From Octopus vulgaris (taxonomy: Eukaryota), in assembly GCA_951406725.2 (NCBI GenBank), contig OX597833.1, positions 70,432,001 through 70,496,000 of the forward strand: 64,000 bases of DNA, given 5' to 3'. Below, one piece after another: positions 1-64,000 of this stretch. The notes under the pieces are model-generated. The model did no database searches. It saw only the letters and a program-made list of their open reading frames with translations, and had not been told where the DNA came from. Every line of letters starts with the position of its first letter. Position 1 is the stretch's first letter. The translations under genes were made by a program, and so were the position numbers.

Positions 1-40
1 GGAGACCGAAGTTCAAATCATTCCTCCAGCTCTGAACACT
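1..40 (-). CDS. Lipoxygenase gene, next coding exon (continues beyond window start)
   Basis: tttattttgTAG (43-41)|AGTGTTCAGAGCTGGAGGAATGATTTGAACTTCGGTCTCC = SVQSWRNDLNFGL(Q), matching LOX WxxDxxFGxQ; in frame with the previous exon. Confidence 0.85.
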
Positions 41-1032
41 CTACAAAATAAATAAATGGTAAAAGAACAGGAAAACGAAGGAATTCGTTTCTAAATACAA
101 CTAAAAACGGACGAATTAACGCATCAAGTGAGTCATGACTATGTGTATCATGGGTGTGCACCGTTCGTTCTTCTTTACATTTCTCCATGCTAGTATGGGT
201 TAGACGAATACATCATTGAAGCATCATTCTGAAACCAGATGCTCTTCCTGACGTTAACCTTTGCCCGTCTATCAAGGCATCTTTTATTTTTAGATACTTT
301 CGAAGGAGCAAAGCCAGCGGATGCGTTGCCAACAGGGGAATGACAACAACGTTACCGCTCCATAGCTCGGCGGTTCTCGAAGAAATCTCAGCTGCATATA
401 CTTGCACGCATGCATGTATATATATATATATATATATATAATACAAATAAGAAAATGAAGAAACAATTTAGTTTGTTCATCAACTTTCGGATATTAGAAT
501 GTTGAATTATTCATTCATTTAACAAAATGAGAGCCTTAATAGCATACATATATACTTTATAATTCAATACATATAAGATAAGAATACAAATTATAAAAAT
601 CATAATATAAATTATTGAAATCATTAAAATCACTCCTTACAGCTGTTTCAGCCTATGGTTAAAAGTAGTTTTTTATTGCCTATAGTTGTCAATTATATTG
701 AGGTTGCAGGCATTTAAAAATAGGGTACTTATATATACAACCATAGGCCTCACGACAGGCTTCTTTCAGTTTCCCTCTGCCAAGTTCACTCACATAGTAG
801 AAATCCCTTGCCAAGATGCCGCGCAGTAGAACTGAATCCAAATCTATGTGGTTAGGAAAGGAATCTCTAACCCGCACAGTCATGTCTGAATTCCGATTTC
901 GAATTCCACTGATATCCCACTATTTTTCTTTTTTCTTTTTTCCCCCTCGTTTCGACCTAATGCTGGGATTTAATCTACCATTATTGATTATGTTGGAAAT
1001 CCATAGATTACCAGTGTTGCTAAAATACTTAC

Positions 1033-1164
1033 CATCGGTTTACTGAAAACATGTCTGGTGTAGACTTTAAAGAGGTCGACGAAACTCGCCCATTCTCCGG
1101 CTTCCTTTAATTTGACCAGTTTACTTGTGGCGATTAGCTGAGCCTTGCGTCGGACGATACTCCA
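1033..1164 (-). CDS. Lipoxygenase gene, 132-nt coding exon
   Basis: gtacctttTCAG|TGG...ATG|GTAAGT; translates WSIVRRKAQLIATSKLVKLKEAGEWASFVDLFKVYTRHVFSKPM, containing the LOX WxSxxD motif; phase 0/0, no stops. Confidence 0.88.
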
Positions 1165-1228
1165 CTGAAAAGGTACGAAACGGATTGAGGCTACATTACA
1201 GAGAAATTCACGAAACAGTCAGACAGAC

Positions 1229-1299
<71 letters not shown>

Positions 1300-1497
1300 A
1301 AGATAGATACACTTATGTATGGACTATGTATGTATATATGTATAGTTTGCAAAGAACAATGGGAGAAAAGTACTCTCTACAAGGAGTAGAGTATAGTTTC
1401 ATTAACTGAGTCATTAGACATAGCTCATTTAGGAAGAAAAAGAGCCTGGGGGAATTGATGGTAATGTGTGTCAGCAAAATCTTTTACAGTGTTATGT

Positions 1498-1536
<39 letters not shown>

Positions 1537-1596
1537 TATATATACACACATATATATATATGCGTGTATATGTATATATATACATGTGTGTGTTTG

Positions 1597-1650
<54 letters not shown>

Positions 1651-1658
<8 letters not shown>

Positions 1659-2035
1659 AAAATAGTAAAGAGTGAAAAAACGACAGAAGGCTTAAATGTT
1701 AAAAAATATATATATTTGCGTCAAAATGTCTGGAGAATATTGGAAAAAAATTTTTTTTTTTTTTTCCTTTCCTTAAAATGACATAATTTTATACTTTTTA
1801 AAGAAATACCGGTTTCGCAGTTAGCTCTTCAAATTTCTTGTGACTTAATGTTTGTCACAAGAAACATTAAGTCACAAGAAATTTGAAGAGCTAACTGCGA
1901 AACCGGTATTTCTTTAAGGAAAGGAAAAAAAAAAAAAATTTTCCAATATTCTCCAGACATTTTGACGCAAATATATATATTTTTTAAAATTTAAGCCTTC
2001 TGTCGTTTTTTCACTCTTTACTATTTTCTTATATA
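1651..2035. repeat. ~385-bp fold-back with a hammerhead-like motif on each arm
   Basis: Near-perfect inverted arms around an 8-nt loop (1854-1861); plus arm 1876-1914 aagaaat-TTGAAGA-gctaactgc-GAAA-CCGG-TA-tttctt. Confidence 0.9.
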
Positions 2036-2069
2036 TTCACCCACGTGCTTTACCAAACAAACTTTCTTA

Positions 2070-2128
<59 letters not shown>

Positions 2129-3286
2129 GACGGAAGATGGAATATACGAGAATTTATTATTAATCACTACAATTGTTTCGACGCATCTAGCATGGATCCC
2201 TCACGGGCAGATCACTCAGCAACTGATTCGGGAGCATCCAGCGGTGCAGGTGTATTTTATCGGGTGATAATCAGACACAACACGTTAAAAGTAACAGTTC
2301 TGCAATGTAACTTCCCATTTTGTAGAATGAAAAGCAGCCAGATGGAGGAAATATCTTCATTTACTTAGAAGATCAAAACTAAAATCACAGATGACAATAA
2401 AGAGAAACGAACACGCAATACAGCGAGAAAAGTATCAAAAATAACCGTTAACAAATATATATTTCTTTACTACCCACAAGGGGCTAAACACAGAGGGGAC
2501 AAACAAGGACAGACAAAGGGATTAAGTCGATTACATCGATCCCACTGCGTAACTGGTACTTAATTTATCGACCCCTAAAAGATGAAAGGCAAAGTCGACC
2601 TCGGCGGAATTTGAACCCAGAACGTAACGGCAGAAGAAATACGGCTACGCATTTCGCCCGGCGTGCTAACGTTTCTGCCAGCTCGCCGCCTTGTTAACAA
2701 ATATAGATGTATAACAAATATAGATGTATAAACGCCCTCGGACATGCTGCGTGACGCGAGTCCACTCGCTCACGCAAGCATCCGAAAAAAATGTGTTTGG
2801 CGAGGTTTTCATGTTTCGGATGTTGTCCCTTTCTCTGAGAACCAGAAAAGAACCTTTATTCTTATTGTTGCAACACACGAGTTTGTGGTCGCTTCACACA
2901 CACACACACACCCCGACCATCCCGTCGCTTCCTATGCTTGAAAAACGTGGATTGCATATCTGAACATAGAAGAATTTTAAGTAATATAAGAAGTGTTGAA
3001 TTTAATTGTGCTGTGCGAGTGTTGTAGATCGGTGGAGAGTGTTAAAGAGGATTACGATGAGATAAAACAATGTCGGTTAGGAGTGGCGTAAATAAACAAA
3101 GGGTGACAGAAGTGTCGGTGGTGGGGGAGGGGCAGAAGAAGGAAGAGAGGGAGGCGGGCGAAGGAGGAGGAGGAGGAATGAGTGGGAGTGTTGGTTGTAA
3201 AGTCAGTGGCTGGAGTGAAACAGACGAGATAATGGGAGTGATACAGAAAGAGATAGACCCAAACAGAAAGAGAAAAGAAATGCTTT

Positions 3287-3338
<52 letters not shown>

Positions 3339-3506
3339 TCGCATACGCACGTACACACATTACATATATGTGTGAGTTCATCATTAAAATTTTGTATAAA
3401 TTACTAGAGATGCGTGTAATATGAATACATACATACATACATACATACACGCACGCACACATACACGCACGTACACATACACACATACATACATACATAC
3501 ATACAC

Positions 3507-3537
<31 letters not shown>

Positions 3538-4684
3538 TACATACACACATACATACACACATACATACACACACACGCATACATACATACATACACACAT
3601 ACATACATACATACATACATATACACACACATACGTACATACATACATACATACATACATACATACATGCATACATACATGCATACACACATACATATAT
3701 GCATACATACAGAGACACACTCTATATATACACTCCACTTGTCACAGTTTCATGGTGGTGGGCATGCCGAAACTTCAAAGTCAGTGTCAGTCCTTTCTTT
3801 GTAATATTGGGACGGGGTGGAGTGTTGTGTGTGCGTGCGTGCGTGCGTGCGTGCGTGTGCGTGCGTGTGTGTGTGTGTATGCGTGTGTGTGTATGCGTGT
3901 GTGTGTGTGTGTGTGTCTGTGTGTGTGTATGCATGTGCGTGTGTGTGTCTTAGCTCAGTCATTTCAGGCAAACATGTTCTGAGCTCAAACTCCGTCGAGG
4001 TCGACTTTGCTTTTCATACATTCGGGATCGATAAAATAAAATATGCACCAGTCAAATACTGGGGTCAATATAATTTGCTAGCCCTGTCCTTCAAAATTTC
4101 AGGGCTTTTACCTCCCGGCGAATGGATTATATGCAAACATACGCGCAATATAAGGCACATACACACATGCCAACACTCACACATTGTAAAGAGACAGCGA
4201 ATTCGTTCTGCGTTTGCTTTCCGTTTATTTAATATTATTATTATTATTAGTCGAACGAGCGAGCAATATATGACAGAGCTAACTTCACGGTAGAAAGGAC
4301 TGCTTAATAGTTTTATGCTAAATATCAAAACAATGAGTATGAAAGGCACGAGAAATTGTGTGTTTCTAGCGCAAAATGGCAGCCATTTAACACTACATTC
4401 CAGATATTTAGTTAACTATCAGACAGGCAGACAGGCAAAACACAGACAGGCAGACAGACGGACAGGTAGATAGATAGAGAGAGACAGACAGATATGTATG
4501 TATATGTATATACATATCTATTTATCTCTCTATCTTTAGTCGAAGAAACTGACTCTAGGACTTAGCCTTTGTAAGCCTAGTACTTATTCTATCGGACTCT
4601 TATGCGGAACCGCTAAGTTACGGAGACGTAAACACACAAGCATCGGATGTTAAGTGATGGTAGGGAGACAAACACAGATACACA

Positions 4685-4747
<63 letters not shown>

Positions 4748-4908
4748 GACAGGCTTCTTTCAGTTTCCGTCTACCAAATCCACTCACAAAGCTTTGGTCG
4801 GCCCGAGGTTATAGTAGAAGACACTTGCCCAAGGTGCCACGCAGTGGGACTGAACCCGGAACCATGTGGTTGGTAAGCAAGCTAACTTACCACACAGCCA
4901 TTCCTGTG

Positions 4909-4967
<59 letters not shown>

Positions 4968-5139
4968 TGTCAATATGGGAAGCCTTCACTACCAATTGGT
5001 TGATAACTGATGAAGAATTAGGGACCTTCAGTGATTGTCTCCCGTCCGGTTCTACACACAGTTTACGTTATGTTGTTTGTTTAATTGCCATACATTTTTA
5101 TTTATTTATTAAGGAATGGAACGCAACACACACCGAACT

Positions 5140-5231
<92 letters not shown>

Positions 5232-5727
5232 TTGTTATATTTCGGAATATATATATATATATATAAATACACATACATAGCAAATGTAATGAACAAATAT
5301 AAGGAGAAAGACGCAGGTGGGAAAAGTTTTAATAAATATTGTATTAGTTTAATGCTCAAAAGAGAGAAGAAAAAGAGTTTTAACGTTTCGAACGTTCGTC
5401 CTTCATCAGAAGAAAATCATAGGAGAAGCGAGAAAGAGCAAAAGTGGTAAAGGAGAAAGAAAAGAAGTAAAGAGAAAATGGGAGCGGGGCTATGGGATCA
5501 AGTCGGAATGCGATTCTGTGAGAAGGGTTAAGATGAGAGAAAGGGCGAGCCGGTCGCGTAGGAGTTTTGAGATGAACATAAAGGTGTAACATTACTGGTG
5601 CATGAGGTCTCTTGGGGTGCGTGTACGGGTGTAGAGGTGTGCAAATACGGATGTAGAGCGGCGTAGGTTAGTGGGATGTGAAGTGCTGGTGCGTGTAATT
5701 TTTGCATGGGTGAATGCGCACGCGCGG

Positions 5728-5763
<36 letters not shown>

Positions 5764-5812
5764 AAAGCGTGTGCGGAAGTGGAAGAGGGTGCGAATGTGA
5801 AATAAAACTAAA

Positions 5813-5854
<42 letters not shown>

Positions 5855-8677
5855 TTTTTTACTCTTTCACTTGTTTCAGTCATTTGACTGTGGCCATGCT
5901 GGACCCCAGGACTTACCTTTGTAAGCCTAGTAATTATTTTATTGGACTCTTTTGCCGATCTGCTAAGTTACGGGGACGTAAACACACCATCATCGGTTGT
6001 CAAGCGATAGTGGAGTGGACAAACACAGACGCAAATACATACATATATACATACGACTGGCTTCTGTTCATATTTCGTCTACCAAATCCAAGGCTTTGGT
6101 CGGCCCGAGCCTATAGTAGAAGACACTAGTCCAATGTGCCATGCAGTGGGACTGAACCTGGAACCATGTGGTTGGAAAGCAGGCTACTTTCCAACCACAC
6201 AGCCACTCCTTCGCCTATAATTTATGCTAATTTCAGAGTATGGAGGGAGCTGGAGGGGGTTATTATCAAACTGGAGATCTGGCACGGACGGTTAAAAGAG
6301 GATGATCCTCGCTAAAAGATGCCCATGGTGCCGGGTGGAAGTGGTGGGGGTGTTGGTAAACCGGGTAACGGATTAGGATTAAGTCTACCAGTAAGTAAAC
6401 ACCAGTGGTATTTGAACTCAGAATGCAAAGAAGTGAAACAAATATCGTAGGATATCCCACCCGATGCCCTAACGATATCGCTAATTCAGTTTTCAGTCGC
6501 TTGCGATTCGGATTTTGGAAAAAGATTTTTCTGTAACATTTAAAATTAAGGGGCAACTCTGGTTTCTGGGATTTAAAGGCACCAGGAGAAAACCTCCAAC
6601 TGATTTCACTCAAAAGTCATAAAGACGGCCGGATACATTGGGTACTAGAGTCCAGTGTAGACTCTTCCATTTTGGGAGAAAAAAATAAGAGATGAGATAT
6701 GGTATCAACTTGAACATCTTTGATCATAAATCATAATTGTTTGATGAGAGCTGATCTGGGGTTAACGTCCCTTAAGGGCTATTTTGGCAGTTAAGATTTT
6801 ATGTCCAAAATAGTAACCACAGAATATCTACAAGTCACCGATCACACACCTTAATCCCACAGTTTATCCCCAGATCAGTCCTGGTTGAATAGGCATATAA
6901 ACACGTTCCGGCCATGGCCATCCTACCATTTCCATATACATCGACAGAATTGACTAATATATCTTTCTCTTTATTTAAACAACAAGTGGTAATTTGAGGG
7001 AAATGTGGCTGTTATTTCTTGCAGGTCGGTCGACCGCGTGAAAGGGCTTACATTTGTCAATATTATCTGTTTGTTTATGGTCACGTGTACCTTCTTGTTC
7101 ATAGTATAGCATTGTAGAGTTAATTTTAAGACAGACATTTTGTTTTTCAATGTAACCAAGCGGAATGTATTGCTCGACTTTATTCGGTTTGTACAAAAGC
7201 TTATATCATTGGTTTAAGCCCACGCTTAGAGAAGAAATTCTCACCCCTAAGTTATTCATTAAAACATATAGTGAAAGCCTTGTTCCTGTTTTCATTGACC
7301 TCAAGCAATACAAAGATTTTATATGTAAGTCTACAGTCGACATGCAACATGCTACTTTTCTTAATGAAAGCATTGTGCCCACTTTTCACTTGTTCGCTTT
7401 TGGATTCAAGAGAGAAACTCTACTCGGTCGTACGTTTGACCTACTAAAACAGTAGACTGGTCTTCCTCAAATCACTTCAACCGTCGTAGAAATAGAGAAA
7501 TGATATGCGAAATAATTTTCTTTTTAATTTCGACACAAGGCCAGCAATTTTAGGAGTAGGTGGGGGAGGGTGGTTCCCAGTATATGTCTGGTACTTGAAA
7601 GGGGCGAGAAGCAAAACTGACTTCAACGGTATTTGAACTCTGAACGAGAAGAACCGAAGGAAACGCTACTAAGCATTTTGTCCGACACTCTAATGGTTCT
7701 ATCGAAAAACAAAATTGGCCTCGAACTCAGAATGTAAAGAACCGGAAAAAAAATACTGCTAGTTATTTTGTTCGACGCACCAACGGTCCTGAAAACTCAT
7801 CGCCTCTGTTATTAGAATTAATGTAACTTCTAGATAACCCTAAAAAGATGGGATGCAACATTGGATGATGTGTGACCTAGGGCTAAACAAGGTGAATGAT
7901 TACTATACCAGCGAGCCCCATACAAAGCCTTAGCACGGGGTGGAGCCACAAAGGAGGTTCCTCTGAGCGCAGAGTATACTGGAACGAAATTCTATCATTG
8001 ATTGAAAAAAATCATTTTGTGTTTAAAACTTGTGTTCTATTTTCGCTTTAAAGAAACGATTGGACTTTTTGGCGAACCCAGTAATTTATGTAGACGAAAC
8101 TCAATTCACTCGTCCATTTGTCACTCTCACTCAATTGCTCGCTGGTTGTTAACAAGTCGGTAATTATACATCTACGTTATTTTTCTTGGTAATTATAACC
8201 GAAGTAGATCGCGCGGTTGTCACCGGTTATAAATTTTCCATACTGGATGGACTTTCTATAAATGGAACAGAAGAAAAATAAACAAACGTATTCTGCGTAA
8301 TGTTTTGAGATGCATCTCGGATCCTGTTGTGGTTATTAAATGGCAAACAGAATGCATGGGATTTTGTGTGTATGATGTTAAATGGCTGCTATTTGGATGA
8401 TAGACAATTTCTCGTCGTATCTCTCAAGCTTAATGGTTTGATATGAAATATAATGCTTTTAATCTGTCCCTCATACCGTGAATTCAAATCAATATTATAT
8501 CATATACAGACACAGTAAAGGAAGAATGAATTCTGCCTTTCGCTTACTGTCATGGCGTATATGTTTGTCTATGATGATTGTACTGACGCAACCCAGCTAT
8601 ATATATATGTGTGTGTGTGTGTGTTTATATATATATATACATATATATGCTTATATATGTTTATACATATATATGTT

Positions 8678-8708
<31 letters not shown>

Positions 8709-9151
8709 CTGTGTGTGTTTATATATATATATGTTTTATATATATATACATATATATATATAACAAGTAGAAAGATATATATTTTTTCAACATGTAGATA
8801 CTGATCAGTATATATATAAAGGGTAAAATCCGTTTTAAGAGAAGAAAAAGTTTATCCCCTGGGGAAAAGGGATACATACGATGATATTTTCGATCATACC
8901 TAGTCACATGCTGTCCACTCACTCTTGTCCTCTATTCAAAATAGACACAATCTTTTAGTCTTAGATTTAGTAGTTGGTAAAGAGATAAATGAATTAGAAA
9001 TGAACTACAATCCCTCACAACCCTATGATCCCACAATGCATCATGTGATTCTTAGAAGTTGTAGTCTATTCTTAGCTACAATAGCGACAACATGAATTTC
9101 TTCTAACTATATCAATGTGTCCAACTGGTTAAAATTCTATTTATTTATTTG

Positions 9152-9237
9152 TGTAACTGAGGATAGCCCTGCATTTAAACTGATATAATGATTGCATTGT
9201 TCAATTAAATAGAGCCGCTTGAAACTGTCGTACTGCA
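9152..9237 (+). ncRNA. Hammerhead-like motif with long stem II
   Basis: tgtaa-CTGAGGA-tagc...gctt-GAAA-CtgtcG-TA-ctgca; core complete, stems imperfect. Confidence 0.55.
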
Positions 9238-9275
9238 TCACTACTTGATATCTTGTTGCTTATTTTGAGTTATAA

Positions 9276-9332
<57 letters not shown>

Positions 9333-9399
9333 ACTCCACCGATTTCTAGAAATGACAATAATTAAGATAACAATACGTCAGAGAAACAAAAATCAATAC

Positions 9400-9444
9400 C
9401 TTATATTCAAATGAGAATTGTTCGTCTGTTGGTAAACTTTCTGC
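9400..9444 (-). CDS. Lipoxygenase gene, 45-nt coding micro-exon
   Basis: tttatttatttgtAG|GCAGAAAGTTTACCAACAGACGAACAATTCTCATTTGAATATAAG|GTattg = AESLPTDEQFSFEYK. Matches the LOX LPxDExF motif expected right after exon 1; phase 0 at both ends. Confidence 0.88.
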
Positions 9445-12383
9445 CTACAAATAAATAAATAAAGGATATAAATATTAAGAAATATTAAGAAAACAAAACA
9501 CAAAATAAAAATACAAAATATTCTTTTCTACTCTCGGCACAAGGCCCAAATTTTGGGGAGAGAGTTGCAGTCGATTAGATCGACCCAGAGAGGATGAAAG
9601 GTAAAGTTGGCCACGGCAGAATTTGAACTCAAAACGTAAAGGCAGACGAAATACCTATTTTTTGTTACCCACAAGGGGCTAAACATAGAGGGGACAAACA
9701 AGGACAGACAAAGGTATTAAGTTGATTACATCGACACCAGTGCGTAACTGGTACTTAATTTATTGACCCCCGGAATGATGAAAGGCAAAGTCGACCTCGG
9801 CAGAATCTGAAGTCAGAACGTAACCGCAGACGAAATACCTATTTCTTTACTACCCACGAGGGGCTAAACACAGAGGGGACAAACAAGGACAGACAAAGGG
9901 AGTAAGTTGATAACATCGACCCCAGTGCGTCACTGGTACTTAATTTATCGACCCCGAAAGGATGAAAAGCAAAGTCGACCTCGGCAGAATTTGAACTCGG
10001 AACGTAAAAACAGACGAAATGCGGCTACGCATTTCGCCCGGCGTGCTAACGATTCTGCCAGGTGGCCAACTTTTAAAGGAGTTAACATTATTAGCACTCG
10101 ACTGGTTCCGACGACAAGGGTTCCAGTTGATCCGATCAACGGACAGCTTGCTCGTTAAATTAATATGCAAGTGGCTGAGTACGCCACAGACAGGTGTGCC
10201 TTAAAGTAATACTTAGAGAGACTCAGCGTAACCCGAATCTGACAAGGATGGCCCCTTCTGAATTACAGGTACAACTCATTCTTACCAGCTGAGTGGGACT
10301 GGGGCAACGTGAAATAAAGTGTCTTGCTCAAGGACACAACGCGTCAGCAGATATCGAACTTACAACCTCGTGATCGTGAGCCAAATACTCTGAACCCCTA
10401 ATCTACACGCCTCCACAGGAATTAATGTAACGGATTATAAAACAACATGACAGCTCCCCCACCACCACCACCAGCCAAAGATTTGTGGCGTTTCGTCCCA
10501 CGGTGGAAATCAATACCGCACAAGGGAAGAGAACAAGATTCCACCCGTCGAATGGACGAAGAGGATTACTTCGAAAGGACACCCTGGTCCCTTCTTCCCC
10601 ACCTACCCACATTACATCGCCACCACCACCACCCACCCCCGGCCATATCCCCCTATGCCACAAAACAATAAGGCCCACTTCGATCAGTTCAGACGTGATG
10701 TAACATGCTTACACCCACTCACTTATATTTATACATATACATATATATATATACATATATATATATACACATATATATATACACATACATATATATACAC
10801 ATATATATATATACACATATATATATATACACATATATATATATACACATATATATATATACACATATATATATATACACATATATATATACACATATAT
10901 ATATAAACACATATATATATACACATATATATATAAACACATATATATATACACATATATATATACACATATATATATACACATATATATATACACATAT
11001 ATATATACATATATATATACATATATACATATATATATATACATATATATATATATACGCACACGTGCGCGCATACACACACACATGCACGAATATATAT
11101 ATACACATAGCTGCATGCACTCGTATATACACTTATACATATACACACACACACACTCTATTTCTGTCTCTCACACATACACACACACATACGCACACGC
11201 ACACATACTCACACATACTCACACACACGCACATAAACACACACACACACACACACAAACAGGCGCACACACACACACAAACTTACTCTATTGCGAAACC
11301 CATTACAACAGCCAGGTGAGGGATATTCTCGAAGCATCCTCTTCAAATCATTATTTATCATGGCGGTCAAGTGGGGTATTACCTCACACTTCACACACAC
11401 ACACACACTCCACCATCTCTCTCTCTCTTTCTCCTTCAATCCCTCAACTGCCAGTTTCAAGAGGGGATGCACTTTAAAGCCAAGAGCGATCCGTGTCGGC
11501 TGTTCTTCCAATCAAAACATACCCCATCACCATTCATAAAGTCTGTGGAATCTTTTAAGCGAGGATTAACATTGACGTCATTCGCTGACGTCATCCCTTA
11601 CACCCACGCACGTGCACACTTACATATACACATACATACCAACAGACGAGCATACATACATATATGCATACACACACACACAGGTATAGATACATATATG
11701 TATGCATACATGCATACATATATAATACATATATACATACATGTGTACAAACATACATGCTTGCACACGCATACGTGTATTCATTCATGCATATACGCAT
11801 ATATACATACAAACATATATGCATACACATACGTATACACATGCATACATGCATATGTGGCATCCATGCATACACACATACATACAAATATAGGGGGAAG
11901 TTCACGAAAAAAAAAAAAAAAAGACGAAGACAGTTGGTGTAGAAAACAAACAGATGTATTAGTATAGCGTTCAGGAATAGAAAAAAGTCTTTTACGTTTC
12001 GAGCCTACGCTCTTCTACAGAAAGGGACACAGAAAAAACAAGGAGAGAAAAAAATGTGTGTAGTAACTAACGATCTATCATACACACATAATACAAATAA
12101 ACATACATACATTCACGCATGCATACATACGCATACTTACATACACTCGTACATATATACATACACATACATGTTAATAACTGCCAAGGCATACCATGTG
12201 CACAACATATATACATATAGGCGTAGGAGTGGCTGTGTGGTGGTGAGTAGCTTGCTTACTAGCCACATGGTTCGGTTTCAGTCCCACTGCGTGGCACCTT
12301 GGGCAAGTGTCTTCTGCTATAGCCTCGGGCCGACCAAAGCCTTGTGAATGGATTTGGTAGACGGAAACTGAAAGAAGCCCGTC

Positions 12384-12419
<36 letters not shown>

Positions 12420-12422
12420 GTT

Positions 12423-12456
<34 letters not shown>

Positions 12457-13022
12457 TGTCCCTGCAACGTCGCTTGACGACCGATGCTGGTGTGTTTACG
12501 TCCCCGTAACTTAGCGGTTCGGCAAAAGACACCGATAGAATATGCAAAAAAAAAAGAAATGCCAACAAATGGGTATATTTATAGGAATGTAGTGAGTGCA
12601 TTGTCCGCAAAGATATAAAATGTCGGTCGTGAAATCTCATCCAGAGATTTTCCATCAAGAAAAGACGGTTTAAAATACCAGACTAAAGAATGAGGGGGAA
12701 CAGGAATAACGTCAATGGGACAAGATGGAGAACAATGGAGGGAGAGAGGGAGAGAGGAGACAGGTTCCCTCTCACGCAAATGTGTAAGAAGATATAACCA
12801 CACACGAACACACTTGCACTCAAACATACACATTTACATACATACACACATACAGACATACATACATACATACACATTTATGTATATGTATTTGCATATC
12901 ATGTGTACGCATATATACATACATACACACACACACATATATATATACATACACACACACATATATACACACACACACACATATATACATACACACACAC
13001 ACACATATATACATACACACAA

Positions 13023-13064
<42 letters not shown>

Positions 13065-13173
13065 GCTGTATATGTATATATATAAGTACATTTATGTATG
13101 TATGTAGGTAGGTAGGTAGGTAGGTAGGTAGGTAGGTAGGTATCAGGCGTTGTTGGCGTTGGCGATAACATAC

Positions 13174-13206
<33 letters not shown>

Positions 13207-13630
13207 CGGTGAGAAATGTGTAAGAGAAGAAAGTCGGGTGGGAAGCGGGTGGCAACGTTAATGATAAATAATTGTTACGAGTCGTCGAAGAGAAAAAAAA
13301 GAAAAACGAGAACAAATTTGCTTTAAAATCTGAGAAGACAGAAAACGGTTTTCATTTGGGTTTTATTTTACTGCTGTTTTGTTTTGTTTCGAATTGTTTT
13401 TTTGTTTTTTGTTTTTTTTTGTTCTTTGTATTATTAGGTTGCCGTGTTTTTATTTGTAGAAGTAAGAGGGGGAGAGAGGGGAGATGGGGGGAGAGAGAGA
13501 GTTATTGTCTTTCGGGTGTTGTTGTTGTTGTTGTTGTCGTTGTTTCTTTTCTTAGGAATCTGAGAACTGATAAATGTCAGGTTTTCGAAGAAAGAAAAAC
13601 ACAGAATTTGGAAGACAAACAAGTGAGAGT

Positions 13631-13667
<37 letters not shown>

Positions 13668-14385
13668 AGGGATGAAGAGAGAGAGAGAGAGGGGGGGCAG
13701 AGACAGAGAGAAAAGGAGGAATGAAGAGAGAGAGAGAGAGAGAGAGAGAGAAGGGAAATATGTGAAGGAAGACAGAGAGCGTGAGACAGAGAGAGATGGA
13801 GAGACAAAGTGAAGACAGAAAGAAGAAGAGAGAGAGAGAGAGGCAGAGACAGAGAGAAAGGGAGGTATGAAGAGAGAGAGACACAGATAGATACACAAAC
13901 GGAGAACATTTTGGGACATTTGAGTAGCATTCATTGTCTTTCGACATGCTAGAATCAGTAGCCAAATCTCCCACTGCCTACACACTACTGTCTTTGTTTT
14001 TTTTCTTTCAAAATATATAAAATATAGGATACATTGAACGATGTACTCCGAGGTAGCTAATGTCTGGAAACTACCGTCATGATCACGGCAAGAGAGAGAG
14101 CTGGGTTTCGATGAAATAAATAACACAAATATTTGTGGCAATTTACCACTGCATCAACCAGACCACTGGATGTTGTTATACACTGCTGGTCACAATGCGC
14201 TTTCTCGGATTGCTGTAGTTTTTGTATAAATTCAAGCGGCTTCCTTTTGAAGTAAAAGTGGCACCTGGCATGTTCCAACAAGTGATGGATGCCAAGTTAA
14301 ATGATCGCAACTTCGCTATTGCTTATCTCGATGATATTTTGACAAAGAGCGAGTCAGTAGAGCAACACTTCGAACATATTAAAAA

Positions 14386-14754
14386 CTAGCAGCGTAGCCC
14401 GGCGTTGCCCGGGTATATAAGAGCCCCTAGTAGGCAACGACTAATCCCAATCTAGTTCTTTCCCTCTAGGGAACGAAGGCGCATGTGTAGGCTGCAATGT
14501 CTTCTCTTCACTCGAATACTTCTATGTATACGATGTTCCTAGCTGTCTCCGGACAGAAAATGTGTTGCATATAAAAAGCTTAGATTCTCGACCCCATGTC
14601 GAATTTTCGCTGCGTTAGTTTTGAATTATGACATTGGTCTATGTGTGTGTCAAGTTTCATCAGAATCGGTAGAAAGCCGTGGTCAGGGTGAGGGTACAAC
14701 CTGACAGCCACACAGACACACAGACAGACAAACTGCCGTTTATATATACAGAGA
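14386..14754 (-). mobile_element. Non-autonomous Helitron
   Basis: Minus strand starts TC(tctgtatatataaac), has a subterminal cccgggcaacgccggg hairpin, ends CTAG; inserted between A and T with no TSD; removal restores Gypsy HIK-N-VLGK. Confidence 0.88.
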
Positions 14755-14939
14755 TGTACTCGGAAAAACAAATGAATACGGGTATAGACTAACAGACAAA
14801 AACATTTAGGTCAGATAATTGACGAAAGAGGGCGCAGGCTAAACCCACCAAGGGCGACGGCAATACGGAATATACCTCCTCCACCGAACATCAAATTGTT
14901 ACACGCATTTTTAGACTTTGTAAACTACTATCAAGTATA

Positions 14940-15230
14940 CTAGCAGTATCACCCGGCGTTGCTCGGGTTTGTAAGGGAAATCACTATATAAGCATTTTTA
15001 GAGAGTTACTTCCCTTATATAAATCGAGCAAAAATGGATTAAAAATGCGGAAAAATGATGGTAATTTTTTTTTTAATCGTAGACTCATCGTAGACGCGCG
15101 CTAATACCCAGAAGGGCTCGATATGAATCACGACTATTTTGGTTAAACTGCACCGCAAAATGTGGGAGTAGTTAAGAATCTAAATTGAAGTAGACAGACA
15201 CACACACAACTACAGTTTTATATATAAAGA
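14940..15230 (-). mobile_element. Non-autonomous Helitron (internally deleted relative of 46406-46918)
   Basis: TC...cccgagcaacgccggg...CTAG at an A|T site; removal restores Gypsy QVY-IP. Confidence 0.88.
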
Positions 15231-15637
15231 TATCCCGAACATACACAAACGAGCGGTTGAAAAAAAGATGCTAAATGGCTTTGGCCAGAAAAATGCCAGA
15301 AGGCATTTGAGGAACTAAAAAGGATGTTAATTTCAGACTTGTCGTTTACACACTTCGATCCGAAGTTGGAAACGATACAGGCAACAGATGCTAGTGAGTA
15401 CGGGGTAGGTGCCGTACTCCTGCACAAATGTGAAGATGGCAACCAAACGGCTATAGCCCACGCATCAAGGAAAAATATTGCCTACGGAAAGAAATTATAA
15501 CCAAGTTGAAAAAGGGGTCCGTTGCTAACGATTTATGGACCCAAGAAAGGAATTTCAGGATATACAGCTAATAGCTTGCAGCGATGGGGTACCGTTCTAC
15601 TAAGCTACAATGTATGTATGTATGCCTGTATGTATGT

Positions 15638-15953
15638 AGTCATCTTCGTAGTCGTAAAACGAGACAGATGAGTGACAACCTGGCCACTGGTGGTGGTGTA
15701 ACACACCATACTAATCATATCTGTCGGGCATGTGGAAGAGAGTGTAATTCGGCAGGAGGACTTATGCGACATGCAAAGGTACATGAAGCCCAGTTACAAC
15801 CACAGCCGGCTATTACCAGTAAAGGTTTGAGTTGCCAATTTTGTACAAGACATTGTAGATCTTTAGCTGGGCTAAAAAGCCACATTCGATCACAGCACCA
15901 GTAACAGTTTAGCTTCGTGCAATGGCCATACTCGATAACGAGGGGGCAGCCAT
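15638..15953 (+). mobile_element. 3' end of an RTE-like LINE with C2H2 zinc fingers
   Basis: CRACGRECNSAGGLMRHAKVH and CQFCTRHCRSLAGLKSHIRSQH, stop, then a ctcg-ataa-cgag hairpin tail; near-identical to 31225-31637; identical 30-mers at 15609-15638 and 15954-15983 (candidate TSD, within a microsatellite). Confidence 0.75.
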
Positions 15954-16699
15954 AATGTATGTATGTATGCCTGTATGTATGTATGTATGGTACGTATATA
16001 TTTATGTATGTATGCCTGTATGTATGTATGTATGTATGTATGTATGTATGCATGCATGCATGCATGCATGTATGCATGTATGCATGCATGTATGTATGCA
16101 TGTATGTATGTATGCATGTATGTATGTATGTATGCCTGTATGTATGTATGCATGTATGTATGTATGTATGTATACACCCTTAACATTGTTAAGTCTGTAT
16201 CTTGGGCTTCAATAAATAATTTTGAAGCCAAAATAAGAAACTGTAAGGAAAGAATTCTTGAAAATCTTGCGTGTCTTAGATATGGAAGGAATGGCAATGC
16301 TGTAATTCGAATAAAATGTATCAGATTTGGGCGTATTTGTGTTGACAGGTTTATTAGAAATGGCAGAAGAGCGTCCGTGTGGCCACGGGTTTGAGTTCTT
16401 ACTGTGTTGTGGTCTTTTGGATTTCATATGTTTTTTTGTTCTTTTCTTTTCTTTTTTTTTTTTCGTTTTCAGGTGTCTTTAAGGAACCTCTTCAGCATGA
16501 AATTCAAAAGTTGGTTTGAACATACTTAATGAAGTGAACAAGGAAATTATGACTAATTCAAATTGTATCCGTCTTGTGAAGAAGAAAACGAACAGGTTAT
16601 TTTAATTATTAACTCTAATCAGGAAAATAAGAGACAACTCGAGAATTTCAGTTAGTGTGTGTGTATACACACACACACTATATATCTGTGTGTATTATG

Positions 16700-16780
<81 letters not shown>

Positions 16781-17269
16781 TATGTGTGTTATATATGTAT
16801 GTACATACATATATATATATATATATGTGTGTGTTATATATGTATGTATATACATACATATATACATATATACATACATATATAATACATATATATATAC
16901 ATACACATACATGATACACACATATGTACACGACGGGCTTCCACACAGTTTCCGTCTACCAAATTCACTCTCAAGTTTTTGATTGGCCCAGGGCTATCGT
17001 AGAAGACAGTTAGCCAGGTTGCTGCGCAGCGGGATTGAACCCAAAGTCACATGATTGCAAAGTGAGTTTGTTTGAAAAGCAGAGCGATGTGTGCGCTTAT
17101 ATTATGATGAGAGTCTCCGGAGAGAATCGGGATTGGAAAAAAGAGACATCTGGTGGCTGGAAGAGCATCGTTGGGGGGTCAGGTATCAGTTGAGGCAAGC
17201 GATACCTAGGAAGCTGAACAATGTGAAAAACTGTTCCCACGAGAATCAACTGTTCGGGTGGAGGAATGG

Positions 17270-17742
17270 AGGGAGGAATGGTGGGGGTAGAAATGGTGGC
17301 GGCGGCAGCGGCGGCGGTGGTGGTGGTGGTGGTGGTGGTGGTGGTGGTGGCGGCGGCAGTGGTTATGGTGGTGGTGGTGGTTATGGTTGTGGTAGTGGTT
17401 GTGGTGGTGGTGGTGGTGGTTATGGTTGTGGTAGTGGTGGTGGTGGTGGTGGTGGCGATGGCGGATGCAGTGGCGGTGGTTGTGGTGGTAGTGGTAGAGG
17501 TAGCAGCGGTGGTGGTGGTGGTAATGGCGGTGGTGGTGGTGGTTATGGTTGTGGTAGTGGTTATGGTGGTGGTGGTGGTGGTGGTGGCGGCGGTTGAGGT
17601 AGCAGCGGTGGTGGTGGTAATGGCGGCGGCGGTGGTGCTGGTGCTGGTGCTGGTAATGGCGGCGGTGGTGGTGGTGGTTATGGTTGTGGTTGTGGTGGTG
17701 GTGGTTGTGGTGGTGGTGGTTGTGGCGGCGGCGGTGGTGTTG
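17270..17742. repeat. Compound (GGT/GGC)n trinucleotide repeat
   Basis: Direct reading; recurring ggttatggttgtggtagt sub-unit. Confidence 0.9.
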
Positions 17743-17954
17743 TCTGTGCCTTTGGATAACAAACAACTGGCTACAACTTGAAATGGAATATGAAACAGAA
17801 GAGTGTTTTCATTAAATAACATTTTTGTGGTTGTTGTTGTCGTTTCCCTGCAGCTGTTAGTAATGGTGATTGTGGCGCTGATTATGATGGCGAAGCGGCA
17901 GCGGCGGCGCTGATAATGTTGGTGGTATTTGTGACGTGTGTGTGAATGCATGTG

Positions 17955-18002
<48 letters not shown>

Positions 18003-18474
18003 CGAAATGGGACAAGAACGCAAAACAACCAGAAGACGATACAAAAACACGGACGGGTCATTCGAAGCCGTTAATGTTCAGTCAAGAAACGGATCATCCT
18101 CGCAATTTCGGCATACACACACACACACACAGTATATGGATTCATCTAAGCCGGTGGTAATCACAAAAAAGAAACTCCCTTAATGGACGTGGTTACAAAC
18201 CACGGAGTAAGCTAATACATTGAAGAGTAATGTAGTGTCCTGTGCAATAAAATCGCAGTAAATCCAAGCAGTGGATATTATTTCATGAGGAGGAGTATAT
18301 AGAATAAACGCGATGCTCCAGCATGGCCATGGTCAAATGACTGAAACAAGTAAAATGATAAAAGAATATATATGTGTGTATGTATGTATGCATATATAAA
18401 TATATATATATATTAGGTTTGGAGATGATGTACAGGTATATTATATTAGAAGAAATGAGCTACTCAAAAATCCG

Positions 18475-18651
18475 GATGGTTTTATATGTACAGATATTTA
18501 TTTGTATATTACATGTTTTTATACATCATATATCATATATTAGCGCTTTCGTCCATTCTAGTGGAGTTTTCAATTTGAAGCGCTAATATATGATATATGA
18601 TGTATAAAAACATGTAATATACAAATAAATATCTGTACATATAAAACCATC
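18475..18651. repeat. Perfect 74-bp inverted repeat with a 29-nt spacer
   Basis: 18475-18548 is the exact reverse complement of 18578-18651. Confidence 0.95.
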
Positions 18652-18721
18652 TGAATTTCTAAATATATATATATATATATGTACATCGATAAAGATTATT
18701 TATGGATTATGGCTACAGTTG

Positions 18722-18888
18722 GTTTCATGTTTAGAGAAATTAGGTAATAGTTTTCAAGCCTTTCAACATGGAACATCGGGGTCCTTCTCCATCTTGGATA
18801 AAAGCGCGAAAATCCAAGATGGAGGCGAACACCGACGCCTCGTGTGGAAGGCTTGATAACTATTAAGGGACTTCTCTTAACATGAAAC
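18722..18888. repeat. Imperfect palindromic element
   Basis: gtttcatgtttagagaa / ttctcttaacatgaaac ends, with a central ctccatcttggat...atccaagatggag hairpin. Confidence 0.7.
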
Positions 18889-19354
18889 ATATTTAGACAA
18901 ACGGTGAGCTGGCGAAATATAGAGAAAAAATATTCAATAACGAACGGTTGTCCATAAATAATTTACGCAGATTTATAAATAGATTTAATAAATATATATA
19001 TGTGTGCGTATGGCTGTGAGTGTATGTGTATATGTGCACGCTCGTGTGTGTAGAGTGTTTATGTAAGTGGATGCAGCTGTGTCTGTAAATACATGAACGT
19101 ACGTGACTGGCTGTCGCATCCGCCATCTATAATAAACATGACGTGACACTATCTACACGCCGTTGATAATTATTTGTTGATATATATACAGTCAATTATA
19201 TATGCTTGACAACAGTTAAATATTTCTACTCGCTCCCATTAAATATACTCAACAATATAGATAATCATTTCTGAATTGAACAACAAAGAATAATGGTGGG
19301 GGTGGTTTATATACAAACATAGATATGTGATATGTATGTATGTATGTATGTATG

Positions 19355-19419
<65 letters not shown>

Positions 19420-19493
19420 ATTGACGAATGCTAAACAGGTCGAAACTATTAATAGCGTTTCTAGTTTCTCATCGTATTATACACACAGACATA

Positions 19494-19528
<35 letters not shown>

Positions 19529-19839
19529 CTTGGAGTCTATTGGATCATAATGTAATCCTTCTAATGTCCTTTGTGCACCCTAAAGATTTTCCGCCCAGGG
19601 TATTTGAAATGCAAGCTTATATATTTATATATGTTTTGTAGTTTAAATTGGATGCAAAATGAAACAATTGTAGAAGATGTTAATTAATTAATAAATTAAT
19701 TTGTATCCATTGGATCTCTCCGTTTTCAAACTTAATAATATTTGATATTTTCTGATATTTTTTATAATATATTCATTGAAGAAATATCTCTTCAAAATAC
19801 AACATACTAAACCAGTGAAACTTGGATAAAAAAATAACT

Positions 19840-20320
19840 TCTGGAAGCTCCAATAGGAACATTTCAGAGTGTTTGGGCGTCAATCTGAGGAGAGTGCAGA
19901 AGATTTAGAAAGAGTTGGATGAGTCTAATGGTGATTACGAAGGTACGGCAGCTCTGAAAACTCACTGATTGTTCTGATAAGTAAAGAACCCCTGAATTTG
20001 TTAGTCATGATTGACAACGATCCCTCCAAGCCAATCAGGACCATCACCAGGGACCTTGGAGTGTCTGAGTTTCTTATCAATCAGGTAGTGCATGAAGACA
20101 TTCGGTATTCCTCATACAAGATGAGAAAGGGCCAATTGTTATCCCAAGCCATCAAGGACAAGGGGGAAAGACCATGCTATGAAGCTTTTGAACAAATTCA
20201 AACATCCCCTCCAACTGAACATTCTTTGGTTTGTCGCAGACGAGAAATATTTCTGCCAGGATCAGATGGTGAACACACAAAACAACTGTTGGCTTGCCGT
20301 GTCCCCGAAACATGTACCGG
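19840..20320 (+). mobile_element. Tc1/mariner-superfamily transposase relic (HTH region)
   Basis: MIDNDPSKPIRTITRDLGVSEFLINQVVHEDIRYSSYKMRKGQLLS; frameshifted. Confidence 0.7.
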
Positions 20321-21314
20321 TGTTACATTTTTTTCCTGGCTTCTTTAAATAAACATCAAGTATGAATGTTCAAATTCTTCATTCTCCTTATTATCAATAT
20401 TATACTTTACACTCAAAGTAGCCAGGAAAAAACAGTAACATCGGATGTATACGTTATACATACGGACTTATAGTTTATATGTACACTTCTGTATGTACAT
20501 GTATATACTTATGTATGTATCCATTTATCTATCTATGTATATATGTTAAAGCACGCACAGAGCCCATTGTCGTTTGTTATTCCATTCTATTTGGAATTTA
20601 TTATTTATATTGGTGAGTAAATATAATGGGAAACAAGTAAAAACTTTTGTACAACTGCTAAGTATGTAATTAACTGTAGACATTAACAAACAGTTGTCAA
20701 TGGCTGGAGTACACAATGGCCCAATGGTTAGGAGGCGCAATGGCCCAATGGTTAGGGCAGCGGACTCGCGGTCGTAGGATCGCGGTTTCGATTCCCAGAT
20801 CGGGCGTTGTGTGTGTTTATTGAGCGAAAACACCTAAAAAGTTCCACGAGGCTCCGGCAGGGGGGGTGATCCCTGCTGTACTCCTTCACCACTCTTTCTC
20901 TCACTCTTTCTTCTGTTGGCCTGCTCGCTTAGCCAGCGGTGGCGTTTATCGAAGGCTAAAACAATGCGAAGCGCATTGTGACCAGCGATGTGTAGCAACA
21001 TCTGATGGTCTGGTCGGTCACGTGATCACGTGATATATATATGAATTTATGTATGTATGTATGCATTAATCGAAGTGTACAGTATTATATGTCCATTACG
21101 GCGGGTCTTACCAATTGGTTTGCCATGTATGGCAACTAAAAGACGACGGAGTTCCACACTCGATCTCATGGAAAATAATCGAAAACCCGGGCCCCTACTT
21201 CAGTGGATCGAAACTCTGCTAGCTATGCATGGCCGAACGCACGAGAATCCTAAAAGACTCGCTGGTGCCAGGGACCATACTTAACTCCAGAATGGAGATT
21301 TTGAGACCATGGAA

Positions 21315-22904
21315 ATATATATATATATATACACACACACATATATCTATATACATGCATATATATATATATATACACACATACATATATACATGCATAT
21401 ATATATATATACACAAATACATATATACATGCATATATATATATATACACACATACATATATACATGCATATATATATATATATACACACATACATATAT
21501 ACATGCATATATATATATATATACACACATACATATATACATGCATATATATATATATACACACATACATATATACATGCATATATATATATATACACAC
21601 ATACATATATACATGCATATATATATATATACACACATACATATATACATGCATATATATATATATACACACATACATATATACATGCATGTATATATAT
21701 ATACACACATACATATATACATGCATGTATATATATATACACACATACATATATACATGCATGTATATATATATACACACATACATATATACATGCATAT
21801 ATATATATATACACACATACATATATACATGCATATATATATATACACACATACATATATACATGCATATATATATATACACATACATATATACATGCAT
21901 ATATATATATATATATACACATACATATATACATGCATATATATATATATACATACACATACATATATACATGCATATATATATATATATATATATACAC
22001 ATACATATATACATGCATATATATATATATATACACATACATATATACATGCATATATATATATATATACACACATACATATATACATGCATATATATAT
22101 ATATACACATACATATATACATGCATATATATATATACACATACATATATACATGCATATATATATACATGCATATATATATATATACACATACATATAT
22201 ACATGCATATATATATATACACATACATATATACATGCATATATATATACATACATATATACATGCATATATATATATATACACATACATATATACATGT
22301 ATATATATATATACACATACATATATACATGCATATATATATATATACACATACATATATGCATGCATATATATATATACACATACATATATACAAGCAT
22401 ATATATATACACATACATATATACATGCATATATATATACACATACATATATACATGCATATATATATACATGCATATATATATATACACATACATATAT
22501 ACATGCATATATATATATACACATACATATATACATGCATATATATATATACACATACATATATACATGCAAATATATATATATACACATACATATATAC
22601 ATGTATATATATATACACATACATATATACATGCATATATATATATACACATACATATATGCATGCATATATATATATACACATACATATATACAAGCAT
22701 ATATATATACACATACATATATACATGCATATATATATACACATACATATATACATGCATATATATATACACATACATATATATATATATATACACATAC
22801 ATATATACATGCATATATATATACACATACATATATATATACACATACATATATACATGCATATATATATACACATACATATATACATGCATATATATAT
22901 ATGC

Positions 22905-22963
<59 letters not shown>

Positions 22964-22970
22964 CATGCAT
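21315..22970. repeat. ~1.65-kb minisatellite, ~30-bp unit ACACATACATATATACATGC(AT)n
   Basis: Regularly spaced CATGC anchors with variable AT run length; explains the six 489-586 aa pseudo-ORFs. Confidence 0.95.
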
Positions 22971-24919
22971 AGATGTGTGTGTATAATAAACTTGTGTTTA
23001 TTATATACATAAGATGGATTTGACAGTCTACTCAGTGATGCACGTTCAGTATTTACTTACACAGATAAGACAGTTCAACCGTAAACCTTGCCGATGACCC
23101 AGAAAATGCCAAAACAAGCATTAAATAGAAAAACAAATGGAAGAAGAAAGAAAGAAACAAGCAAACAAACAAACAAAAAAGATGAGGCCTAAATTTGTCG
23201 TATTCGTCGATTGGTGCTCAATAAAGACAACGTCTTCAGTTACTCTTCTCTTCAGGAGATGCAGCCATACAGGGAACCAAAAAAAAATCACAGCCATTCC
23301 CGCTTACGTCACACTTTCTGAGCCCGTGAAGCTATGGATGCGGCGTTATTTCATTGTCGTTAAATCTTTGATACCCCGCAACGACACAATAAGAGGTCCG
23401 CCATCTTTGGCTTCAAGAAATTTCAGCCATCACTAAAGCATGAAGGTTGTGATTGGTTAAGCAGCACTTCAAAAACAGGACACAACCACGTGAGGGAAAG
23501 TCGAAAACCGCGACTGTTCCCCACTTAAGCCGACACTTTCTGTGCATCTGAAACTACAAAAATAATGGTGTTGTATTGCTGTCGATGTATGGAATGTCCC
23601 AAACCTACAATAAAGCTATTGATCCTTATTTTGTGGTCTGTCGTTAACAGATGCAATTCTAACCCACTAGACACACGTTGTAGCAAGAACAGTGTACGCT
23701 TTTTGAGAATTTCTTTTTTCTTCTTTAAGAAAGAAAGAACAGACTCACTCTCTCGGTGTTCAGCGATCGGATAAAGTCAAGATAAATATATATATACAGG
23801 GTGGCTCAAAAGTAAGCTTAGAGTTATCATGTATGCACTTCAAATTTCTTTTAAAATATTTTATTTCATATAAATTTCTATCTTACAAACTGAAAAGGGA
23901 GCTTGACAAAATTAACTAAATTAGCAAATAATAATGGTTTCATATTATAATAATGCTTCCCAACCACATGTTTCAGTCCCAATGCGTGGCACCTTGGACA
24001 AGTACGCAACTGGTACTTAATTTATCGACCCCGAAAGTATGAAAGGCAAAGTCGACCTCGGCGGAATTTGAAGTCAGAATATAAAGGGCAGACGAAATAC
24101 CTATTTCTTTACTACCCACAAGGGGCTAAACACGGAGGAGACAAACAAGGACAGACAAACGGATTAAGTCGATTATATCGACACCAGTGCGTAACTAGTA
24201 CTTATTTTATCGACCCCGCAAGGATGAAAGGCAAAGTCGACCTCGGTGGAATTTGAACTCAGAACGTAATGACAGACGAAATACCGCTAAGCATTTCGCC
24301 CGGTGTGCTAACGATTCTGCCCAGCTCGCCGCCTTGAGAGAATGAAGGATATTAGCAATGGCTTCATGTATCTCCTGGACTCGGCAGTTCCCTCTAATAT
24401 GGTTTGTGTCCACATCCATTCGAGAGGTTTGGTTTGCTTCAGGATTTCTAGCCTAACATGATGGTATGTTGCTAACTGCACCCGATGACCCCATTGGTCT
24501 GCTGCCACTGGCTTTGTAGCTGTGGAGATGAAGGTTAGTTCACCCACGCCTTCATTTCAATGTTATGTAAACATGTCCCAAACCATACAAACATAGACAT
24601 ATCTAATGTGCATTCTTTATTCTACTCTATTGTTGGATGGCTGCAGATTTCCCCGAGTTCGTTTGCTCTTTTACATCCGGCACCGTATCCGTTATTACGC
24701 TCCTCACTATGCAAGTCTGATGGAGCCGCCAGTTTAGCCGCCCCGCTGACGATGCGACAGTGTTACTTGCAGCACCGGGTTACATGAAGCCTGTAGCATT
24801 CTCAAACCACTTGACCTATACACAGATGTGTGTGGATATGTGCGTGTGCACGGCCGCCTGCGTGAATGTGTACTATGCATATATATATATATATATATTG
24901 TGTGTGTATGTCTTGAAGT

Positions 24920-24970
24920 TTTGTCAGTGAACAGGTTGCGGTCTCAAAGCGACGAAAATATTTTGACAAA
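24920..24970 (+). ncRNA. Hammerhead-like motif, G3-C8 core variant
   Basis: tttgtca-GTGAACA-g-GTTGC ggtctcaaa GCGAC-GAAA-ATAT-TT-tgacaaa; 7-bp stem I, palindromic AATATT stem III, UUU triplet. Confidence 0.65.
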
Positions 24971-26599
24971 TTAAATTTATATGTTGAAGTGAATCGAACG
25001 GTTTTTGCGTGTTTCTTAAATGGCTTATAAACACCTTCCACGCTGCAATTGTTTTCGTTCCAGCACACGATCTCAGATCAGGTCACTTGCTATGCAAGTA
25101 CATCTCCGTAATATATATATATATGTGTATGTGTGCGTGCGTGCGAGTATGTGTATGCGAGTGTGTGTGTGTGTGTGTGTGTATGTGTGTGTGTGTATGT
25201 GTGTGTGTGTGCATGTACCTCTGTGAGTACAGATGGATATAGAATCGTGGCACTCCGTCGGTTACGACGACGAGCGTTCCAGTTGGTCCGATCAACGGAA
25301 CAGCTTGCTCGTGAAATCAACGTACAAGTGGCTGAACACTCCACAGACTTGTGTACCCTTAACGTAGTTCTCGGGGAGATTCAGCGTGACAGAGAGTGTG
25401 ACAAGGCTGGCCCTTTGAAATACAGGTACAACAGAAACAGGATGAAAGAGTGAGAGAAAGAGTACAGTAGGGATCACCACCATCCCCTGCCGGAGCCTTG
25501 TGGCTCTTTAGGTGTTTTCGCTCAATAGACACTAAAAACGCCCGGTCTGGGAATTGAAACCGCGAGTCTGCTACTCTAACCACTGAGCCATTGCGCCTCT
25601 ACAGTATAGAGTGGATAAATGATGTTTACATATGAAATACATGCGTATACATATGTATGTGTGGGGGAATATTTCCGGATCAGAAAAATGTGACACTCGA
25701 AGTTGTGACAATAAAATGTGTTTATGGGACAAGAGTTCACACCAGCATTTGATTGGATGCTAGACAGAATCTGGATTGGCTGTTGTTGAAACAAAAGCTT
25801 TTGACGGACACCATACATTTCCGCAGCTAAAAAAATTAAAAAACCATAACGACTGTCTTTTCATAAAAATGAAAACAAGTCGGAAGAAGTCTTCACATCA
25901 ATGAGAATAGCTTTTGAATGTCGTATCCTTTCAACAACATTTATTCTTTTCTGTTCTAGGCACAAGGCCCGAAATTTTGGGGAAAAGGGGGGGCAGTCGA
26001 TTAGATCGACCCCAGTACACAACTGGTACTTAATTTATCGACCCCGAAAGTATGAAAGGCAAAGTCGACTTCGGCAGAATTTGAACTCAGAACGTAAAGA
26101 CATACGAAATACCTATTTCTTTATTATCCACAATGGGCTAAACACAGAGGAGGCAAACAAGGACAGACAACGGGATTAAGTCGATTATATCGACCCCAGT
26201 GCGTAACTGGTACTTATTTAATCGACCCTGAAAGGATGAAAGGCAAAGTCGACCACGGCAGAATTTGAACTCAGAACGTAGCAGCAGACGAAATACCGCT
26301 AAGCATTTCGCCCGGCGTGCTAACGTTTCTGCCAGCTCGCCGCCTTTCAAAAACATTTATTAACCATTAAACAGTCGAAATTCATCCACGGTTTAATTCA
26401 TCGCATGGGTAAGATAAAACCAAGGGACTCCAGGGCTCAAATGGTATTTATTTTACCGACTCTGAAAGGAATAAAGTCGAAGTTGGCCTCGGTGGAGATT
26501 CAACTCAAAACGTACTTTTAAGAAATGTTGCTGAGCCTTTTTGCCCGGTGTTGTAACCATTCTGCCTGCTCACAGCCCTAACTGATAGAAATATTTCCT

Positions 26600-27235
26600 G
26601 ACAGTGGTCGAGTGTGGATCTGGAGACTCTGTGATCAAGAATTTGATGTGAAAAGATTGCAACTATCAAAGAAACACGGCGGCTATTCTGTGATGGTCTG
26701 GGGATTAATTTGGAGCAATGATCGATCAGAGCCGGTGGAGTTTGAGGGAAACATAAACTCAGATAAATGTGTGCCCATATTACAGAAAGGACTCCTTCCA
26801 ATCTTCTCCGGTGGTGAATTGATTGAAGAAGACTCTTTATTTATGGAAGATGGGGTTCCTTATCACACAGCTGAAATGACCCGAGATTTCTTGAACGAGA
26901 AATGGCATTAAAAAGCTTCCATGGCCAAGCGAGTCACCAGATATGAACCCTATTGAACACCTCTGAGGCATAATGGACAGACACTTCGTAAGAAAGCATC
27001 CTCAAAGTCAGATCTTCTGAGATTAATGCATGAAACTTGGCAGGAAATTGCCCAAGAGATTATACGTCATCTGATCAGTAAGATGCCAGATAGGGCCCTT
27101 GCATCGAAAAATGCAAAGGGTTATGTCTACTAAATATTAAATATTCACAGAATAACCCTTAATAAATAATTGCAATGTATAATTTCAGATTTAAATGAAT
27201 TTTAAAAATTATAAGGGTGTATTTACTTCTGTCGT
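26600..27235 (+). mobile_element. Tc1-like DDE transposase relic
   Basis: GGYSVMVWG...EGNINS...FMEDGVPYHTA...LPWPSESPDMNPIEHL; stops and frameshifts. Confidence 0.85.
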
Positions 27236-27586
27236 GTCTGTGTGTGTGTATATATATATATAGAGAGAGAGAGGGGGACACACACACACACACACACACA
27301 TACACGTGTAGGCATACACGCATATGTATACATACATAAAGCATGACACATATTCTCACATTCCTTGACATGCATGCGTAAATACGTACACATACATACA
27401 TGCATACATACATACATACACACAAACATATACACACACATACATACATACACACACACGCACATACATATACACAAGCATATATGCACACATACACATA
27501 CCTGCATGCATTACATACATACACACAAATATCTATACATACATACTAACATATCTATACATACATACATACATATCTATACATAC

Positions 27587-27659
<73 letters not shown>

Positions 27660-28028
27660 CCAAGTATGCTTAATTTACACTTCGCCATCAGCACTGACCA
27701 ATTAATTACATTCTATTTTAATTAATGGGTGTAACATACTTATTCGCTAATTACTGCAGTACATGGTTGATGCCAGCTGTTAATGGCTGACTGGATAATA
27801 CAACGTATGACGGTTTATAATCTGCGGGGTCTGGGTTTCGAGTACGTTTCAAACTCCTCCATTATTATATAAATTCAAAACCGTTCATAATGGATATTGA
27901 TAGGGGGAGAGGGATAAAATATATATGTATGAGTTTAATACATACACACACACAAGCTGGATTTTACAAGCGTTGGGAGAAAAGGGGCTGAATGTGTAAA
28001 ACAGAGAATATACATCATACACACACAC

Positions 28029-28090
<62 letters not shown>

Positions 28091-28243
28091 GGCGCAGGAG
28101 TGGCTGTGTGGTAAGTAGCTTGCTTACCAATCACATGGTTCCGGGTTCAGTCCCACTGCATGGCATCTTGGGCAAGTGTCTTCTGCTATAGCCCCGGGCC
28201 GACCAATGCCTTGTGAGTGGATTTGGTAGACGGAAACTGAAAG

Positions 28244-28313
<70 letters not shown>

Positions 28314-28594
28314 CTGTGTTTGTCCCCCTAGCATTGTTTGACAACCGATGCTGGTGTGTTTACGTCCCCGTCACTTAGCGGTTCGGCAAAAGAGAGCGAT
28401 AGAATAAGTACTTGGGCTTACAAAGAATAAGTCCCGGGGTCGATTTGCTCGACTAAAGGCGGTGCTCCAGCATGGCCGCAGTCAAATGACTGAAACAAGT
28501 AAAAGAGAAAAGAGAAAGAGAGATATTGCTATTGATAATACTCTGTAACCTACATTCATATCTTTATCCTCGAAATTGCTTTTACATATATATA

Positions 28595-28790
28595 TGATAG
28601 ATCGTTAGCTCCTACACGCATTTTTTTTCTCTCTTTGTTTTCTTTTCTGTGTATCTTTCTGTTGAAGAGCGTAGGCCCGAAACGTAAAAGACTTGTTCTA
28701 TTTCTATTCCTGAGCGCCATACTAATACATTTGTTTGTTTGTATTCCACCTGCCTTCGTCTTTTGTTTGTTTTCGTAAACCTTCCCGTTA
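28595..28790 (+). mobile_element. Short (TA)n-flanked element with an extra-A hammerhead-like core; related copies at 5285-5470(-), 11895-12080(-), 38005-38220(+), 59643-59840(-), 59869-60062(-), 62320-62500(-)
   Basis: Shared CTGnnGA-A-GAGC-loop-GCTC-GAAACGT(T)A followed by gagcg.catactaataca...ccacctgc in the closest copies. Confidence 0.75.
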
Positions 28791-28811
28791 TATATATATA
28801 TATATATATTA

Positions 28812-29031
28812 ATAGTAATGGTAAGACAAGAAAAGAATGAAAGAGACCTCGATATTATGTAAAATAGAGGAATTTATCTGTAATATAATATGCGACAATT
28901 ATTTGGTTGCCATGATAAAACTCGGATGTCGGGGCGGGAACCTGCTCCAGCTTCTCTTCAGGTTTCCGCCCTGACATCCGAAACTCGGAGTCTTTTTATG
29001 GCAGCCGAATAATTGACACATATTATATTAC

Positions 29032-29032
<1 letters not shown>
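28812..29032. mobile_element. HHR-family element with a fold-back (arms 28879-29032); unfolded family copy at ~57530-57700
   Basis: Both share aatggtaagacaa...gagacctcgatattatgtaaatag...catgataaaactc; the minus strand of the 57.6-kb copy reads gataa-CTGAAGA-gatg...catc-c-AAAA-CTCGGAG-TT-ttatc. Confidence 0.75.
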
Positions 29033-29090
<58 letters not shown>

Positions 29091-29255
29091 CTTCCATTAG
29101 TAAAGGATCGGCAATTGGTACGAAATTCTAGATCTTTCAGTCACTTCTATAGCAGTCTCAGTTTACATCATATATGTGTTTGCGCGTATATGTATATATA
29201 TAATGTATGTATAAAGATATACATACACAGAGTAGCCGCCATATTTCATTCCATA

Positions 29256-29352
29256 GTGGCTACCTCTGAAGAGTGTAGGGTTATATAATCGGATTGTTAC
29301 CTAACACCCCGTTGTACACCTAACGCGAAACCGACTGGTAAGATCAGCCATG
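29256..29352 (+). ncRNA. Type I hammerhead ribozyme with long stem II
   Basis: tggctacct-CTGAAGA-gtgtagg...cctaacgc-GAAA-CCgactGG-TA-agatcagcca; stems I and II imperfect; a truncated family copy lies at ~42585-42623. Confidence 0.7.
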
Positions 29353-30156
29353 ATGGATATATATTACTGTACACTTCGGATTATATTGTACTTATACACG
29401 TGCAGATATACATATATATGTATATGTGTGTGTGTATGTGTGTGTCTGTGTGCATATGTGTATATACATATATATACGCATATATATATGTGTATATATA
29501 TATACATACATATACATACACATATATATGGTATATGTGTGTGTGTGTGAGTGTATGTATGTATTTATCCAGACATACATACATGCACCTATGTACATAC
29601 ACACTTACACTGACGTACGCGCATTCAAGATCTCCCATACAAAGCAAACCTCATTTTCAAACATTTATGCTGTAAAAACAAAACACACCACTAATATTGA
29701 CAAGGTGGGGTGAGAGAGAGACAGAGAGGAAGAGGCTTATCGGATTCTAGTTAAATCAAATAATCTATTTGGAATTCTCCGCAATGTTGCTTTAATGAAC
29801 GCCATATAAATAATGCATAGAAGATTCCACAGCAGCTGTGGTCATAATGCAACAGATGACACATGAAAATCGCGATATGAATGGGTTTTCTGGCCTTTTG
29901 CTGGTTTCCTGTTGTTTGTCCGGTTGTAGATGTTTATTGTAAATTCACTTCAGCCAATAATCAAACGATTGGTTTTCGTTTGTTTGTTGCGGTTTTCTGA
30001 ATAAAAGCGTCGGTGGGTATAGGTTTTCTTTGAATTTCAATCAGTGAGGGATGATCTGCATTTCTTGGGTAGAGAGTGACATGAGAGAGAGTGTAACTCG
30101 GTGCGGAGTAAATATGACAAAGGATTTGAATCTTTCGTGGATGCATATACTTTCTT

Positions 30157-30198
<42 letters not shown>

Positions 30199-30329
30199 TC
30201 GAAAGATACTTATGCACATACATGCATAGACACACATATATACACACACACATACACAAACATGCATACACACACATACACAAACATGCATACACACATA
30301 CACACACAGACAGAAGATCACTCAAAGGG

Positions 30330-30450
30330 TGAATGCATCCCACCAATGGTGTCTACATAGAATACTCAACATCACCTACAGGGACAGAATCACAAACCGT
30401 GAAGTCCCGCGAAGAGCGAGTCGGCACAAATTACTGGAGAATGTGTTCGG
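30330..30450 (+). mobile_element. RTE LINE fragment
   Basis: HQWCLHRILNITYRDRITNREV resembles the RTE CLRRILxIxWxDxVxNxEV motif. Confidence 0.65.
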
Positions 30451-31053
30451 AAAGAGAAGTAAACCTTGCAGGGTAACTATACGGGTGGAACTAACGCTGA
30501 CACTAAGTGACATGTATATATGTACAGGTATATATTGTATGTATGTATGTATGTATGCATGTATGTATGTAGGCAGAATGGCCCAGTGGTTAGGGCAGCC
30601 GACTCGCGGTCGGAGGATCGCGGTTTCGATTCCCAGACCGGGCGTCGTGTGTGTGTTTATTGAGCGAAAACACCTAAAGCTCTACGAGGCTCCAGCAGGG
30701 GGTGGTGGCGACCCCTGTTGTACTCTTTCGCCACAACTTTCTCTCACACTTTCTTCATGTTTCTTGAGTAACGCTGTAATGGACTGGCGTCCAGTCAAGC
30801 TGCGGGGTGAACACATATGCCACAGAAACCGGGAAACCGGGCCCATTAGTCTTGCTAGGCTTGAGAAGGGCGTCTAAATAAAATAACTAAATAAAATGTA
30901 TGTATGTACGTATGTATTTATGTACGTGTGTGTGCATGTGCGTGTGTATGTGCGTGTATGTATGTGCGTGTGTATGTGCGTGTATGTATGTGTGTGTATG
31001 TGCGTGTATGTATGTGTGTGTATGTGTGTGTATGTATGTGTGTGTATGTATGT

Positions 31054-31094
<41 letters not shown>

Positions 31095-31224
31095 TATGTG
31101 TGTGTGTATGTGTGTATGTGTGTATGTATGTATGTGTGTATGTGTATGTGTATGTATGTATGTCTATGTGTATGTATGTATGTATGTAGGTAGGTAGGTA
31201 GGTAGGTAGGTAGGTAGGTAGGTA

Positions 31225-31637
31225 GGGCATTTCTGTTACACTTCAAGATGGGAAGGGTCTTCCTATGATGCTGACATGCAGTGTCTGTGCAAGACCCTGC
31301 CTCAGTAAAGCTAGACTCATGAGTCATCTTCGTAGTCATAAAGTGAGACAGATGAGTGACAACCTGGCCACTGGTGGTGGTGTAACACACCATACTAATC
31401 ATATCTGTCGGGCATGTGGAAGAGAGTGTAATTCGGCAGGAGGACTTAAACGACATGCAAAGGTACATGAAGCCCAGTTACAACTACAGCTGGCTATTAC
31501 CAGTAAAGGTTTTAGCTGCCAATTCTGTACAAGACATTGTAGATCTTTAGCTGGGCTAAAAAGTCACATTCGATCACAGCACCAATAACAGTTAAGCTTC
31601 GTGCAATGGCCATACTCGATAACGAGGGGGAAGCCAT
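31225..31637 (+). mobile_element. 3' end of an RTE-like LINE with three C2H2 zinc fingers
   Basis: CSVCARPCLSKARLMSHLRSH plus the two fingers above; same 3' end as the other copy, different 5' truncation. Confidence 0.75.
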
Positions 31638-32511
31638 CTTGTATACAATAGGCCCGATTAGATGCAAAGAAATACTTCTCACCTTTACAAAATTAACCCT
31701 CCCCACTACATTCTACTTTTGTAAATATGGTGGGTCAGCAAATTCTGTTTTTCTAATTTGTATTAAAAGATTAGTTTTAACACAACTATTGTATTAATGG
31801 ATTATAGCGTTTAACTCTATCTAAGTCGTTATTGTCGCTATTACTACTATGGCTGTCTTCAAAACCGCTTATTTGAATGTCTGACATATTTTTACTATTA
31901 ATTGTTCACAAAGTAATTTATTTTCTCCTTCCTTTTTCTCCATCCAGTTGTGTTGTTTTGGTCTGTTTTTATTCTATTTCATTTGTTTATCTGTTTGTTC
32001 ATGCTTTTACCGTGTTCAGTCATGTAGCGTTTGGAGCTATTTTGGTAGCCATTTTAGATGTGAAAACATAACGGAAAAGAATTTTTTAAAGTTTGTAAAG
32101 CAAATCCTTTTTACTTTTTTCTTTTCTTTTCTATTTTTTTTTTTTTTTTTTTGTCGACGCCCGGGTATTGAGGGTAGGCTTTCCTGAGGTAATTATAGTT
32201 CTTATTTTACAACTACCCCAAAGAAAATTTCGTATGACAATGACTTGAATAAACCGTGGTTCAAACATATGGGGGAAAGTCAAATAGAAGAAGAAGAAGA
32301 AGAAGAAGAAGAAGAAGAAGAAGAAGAAGAAGAAGAAGAAGAAGAAAAAGAAGAAGAAAAAGAAGAACAAGAACAACAACAACAACACTCAAAATACAAA
32401 GCTTTGGAAATAGAGAAAACCGAAACATCCCAATATTATGATTAAAAGCATTCAAGCAAATATACAGAAGTACCTCGGTTTTCGGACAACTCTGATCGCG
32501 AATAAATCGTG

Positions 32512-32562
<51 letters not shown>

Positions 32563-32568
32563 GATAGA

Positions 32569-32603
<35 letters not shown>

Positions 32604-32849
32604 CGTGTGTCAACGAAGAATGACTTTTAGGCTTGATTGCAGTTTTGGGTCAAAGATGGTTTCTTTGATTCAAACTGGTTCCAAAGTCGTCTGGAATGTT
32701 AGACGCATACACTTGCGCATACACATGCAGTCATACGTACGTAGTTACATGCACTTCTACATACATGCATAGATATATACACACAACATGCACACACATA
32801 CTCATACATATACACAACTATATGCACGAGAATGCATACATAAAAAAAA

Positions 32850-33000
32850 GACATACAAATCTGCACGTGTACATACATACAAACAAAAACACCCTGCTGT
32901 CGATGTTGAAATTGCAATGAAGGAGCCTTGGATCGAGGTTAGAAACCGGCTCCTTCTCTATTGGCAAGAAATCTTGAAATAAAACTGAACAATGACATAT
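32850..33000 (+). mobile_element. Short element in a (CATA)n tract; inverted copy at ~61084-61270
   Basis: gatgttgaaatt.caatgaaggagccttggatc.agg.tagaaacc...ctattgg.aagaaatcttg.aataaaactgaacaatgacata present in both; degenerate HHR-like layout. Confidence 0.75.
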
Positions 33001-33311
33001 ATACATACACACACATGTACATAGATATATATACACACATATGCATGCATACATACACACACACACAAACATACATACCAGACACATACATACAAACATA
33101 AATACATAAATACATACATACATAAAAACATACATACATACAAAAAACATATACATACATACATACATAAATGCATACATACATACATACATGCATAGAT
33201 ACATACATACATGCATACATACATACATACATACATACATACATACATACATACATGCATACATGCATGCATGCATACATACATGCATGCATGCATACAT
33301 ACATACATACG

Positions 33312-33675
33312 GTGACTAAATTCTCATATGTTCCTATCGTCATAGATGCATTAGGTAATGCACCAACAAATTTGCACAATAACCTAGAAATACTCGGCTT
33401 CACAGAGAAAGGGCAAAAGAAACTGCCGTGGATTCTTCAAATCCAGTCGATAAGTGGCACAGTGGAGATCTGTAAGACATTCCAAAAATTCTCCATCTGA
33501 GATTTTCAGGTGAATAGATGCACACACTTTTATGTGTTCATCGACAGTTGAACCCCAACCCACCAACTCAACCACAGATTTACAAACACCAGGAACTCTC
33601 TTCACTCGGAAAATCTCGTCACTTTGTTAGCAACTGGCTTGGAATCTCTCTCGAGAAGAACTGAAATAAAACTCA
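33312..33675 (+). mobile_element. R4-like RLE 3' fragment of a different family
   Basis: FSYVPIVIDALG...LEILGF...LQIQSISGTVEICKTF then a short 3' UTR; flanked by (TACA)n/(CA)n. Confidence 0.65.
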
Positions 33676-35372
33676 AAGAAGAAACATACACACACGCACA
33701 AACATGCACACACATGCATACATACGTACATACATACATACATACATACACACATACACACACACACACACATTAAAACTATTAATGGTGTTTCGGGTTA
33801 CAATTGTATTGCGGTTTTGCCTTATAGTTTTAAACTTCAGTAAAGTGTTTGTTTGCTGTGTTGAATGGTAAATAGATTATACAGGCGGGATCAGGGCAGG
33901 GCAGGGCAGGGCAGGGCAGGGCAGGGCAGGGCGGAACACATGACAAGAGTGCTGCTTGTTCAATGAAAAACACTAATGATCCCAAACACACACACACACA
34001 CACACACACATACAGACAGACCTGCATACATGCATGCATGCATTCATACATATTCAGAACACAATAAACATACAACACACACACACATACACACGACATA
34101 ATCCTAAACACATAAAGAAAATGTTTTTCTCCAGCTTAGCTGGAGACACACAATATTTCTATTGACCGTAAACAAATATTAGTTACAAACTGTTTTAATG
34201 ATAAGAGAACAGAGGCCTCGCTTATTTTCATTTCTTTATAAACAAAACTGAGATATTCCAACTGAAGAGGGGATCATCTGTATGGTAGGTAGACCCAGCT
34301 AGAAATAGCAGCCAGCTTTTAATAACAGGTCGCATCAATAAAGATTGACCTGGGGCTAAACAGCGGCAAGAAATGGCGTATAGATGAATAAGTAAAGGCT
34401 CTTTTAAAGGCGGCGAGTTGTCAGAAACGTTAGCACGCCGGGCGCTACGTTCTGAGTTCAAATTCCGCCGAGGTCGACTTTGCCTTTCATCGTTTCGGGG
34501 TCGATAAATTAAGTACCAGTTACACACTGGGGTCGATATAATCGACTGAATCCGTTTGTCTGTCCTTGTTTGTCCCCTCTGTGTTTAGCCTCTTGTGGGT
34601 AGTAAAGAAATAGGTATTTCGTCTATCTTTACGTTCTGAGTTCAAATTCCACCGAGGTTGACTTCGCTTTTCATCGTTTCGGGGTCGATAAATTAAGTTG
34701 TGTACCGGCGGCAATCTAATCGACTGCGCCCCCACCCCAAAATTTCGGGTAAAGGCTCTTATAAAATAAGGGTAAAGGCTCTTTCAATCCAGACCTATTA
34801 AATAAGCGAATCGCGGCAATATTTCATTTTTATAAGTTTTATTTTATTAATTTTTAAATATTCTGTAAAATAATATTATTAGCATATGTTCAGAATTGGA
34901 ACCTGACAAAGGTTGTAAATCACACCAGTTCCGGTGAGTCGAATTAGTACCGTTTGTGTAATCTGATGTTATATCAGCCAGTGGGAAAGACGTTTATGCA
35001 TTCATTCCCCAAAAGGTGTGACCTATTTCCCCTTCACTAATGAAACCCAAACTGTCACATGCAGGCTGTATTTGGTGATATTGAGATATATTACCAGGAA
35101 AGGGGAGCATCACTCTGCTAGTCACACTAGTGATTGCGATGTTCTTCACAGTATTTTTAAATGTACATAATGGCAAACACTCGTCTTATCGTGAAATAAC
35201 TTTTAAAGCAAACTTTTACATTTCTTATGTTTTGATAAACACTCTCTAGATCAAACTAAAAATATGACACCCTAGTCATAATACCCACTTGAACTTCTAA
35301 CTTGTTGTTTCTTGAGGTCTCTGGGTGAGACTCGGAGTCAACTTGTACAAACACAAAACAAAATTCAAACAG

Positions 35373-36180
<808 letters not shown>

Positions 36181-36183
<3 letters not shown>

Positions 36184-36776
36184 CGGATCATGATAAAATG
36201 ATGGCAAGAAAAGCCCCTTCATAGCAAATACTGGGTTAAACTAAATGCAAAAGAAATAGACAGAGAAAAATCCCAGCAATGGTTGAGAAGCTCAGGACTC
36301 AAAGCAGAGACAGAGGGATTTTTAATTGCAGCACAAGACCAAAGCCTCCTCACCAGAAATTACCAAAAACATGTAATGAAAAGAAATTCAAGTAACTGCA
36401 GAATATGTGGAGACGGACAAGAAACAATAAATCATATTATCTTTGGCTGCCCAGTCCTGGTTAAGGAGGAATATATTCCCAGACACGACAGAGCTGGGAC
36501 CTACATACACTGGAAGCTATGTCAACACTATGGAATAACAACAGAAAAAAGATGGTATAGACACACACCAGAAAAGGTCACAGAAAACGAGAAAGCAACC
36601 ATACTAAAGGATATGCCAATACACACAGATAGAGAAATTAAGGCCAATAGGCCAGATATAGTTGTCAGAGATCATGAATGAAAAAAATGCTTTCTAATGG
36701 ATGTATCAATACCAACAGATGTCAACGTTTCTCTAAAAGAAATGGAGAAACTTTCAAAGTACAAATATCTGGAAGC
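36181..36776 (+). mobile_element. R4/Dong-clade fragment (CCHC finger + RLE), second copy
   Basis: LKAETEGFLIAAQDQSLLTRNY...CRICGDGQETINHIIFGC...RHD...RPDIVV; premature stop. Confidence 0.88.
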
Positions 36777-36881
36777 ATGATCAGTAAACAAGTATCAACC
36801 TAGTCTGCTGGTTGTGGACAGCTGACACTTTCCTTCATACCCAGGAAAATAAGCTGTGAGTTTTAACCACAGCTTAATAAC

Positions 36882-36913
<32 letters not shown>

Positions 36914-36961
36914 TAACAATAATAATAATAATAATAATAACAACAACAACAACAACAATAA

Positions 36962-37475
36962 ATTCCCTGGTGCAGTACCAGGCAGTGGCTCTCGTGGCTT
37001 CTGGTCTTAACTGACTGGAAGTGTTATCATGTACATTGCTTTGTCCTGGTATAGAAAAAGGGTTACAGCAAATATTCTGCTCAACACCACAGATTTGCTT
37101 GTCAGTTGTTTGGCCTTAACCAGTTGAACATGTCCCTTAGTGGCAGAAGTAGTGGGGGAGCATCATAGCTATGTGTTGAGAGGAATTCTTTGGGGTTTGG
37201 ATAATTCACTTCCGAAAACATCCTTCAAAAACCCTTATTGAGAGACCATTTGAGCAAGATGGGCTACTCAACCTGAAGAAGATTCTAACAGGGTTAGGGT
37301 TATGCAAGGCCATGCACTGTTTATCTTAATATAAGATCACCATGTCGAGCACATATGGTTGTGATGCATGTGCCTGGTGTACCCTTATCTGACGGGTAGT
37401 CATGATGGGTATACTGGACTTCGTATATTTTACCCCAGTGTCACATTGATGGCGTGCACTGCTCTCTCACTCAAT
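36962..37475 (-). mobile_element. (TAA)n-flanked non-coding insert, possibly the 5' part or a non-autonomous derivative of a TAA-targeting element
   Basis: ~510 bp of complex sequence exactly bounded by (AAT/AAC)n tracts; family and strand are inferred. Confidence 0.45.
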
Positions 37476-38217
37476 AATAATAATAATAATAATAATAATA
37501 CACACCCCAGCTGACGCAACATGTTCAATATGACACTGGTTCGTGTGATTCACCCCCAGCGTTGCTATTGTTCAGAGGAACAAACAATAAGAGATAATGT
37601 TTTTAAATGTTTATTAACCATAATTAAGGCGAGAGCAAACACACCTTAAATATTTCGTAATTTCCCTCTGAAATATGGAAACAAAATAAAACAAAGAAAT
37701 AATATATTTTTCTCTTATGTTTTCCTTTAATTTACTTTTTTTAAAATATAATTCTTGTTATTGATACTCTTTTGTTGTGTTTTTAGTTTTGCTTTTCTGA
37801 GGAAATACTACACCAGTTTAGTTGAGTCACCAACGGATGTTGCTTAATTTAGAAGCTCAAATTTCGGCCGAATTTGGTGAGGGGTGGGCGAAATTTAGTT
37901 CATAATAACTCAAATATTTGACTACATACACACACAGATACAAATACCACATATATAATTATATAACAATATATATATATATATATATGTAAATGCATAT
38001 AGATACACATATTTTTTTCTCTCCTTCTTTCTGTGTTTTTTTCTCTGTGTATCTTTCTGTTGAAGAGCGTAGGCTCGAAACGTTAAAGACTTGTTTTATT
38101 TATATTTCCTGAGCGCCATACTAATACAATTGTTTGTTTGTATTCCACCTGCCTTCGTCTTTTGTTTATTTCCGTAAACCTGCCTTCGTCTTTTGTCTAT
38201 TTTCATAAAGCTTCCCG

Positions 38218-38262
<45 letters not shown>

Positions 38263-38527
38263 CAGATATACATACATGCATACACGCATACATACATACA
38301 TACATACATACATACATACATACATACATACATACATACATACATACATACATACGCACACATACATCTCGAATATGTGTGTGTATAATCAATACTTGCT
38401 GATATGGTCACAAAATTACGCAAGACTGGTTATAATGAATAATGATGAAACAATTGTAAACTAAGCATCATAATTATTTGTTGATTCCTTCCTTCGGTAT
38501 TTATTATTATGTATATATATATATGTA

Positions 38528-38564
<37 letters not shown>

Positions 38565-38575
38565 ATGTGTGTGTA

Positions 38576-38608
<33 letters not shown>

Positions 38609-39688
38609 ATTTGAAGGGAGATTTTCTTAAATTAAAACTTTTTTCATTACATCAAGAAATGTTTAAAAACTCAGAATACCAAGAATTTTTTTAAAAAGAA
38701 GCGTTCGTAGTGAATAAACACTTTCGGTGTTAACAGGCTTTTCAGACACACGTGTTATGAGATAATCCGTGTTGAAGAAGTTGTTTCATAAGAATGTTGA
38801 CTATTTCTGATTTAGTTTCGGGTTTAGAATTCTTGAAAAGTATTCTTTTGCCTTTTGTAGGTGAGTTTTTCAAAACAAAAAAGTAACCAATCAGGTGCAT
38901 GTTCATTCGTCAATGACACCGAACTGTTGTTGCTTAGAACAACGAGTTTTGCGACTCAACGTTGAAACATCTAAAACAGGACGATTGAGCCGTTTTAGTA
39001 TCAGTGGCTAATTGTAAATGTAGAAGGAACTCCTAGGGTGAATGAATGTTGAGAAAAATAATTTTGGAAATTAATATGTCAACACAAGATTTTATTAAGC
39101 AACATTAAGTACAATATTACAATGTATACATTTTCAAATATTAGATTATTATATTCCTACTCCCTGTGGTAGAACTCTGAGATTTTCCTTTTTAGAGTTC
39201 CACCAGCCTCTGTGTGCGCAGTTTATAGACTTCCTGCTGGAAATATTGGTCACAGCCGCGAACAGAACTGTTTGTAGTAAAAATGGCCGCAAGCATTTCG
39301 CACGTAAAAACCCGATTCAGAACGAGGCTAAAAAAGTTCCTTCGTTCTCGATACGATTCATGCGGACTCGTTCACTTCTAATAATGAGAAAAATGGGTAA
39401 TTGTTTCAGAAATAAATGGATGTGAGGCGTGGGGTGCCTGCCTGGTGTCTATTTGTAAGTATGCATTATGTAAGTTGGAAAACACAAACAATGACCTCCC
39501 TCCGGTCGACTCTATGTTTGTTATTTTAATATAATAAGGATACACATTATTTTCACATTATTAATTTGGTATACACACATATATGAGCATGCCTGTAGCT
39601 GTAAGAATATGCATAGAAATATATATATATATGCATGTATGTATATGTATCTATATTGCACATATTTACATATATTCTTTTATATATA

Positions 39689-39747
<59 letters not shown>

Positions 39748-39786
39748 TTTTACACTCATATATTCAGGTATTTGTATGTGTGCAAG

Positions 39787-39869
<83 letters not shown>

Positions 39870-41336
39870 TGTGTGCTGTCAGGACAAAATTTTCTAATGA
39901 GCCCTTATCCAATTTAAGAACCTAGAGTGTGATTCGAGGAAAATTTGGCTGAAATATAAAATCAGGCTCAGAGAATCCAGGCAGAGTCCTTAAACACGTA
40001 GGCTGCAAGTAAACTTTGTGGTTGTGTATTCCTAGAAGAGACGTAGTTATACAAAAGAAATATAATAAATATAAAGACGTTCCAGCCGCGGCAATCCCAT
40101 CGTTTGTATACCAGGAGCTATATTGTTCGATGTGGACTTTATCTAAAACTCACTCACACACACACACTCTCTCTCTCCCTCTCTCTCCCTCCCTCTTTCT
40201 GCCTTACAGATTCCAATTCATATCTTCAGAGTGGATGGTTGGACTAACAGTCAAATTAGTTCATATTTCAAGTCGCTTTTAGTGACGTTGTGAGTTTCGA
40301 TTTCTTTATTAAGAGCAATAGAAGAGAGACGCTTTATCGATTGCATATCGACACCTTAAAATCAATATGATAATATCTTAATTAGCAATTATATACCTCT
40401 GCATACGTGATCCGATCCTTCTAATTTCTTCAGTACAGTTGGTGTCTTAAATTTGAATTTAAATTATATTATAGTTTTTTTTTTAACTCGTAACTCTTTT
40501 TGACAAGTTTCTCTAAGACAAGATATTACAGCAAGCGTCGTTCTACATTCATTTGTTTAATTATAACAAAGATTACGACGACGACGACAACAACAACAAC
40601 AACACGAATAGCAACCGATAGAAGTTCAATCATCTGAATAACAGTTATATTAATCCCTTCCCCTTCCCACCAGTCTGGAAGGATCTCTAACTGGCACTCC
40701 GTCGGTTGCGACGACGAGCGCTTCAGTTGATCCGGTCAACGGAAGAACCTGCTTGTGAAATTAACGTACAAGTGGTTGAGTACGCCACAGACAGGTGAAC
40801 CCTCAACGTAGTTCTCAGGGAGATTCACGCATGGCACAGAATGTGACAAGGCTGGCCATTTTGAAATACAGGTACAACTCATTCTTGCCAGATGAGTGGG
40901 CAAAATGGCCGTGAAATAAGGTGTCTTACTCAAAGACACAACGCGCCTCGGTGATTCGAACTCTCCACTTTACGGACGTGAGTCCAATGCCCTAACTAAA
41001 CCACGCGCCTTCACTAAGGACCTTTAACAACTATTATCACTTGTCTCTTTTCTTTTCTTTTTTGTTTTGTTTGTTTAATCCAACCAAGCATTATTTAAAA
41101 AAGGATAGCAGAATTGTTAGCACGCTGGGCGAAATGCTTAGGGATATTTCGCCCGTCGCTACGTTCTGAGTTCAAATTCCGCCGAGGTCGGCTTTGCCTT
41201 TCATCCTTTCAGGGTCGATAAATTAAGTACCTATGAAGCACTGGAGTCAGTGTAATTAACTAGTCCCCTCCCCACAAATTTGAGACCTTGTACCTCCAGT
41301 AGAAAGGTATTTTTTTAAAAAGGAAACACAACTCAC

Positions 41337-41825
41337 CATCATTGGGAACCCGGGTCCTTTCTGACTGGCAATGTAGATTTTCCGTTTATCTTCCAATTCC
41401 ATTTTCCGTTGCTCGACTTGTTCATCGTCTTGAGGCAAAATTGTATCCAGATGACGAATTTGGTAATGATAATTAGCTTTGATCCACCGAAACACGGGGA
41501 AGATACTCATTTCATTAGTTTTAACATTTTCCACCATGATTTTCTCCACGTACCAATCTGGAGAAACTCCGGCATTGTCTCGCCAGAATTCGATTTTTTC
41601 CACTCGACCGAAATCTCGCAAATTTCTCACCGAGAACGTATCGCTGGCACCTTTTTTGAAATCATCTCGTAGAATATTATCCAAGACGATCTCGTAAGAT
41701 TTCTCTCCGTCCTCGTTGATCAAAATGATTTTGACATTGGCGTCGGTTGACGCATGCTTACGATCTCCAGTTCTGACAAATACAAGGAAATCCGAATTTA
41801 AGTACCGCCTTACGGAGTTCCCCAT
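41337..41825 (-). CDS. Lipoxygenase-family gene, first coding exon (PLAT/LH2 domain plus start of the catalytic domain)
   Basis: ATG at 41825-41823 opens MGNSVRRYLNSDFLVFVRTGDRKHASTDANVKIILINEDG...DDFKKGASDTF...IEFWRDNAGVSPDWYVEKIMV...FPVFRWI...LPQDD...QRKMELEDKRKIY...GPGFPMM (163 codons). This has the PLAT signature and the LOX-type QRxxELxxxxxxY motif. Phase-0 GTGAGT donor at 41336-41331; pyrimidine tract plus CAG acceptor at 41842-41840, so a 5' UTR exon should lie further right (not located). Confidence 0.93.
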
Positions 41826-42547
41826 CTTGTTCGCTACTGCTGAAAAAGAAATTAAAAAGACTACATAATTGCATGCATACATATATGCATAAAAGTTAGG
41901 TATAAGCGACGGAAGCAGTATTAGTCCAAAAGAGCAATCTATACATCTTACTTAATGTGGATATACTGTACAAAGCTACAAAACTGCGGTATTCGTCTCG
42001 AGACAGCATCTCATATACACGTATAGTGCTAAAAAGCACAGAATTATATCAGTGGCAGACGGAAAACGTTTCAATTTCTGTCTGCACGTCATCAGTTGCA
42101 AGTGTCCATATCATCCGCATGCTTAGATAAATTTAGCCTCTACTGATAAAGTAAAACAGCGATAAACAAATCACTGACGCCACAAATAGCTGGAGGGCTG
42201 GGTATAAATTCGTTGTTATGGGTGGAAGCAGTATTGGTTTAGAATAGCATTCTGTATATCTTACTTAACATGGATACCCTGCAGGAAGCCACAAAACTGC
42301 AGTATTCATTTCGAGAAAGGTTCTTGTATATATACTGCGTGGCACCTTGGGCAAGTGCCTTCCACCATAGCCTCGGGTCGACCAAACTTTTTTGAGTAGA
42401 TATGATAAACGGAAACTGAAAGAAGCTCGTGTTTATATATATATATACAGCAAAAACTGTCTGATTCTAGCAAAAACTGTCTGATGAACGGCAACGAGAA
42501 ACTCAGAGCAACAGATTTTGTTGAATTTTTCTGCTGCTTTAAATAAA

Positions 42548-42587
<40 letters not shown>

Positions 42588-43948
42588 ACCGTATTTCATT
42601 CCACATTGGCTACCTCTGAAGAGGTAAGCTACTTACCACACAGCCACTCTCGCGCCTACAAGCCACACAATGAGTATGAGGATGCTTCCGGGGGAATAGT
42701 GAGGCACCAGATTAGTGCTCGAACACTTCAATTTTTTTCTAATCGAACTTCTTAATCAGTGAAATATAACCCAGACGTAGGCGAGTTGGCTAGAAAAATC
42801 GATTCGAGCAAACATCAATAAAGAGAAATGAAAAATCACTGATGTACGGGATATAATCAAAATTGTTACATAATTGAAAAGGATATAATCACATCTTTAC
42901 AGCTGTTTCGACGTATACTATTAATTTTGGATATATAGTTATAATTAGTTGCCGAAATATAAAGACTTGGTAGCCATGTATTATGATGATGATGATGGAG
43001 GAAGAGGATGAGGACAAGAAAGAGGGAGAGGTGGGGGATGCGGAGGAGGAGAAAGACGCAAAAGAAAAAGATAGAGAAGAGAGGAGGAAGCGAAAGCGGA
43101 GGAAGAAGCAGAGGAAGAGAAAGAGGAAGACTAGGAGAAGAAGAGGAGGAGAAGGAGGCAGAAGGGGAAGACGAAGGAGAGGAAGAGAAAATGTCGAAGT
43201 TGTTTAACCACAGGACTGCGCAAATCGAGTACCCTTATGATTAAAGACGGTCCAGCTGTGATCATCTCGTTTTTTTTCATGCTTTTGTTTGTTTTTATTT
43301 ATTTATTTTTTTTTTTTTTTGTACTTGTTTCAGTCATTTGACTGCGGCCATGCTGGAGCACCGCCTTTAGAGTGGTGAAAGAGTACAGCAGGGATCACCA
43401 CCATCCCCTGCCGGAGCCTCGTGGAGCTTTTAGGTGTTTTCGCTCAATAAACACACACAACGCCCGGTCTGGGAATCGAAACCGCGATCCTCCGACCGCA
43501 AGTCCGCTGCCCTAACCACTGGGCCATTGCGCCTCCTATTATTCTTTTTTATTGCTATTTTTTCCGACATTTTGTATCTAGGACTATGTTTTTCTACAAT
43601 GTCTTTCGTTTCTTTGAAAACGATAAGATATTGATGGGAGGGGCGGTGCTTTAAGGATTAATCATCGCAGTCAACGAAAACCGTCCCCAGGGGAGGAGGT
43701 AAAAACAAATACGCCAACGGTTGTCTTTTCAGTTTGGCGGGTATTTGCCACCACCCCGATATGACGTCTGTCACGTGATAACGTCAACACACACATACAT
43801 ACACACACACACACATATACGCATAAGCACATACGTATACACGCATATTCCCACACATATACACACGCATACATCCACACACATACAAGCATGCGCATAC
43901 ACACACAAGCACAAACACACATGCACATATTCACACAAACACACGTAT

Positions 43949-44378
43949 AGGCGCAGGAGTGGCTGTGTGGTAAGTAGCTTGCTTACCAACCACATGGTTC
44001 CGAGATCAGTCCCACTTCGTGGCATCTTGGGTAAGTGTCTTCTGCTATAGCCTCGGGCCGACCAATGCCTTGTGAGTGGATTTGGTAGACGGAAACTGAA
44101 AGAAGCCTGTCGTATATATGTATATATATATATATATGTGTGTGTGTATGTGCGTGTATATGTTTGTGTGTCTGTGTTTGTCCCCCCCCCCCACCATCGC
44201 TTGAAAACCGATGCTGGTGTGTTTACGTCCCCGTCACTTAGCGGTTCGGCAAAAAGAGCCCGATAGAATAAGTACTGGGCTTACAAAAGTATAAGTTCCG
44301 GGGTCGAGTTGCTCGACTAAAGGTGGTGCTCCAGCATGGCCGCAGTCAAATGACTGAAACAAGTAAAAGAGTAAAAGA
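43949..44378 (+). mobile_element. tRNA-derived SINE family A, full length (other copies ~752-882-, 4520-4912-, 5855-6218-, 12219-12540+, 16928-17075-, 28090-28520+, 50622-50778-, 53593-53980-, 54860-55030+, 58657-58812+, 60700-60900-)
   Basis: ggcgcaggagtggctgtgtggtaag (A box)...ggttcagtccc-like (B box), CORE-like cttgggcaagtgtctt, internal (TA)n(TG)n, tail gactgaaacaagtaaaaga. Confidence 0.9.
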
Positions 44379-44802
44379 CATACATACATACATACATACA
44401 TACATACATACATACATACACATACACACACATAGTCATACACGCAAGCACATACATACTTACACATACTGAGACACATGCTGAGTGATGACAAGATTAC
44501 GCAAGTTGTCTCAGAGCAGCGAGAGGCCGTTTCCAATTTTCTAGAAGTGGAACAAAAGTCTAAAATAAAAGTACAATGAACTGTTTGGTTGACTGATTCT
44601 CAGTTTGATACCAAATTCTTTCTCTCTTAATTTTTTTTCCGTGTTGTCACAAGAAAAAAAAAAACAGAAATTAAAACGTATTTTTATATATTTTATATAT
44701 TTTTCCTCTGCCTTCGTCTACATGTATGTTGAGGCTCTACCACGGCTAATGGTGACATGGGCATGTACGACGCATATAGATAGAGAGAGAGAGGGAGAGA
44801 GA

Positions 44803-46055
<1,253 letters not shown>

Positions 46056-46405
46056 TGCATAGATGGATTATGGATAGAGAAACAAATAGGTGTGTTCGTA
46101 TTGAAAGAGTCTCCAGATAGTTGTGCTATGAATGCGACACTTTGACAAACCAAAGGCATTCTTACAAACATTGTTGTCGACCAGACAACAACAACATCAG
46201 CAACATCAACAATTATAATAACAACCAAGTCTGCACGAGGATCGGCAATAATGATAATAACGTAATTAATCATTTAATTAGTTTCCTTATCTGACATCGG
46301 CGATAACGATAACAGACGATTGGCGATGCAAATAACGAGGCAAGCATGCAACTAGGCTCGACTTCATGAAAATGCATTTATGCAGCGTGTTTCAGCGTGG
46401 ATATA

Positions 46406-46918
46406 TCTATATATATAAAACTGTAGTTGTGTGAGTGTCTGTCCCCTTCGATTTAGATTCCTAACTACTCCCACATTTTGCGGTGCAGTTTAACCAAATT
46501 CGGGTATCTTATAGTCGTGATTCATATCGAGCCCGTCTGGCTATTAGCGCGCGTCTACGATGAGTCTACGATTTTAAAAATAATTTAACATCATTTTTTA
46601 TTCCATTTTAATGCATAATTTTACGTGTGTCGATGGCGGCGGAGTTGGCGTCCATGGTCACACCTGCACCTGTTTGCTTCTCCCCCTTCTTCCCTCCCTC
46701 GTGAAGCTGTGGGGAAGGGAGTGTAAGGAAATCAATGTCGTAAAGCGTTGTCAAGGAGACCAGCGTTCTTTTAGAACATTGACTTCATGGCTTGAAGACA
46801 CCAAAACAGAAATGGCTAAGAAAGCCCGAATTGGCATCTATAAGGGAAGTAACTCTCTAAAAATGCTTATATAGTTATTTCCCTTACAAACCCGAGCAAC
46901 GCCGGGCGATACTGCTAG
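46406..46918 (+). mobile_element. Non-autonomous Helitron
   Basis: A|TCtatatatataaaactgtagttgtgtg ... cccgagcaacgccgggcgatactgCTAG|T. Confidence 0.88.
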
Positions 46919-46969
46919 TACAGTATATGAAAGAATATGTAGTTCAGTACAACTGTATGTTATAGTCCT

Positions 46970-47354
46970 GTGGAGGCGCAATGGCCCAGTGGTCAGGGCA
47001 GCGGACTTGCGGTCATAGGATCGCGGTTTCGATTCCCAGACCGGGCGTTGTGAGTGTTTATTGAGCGAAAACACCTAAAAGCTCCACGAGGCTCCGGCAG
47101 GGGATGGTGGTGATCCCTGCTGTACTCTTTCACCACAACTTTCTCTCACTCTTACTTCCTGTTTATGTTGTGCCTGTATTTCAAGGGGCCGGCCTTGTCA
47201 CTCTCTGTGTCACGCTGAATATCCCCGAGAACTACGTTAAGGGTACACATGTCTGTGGAGTGCTCAGCCACTTACAGGTTAATTTCATGAGCAGGCTGTT
47301 CCGTTGATTCGGATCAACCGGAACCCTCGTCGTCATAATCGACGGAGTGCTTCC
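46970..47354 (+). mobile_element. tRNA-Arg-like SINE family C, full length with a 13-bp TSD (relatives 20731-21033+, 25249-25598-, 30571-30880+, 43372-43536-; same tail on 10095-10410- and 40690-41012-)
   Basis: ggaggcgcaatggcccagtgg...ggtttcgattccc head; TSD atgttatagtcct at 46957-46969 and 47355-47367. Confidence 0.9.
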
Positions 47355-47749
47355 ATGTTATAGTCCTAGAGTGCTCGACACTCTTACCTAGAGCTAAAAA
47401 TAATATTATGCGTGTGTGTGTTATCGATAAATATGCATAAACTTGTTAGCAGTTCAAATATGCTTGAAGCAAATTCGAACCCGTAAGAAAGACGTTCACT
47501 TGGTGTGTTTACAACTATTTGACTACAGTGAGAAATGTTTTCCATAACAAAATGCAGCAAATTGTTTTGTTACGGGTTCGAATTCGCCTCATGCATATTT
47601 GAACTGGTAACACGACTTAGCGCTCGCTGTCACGCCATATTTGATTGACGGTGAGCCGCCGACTTGCGTGACTAATCAGTGTATGATGACGGGCATATAA
47701 GAGAGACCCGTCTCTCGTGTCAGTTCGCAATGTCTACATTTCCGTTTTC

Positions 47750-47795
47750 TGCTGCTGAAGAGGAGATAACTACTCCGAAATGCATACATCCATCA
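47750..47795 (+). ncRNA. Minimal type I hammerhead ribozyme (first unit of tandem)
   Basis: tgctg-CTGAAGA-GGAG ataacta CTCC-GAAA-TGCATACA-TC-catca; one stem I mismatch; 257 nt upstream of the homologous copy. Confidence 0.8.
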
Positions 47796-48006
47796 ATATG
47801 GCTAGCGGGGTGCTTCGAACTGACTTGATGTACTTCCACCTACTTGTCCACTGCGAGAAAACTACACTTATCCCTGATTAGCACTTTGATTTCGTATTAT
47901 ATTACGGCCGATCCGCCAATTAGCGCAACCAATCACAGTACTCTGACTGGAATATAATGTGAGAGATCTATCTCAAGTCAGTCCTTTGCAATCCATTTCT
48001 AGTGTC

Positions 48007-48052
48007 TGATGCTGAAGAGGAGATAACTGCTCCGAAATGCATGCATCCATCA
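48007..48052 (+). ncRNA. Minimal type I hammerhead ribozyme (second unit of tandem)
   Basis: tgatg-CTGAAGA-GGAG ataactg CTCC-GAAA-TGCATGCA-TC-catca; all three stems pair; AUC triplet. Confidence 0.88.
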
Positions 48053-49203
48053 ATCTGGCTAGTGGGACACTTCGAATTGACTTGGTGTGCTTGCATCTAT
48101 TTGTCGACAGCGAGAAATTTCTCTCCATGACAAAATACAGCGAAAGGTTTTCTTACAGGTTCGAATACGCCTCGAGCATATTTGAACTAGTTTATACTTT
48201 TACACATCACTGCTTAGCGCTTCAATTTCGCAATAATTATTATGCTATCATTAGCAATAATACTGCTTAATGATCAATTCATTAAAGATATGATGTTTAC
48301 TGAAGCTACCAACAGCTGAGAAGTTATGTACTTTGGGGGAACGGACAAACGTAGAGAGAGACAGACTCACTGCTAATTAATTAATGATTTATAATTAACG
48401 AAGGGCAACGTTTTCTCTGCTCTAGTTAGCTCATTAATGTCCCTTGCAATTGTGAACCTGGCATATGTGTGTGTATGTGTGTGCGTGTGTGTGTGTGTAT
48501 GTATACATGCGTGTGTGCATACGTGTGTGAGTGTGTGTGTGCATGTATGAAGCTATTGTGTGCGTTGGTGGTGCAGTTTTCTTCTTTCCTGAAACAATAT
48601 CATTATTTTGCTTTTCACGTACGACGATGAGCTAGCAGAATTGTTGGCATGCCGGGCGAAATTCTTAGCAGTATTTCTGCCCGTCGCTACGTTCTGAGTT
48701 CAAATTCCGCCGAGGTCGACTTTGCCTTTCATCCTTTCGGGGTCGATAAACTAAGTACCAGTTACGCACTGAGGTCAATGCAATTGATTCATCCCCTCCC
48801 CCAAAATTGCTGCCCTTGAGGCAAAATTTGACCCCAAAGGCGGCAAGCTGGCAGAGTCGTTAGCACGCCGGGCGAGATGCTTAGCAGTATTTCGTCTGTC
48901 TTCGTGTTCTGAGTTCAAACTCCACTTTGCTTTTCATCCTTTCGGGGTCGATAAAGTAAGTACCCCACCCCTCCAATTTTCAACCAGCATTTCGTCCGTC
49001 TTTAAGTTCTGAGTTCAAGAACTCTCCGGGTCGATACGATGAGTACCACTGGAGTCGTCGTCGTCGACTAACCCCCTCTCCAAAAATTTCAAGCCTTGTG
49101 TCTATGATGGAAAAGATTATTATTATTAAAGACACTTCCGTTCTTTACAGAGAGAGTGAGAAAAACGACAAACGTCCCAGGACAATTCATTTCTATTTAC
49201 GTT

Positions 49204-49262
<59 letters not shown>

Positions 49263-49312
49263 CAGCAGCAACAGCAGTAGCAGTTGTGGTAGTAGTAGTA
49301 GTTGTAGTAGTT

Positions 49313-49358
<46 letters not shown>

Positions 49359-50134
49359 CAGCAGCAGCAGTTTTCTTGACATATTTACATTATTTGGTGG
49401 GTGCGGTTTTTTATTATGTAGGAAATAAGGGGCAACAATTTACCAGTCACCCCCGCCCTCCTGCCCCCCTCCCCTCCCCCTCTCTCTCTTTCCTCCTCTC
49501 TCTCTCTCTCCCTCTCTTTCTCTACCTACTTTAATACATGCAACCACCTACATGCATATATATATATATATATATATACACATGCTTATACATCTGTGTG
49601 TGTATGTGTGCGTTGTGTGTGTGTTGTGTGCATATACGTGTACAAACACATACACACGTGTACGTATACATATATACATGTGTGTATGTATGTGCCTGTG
49701 TGTCTGTATGTATGTGTATATGCATGTATGCGCGTATGCATACATGTGTGTATATGTATGTATATACAATTATGTCATACTTGTTTCTATTCATGCGTAT
49801 GCATGTGCAGAGGTGCACGTGTTCGTTTTTATATTTATACTAGATGTATAAATATAAAAATACGTACGTAGACATAAACTCACACACGTGTGTGTGTGTG
49901 TGTGTGTGTGCAAGCATGTGTGTATAAATGCGAGTGTGTCTGTGCTTGCGTGTGTGATTGTGTGTTGGTGGGTGTAAATGTGTGTCACCGACATTCTGGG
50001 AACATTTGGCTAAATAGGGCAGAAGGTATCATTTGATAGAATATTTTGACAAACCTTCGGAATGCAAACGCACTGAGCTACATTTCAGCATACTCCTGTG
50101 TCTATAGCATCGCACAGACACAAAGACATAAATA

Positions 50135-50181
<47 letters not shown>

Positions 50182-50203
50182 ATGTCCTGCTGGGTTTGGC
50201 TAC

Positions 50204-50246
50204 TCTGCATTGATAAAGGGCAAATACCCTGAAACATGTCTGCAGA
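50204..50246 (+). ncRNA. Type I hammerhead ribozyme, U3-A8 core variant
   Basis: tctgca-TTGATAA-AGGG caaata CCCT-GAAA-CATG-TC-tgcaga; stems I and II perfect, palindromic stem III, GUC triplet. Confidence 0.8.
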
Positions 50247-50488
50247 TGCCTGACCAGCAAGGGCAAGCGGCTGACCTCCCCTGTTAGAGGTTATAATGGA
50301 CACAGGTTCGTGTGTCATATAGCTAGCTAGAGGCGATGGCCTCTTGGAGCTAATCAACGGCAGCTTTCATCGTATATTTATGGACCGCCATATTAGCTTG
50401 GCGATAACTATTAATACATACATACATACATACATACATACATACATACATGCATTTATCAAAAGAAAAACATGATACAAAGGATTTA

Positions 50489-50576
50489 GCGGTACATATG
50501 TTTCTGGCTTTTATTAGACAGTTTATATCAATGCATAATTAATGTAATATGTATGTCAATAGCCTTCTTCAGCCGC
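50489..50576 (-). ncRNA. Type I hammerhead ribozyme with long stem II insert
   Basis: Minus strand: gcgg-CTGAAGA-aGGCT...AGCCa-GAAA-CATATG-TA-ccgc. Confidence 0.75.
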
Positions 50577-51599
50577 GCACAATTACTACTCCAAGGACAT
50601 GTATATATATATATATATATATATGACGAGCTTCTTCAGTTTCCCTCTACCAAATCCACTCACTAGGCTTTGGTCGACGCGAGGCGATAGCAGAAGAGAC
50701 ACTTGACCAAGGTTCCACGCAGCCCGGAACCATGTGGTTGGGAAGCAAGCTTCTTACCATACAGCCACCTTTGTGCCTATGGATTGATGGATGTGTGCGT
50801 GTGTGTGTGTGTGTGTATTAAGTGTGTATGCGTTGTGAGTGTGCATATGTATCTGCAGACATGAAGACGTCATGAAGGAACGTGGGGAAAAGCCTAATTG
50901 TTTGAGAAATAAGACCCTACAAACGGTAGGCAACAAGTCTGAATTGAATGACCTTGAAAACTTTGAAACTAAGCTCATTCAACCCATTTAAAATAAATGT
51001 AATATTCGAATATGATACCAATAACATTCAAAAGAACTTAGATGACCTCATAAAATCTATTCAAGGCTCTTGTAGTCATCCACATTCTTGGAGATAAAAA
51101 ATAAACCAAAGCTCTACACAAACCAGTTCTAGTTTCCCGCTCTAAACTTGTGTTGGGCAACTTTACTGAAATTCAAAACCAAACCGTTACAATGCAACCA
51201 ACCACGAAGGTAAAACACTGCCCTCCCAACTAATACTGGACTGCAGAGCAACAATATTAGCTATTTGCAGACCATATGCCACCCTTAAGGACCATAACGC
51301 CAAAATATTCTCCAAGTGTGGATTTGCGATTAAAAGTTTGTTTCCTAAACACATGGTTCCGGGTTCAGTTCCACTGTGTCGTATCTTGGACATTTGCCGT
51401 CTGCTATAGCCTCGAAGTTTCGGCTAAGCTCTTCTATAACCTCAAAAATTTTAGTCGAACGAATCGACCCCCAGGAACCTTTTTTAGCCTGATACTTATT
51501 CTATTAGACACTTTTGCTGAACCGCTAACTTACGATTGTGGGTGGGAGAAAACACAGAGACAGATACAACACACACATATATAAATGTTTGTGTGTGTG

Positions 51600-52772
<1,173 letters not shown>

Positions 52773-52785
52773 ATATATATATATA

Positions 52786-53240
52786 TATGGCCAGCTGGAG
52801 GAGTGTGTCCTCCTGGGGCTAAAAACTACAGTAGCATCCACCCTTAGGGGTTAGCCATATTGAAATGGCAAAAATACGTCACGATGTGTTACCGCTACTG
52901 TATATAACTCACTTTGATATTTATCATTGTTTGATTTCACTTTTTCAATATCAGCGACAGTGGACGCTGGAAAAAGTATAAGTATTTGTGAAGGAAATCT
53001 AATTCTCGCCGACAACTATGATTGTCACACGCTGACGAGAGGTCAATACCTCGAAACTCGAGTCCGTGTGTATCATAAGTTGAAGACGGGAAGGATGACT
53101 TCCCTTTGCAAATACTGACAGGACACAGATAGTGTGTCTATGGCCAGCTGGAGGAGTGTGTCCTCCTGGGACTAAAAACTACAGTAGCATCCACCCTTAG
53201 GGGTTAGCCATATTGAAATGGCAAAAATACGTCACGATAT
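52786..53240 (+). mobile_element. Retrozyme-like / non-autonomous Penelope-type element: 353-nt monomer plus ~100-nt terminal repeat
   Basis: Direct repeats tatggccagctggaggag...aatacgtcacgat at ~52786-52884 and ~53139-53238; HHR between them; (TA)n on both flanks; another 3'-end copy at ~57433-57512. Confidence 0.75.
53026..53070 (+). ncRNA. Minimal type I hammerhead ribozyme, canonical core
   Basis: cacacg-CTGACGA-GAGG tcaata CCTC-GAAA-CTCGAG-TC-cgtgtg: stems I and II perfect, palindromic stem III, GUC triplet at 53062-53064; stem I extends imperfectly to caactatga/tcataagttg. Confidence 0.9.
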
Positions 53241-53545
53241 ATATATATCTATATATTCATATATATATATATATTCAATACGAAGCAAGTAATTCACGAC
53301 AAAAAATACTTCACGAAAAAATAATTTGCGAAGATACCATTGACTGTTATTATCTAATGTAACAATTTAAAAATGATAATAACAGAATCAATAATATAGA
53401 TAATTGCAGGCTCAAAAAAAGCATTAAATAGCCGAAGGATTGAAATTAATCAAAAGACATACAAGGTATGTCTACCCGCTGGAAATAACAGTCAAAACTC
53501 TCATTTAAATAGCCAAAATATTTTAGCGACTTGTATAAGAGTTTT

Positions 53546-53592
<47 letters not shown>

Positions 53593-54762
53593 TATTTTAC
53601 TTGTTTCACTCATTTGACTGCGGCCATGCTGGAGCACCGCCTTTAGTCGAGCACATCGACCCCCGGGACTTATTCTTTGTAAGCCCAGTACTTATTCTAC
53701 CGGACCCTTTTGCCGAACCGCGAAGTGACGGGGACGTAAACAGACCAGCATCAGTTGTCAACCAATGCTAGGGGGACAAACACAGACACATGCATATACA
53801 TATATATATATATACACATATATACGACAGGCTTCTTACAGTTTCCGACCACGAAATCCACTCACAAGGCTTTGGTCGGTCCGAGGCTATAATAGAAGAC
53901 ACTTGCCCAAAGTACCGCACAGTGGGACTGAACCCGGTACCATGTGGTTGGGAAGCTAACTTCTAACCACACAGTCACGCTAACACTTCTACGGACAAAT
54001 TCTTCCTCAGAAAACTTCAACCTCAGACTGGATAACCATCGCTACTATTACCTGCACAGGTGATTGGTTAAAGACATCCGGTAACCTCTTCTCACAAATA
54101 TAAATATTCTGCATGTTTTGAGTTACAATGATCATTTCCTCCACCATCGGCTCCGCCATAACTGCAATTCTCACACCTGTAACCAGTGACAGCTAAACAA
54201 ATTATCTGTGGTAGAGATCCTCCTCCTACCGTTACCCATCAACAGCCCACCACTCATGTATTGCCGAGCCATTTCATCAAAACCAGAGTCTTCAGTTACC
54301 GGGTCACGTCTCTTCAATAATCCCGACCAATGAAACTGAAACGATTCTATTTCTACAATGCCTTTTTATTCCGGATATTTCTGACTAAAAACTTGTTCTT
54401 TTGTTGTCTTTAAGGTCGCGCCCGGTGAGTCGTAAAGGTGTAGGGGGGGGCGGGAGGACCATCAGCTTCGAACGCATAAAATAAACACTACAAGAACTCA
54501 GTACTTTTTCCTTCCTGATGTCTCCCTCTCTATCTATCTATTTATCTCTCTCTCTCTCTCTCATTACACACACACATACACACACAAAATCACACAAACA
54601 CACATACATACACACATACATACATACATACACACATACATACATATATACACATACATATAGATAGATAGATATTTATATAAATATATACACGCATACA
54701 AATACATATATGTACATATAGATAGATAGATAGATAGATACATACATACATACATACATACA

Positions 54763-54796
<34 letters not shown>

Positions 54797-55449
54797 CATA
54801 CACGCATATCAATGCATATATATACGTGTGTGCGTGTGTATACACATACGTATATATACCATCGCTTGACTTCGGGTGTTAGGCTGTAGCCGTTTCCAAA
54901 ATTAGCGGTTCGGCAAAAGCGATCGATAAAATAACGACCAGACTTTAAATAGATACTGGAATCGGCTTGTTTGACAAACCCAACAAGGAAATGCCCCAGC
55001 ATAGCCGCAATCCAATGACTGAAATAAGTATAATGCATCCGCGTGTGTGTCTTCTGTGATAGGATCGGCAAAAGAAAGAAAAACGACCCAATACCTGTGG
55101 TAGTGTTTAGTCGTTCGAAGCTGATGATTCACTCTGTCGCAATTTAGTTTCTCGCCACGAGCGATCCGCAATGCCTCGATGTTGTTGATGATGTTCAGAA
55201 CAAAGGCCCTCGATCTTCAGTCGTAGGTAAAAGGAACAGCAACGCAGGAGTGGCGTATGTAGGAGGTTTTGCTAGGAAGTGATCAATTTGCCTGTCACAA
55301 TACATGAGGGAGAGATCCTACCATTAGGAAGTTGTTGGAAGTTAAATTACCGTTGTAGTATTATACACAAGGGAGTTATTACTGTGTCATGTTACCAAGA
55401 GCTTTTAGCCAATAATCTGTGCTGCTAACGACAGAGTTTGTTATACGTT

Positions 55450-56100
55450 TGCAATAGAAACTTTTTAAGCAAACTTTGTTCATATGCTTGCAGGGGGATA
55501 ATATCTTCACTGCAATCGACCGGACTTATTAAAGTGCTAAACCAGGATGTTACTCACCCTTATACGGCATAGGTTACATCTCTTTCGATCGTTTGAATGT
55601 GGGTTCGCATTCTCGGCGAAGCTCCAGTTTATAGAGAAGTTGACGGTTATAACGTTCTTTAGCTTTTAGTATTTAGACTTTTTAAAAAATTAAACTATTC
55701 TAATCTCGCTTCTGATGGAGTGTGGGTGTTGTGTATATCTGATTTCAAAAGTATTTGCCGTTAATCCCATGTAACCCTTCTCTGAATCATATGCGGCTAT
55801 ATTATTTACTCGATACAGACCCGCCTTTGTGAAGCGTTTACTGTTAAGAAGCAAGGCGTAGTAGTGTTGAAAATGCATTCTGATGGTGGGGGCGGGGGAT
55901 ATATCTGTTAATATGGCCTTGGTTATGGTTGGAAACTTGAGATGCGATATTATCTAAGCGTCTATAGCTAACTTTAACATTGTTGTTATTGAAAGATCTT
56001 ATATTTTCTTACTATTAGGAAAAGACGTATGAAGGACAGGACGTTACCAGCTATGTTAGAATCTACGCTCATTCTGCATGGTTAAACCAGGTAATTTCTT
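55450..56100 (-). mobile_element. Penelope-like element relic (linker + GIY-YIG endonuclease), degraded
   Basis: Frameshifted pieces ITWFN, IFNNNNVKVSY..LDNIASQVSNHN, LLNSKRFTKAGLY...YMGLTANTFEIRYTQH and PHSNDRKRCNLC, typical of PLE C-termini. Confidence 0.8.
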
Positions 56101-56406
56101 TCAACTTTTTCAGCTTTATCGTGATATCATACACATATTCTACGTTTTATTCGTAGCTACTTCTTGCTGCATGTCGTTATTATAGTGTAGAACTTCACTG
56201 AATATTTCGCTATTTGAGACAATTTGGACACTTTAGATTATATTATCTACTAAGGTTATTTAGGGTTACGATTGGATAGTTAAAGTTTTAATTTATATAA
56301 GCTATCATCTGCTCATTTAGATTTCTATTAAAGAAGTGCTTGTCCATGCGAAAAGAAACCAAAAATCTCCATATTCTATCAGCTTCTTGAAAACTACATT
56401 GGATAG

Positions 56407-56800
56407 GGCGACGTGCTGGCAGAAACGTTAGCACGCCGGGCGAAATGCTTAGCGGTATTTCGTCTGCCGCTACGTTCTGAGTTCAAATTCCGCCGAGGTC
56501 GACTTTGCCTTTCATCCTTTCGGGGTCGATTAAATAAGTACCAGTTACGCACTTGGGTCGATATAATCGACTTAATCCGTTTGTATGTCCTTGTTTGTCC
56601 TCTCTGTGTTTAGCCCCTTGTGGGTAGTAAAAAAATAGGTATTTCGTCTGCCGTTACGTTCTGAGTTCAAATTCTGCCGATGTCGACTTTGCCTTTCATC
56701 CTTTCGAGGTCGATAAATTAAGTACCAGTCAAGTACTGGGGTCGATCTAATCGACTGGCACACTCCCCCAAAATTTCGGGACTTGTGCCGAAAGTAAAAA
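56407..56800 (+). mobile_element. tRNA-derived SINE family B with a Meta-like central domain (other copies ~2462-2690-, 3965-4110+, 7520-7805-, 9520-10070-, 24003-24333-, 25940-26345-, 34408-34750+, 41100-41305+, 48625-49120+, 61540-61760+)
   Basis: gctggcagaaacgttagcacgccgggcg...gagttcaaattcc (B box)...gtcgactttgcctttcatcctttcggggtcgat...aagtacc, often repeated internally. Confidence 0.88.
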
Positions 56801-56984
56801 AAAAATACATTGGATAATGCGGTCGCAGATATTTTGAATTCTAAAAAAATTATAAGAAGGTCATGGTTGGAAATCCTTTTATAATAGGACAGTCAAATCG
56901 ATAGGGCTGGCCTGAGGATCAACAACACTGAAAACAGCTCTTTGATACGATTCTACTAACCGCATTTTTCTCGCCTTCTTTCCG

Positions 56985-57250
56985 AGGAGTCAAGCTTCAG
57001 TTTTTGTAGCCCCTCCCAGTAACTCATTTGTTTCACCGAGTTATCTTCTTTGTGTAGTGGAGCCGGATTGCTTAAAGTTCTGCCACCAAATTGACCACAA
57101 CTGGGAGCAATAATCCAGACGACTAAGAACAAAATTCCTCCATAAGAGTAGCAGCGTATCCTTATTTCTGCTTCTGAACGATCTAAGAAGCCAACCAGCT
57201 ACTCGCCTGCGCAATGTTACCATCCTGGCAATAATGCGCATGGACATATA
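56985..57250 (-). mobile_element. CR1/L2-like LINE RT C-terminal relic
   Basis: GWLLRSFRSRNKDTLLLLWRNFVLSRLDYCSQLWS...MSYWEGL. Confidence 0.75.
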
Positions 57251-57783
57251 TATCTCAGCTTCACCTTGATCACCTTGACTGACCAGTCCGTCAGGCGTCC
57301 ATTTGACACCGCTGGTCACAGCACGCTGTCCACTCCTCTCTGGATCGTGCCTTTCTCATCCACGTGATATATTGATATTGATATATATATATATAACAAT
57401 GATAAATCTCAGAGCGAGTTATAAACAGTAGATGTCCTCCTGGGGCTACAAGCTACAGTAGCATCCACCCTTAGGGGTTAGCCATATTGAAATGGCAAAT
57501 ATACGTCACGATATATATATATATATATTGATAGAAATGGTAAGACAACGGAAGAATAAAAGAGACCTCGATATTATGTAAATAGATGAACTTATCAGTA
57601 AATATAATGTGACAATTATTCGGTAGCCATGATAAAACTCCGAGTTTTGGATGTCGGGGCAGAAACACACGCCGGCATCTCTTCAGTTATCGGGTCATCA
57701 AAAAAGAAAAAAAGCATTTTTGTCATATATTATATTTACAGACAGACAGACAGACAGACAGATAGACAGATAGACAGATAGAC

Positions 57784-57850
<67 letters not shown>

Positions 57851-58929
57851 CAGATAGATAGATAGGTAGGTAGATAGATAGATATCGCTTTACATTTTAC
57901 TTGTTTCAGATATTATACTGCGACCATGCTGGGGCACCGCCTTAAACAAATTTAGTCGAACGAATTTCCGTCAGCCAAATCCACACACAAGGTAAGGTAC
58001 CACGCAGTGGGACTGAACCCGAAGCCATTTGGTTGGTAAGCAAGCTACTTATCACAGGTGTGTGTGTGTGTGTGTGTAGATAATGTGGGGGGATGGTTCC
58101 CGTTAATGGTGAAACGCACGTATTGGGGGAAATCGAAATGGTGTCGAGGACAAAAACAGTTGAGAAGCACTGCCATAAAGGCCCCTTTTATTGCAGAGAA
58201 AGGGTCCATGATGAACAGACTCGTTTTCATTGATCATAGGACCGCCGAAAAGCGGCAGTCCCTGAAAAAGCACGGTCAGGACTACAATGGACCAATGGTT
58301 TCACAAGTGTCTACTTGGAATAAAGAGAAGGGAGTGTTTTTGGTGTCGTGGTGATAAAAATATATTTTAATGTCGGGACCCTTATCTCTGAACCCAGTTC
58401 ATTTCTCTTTTTCCTAAATCCACTTTTAAAGAACACCCAACGGAAGGAAATAAAGTCATTCTCTCTCTCTCTCTCTCAGTCTCCCACACTCTCTCTCTCT
58501 CTCAGTCTCCCACTCTCTCTCTCTCTCTCATTCTCTCTTACACTATTTATAAAAAGAAATATATATATACATACACACATATACGTACATACACCACACA
58601 TACATATATATATATATGAATATACACACACAAATATATATATATATATATATATAGGTGCAGGCGTGGCTGCGTGGTAAGATATGTGCTTCCCAACCAC
58701 ATGGTTCTGGGTTCAGTCCCACTGCGTGTCACCTCGGGAATCTTCTACTACAACTTTTGAGCTGAACAAAGCCTTGTGAGTGGATTTGATAGACGGAAAC
58801 TGAAAGAAGCTCATATATATATACATATATAAACTTAGATAAACTTAGATATGTTTCGACCAAAGATTGGTCCAGGCCATGTCTAACTTAATAGCACCAC
58901 CTGATAGGATTATCTAAATCCTGTTTAAG

Positions 58930-59372
58930 TCAAGTTTTGTTTATGGTCCATTCAAGTAGTGAGTTTTTGTTGAGTGACTTGTATTTGGGTACGGGTGGCT
59001 TATCCGGTATTCCTTGAATAGACTCCGTTTAAAGGTGATGGGATCCTTTTCCTCTTTGATCTCTTTCGGGATAATGTTAAACAGGGCACAGCCTGTTGAG
59101 GAAAAGAAATTATATCGCAGTGTACCTATATGCTGTGATCCTGAATTGGACAGGGGACAATAGCCCGTGGTCCCAGCCTTGGATCAACTTTGAAACTAAT
59201 GTTCAGGTCGTTTGGGCAATGCTGGCGGTATATTCTCCGCATCGTACAAATGATGTACCGCTCACGGTGGCATTGGAGAGAGTAGAGTTTCAAGCCTTTA
59301 AGGTGGTCCCAATAATCGAGATCAGTCATGCCTTCAATTCGTTTAGTGAGTGCCCTCTGGGGTGAGTCAATC
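58930..59372 (-). mobile_element. CR1/L2-like LINE 3' relic
   Basis: IDSPQRALTKRIEGMTDLDYWDHLKGLKLYSLQCHRERYII. Confidence 0.75.
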
Positions 59373-59836
59373 TTCGAGGTAAGGGTAGTTTGATGTTTGC
59401 ATTGTTCTAAGTTATGTTTTATGTTGTTCAGAAGTAGCAATGAGGGTAGTTTTTGTATGGAGCTGTGTGTGTATGATTTTCTAGTTGGCAGTGGGTGTGT
59501 GGTCCCTGTGTTTTGCATAAACGGTTGCTGATAGCTCGTTGGATCGCCTGGCTTAGGTCGGCCTTCATATTTTCTAGGTAAGTCAGTAAAAAAGAGTTGC
59601 CTCTTTGGTTTGCCACTTGGCCATATATATATATATATATATAGTTAATCCAAACAAGAAAGCACCAAAAATAAAACAACAATGCGAGGACGTGGAACAA
59701 ATATAGTATTATTGGACGCTCAGTAAAGAAGGAAAGAAGGAGGGTTTAACGTTTCGAGCGGAGCTCTTTGTCGGAAACATAGGAGAAGGAAAGGCAGAGG
59801 AAAAAAATCGCCAACGGTACACACTAGGTCACATTT

Positions 59837-59873
<37 letters not shown>

Positions 59874-60073
59874 ACCCAAACATGAAAACACAAAGAGAAA
59901 ACACAACAACGCGAGGACGTGGAACAAGTATAGTGTTACTGGACGCCCAGGAAAAGAAAGTAAGAAGGAGGATTTAACGGAGCTCTTCGTCAGAAACATA
60001 GGAAGAGGAAAGATCCAAGGAAGGGAAGACGGAGGAAAAAAAATCGCTAACGATACACACGCTATATATATAC

Positions 60074-60108
<35 letters not shown>

Positions 60109-61428
60109 TGTATATGTATATGTATATATAGTGGTTGTGTGGTGGTGGTGGTGGTGGTGGTGGTACAGGCAGCAGCGGCGGTTGTGATGTTATCAGCTGC
60201 GGGAAATTTGCAAATATTAAGGTCACTTGTTGGTTGAGGAATTGTGAAATAGTTTATCAACAGAGATGTAATTATTGAGTAAATTAATTACGTTGGATAA
60301 TGAGAGGAGGAGGACGAGGAGGAGGGGGGAAGAAAAAGAAGATGAAGAAGGGCGGGTGGGTTAGACTGAGGGTGGAGAAGGCGATGAGGGAGAAAGCGGG
60401 AAGAGAGAAAACGAGGGCGGCGGCGGACGAGGAGGAGGAGAAGGGAGAACGAGGGGAGGGGAATGGAGGGAAAGGTGGGGGTGTAGAAGGGATGATGGGA
60501 CGAGGGGGGACAGGGACACATTTTGAGGACGTTGTTGTTGTTGTTTAGCTCTTGATTGACATTGATCGAGCAGATCGAAGATCAAAAGCATTCCACGCGT
60601 GACCCTCCCATCTATACAGGGGACCCATGGTCACAATTATCCACCGTGTCCTCGGCCCCGGAAATCGATGAGACGCTGGGATTTCTTTCCTCTTTTTGTT
60701 TTATCTTTTACTTGTTTCAGTTATTTAGACTGCGGCCATGCTGGGGCACCGCATCGAAGAATGTTTAGTCGTGTGAATCAACGACAGTCCTTACGGTTTT
60801 CAAGCCTGGTACTTATTCTATCCGCCTCTAGTTGCCGAACCGCTATGTCACGGGGACGAAAACAAACCAACAGCAGTTGTCAAGCGATGGAGGGAAGGCA
60901 ACATACACGCACACACATACAAATACAGATATATGTGTGTATGTATGCATGTGTGTATATATTATGTACACATGCATGCACGTATGTATGCATGTGTGCA
61001 TGCGTGTATGCGTGTATGCATGCATGTGTGTATGCATGTGTGTATGCATGTGAGTAAGTGTGTATTATGTACGTATGTATGTATGTCATTGTTCAGTTTT
61101 ATTCCAAGATTTCTTACCAATAGTGAAAGAATTGGTTTCTATCCTAGATCCAAGGCTCCTTCATTGGAATTTCAACATCAACAACAGGGTATGTGTGTAT
61201 GTATGTGTGTATATGTGCAGATTTGTATATTTTGTTTTATGTATGTACTCTCGTGCATATAGTTGCATATCCAGACATGTGTGTGTGTGTTATATAAAGG
61301 GAGAGGGACAGACAGACAATAGAGACAGACAAACAGACAGGGACAGACAGACAGAGATGTGGTAAAGACAATGCGAAGGAGCGCATGTAGATAAGATAAA
61401 TAGGTGGGCGTTTGATTGCACATGTCTT

Positions 61429-61537
<109 letters not shown>

Positions 61538-61802
61538 AAAGCATCGGGCTGACAGAATCCTTCGCACCCCAGGTATTTCATCCGTCCATGCGTGTTGAGT
61601 TGAAATCCCTCTGAGGTCGACTTTGCCTTTCATCCGTTGGGGGATGGAGAGGGAAGGGGGCCATAATATAAGCACCAGTTGAGCACTGGGGGTCGATGCA
61701 ACCGACTTACCCCCACCATCGAAATTGCAGACCCTATGTTGCCTATAATAGAAAAGATTATTATATCTCTGACTTTCTGTCTCCCCCACCTCACTCTTTC
61801 TT

Positions 61803-61860
<58 letters not shown>

Positions 61861-62021
61861 GCACGCACACATAAGGGTTAGTAATAGAAATGGATATGTG
61901 TGTATGTATGCGCACATATGTTTATAAACATAAGGGTACATACATGCATACATACATATATTGTTTGTAGGAAAACAAATCCGGAGAAAAAGCACACTCT
62001 AAGATGTAGAGCAGTTGATAT

Positions 62022-62109
62022 TATAATGGGAGGGGCTGGTTTATGGGGTTACCCTGGTTTCCCCTTACGGTCGGGAAACCCAGGGCAACCCCATAAACCG
62101 GCCTGTCCC

Positions 62110-62115
<6 letters not shown>
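62022..62115. repeat. GC-rich ~94-nt hairpin (MITE-like) abutting (TA)n
   Basis: tataatggga..ggctggtttatggggttaccctgg tttccc [9-nt loop] gggaaa cccagggcaaccccataaaccggcc..tcccattata. Confidence 0.8.
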
Positions 62116-62179
<64 letters not shown>

Positions 62180-62530
62180 CGATTCTGTTTTAAAATGGCC
62201 GATAGAATAAGTGCCGGGTTGGAAATAAGTTGTGAGGGTCGATATGTTGGACTGAACCCTTCAAGGCGGTGTCCCAGGACGAGACGAGATTCTATGACTG
62301 AGACAAGCAAAAGAATAAAGGAACGCGAGGGCGTGGTACATGTAAAGTATTAGCAGACGCGGTCAGGGAGGGAAAGAAAGGTGGTTTTACGTTTCGAGCA
62401 AAGCTCTTCTTCAGGAACAGGAGAAAGAGGGAAAGCCCAAGAGAAAAGAAAGGCGGAGGAAAAAAATCGTCAACGATTCACATGTGGTTGCATTTTGAAA
62501 TATATATATGTGCGTGTGTGTCTATGTATG

Positions 62531-62589
<59 letters not shown>

Positions 62590-62597
62590 TTATATGC

Positions 62598-62630
<33 letters not shown>

Positions 62631-62643
62631 TAGACAGACAGCC

Positions 62644-62722
<79 letters not shown>

Positions 62723-63229
62723 CGGAAGACAGGAGAATGTTTATTGATCCCTACAACTGTTTCGACCTATCTAGCATCGATCCCTGACGGGTGGGATACT
62801 GAACAACTGGTTCAGGAGTATCGGGCGATGCTTCTCAGGTAGCATCCAACCACCAATCCTCAATAATTAGGGGATTATAGGGGAATATTTCAATAAGGAT
62901 ATCTAGGTTATCTGCTGATAAAGAAATATTTGATTCACTGCTGTAGCTAGGGCTGGCTACCGAGAGAAAATTCCATACATGAAAAGACACAGGCATACAC
63001 AACTCTGCGAATTCCTGCAGTAATAAATAGACGCTACACACCAACGCAACGATGCAGTCAGCGAACAGACTCGGGTCGAAAATACAGGTCAACAAAAAAA
63101 AATTGCTCGAAGCAATTAACTACAAACCAAAATTCATAGAGACACACACGACACAATAATAATTCTGCTGCTCATAACACAATACAATTGTCCCAGGCCT
63201 GTACAAAATAGACCAGATCAAATAAGCCA

Positions 63230-63402
63230 AGCAACAAATATAGGAATCATGATATCCTCCTGGGACCAACCCAAACCACGGTTCACATGTTTCAACGAAG
63301 AAGATCGCTACGGAATTTTTTGCCGGTGTTAGACAAATGTTTTCCAAAATCAAATCGATACCACACAGTGAAGGTATCATACGCAAACTCTATTAATTTA
63401 GA
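63230..63402 (+). mobile_element. Penelope-like ORF fragment
   Basis: WTNP-like piece followed by LDKCFPKSNRYHTVKVSYANSINL (compare PLE WFNPP...LDKHFP...TVKVSYSCMPN); HHR-remnant element at ~62725-62845, family shared with ~2125-2280. Confidence 0.65.
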
Positions 63403-63403
63403 G

Positions 63404-63436
<33 letters not shown>

Positions 63437-63471
63437 TTACTCCTTATCTATCTCTCTCTCTCTCTCTCTCT

Positions 63472-63564
<93 letters not shown>

Positions 63565-64000
63565 TTGCAACACTCCTGTCACAACCTGGGACCTTGAAGA
63601 CTGCTTTAATGCAAGAAAGTATACTAGTCCCTTAATATTTGATATTCAACATTTCATCTATTCAATAAGACAATCAATAATTCATTTCATTTTACTATAT
63701 ATATATTATTTATACTATATATTCTATATTCTACATTAATATCCTAAAGAATATATATAAAACATAAAAAACAGAGTTGGAATTTCTTTGAATAATATAT
63801 ATCCCTCTATACACAATCAGACAAACCCGTTGCTTTTACTCTCTGCCTGCGTGAATTATTTTCAAGTATTTTGGTTTCTCTAGGAGTCCCTTTTTAAAGT
63901 AGAAGAAATAGCTAAGATTTTTGGCTGCTATTTCTAAACTTCGGTATGTGGTAAAGCAAATCTTTGCTGAACCTTTTATTAAGTATATATATATATATAT

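Follow-up and report, generated by a model that had tools for sequence, protein, structure and literature searches.

A decayed insertion of a dispersed 342-nt retrozyme in the octopus genome, likely written by a PLE

Non-LTR retrozymes of metazoans have been described as repeats of 220-245 nt in corals, 350-390 nt in mussels and 330/350 nt in the axolotl, and the accessible text of the same paper proposes that they are mobilised by Penelope-like elements (PLEs) (Cervera and de la Pena 2020, PMC7229834). Retrozymes of this sort are marked there by the absence of LTR, PBS and PPT, by target-site duplications that exceed 4 bp where they occur, by a stably self-paired circle, and by self-cleaving RNAs expressed as linear and circular monomers. 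A more recent study, devoted mainly to vertebrates, treats retrozymes as derivatives of PLE pLTRs; in its accessible sections, the basis for this is co-occurrence together with pLTR phylogeny (Li, Clavereau and Pollet 2026, 10.64898/2026.07.22.740005). The insertions of PLEs themselves are described, in the available part of another account, as partial tandems with an adjacent inverted, 5'-truncated copy and, often at one end, a tail of 30-40 nt (Craig et al. 2021, PMC8557442). In vitro, PLE reverse transcription uses two internal starts and extends on both strands, and the portion of the study available reports no strand preference for the starts (Frangieh et al. 2024, PMC11167929). The minimal hammerhead of PLEs has, according to the accessible text of its description, a helix II of 7-8 bp, a helix I of 4-5 bp, an extra base before helix II and no helix III (PMC4209133).

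We analysed a stretch of 64,000 nucleotides of Octopus vulgaris (contig OX597833.1), referred to here as the window, in which a pair of hammerhead ribozymes lies within an element at 47437-48232. We conclude, with a probability that we put at roughly 0.8, that a 342-nt non-LTR retrozyme, dispersed through the genome, inserted here long ago and has since decayed, and that a PLE likely wrote the insertion with its reverse transcriptase and GIY-YIG endonuclease. The locus is one decayed copy among many and has no special design.

Anatomy of the locus

Two hammerhead cores of the type CUGAnGA...GAAA...UC start at 47755 and 48012 on the plus strand, exactly 257 nt apart. They belong to type I ribozymes at 47749-47796 and 48006-48053, whose predicted cuts fall after 47790 and after 48047, the same positions that an earlier, sequence-only reading had given for a tandem hammerhead pair. 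The catalytic bases are intact in both (12/12 in each), and the window holds only three stem-II-bearing cores of this type, both strands counted. The build at 47755 and 48012, with a 6-bp helix I, a 4-bp helix II and a short palindromic helix III, is the canonical metazoan type I and not the minimal form that the sequence-only reading had assumed. The palindromic stem III to which it had pointed is present in hammerhead 2 only, as TGCATGCA (48038-48045); in hammerhead 1 helix III is TGCATACA (47781-47788), and the palindrome is broken. Stem I contains a C-U mismatch in hammerhead 1 and has 5 bp in hammerhead 2. When folded locally, neither ribozyme is more stable than shuffled sequence (z 0.43 for hammerhead 1 and -0.80 for hammerhead 2), and a scan of the window at Rfam gathering scores gave no matches.

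A motif of about 45 nt, which forms an imperfect hairpin, occurs twice in the ribozyme sense (47566-47612 and 48139-48188) and once inverted (47444-47490), as first read. The element as a whole is wider than the bounds of 47448-48192 originally proposed, running from 47437 to about 48232. Placed on the 342-nt consensus, it consists of an inverted arm (289-~10) followed by a direct arm that runs through 231-342, 1-268, a jump to 16, 16-342 and 1-47. The inverted arm, at 47437-47500 on the minus strand, is a 5'-truncated copy of the 3' end of the unit (consensus 289-342 and 1-~10) and stands back to back with the direct arm; it ends at stop site 1 without a tail, and may extend leftward by a few more diverged bases. 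The direct arm, all of it on the plus strand, begins with a partial unit 0 (47498-47609, consensus 231-342), whose terminal hairpin at 47568-47612, a copy of the ~45-nt motif, has a fold z of -4.8. It continues with unit 1 (47610-47860, consensus ~1-268, with about 17 nt missing near its start), which a deletion with its junction at 47860-47863 has shortened, and with a near-complete unit 2 (47863-48190, consensus 16-342), whose terminal hairpin lies at 48158-48188. The start of a further unit (48191-48232, consensus ~1-47), including a tail of about 36 nt, completes the arm and ends at stop site 2.

No target-site duplication adjoins the element ends at 47437 and 48232; one candidate, an AT-rich 12-14-mer found on both sides, was rejected because it lies 25 nt off the left end. 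The GC content is 0.42-0.43 in the 2-kb bins that contain the element, and comparison of eight PLE protein pieces with the window gave no match. Very high-copy interspersed repeats, recognised by contig depth and repeat listing, lie on both sides of the element, at 46969-47356 and 48608-49080; presumably they resemble octopus SINEs. A 184-nt tandem of a repeat related to these flanking sequences is found at 9579-10020.

The spacing of 257 nt had been taken for the repeat period. This did not hold: fifteen end-to-end monomers measure 320-379 nt and yield a consensus unit of 342 nt, and the cores of the locus stand 257 nt apart because a ~342-nt unit has lost about 89 nt (consensus 269-342 and 1-15). 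The lost stretch contains the terminal hairpin and the first of the two stops. In a search of low sensitivity, with two candidates only, none of the other loci spans the junction at 47860-47863. A contig from a DNA run of a second organism does span it, with 8 differences in 382 nt, and the junction is therefore not an assembly slip.

The dispersed family and its insertion footprint

The genome searched comprises 2.8 Gb in 227 contigs. A DNA search with the element gave 1524 candidates, the best of the 40 scored being 79% identical. Exact matches numbered 18 for the ribozyme pattern and 127 for a 20-mer of the terminal hairpin, against none for reversed controls; from the 127 matches, at 85-89% per-base identity, we estimate a family of roughly 1,400-3,300 copies. 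For further analysis 133 loci were collected: 30 from the DNA search, 18 from the ribozyme pattern, and 30 plus 60 from the hairpin 20-mer, less 5 duplicates. The 60 were taken from 70 further listed places, and 27 of the 127 matches fall outside those listed. Copies are mostly 70-90% identical to the consensus, and most are 5'-truncated and less than one unit long. Arrays reach at most about 2.5 units in the loci seen, and 10 of 14 within-locus ribozyme pairs are on the same strand. The unit carries the marks of a non-LTR retrozyme, namely a type I hammerhead per unit, a length in the 150-450 nt range, tandem and dispersed copies, GC under 50% and no coding capacity. The 342-nt repeat thus belongs to a known class of element; a search of the literature on octopus and cephalopod retrozymes, and on retrozymes with target priming, found no description of the family or of its footprint, subscription papers and supplements being thinly covered.

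The 3' ends of the copies are confined. Of 175 terminal 3' ends, 154 fall within consensus 335-60, and this includes 13 of 18 in the ribozyme-chosen set, the other sets having been picked on sequence near that end. Their distribution is bimodal, with 60 at consensus 10-19, 3 at 25-29 and 58 at 30-59; base by base, the stops lie near 11-13 and 44-48, about 36 nt apart and just downstream of the terminal hairpin. By eye, the ends are often followed by (TA)n, (GT)n or (TACA)n. The 5' ends are scattered: only 3 of 171 lie 6 nt or less from the cut site, and in 91 units the sequence continues across it. Because the cut site is read through and the 5' ends ignore it, we infer that the template was circular or uncut, and not a linear cut monomer. 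The lack of a fixed 5' end also argues against LTRs. Up- or downstream, the flanks of the 133 loci have no non-unit sequence in common except common SINEs.

Inverted arms stand back to back at 27 of the 133 loci and face to face at one, and their length varies among loci. In the 20 inverted pairs that could be classified (8 rows could not), a tail is carried by one arm only in 14, by neither in 4 and by both in 2 (p 0.03-0.06); the pairing of a tailed with a tailless arm is marginal. Flanking direct repeats of at least 13 nt accompany 3 of 25 inverted insertions, compared with 0 of 75 control pairings and 2 of 122 non-inverted insertions. A link to Penelope, originally suggested by the inverted end, is strengthened by these data: the partial tandem, the back-to-back inverted arm and the tail at one end make up the PLE layout given in the accessible text of PMC8557442.

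Within one locus of the 342-nt family, units share 76% identity; between loci the figure is 74%. Tandem pairs lie above their control in 26 of 35 cases (p 0.002), and inverted pairs in 14 of 24 (p 0.12). So small an excess within loci falls short of what is expected if the units of a locus were copied from a single circle, and it speaks against our main reading. Within-locus identity is higher in the core (136/163, or 83%) than outside it (1055/1411, or 75%; p 0.016). Units 1 and 2 of our locus stand apart in a star-like tree, in which their sisterhood is not rejected (AU p 0.059), and a split of the family into two subfamilies was not recovered, with a single diagnostic position. The divergence of units within loci may stem from a mixture of templates, or else from biases of alignment and ascertainment.

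The ribozymes are better preserved than the rest of the two units at the locus, as the sequence-only reading had noted (40/42 versus 134/191 positions, Fisher p = 3e-4); this figure is partly ascertainment, since readers notice loci with two well-kept cores. The excess extends to the genomic copies. At 87 loci chosen by the hairpin motif and not by the ribozyme, the 12 core bases are 90.5% conserved, versus 75.1% outside, and with base and CpG matching the values are 91.8% and 79.9%, a difference reached by none of 50,000 draws. Double changes in the stems number 61, compared with a shuffle mean of 31 and maximum of 45, in a statistic that ignores the relatedness of copies; one stem I pair exchanges among A-U (29), U-A (17) and G-C (6). 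The core is intact in 39 of the 83 units that span the ribozyme, as expected if source RNAs are constrained and inserted copies decay.

Folded as a circle, the 342-nt consensus gives a z of -6.1, and the 257-nt piece of the locus one of -0.15. Among the predicted helices of the circular fold, helix II alone shows covariation that beats shuffles, with long-range pairings not significant, so the value of -6.1 derives solely from the consensus. With constraints, the two ribozymes of the locus fold at -93.5 kcal/mol as a double hammerhead and at -83.8 kcal/mol as two single ones; compared with -101.3 kcal/mol when unconstrained, the costs over the free fold are 7.8 and 17.5 kcal/mol. A double-hammerhead fold is thus feasible in silico, and to this extent the earlier proposal of an excisable 257-nt RNA stands; such an RNA would not, however, be the monomer of the element, being a 342-nt unit less about 89 nt. 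Without the terminal hairpin and stop site 1, it would likely be a defective product, and its mobilisation is predicted to be unlikely. Among the listed holders of the locus sequence, none is recorded as RNA. Exact contigs at a depth of 3-4 occur in two runs presumed to be RNA, one ending at 48047, the predicted cut, and the other 12 nt beyond; we set these ends aside as evidence because the end of a contig does not reveal that of an RNA and because the two studies conflict.

A second retrozyme family, which we call family B, is unrelated to the 342-nt family and very young, and lies 5 kb away at 52786-53238 on the plus strand. Its unit is 353 nt long, with a type I hammerhead whose core is at 53032 and whose helix III is palindromic. 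The genome search gave 2748 candidates; copies are 99-100% identical, arrays of up to about 6 units lie in (TA)n, and the 3' stops are at unit positions 98 and 140-144. Sampling 15 loci from the genome search and 20 chosen as match clusters yielded 23 independent inverted insertions, 22 of which have one arm ending at ~98 and the other at 140-144; the remaining one has its ends at 98 and 118. Private variants are common to the units of one insertion in 26% of cases in tandem and 13% across arms, and in 3% between loci, a pattern consistent with a single circle, or a single uniform multimer, as the template. By analogy, family B would support the insertion mechanism that we propose for the 342-nt family. 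One of its arrays (L233, 804-2168) has units with mixed variant sets and may record more than one template; four others (L227, L228, L230 and L231) are uniform.

A proposed route of insertion and its rivals

Our preferred model begins with multimeric transcripts, which would self-cleave, probably as double hammerheads; a host ligase would circularise the resulting monomers. At an AT-rich target site, a PLE protein would then nick the two DNA strands, and reverse transcription would be primed from both DNA ends, at two internal start sites on the RNA. If the template was circular, or multimeric and uncut, the reverse transcriptase could read past the cut site. Joining of the two cDNAs at their far ends would leave a long direct arm, here of about 2.5 units and with a tail, and a short inverted arm without one. 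A later deletion of about 89 nt cut the middle unit to 257 nt.

A more specific version of this model is tentative, and we consider it rather doubtful. In this version, a dimer of the PLE protein would write retrozymes from the two ends of a single DNA cut, with a separate fixed RNA start for each subunit. In the 342-nt family, the dimer would have read chains of diverged ribozyme RNAs, either ligated hetero-multimers or the result of template jumps between circles, and the locus would be the fossil hetero-dimer of two once-functional variants. The suggestion arises because units are almost as alike between loci as within them (74% and 76%), because the core is still the less diverged part, and because units 1 and 2 are not sisters in the tree.

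PLEs that encode both a reverse transcriptase and a GIY-YIG endonuclease are present in the genome, some with open frames of 781 aa. Among 150 scored of 6136 endonuclease candidates, the PLE loci L139-L188 and L193-L211 have no match to the 342-nt profile, and in none of the 133 loci is a reverse transcriptase or GIY-YIG ORF linked to the unit. Several candidate parents were rejected. A degraded PLE (L120/L189) adjoins a copy, in which the 342-nt unit comes after the PLE's own end plus a (TA)n run, and the unit is absent from all 19 relatives examined of the L189 PLE; the pieces of endonuclease close to L085 and L039 are on the opposite strand; and a faint likeness to the 3' end of the PLE at L169 is no better than shuffles (p 0.12). 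This last element (1279-6200 of the locus C16:20834000-20842000), with its relatives L143-L168, is a young PLE that is Neptune-like in the terms of the accessible text of PMC8557442, with an open 781-aa RT-GIY-YIG frame, a CxxC linker and an upstream second open frame of 359 aa. It carries a hammerhead-like motif whose core is altered to U3/A8, found in 18 of 30 endonuclease loci, and its 3' ends meet (TA)n either with a tail or without one. By eye, a second PLE family (L176, L179, L173 and L188) shows, about 500-650 nt past the ORF, a 3' repeat bearing a hammerhead-like motif of its own, along with a pair of 3' stops.

Could the copies be only the 5'-truncated ends, or pLTR pieces, of an extinct autonomous PLE, and not an independently replicating retrozyme? 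They are mostly of sub-unit length and 5'-truncated, their tails and inversions are PLE traits, and at one locus (L120/L189) a degraded PLE RT-EN lies just upstream in the same orientation. Yet at least 15 loci join unit to unit at a constant period of ~342 nt with no ORF between, the 133 loci lack any shared non-unit flank other than common SINEs, and at L120/L189 the placement of the unit past the PLE's end and (TA)n, with its absence from all 19 relatives, speaks against descent from that element. We therefore regard this explanation as improbable. It is very improbable that the locus is a maintained, working double hammerhead and that the 257-nt RNA set free by it serves the host. Both cores are 34/36 identical to the consensus, a match equalled by only 0.4% of random unit pairs, the fold as a double hammerhead gains 10 kcal/mol over that as two singles, and the region is retained in the DNA run of the second organism. 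Against this, intact cores survive by chance in 39 of 83 ribozyme-spanning units, it was the pair of cores that drew notice to the locus, both ribozymes carry lesions in their stems, and the 257-nt circle, which is without the terminal hairpin, folds no better than shuffles; in the accessible text of 10.64898/2026.07.22.740005, moreover, cleavage in vitro is reported for only one of 9 genomic dimers. Most likely the locus is an inert fossil without host function.

We give next to no credence to a DNA element, whether a MITE or a Helitron/Helentron-like element with a hairpin and CTRR end, that carries a hammerhead by chance. The inverted ends at the locus, and CTAG or CTGG after the hairpin on direct reading, would suit such an element, but the copies end 10-48 nt past the CTRR, and at two sites; the inverted arm is present at only 27 of 133 loci and is variable in length; 5' ends are scattered; and the conserved part is an RNA catalytic core. 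Membership of the 342-nt family among Helitrons or MITEs was rejected, with no terminal inverted repeats on all copies and no 3' end at CTRR.

Comparison with known systems

Like the retrozymes of PMC7229834, as its accessible text presents them, the 342-nt family has a non-coding tandem unit of ~340 nt with one canonical type I hammerhead per unit and a short palindromic helix III, a GC content under 50%, many dispersed copies, and PLEs in the same genome. Unlike them, it is old and decayed, with arrays of at most about 2.5 units in the loci seen. The fixed ends, tails and inverted arms of the 342-nt family are not described in that text, where the word 'inverted' has no occurrence. The retrozymes of 10.64898/2026.07.22.740005 belong, in the available sections, to the same class and have the same proposed driver; the evidence here is instead an insertion footprint, and a homologous pLTR was not found among the PLE loci searched.

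With EN+ PLEs, as far as the accessible texts of PMC8557442 and PMC11167929 describe them, the family shares partial tandems, an inverted truncated copy, a tail, two start sites, AT-rich or microsatellite targets and a hammerhead in the repeat. It differs from them in that the 342-nt unit has no RT or GIY-YIG ORF, the units are joined directly, and the hammerhead is canonical and not minimal. Indeed, unlike the minimal PLE hammerhead of PMC4209133, the ribozymes of the locus have the canonical metazoan type I build set out in the available part of the same paper.

Taken together, the comparisons suggest that the 342-nt retrozyme likely behaves as a non-autonomous passenger of PLEs. Insertions that combine a PLE tail with a twin-arm footprint and that read past the ribozyme cut site bring genomic evidence to bear on the mobilisation of retrozymes by PLEs. 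The locus itself is ordinary, and family B, 5 kb away and almost uniform in its copies, is more suitable for experiments. That each target strand is paired with one RNA start site, as 22 of 23 inverted insertions of family B suggest, is a prediction open to test in the in vitro system described in the accessible text of PMC11167929.

What the first reader, a model, noticed from the sequence alone, without database searches (positions are those of the whole stretch)
52786..53240. 353-nt ribozyme monomer with ~100-nt terminal redundancy: footprint of a circular or tandem RNA template
Seen: near-identical ~100-nt direct repeats exactly 353 nt apart, a textbook HHR (53026-53070, GUC) between them, (TA)n on both flanks, and a second fragment at ~57433-57512 ending at the same atacgtcacgat(AT)n point. 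Inference: a ~1.3-mer copy is expected if RT starts at a fixed point and runs past one full turn of a 353-nt circle, or copies a pLTR-like partial tandem.
Basis: partly seen in the sequence, partly recalled or inferred. Interest (0 to 1): 0.78.

Follow-up and report, generated by a model that had tools for sequence, protein, structure and literature searches.

The report
Ribozyme circle bearing Penelope insertion signature
This is one of several hundred young copies of a 353-base, protein-free repeat that carries a hammerhead ribozyme motif; the copies end at two fixed points and are uniform within each insertion, so they were likely copied round a small, probably circular, RNA by a Penelope-type jumping-gene enzyme, a route proposed before but not shown.

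Summary
Observation confirmed. The 453-nt piece is a 1.28-mer of a young 353-nt type I hammerhead repeat, an animal non-LTR retrozyme (470 exact copies of the cut-site 28-mer). In 96 insertions, arms run up to 6 units, start anywhere, and mostly end at site A or at site B, 43-46 nt further on. Of 49 inverted two-arm insertions, 40 pair A with B, 9 have one off-site arm, none are A+A or B+B. This is the Penelope 'tail', matching two reverse-transcription starts shown in vitro. Targets are (TA)n; two non-repeat targets carry 12-13 bp duplications. Units within an insertion share alleles (6 of 424 comparisons mixed, 181 expected), which points to a one-unit template, likely a circle; a few insertions show multimer templates. 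No RNA was tested and no autonomous partner was pinned down. The scan noted a similar 302-nt case in another genome, judged a Penelope tail-end; here no arm was seen to continue 5' into a Penelope ORF as its own upstream part. Known class, with new mechanistic footprints.

The parts
52786..53238 (+). Whole insertion: 1.28 monomers of the 353-nt retrozyme, single arm, ending at site A; first and last 2-3 bases are ambiguous with the (TA)n target
52886..53238 (+). One full monomer written to end at site A (coordinate frame 1-353 used in this report); longest stop-free frame 66 aa, no match to the two Pol III box patterns tried
52786..52885 (+). 5' partial unit (monomer 254-353): the 'terminal redundancy', i.e. 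the random 5' truncation point of this copy
53026..53070 (+). Type I hammerhead motif: helix I 6 bp, helix II 5 bp, helix III 2 bp with palindromic loop; predicted cut after 53064 (monomer 179)
   Evidence: Rfam RF00163, E 6.5e-6; compensatory changes against the old subfamily
53235..53238 (+). Site A, the 3' end of this insertion (monomer 350-353); inferred first reverse-transcription start
52886..52931 (+). 'Tail' between site A and site B (monomer 1-46); site B at 52928-52931 is the second fixed 3' end in other copies, here internal
52827..52902 (+). Predicted multibranch domain of three hairpins closed by a 9-bp helix; site A lies in the loop of the last hairpin; candidate RT-binding and initiation domain
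   Evidence: prediction; closing helix 90% paired across young and old copies
52742..52788 (.). (TG)n/(TA)n left flank, target microsatellite
53237..53274 (.). (TA)n right flank, target microsatellite
57433..57512 (+). Second insertion, sense arm (monomer 274-353, 95% identical), ending at site A
57395..57431 (-). Second insertion, inverted arm ending at site B (older sub-type); makes this a minimal A+B two-arm insertion

Best explanation
The stretch is a 5'-truncated copy of a young 353-nt hammerhead repeat family (non-LTR retrozyme) that was likely inserted by the reverse transcriptase-endonuclease of a Penelope-like element (PLE) copying a one-unit, probably circular, RNA. Shown: tandem 353-nt arrays at dispersed sites, random 5' ends, two fixed 3' ends 43-46 nt apart, A+B pairing in inverted insertions, (TA)n targets, allele uniformity within insertions, and several PLE families in the same genome with the same architecture. 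Inferred: (1) arrays with two or more hammerheads are transcribed, self-cleave as dimers and are ligated to a 353-nt circle; (2) the PLE protein binds the hairpin domain around site A and nicks AT-rich DNA on both strands about 12-13 bp apart; (3) one nick primes at A and the other at B on the same RNA, each copying a random length, often past one full turn; (4) the two cDNAs are joined at their truncated ends, or only one (mostly A) is kept, as in this window. The window copy holds one hammerhead only, so it could not make a circle by double cleavage itself.
For: Copy number: 470 exact matches of a 28-mer across the cut site and 418 of a 27-mer across site A, controls 0. Architecture of 96 insertions: two-arm A+B 40, A+off-site 5, B+off-site 4, A+A 0, B+B 0; one-arm A 37, B 6, other 4; the pattern held in the first 56 regions and in 43 regions fetched afterwards. 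126 of 148 arms run through the cut site and 50 through it at least twice, so the template was not a linear cut-to-cut monomer; 1 of 195 crossings has an indel. At 7 segregating sites 6 of 424 site-by-insertion comparisons are mixed against 181 expected, over 11 haplotypes; in the second set 0 of 85 two-arm comparisons were mixed. 19 rare variants occur in every copy of their insertion, 13 of them in two or more units of one arm. Target duplications of 12-13 bp at the two two-arm insertions outside microsatellites (L270, L288). An older subfamily (about 70-75% identical) has the same A and B ends and compensatory changes in the hammerhead helices. RT plus GIY-YIG PLE families of this genome, two with full 781- and 784-aa frames, show (TA)n targets, inverted arms and 30-44 nt tails. 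In vitro a PLE protein cuts and extends both strands and starts at two internal RNA sites that bound the tail (PMC11167929).
Against: No RNA was observed: cleavage, ligation and circles are untested. The in vitro PLE study found unprocessed RNA the main substrate and no reads ending at the cut, and 8 of 9 Xenopus retrozyme dimers did not cleave in vitro. L266, L026 and L288 carry a variant in some units only but in both arms, and L009 is a mosaic, so some templates were heterogeneous multimers. The uniformity test assumes independent draws; a uniform source array also gives uniform daughters. No autonomous family with this sequence as its terminal repeat was found in 127 + 29 PLE loci. The hammerhead scores below Rfam's gathering cut-off, and the predicted minimum-energy circle does not form the catalytic core (about 6 kcal/mol penalty). 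Most loci were picked by queries spanning the cut site, so the lack of 5' ends at the cut (1 of 148, 2.1 expected) is a weak test.
Confidence: 0.7

Rival explanations
1. Same family and same PLE enzyme, but the template is a linear, uncut tandem transcript; uniform arrays come from strand transfer across the terminal redundancy or from gene conversion, and the hammerhead plays no part in copying.
For: Unprocessed RNA was the dominant substrate for a PLE in vitro. Unit-specific variants shared by both arms in L266, L026, L288 and the mosaic L009. Seamless cut-site junctions (1 of 195 with an indel) fit an uncut RNA as well as a ligated one.
Against: Such cases are few against 19 variants fixed in all copies of an insertion; units within insertions still differ at 0.39% of bases (159 of 41237), so conversion is not keeping them uniform; linear copying with 5' truncation cannot lengthen arrays; the hammerhead is kept with compensatory changes between subfamilies.
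Confidence: 0.2
2. The copies are 3' tail-ends of an autonomous PLE whose terminal repeat happens to be a tandem of 353-nt units.
For: Tail, inversion and (TA)n targeting are PLE traits; retrozymes are related to pLTRs in Xenopus; three insertions abut PLE coding pieces (L002, L258, L277).
Against: Arms extend 5' into more monomers, up to 2125 nt; none of 127 + 29 PLE loci has the repeat as its own 3' terminus; the three junctions involve two different families, non-canonical ends, and in L277 a PLE piece more diverged (5.4% from family majority) than the retrozyme arm; PLE families 2 and 4 carry their own, different hammerhead-like motifs.
Confidence: 0.06
3. A DNA-level satellite or local duplication spread by unequal crossing-over or segmental duplication.
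For: A few loci are duplicated with their flanks (L013/L014, L033/L034, L250/L252).
Against: Dispersed over many contigs with unrelated flanks, fixed 3' ends, A+B rule, target duplications and conserved RNA structure.
Confidence: 0.02

Closest known systems
Animal non-LTR retrozymes (Cervera and de la Pena 2020, PMC7229834; mussel 350-390 nt, axolotl 331/353 nt)
   Same: Short non-coding tandem repeat with a type I hammerhead with weak palindromic helix III, low GC, no LTR, longer target duplications, co-occurring with PLEs.
   Different: There circles were shown by northern blot; here none is tested. The sections read report no fixed 3' ends, tail or inverted arms, and a review (PMC7761336, passages) says no motif points to the mobilising element.
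Xenopus retrozymes as non-autonomous PLE derivatives (Li et al. 2026, 10.64898/2026.07.22.740005)
   Same: Same proposed partner class.
   Different: Their link is sequence homology to pLTRs and co-occurrence in vertebrates; here no homologous pLTR was found and the link is the insertion signature. They suggest local array growth by unequal crossover; here arrays appear to be made at insertion.
Poseidon PLE of Anolis, PAc (Frangieh et al. 2024, PMC11167929)
   Same: Two adjacent internal RT starts bounding a tail, start in an AC-rich stem-loop downstream of a hammerhead, AT-rich target, both strands cut and extended.
   Different: PAc is autonomous and linear; they found no difference in start site between strands in vitro, whereas here the two arms of one insertion use different sites in 40 of 40 canonical cases.
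Canonical EN+ PLEs (Neptune-like) and Naiad/Chlamys, including non-autonomous Chlamys such as MRC1 (Craig et al. 2021, 10.1101/2021.04.23.441226)
   Same: Partial tandems, inverted 5'-truncated copy, tail on one end only, (TA)n preference.
   Different: Tail there is given as 30-40 bp, here 43-46; this element has no ORF and a canonical hammerhead, which Naiads lack.

Membership tests
Type I hammerhead ribozyme | Conserved core with helices I-III and an NUH triplet | tested here: met
   RF00163 over the full model, E 6.5e-6, 32.2 bits against a gathering score of 34; helices 80-91% paired with changes on both sides across young and old copies
Type I hammerhead ribozyme | Self-cleavage at the predicted site | not testable with these tools
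   Needs in vitro transcription of monomer and dimer
Non-LTR retrozyme | Tandem genomic repeats of 150-450 nt, each with a type I hammerhead | tested here: met
   353-nt period, 50 of 148 arms with two or more cut sites
Non-LTR retrozyme | No coding capacity and no LTR organisation | tested here: met
   Longest stop-free frame 66 aa; variable 5' ends rule out fixed LTR ends. PBS and PPT were not searched separately
Non-LTR retrozyme | Dispersed insertions with target duplications longer than 4 bp when present | tested here: met
   12-13 bp at L270 and L288; not definable inside (TA)n, which flanks 94 of 99 regions on at least one side
Non-LTR retrozyme | Expressed as stable monomeric circular RNA | not testable with these tools
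   Only fold prediction (z -5.7) and indirect genomic evidence
PLE-mobilised element | Tail on one end, partial tandems, inverted 5'-truncated copy | tested here: met
   40 A+B, 0 A+A, 0 B+B among 49 two-arm insertions; tail 43-46 nt, slightly above the 30-40 nt in print
PLE-mobilised element | Identified autonomous partner sharing its 3' end | tested here: inconclusive
   No shared terminal sequence in 127 + 29 PLE loci; family 5 is a lead only
Autonomous Penelope-like element | RT plus GIY-YIG ORF within the element | tested here: not met
   No ORF in the monomer; no PLE ORF continuous with the 5' end of arms except three irregular junctions

The most novel reading that the evidence does not exclude
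These insertions are genomic proof that a Penelope-type enzyme reverse-transcribes a ribozyme-made RNA circle by rolling round it, with a protein dimer priming the two target nicks at two different fixed sites (A and B) on one RNA molecule; the family gives a minimal 353-nt substrate for that reaction and explains both retrozyme arrays and the one-sided PLE tail.
Probability: 0.55. Interest if true: 0.72.

Novelty: new member of a known kind. Interest (0 to 1): 0.55.

Why it matters
How animal retrozymes enter new genomic sites is an open question: circles are known, and PLEs were proposed as helpers from co-occurrence and homology. This young family carries the PLE two-start signature and an allele pattern that needs a one-unit bottleneck. 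It names the exact start sites, the hairpin domain and the target geometry, so the rolling-circle model and the origin of inverted PLE insertions become directly testable in the existing in vitro PLE assay.

Tried and rejected
RNA evidence: the run search gave 'no RNA holder listed' (20 of 24 rows hold the stretch, none on record as RNA). Contigs of four runs were laid; one 383-nt contig (353 + 30) is a closed graph cycle, which tandem DNA gives as well, so it was not used. Expression, cleavage and circles remain open. Partner search: L130 looked like a PLE with the retrozyme downstream, but the other 29 fetched family copies and L130 itself end at their own terminus about 600 nt earlier, so it is a chance neighbour. 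L002 (family 4), L258 and L277 (family 5) are direct junctions, but none has both partners at canonical ends with matching age. The apparent mixed sites at monomer 319/320 are one deletion aligned two ways and were dropped, as were other indel columns; only substitution sites were pooled. Three regions duplicated with their flanks (L014, L034, L252) were dropped, leaving 96 of 99. The unconstrained consensus fold of young plus old copies did not recover the catalytic fold; the named structure was derived from the window copy, so its excess over controls is partly built in (pairs with a change on both sides 17 against 15.3 shuffled, not significant). No Pol III box pattern was found. Look-ups of earlier findings by sequence and by genome were blank.

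Full report
Observation. The two 100-nt repeats (52786-52885, 53139-53238) are 99% identical and 353 nt apart. A type I hammerhead matches Rfam RF00163 at 53026-53070 (E 6.5e-6, 32.2 bits, gathering 34), with the GUC ending at 53064. Both flanks are (TA)n. The monomer is far more stable than shuffles, linear or circular.

It is a family. The window lies in a 2.8-Gb genome in 227 contigs; the microsatellites and short interspersed repeats look to me like an octopus (recalled, not tested). A 28-mer across the cut site has 470 exact matches and a 27-mer across the 3' end point 418, with reversed controls at 0. I studied 99 regions: 56 from three similarity searches and 43 more, being all not yet sampled places among the first 100 listed matches. 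Three regions duplicated with their flanks were dropped, leaving 96. The first set is biased towards the queries; the second only towards an intact cut site.

Anatomy of insertions. Using a 1-353 frame that ends at the window's 3' end, arms are 31-2125 nt long, start at scattered positions and end at two places: site A (350-353) and site B (42-47), 43-46 nt downstream of A on the same strand. Of 49 inverted two-arm insertions, in which the 3' ends face outwards, 40 are A+B, 5 are A plus an off-site end, 4 are B plus an off-site end, and none is A+A or B+B. Of 47 one-arm insertions 37 end at A, 6 at B and 4 elsewhere. (TA)n flanks at least one side in 94 of 99 regions; the two two-arm insertions in non-repeat DNA (L270, L288) have 12-13 bp target duplications. 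The window copy is a one-arm A insertion; its 100-nt redundancy is only where copying stopped. The second fragment is a small A+B insertion, 57395-57512.

What the template was. 126 of 148 arms pass the hammerhead cut site and 50 pass it twice or more, with 1 indel in 195 crossings. A linear cut-to-cut monomer would stop 174 nt from A, so the template was a circle or an uncut multimer. To separate these I compared units within insertions. At 7 segregating substitution sites, 6 of 424 comparisons are mixed against 181 expected from allele frequencies, across 11 haplotypes. Both arms agree as well (0 of 85 mixed in the second set). Rare variants present in every copy of one insertion number 9 (against 242 single-copy differences including indels, and 5 partial) and 10 (against 68 and 2; 3 of the 10 also occur in a first-set locus); 13 of the 19 lie in two or more units of one arm. 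A new mutation can reach all units only through a one-unit stage, which a circle provides (inference). Against a pure monomer model, L266, L026 and L288 carry a variant in some units but in both arms, and L009 is a mosaic: some templates were multimers, and these cases suggest that both arms copy one RNA molecule. Strand transfer across a terminal redundancy would mimic a circle and cannot be excluded from DNA.

Selection on the RNA. An older subfamily, about 70-75% identical to the young one, has the same A and B ends and the same inverted form. Between the two, 8 of 110 predicted pairs change on both sides, 9 on one side and 15 break, the breaks mostly in one long helix; the hammerhead helices and their extension are 80-95% paired, and the helix III palindrome changes on both sides. 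The structure came from the window copy and the sequences are related, so the shuffle controls overstate this. Site A lies in the loop of a hairpin within a predicted multibranch domain.

The helper. A GIY-YIG search gave 150 matches from 6136 candidates. They fall into several PLE families; three checked proteins have RT and GIY-YIG domains and a fourth has RT only at the threshold used. A cysteine linker suggests the Neptune clade (by the description; no tree was built). Families 1, 2, 4 and 5 insert in (TA)n with inverted arms and tails of about 38, 30, 34-38 and 43-44 nt, read by eye. None of 127 + 29 PLE loci has the retrozyme as its own terminus. Family 5 is a lead: its tail length is closest and two of the 43 second-set insertions are joined directly to it. 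But these junctions have non-canonical ends and the PLE pieces are more diverged, and a third junction involves family 4. The partner is not identified.

Comparison with print. Non-LTR retrozymes and their circles: PMC7229834 (parts 2-4 of 6 read: end of methods, results, discussion; its supplement could not be seen and may list further species or insertion structures). PLE origin: 10.64898/2026.07.22.740005 (parts 1-3 of 5 read; supplements not seen). Two internal RT starts, the tail, cutting of both strands and a predicted dimer: PMC11167929 (parts 1-2 of 4 read). Tail on one end, inversions, (TA)n: 10.1101/2021.04.23.441226 (passages). Canonical versus minimal hammerheads and dimer cleavage: PMC4209133 (passages). 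Model of rolling reverse transcription, and the statement that no motif identifies the helper: PMC7761336 (passages). Eight searches listed no paper, judged from the listings and the texts above, that describes this family or reports the tail, the A+B rule or within-insertion uniformity for a retrozyme; the library lacks most subscription journals and repeat databases. One earlier scan note on another genome (e1-7908855) judged a similar 302-nt case a PLE tail-end; I tested that reading here and it does not fit.

Verdict. A real, young non-LTR retrozyme: a new member of a known kind. PLE mobilisation is well supported by the insertion signature (about 0.9); a circular template is likely but indirect (about 0.65-0.7); cleavage, circles and the partner are untested. 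Interest 0.55, because the family turns a proposed life cycle into specific, testable predictions.

Noticed in passing
window 57523-57700, minus strand: Another hammerhead-like short repeat directly beside the second fragment; a similar motif occurs in L215. This copy has a changed core.
   Followed up: no
window 59640-60070, minus strand: Partial tandem with about 227-nt period between (TA)n runs, with a minimal hammerhead-like motif; similar pieces in L007 and L107. Likely a further retrozyme or pLTR family.
   Followed up: partly
window 48012, plus strand: Hammerhead-like core with a palindromic helix III.
   Followed up: no
window 9579-10020 and 56454-56756: 184-nt partial tandems; not examined for ribozyme motifs beyond the pattern scan.
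   Followed up: no
window 41256-41951, minus strand: Exon-like frame with a PLAT/LH2 domain (E 3.4e-20), probably a lipoxygenase-type host gene.
   Followed up: partly
window 35282-36681, plus strand: Two frames that resemble a retrotransposon endonuclease region (recalled); the one scanned had no Pfam match.
   Followed up: no
L130 2582-4980 and L137-L166: A PLE family whose 40 best copies are 99-100% identical, so very recently active, with its own hammerhead-like motif and 30-nt tail; another family has many intact 781-aa ORFs.
   Followed up: partly
L002 1386, L258 1610, L277 1430: Direct junctions between retrozyme arms and PLE coding or 3' pieces without (TA)n spacer; either template switches or insertion next to PLE ends.
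   Followed up: partly
L266: One variant runs in the same order from the 3' end in both arms, consistent with both arms copying one multimeric RNA.
   Followed up: partly
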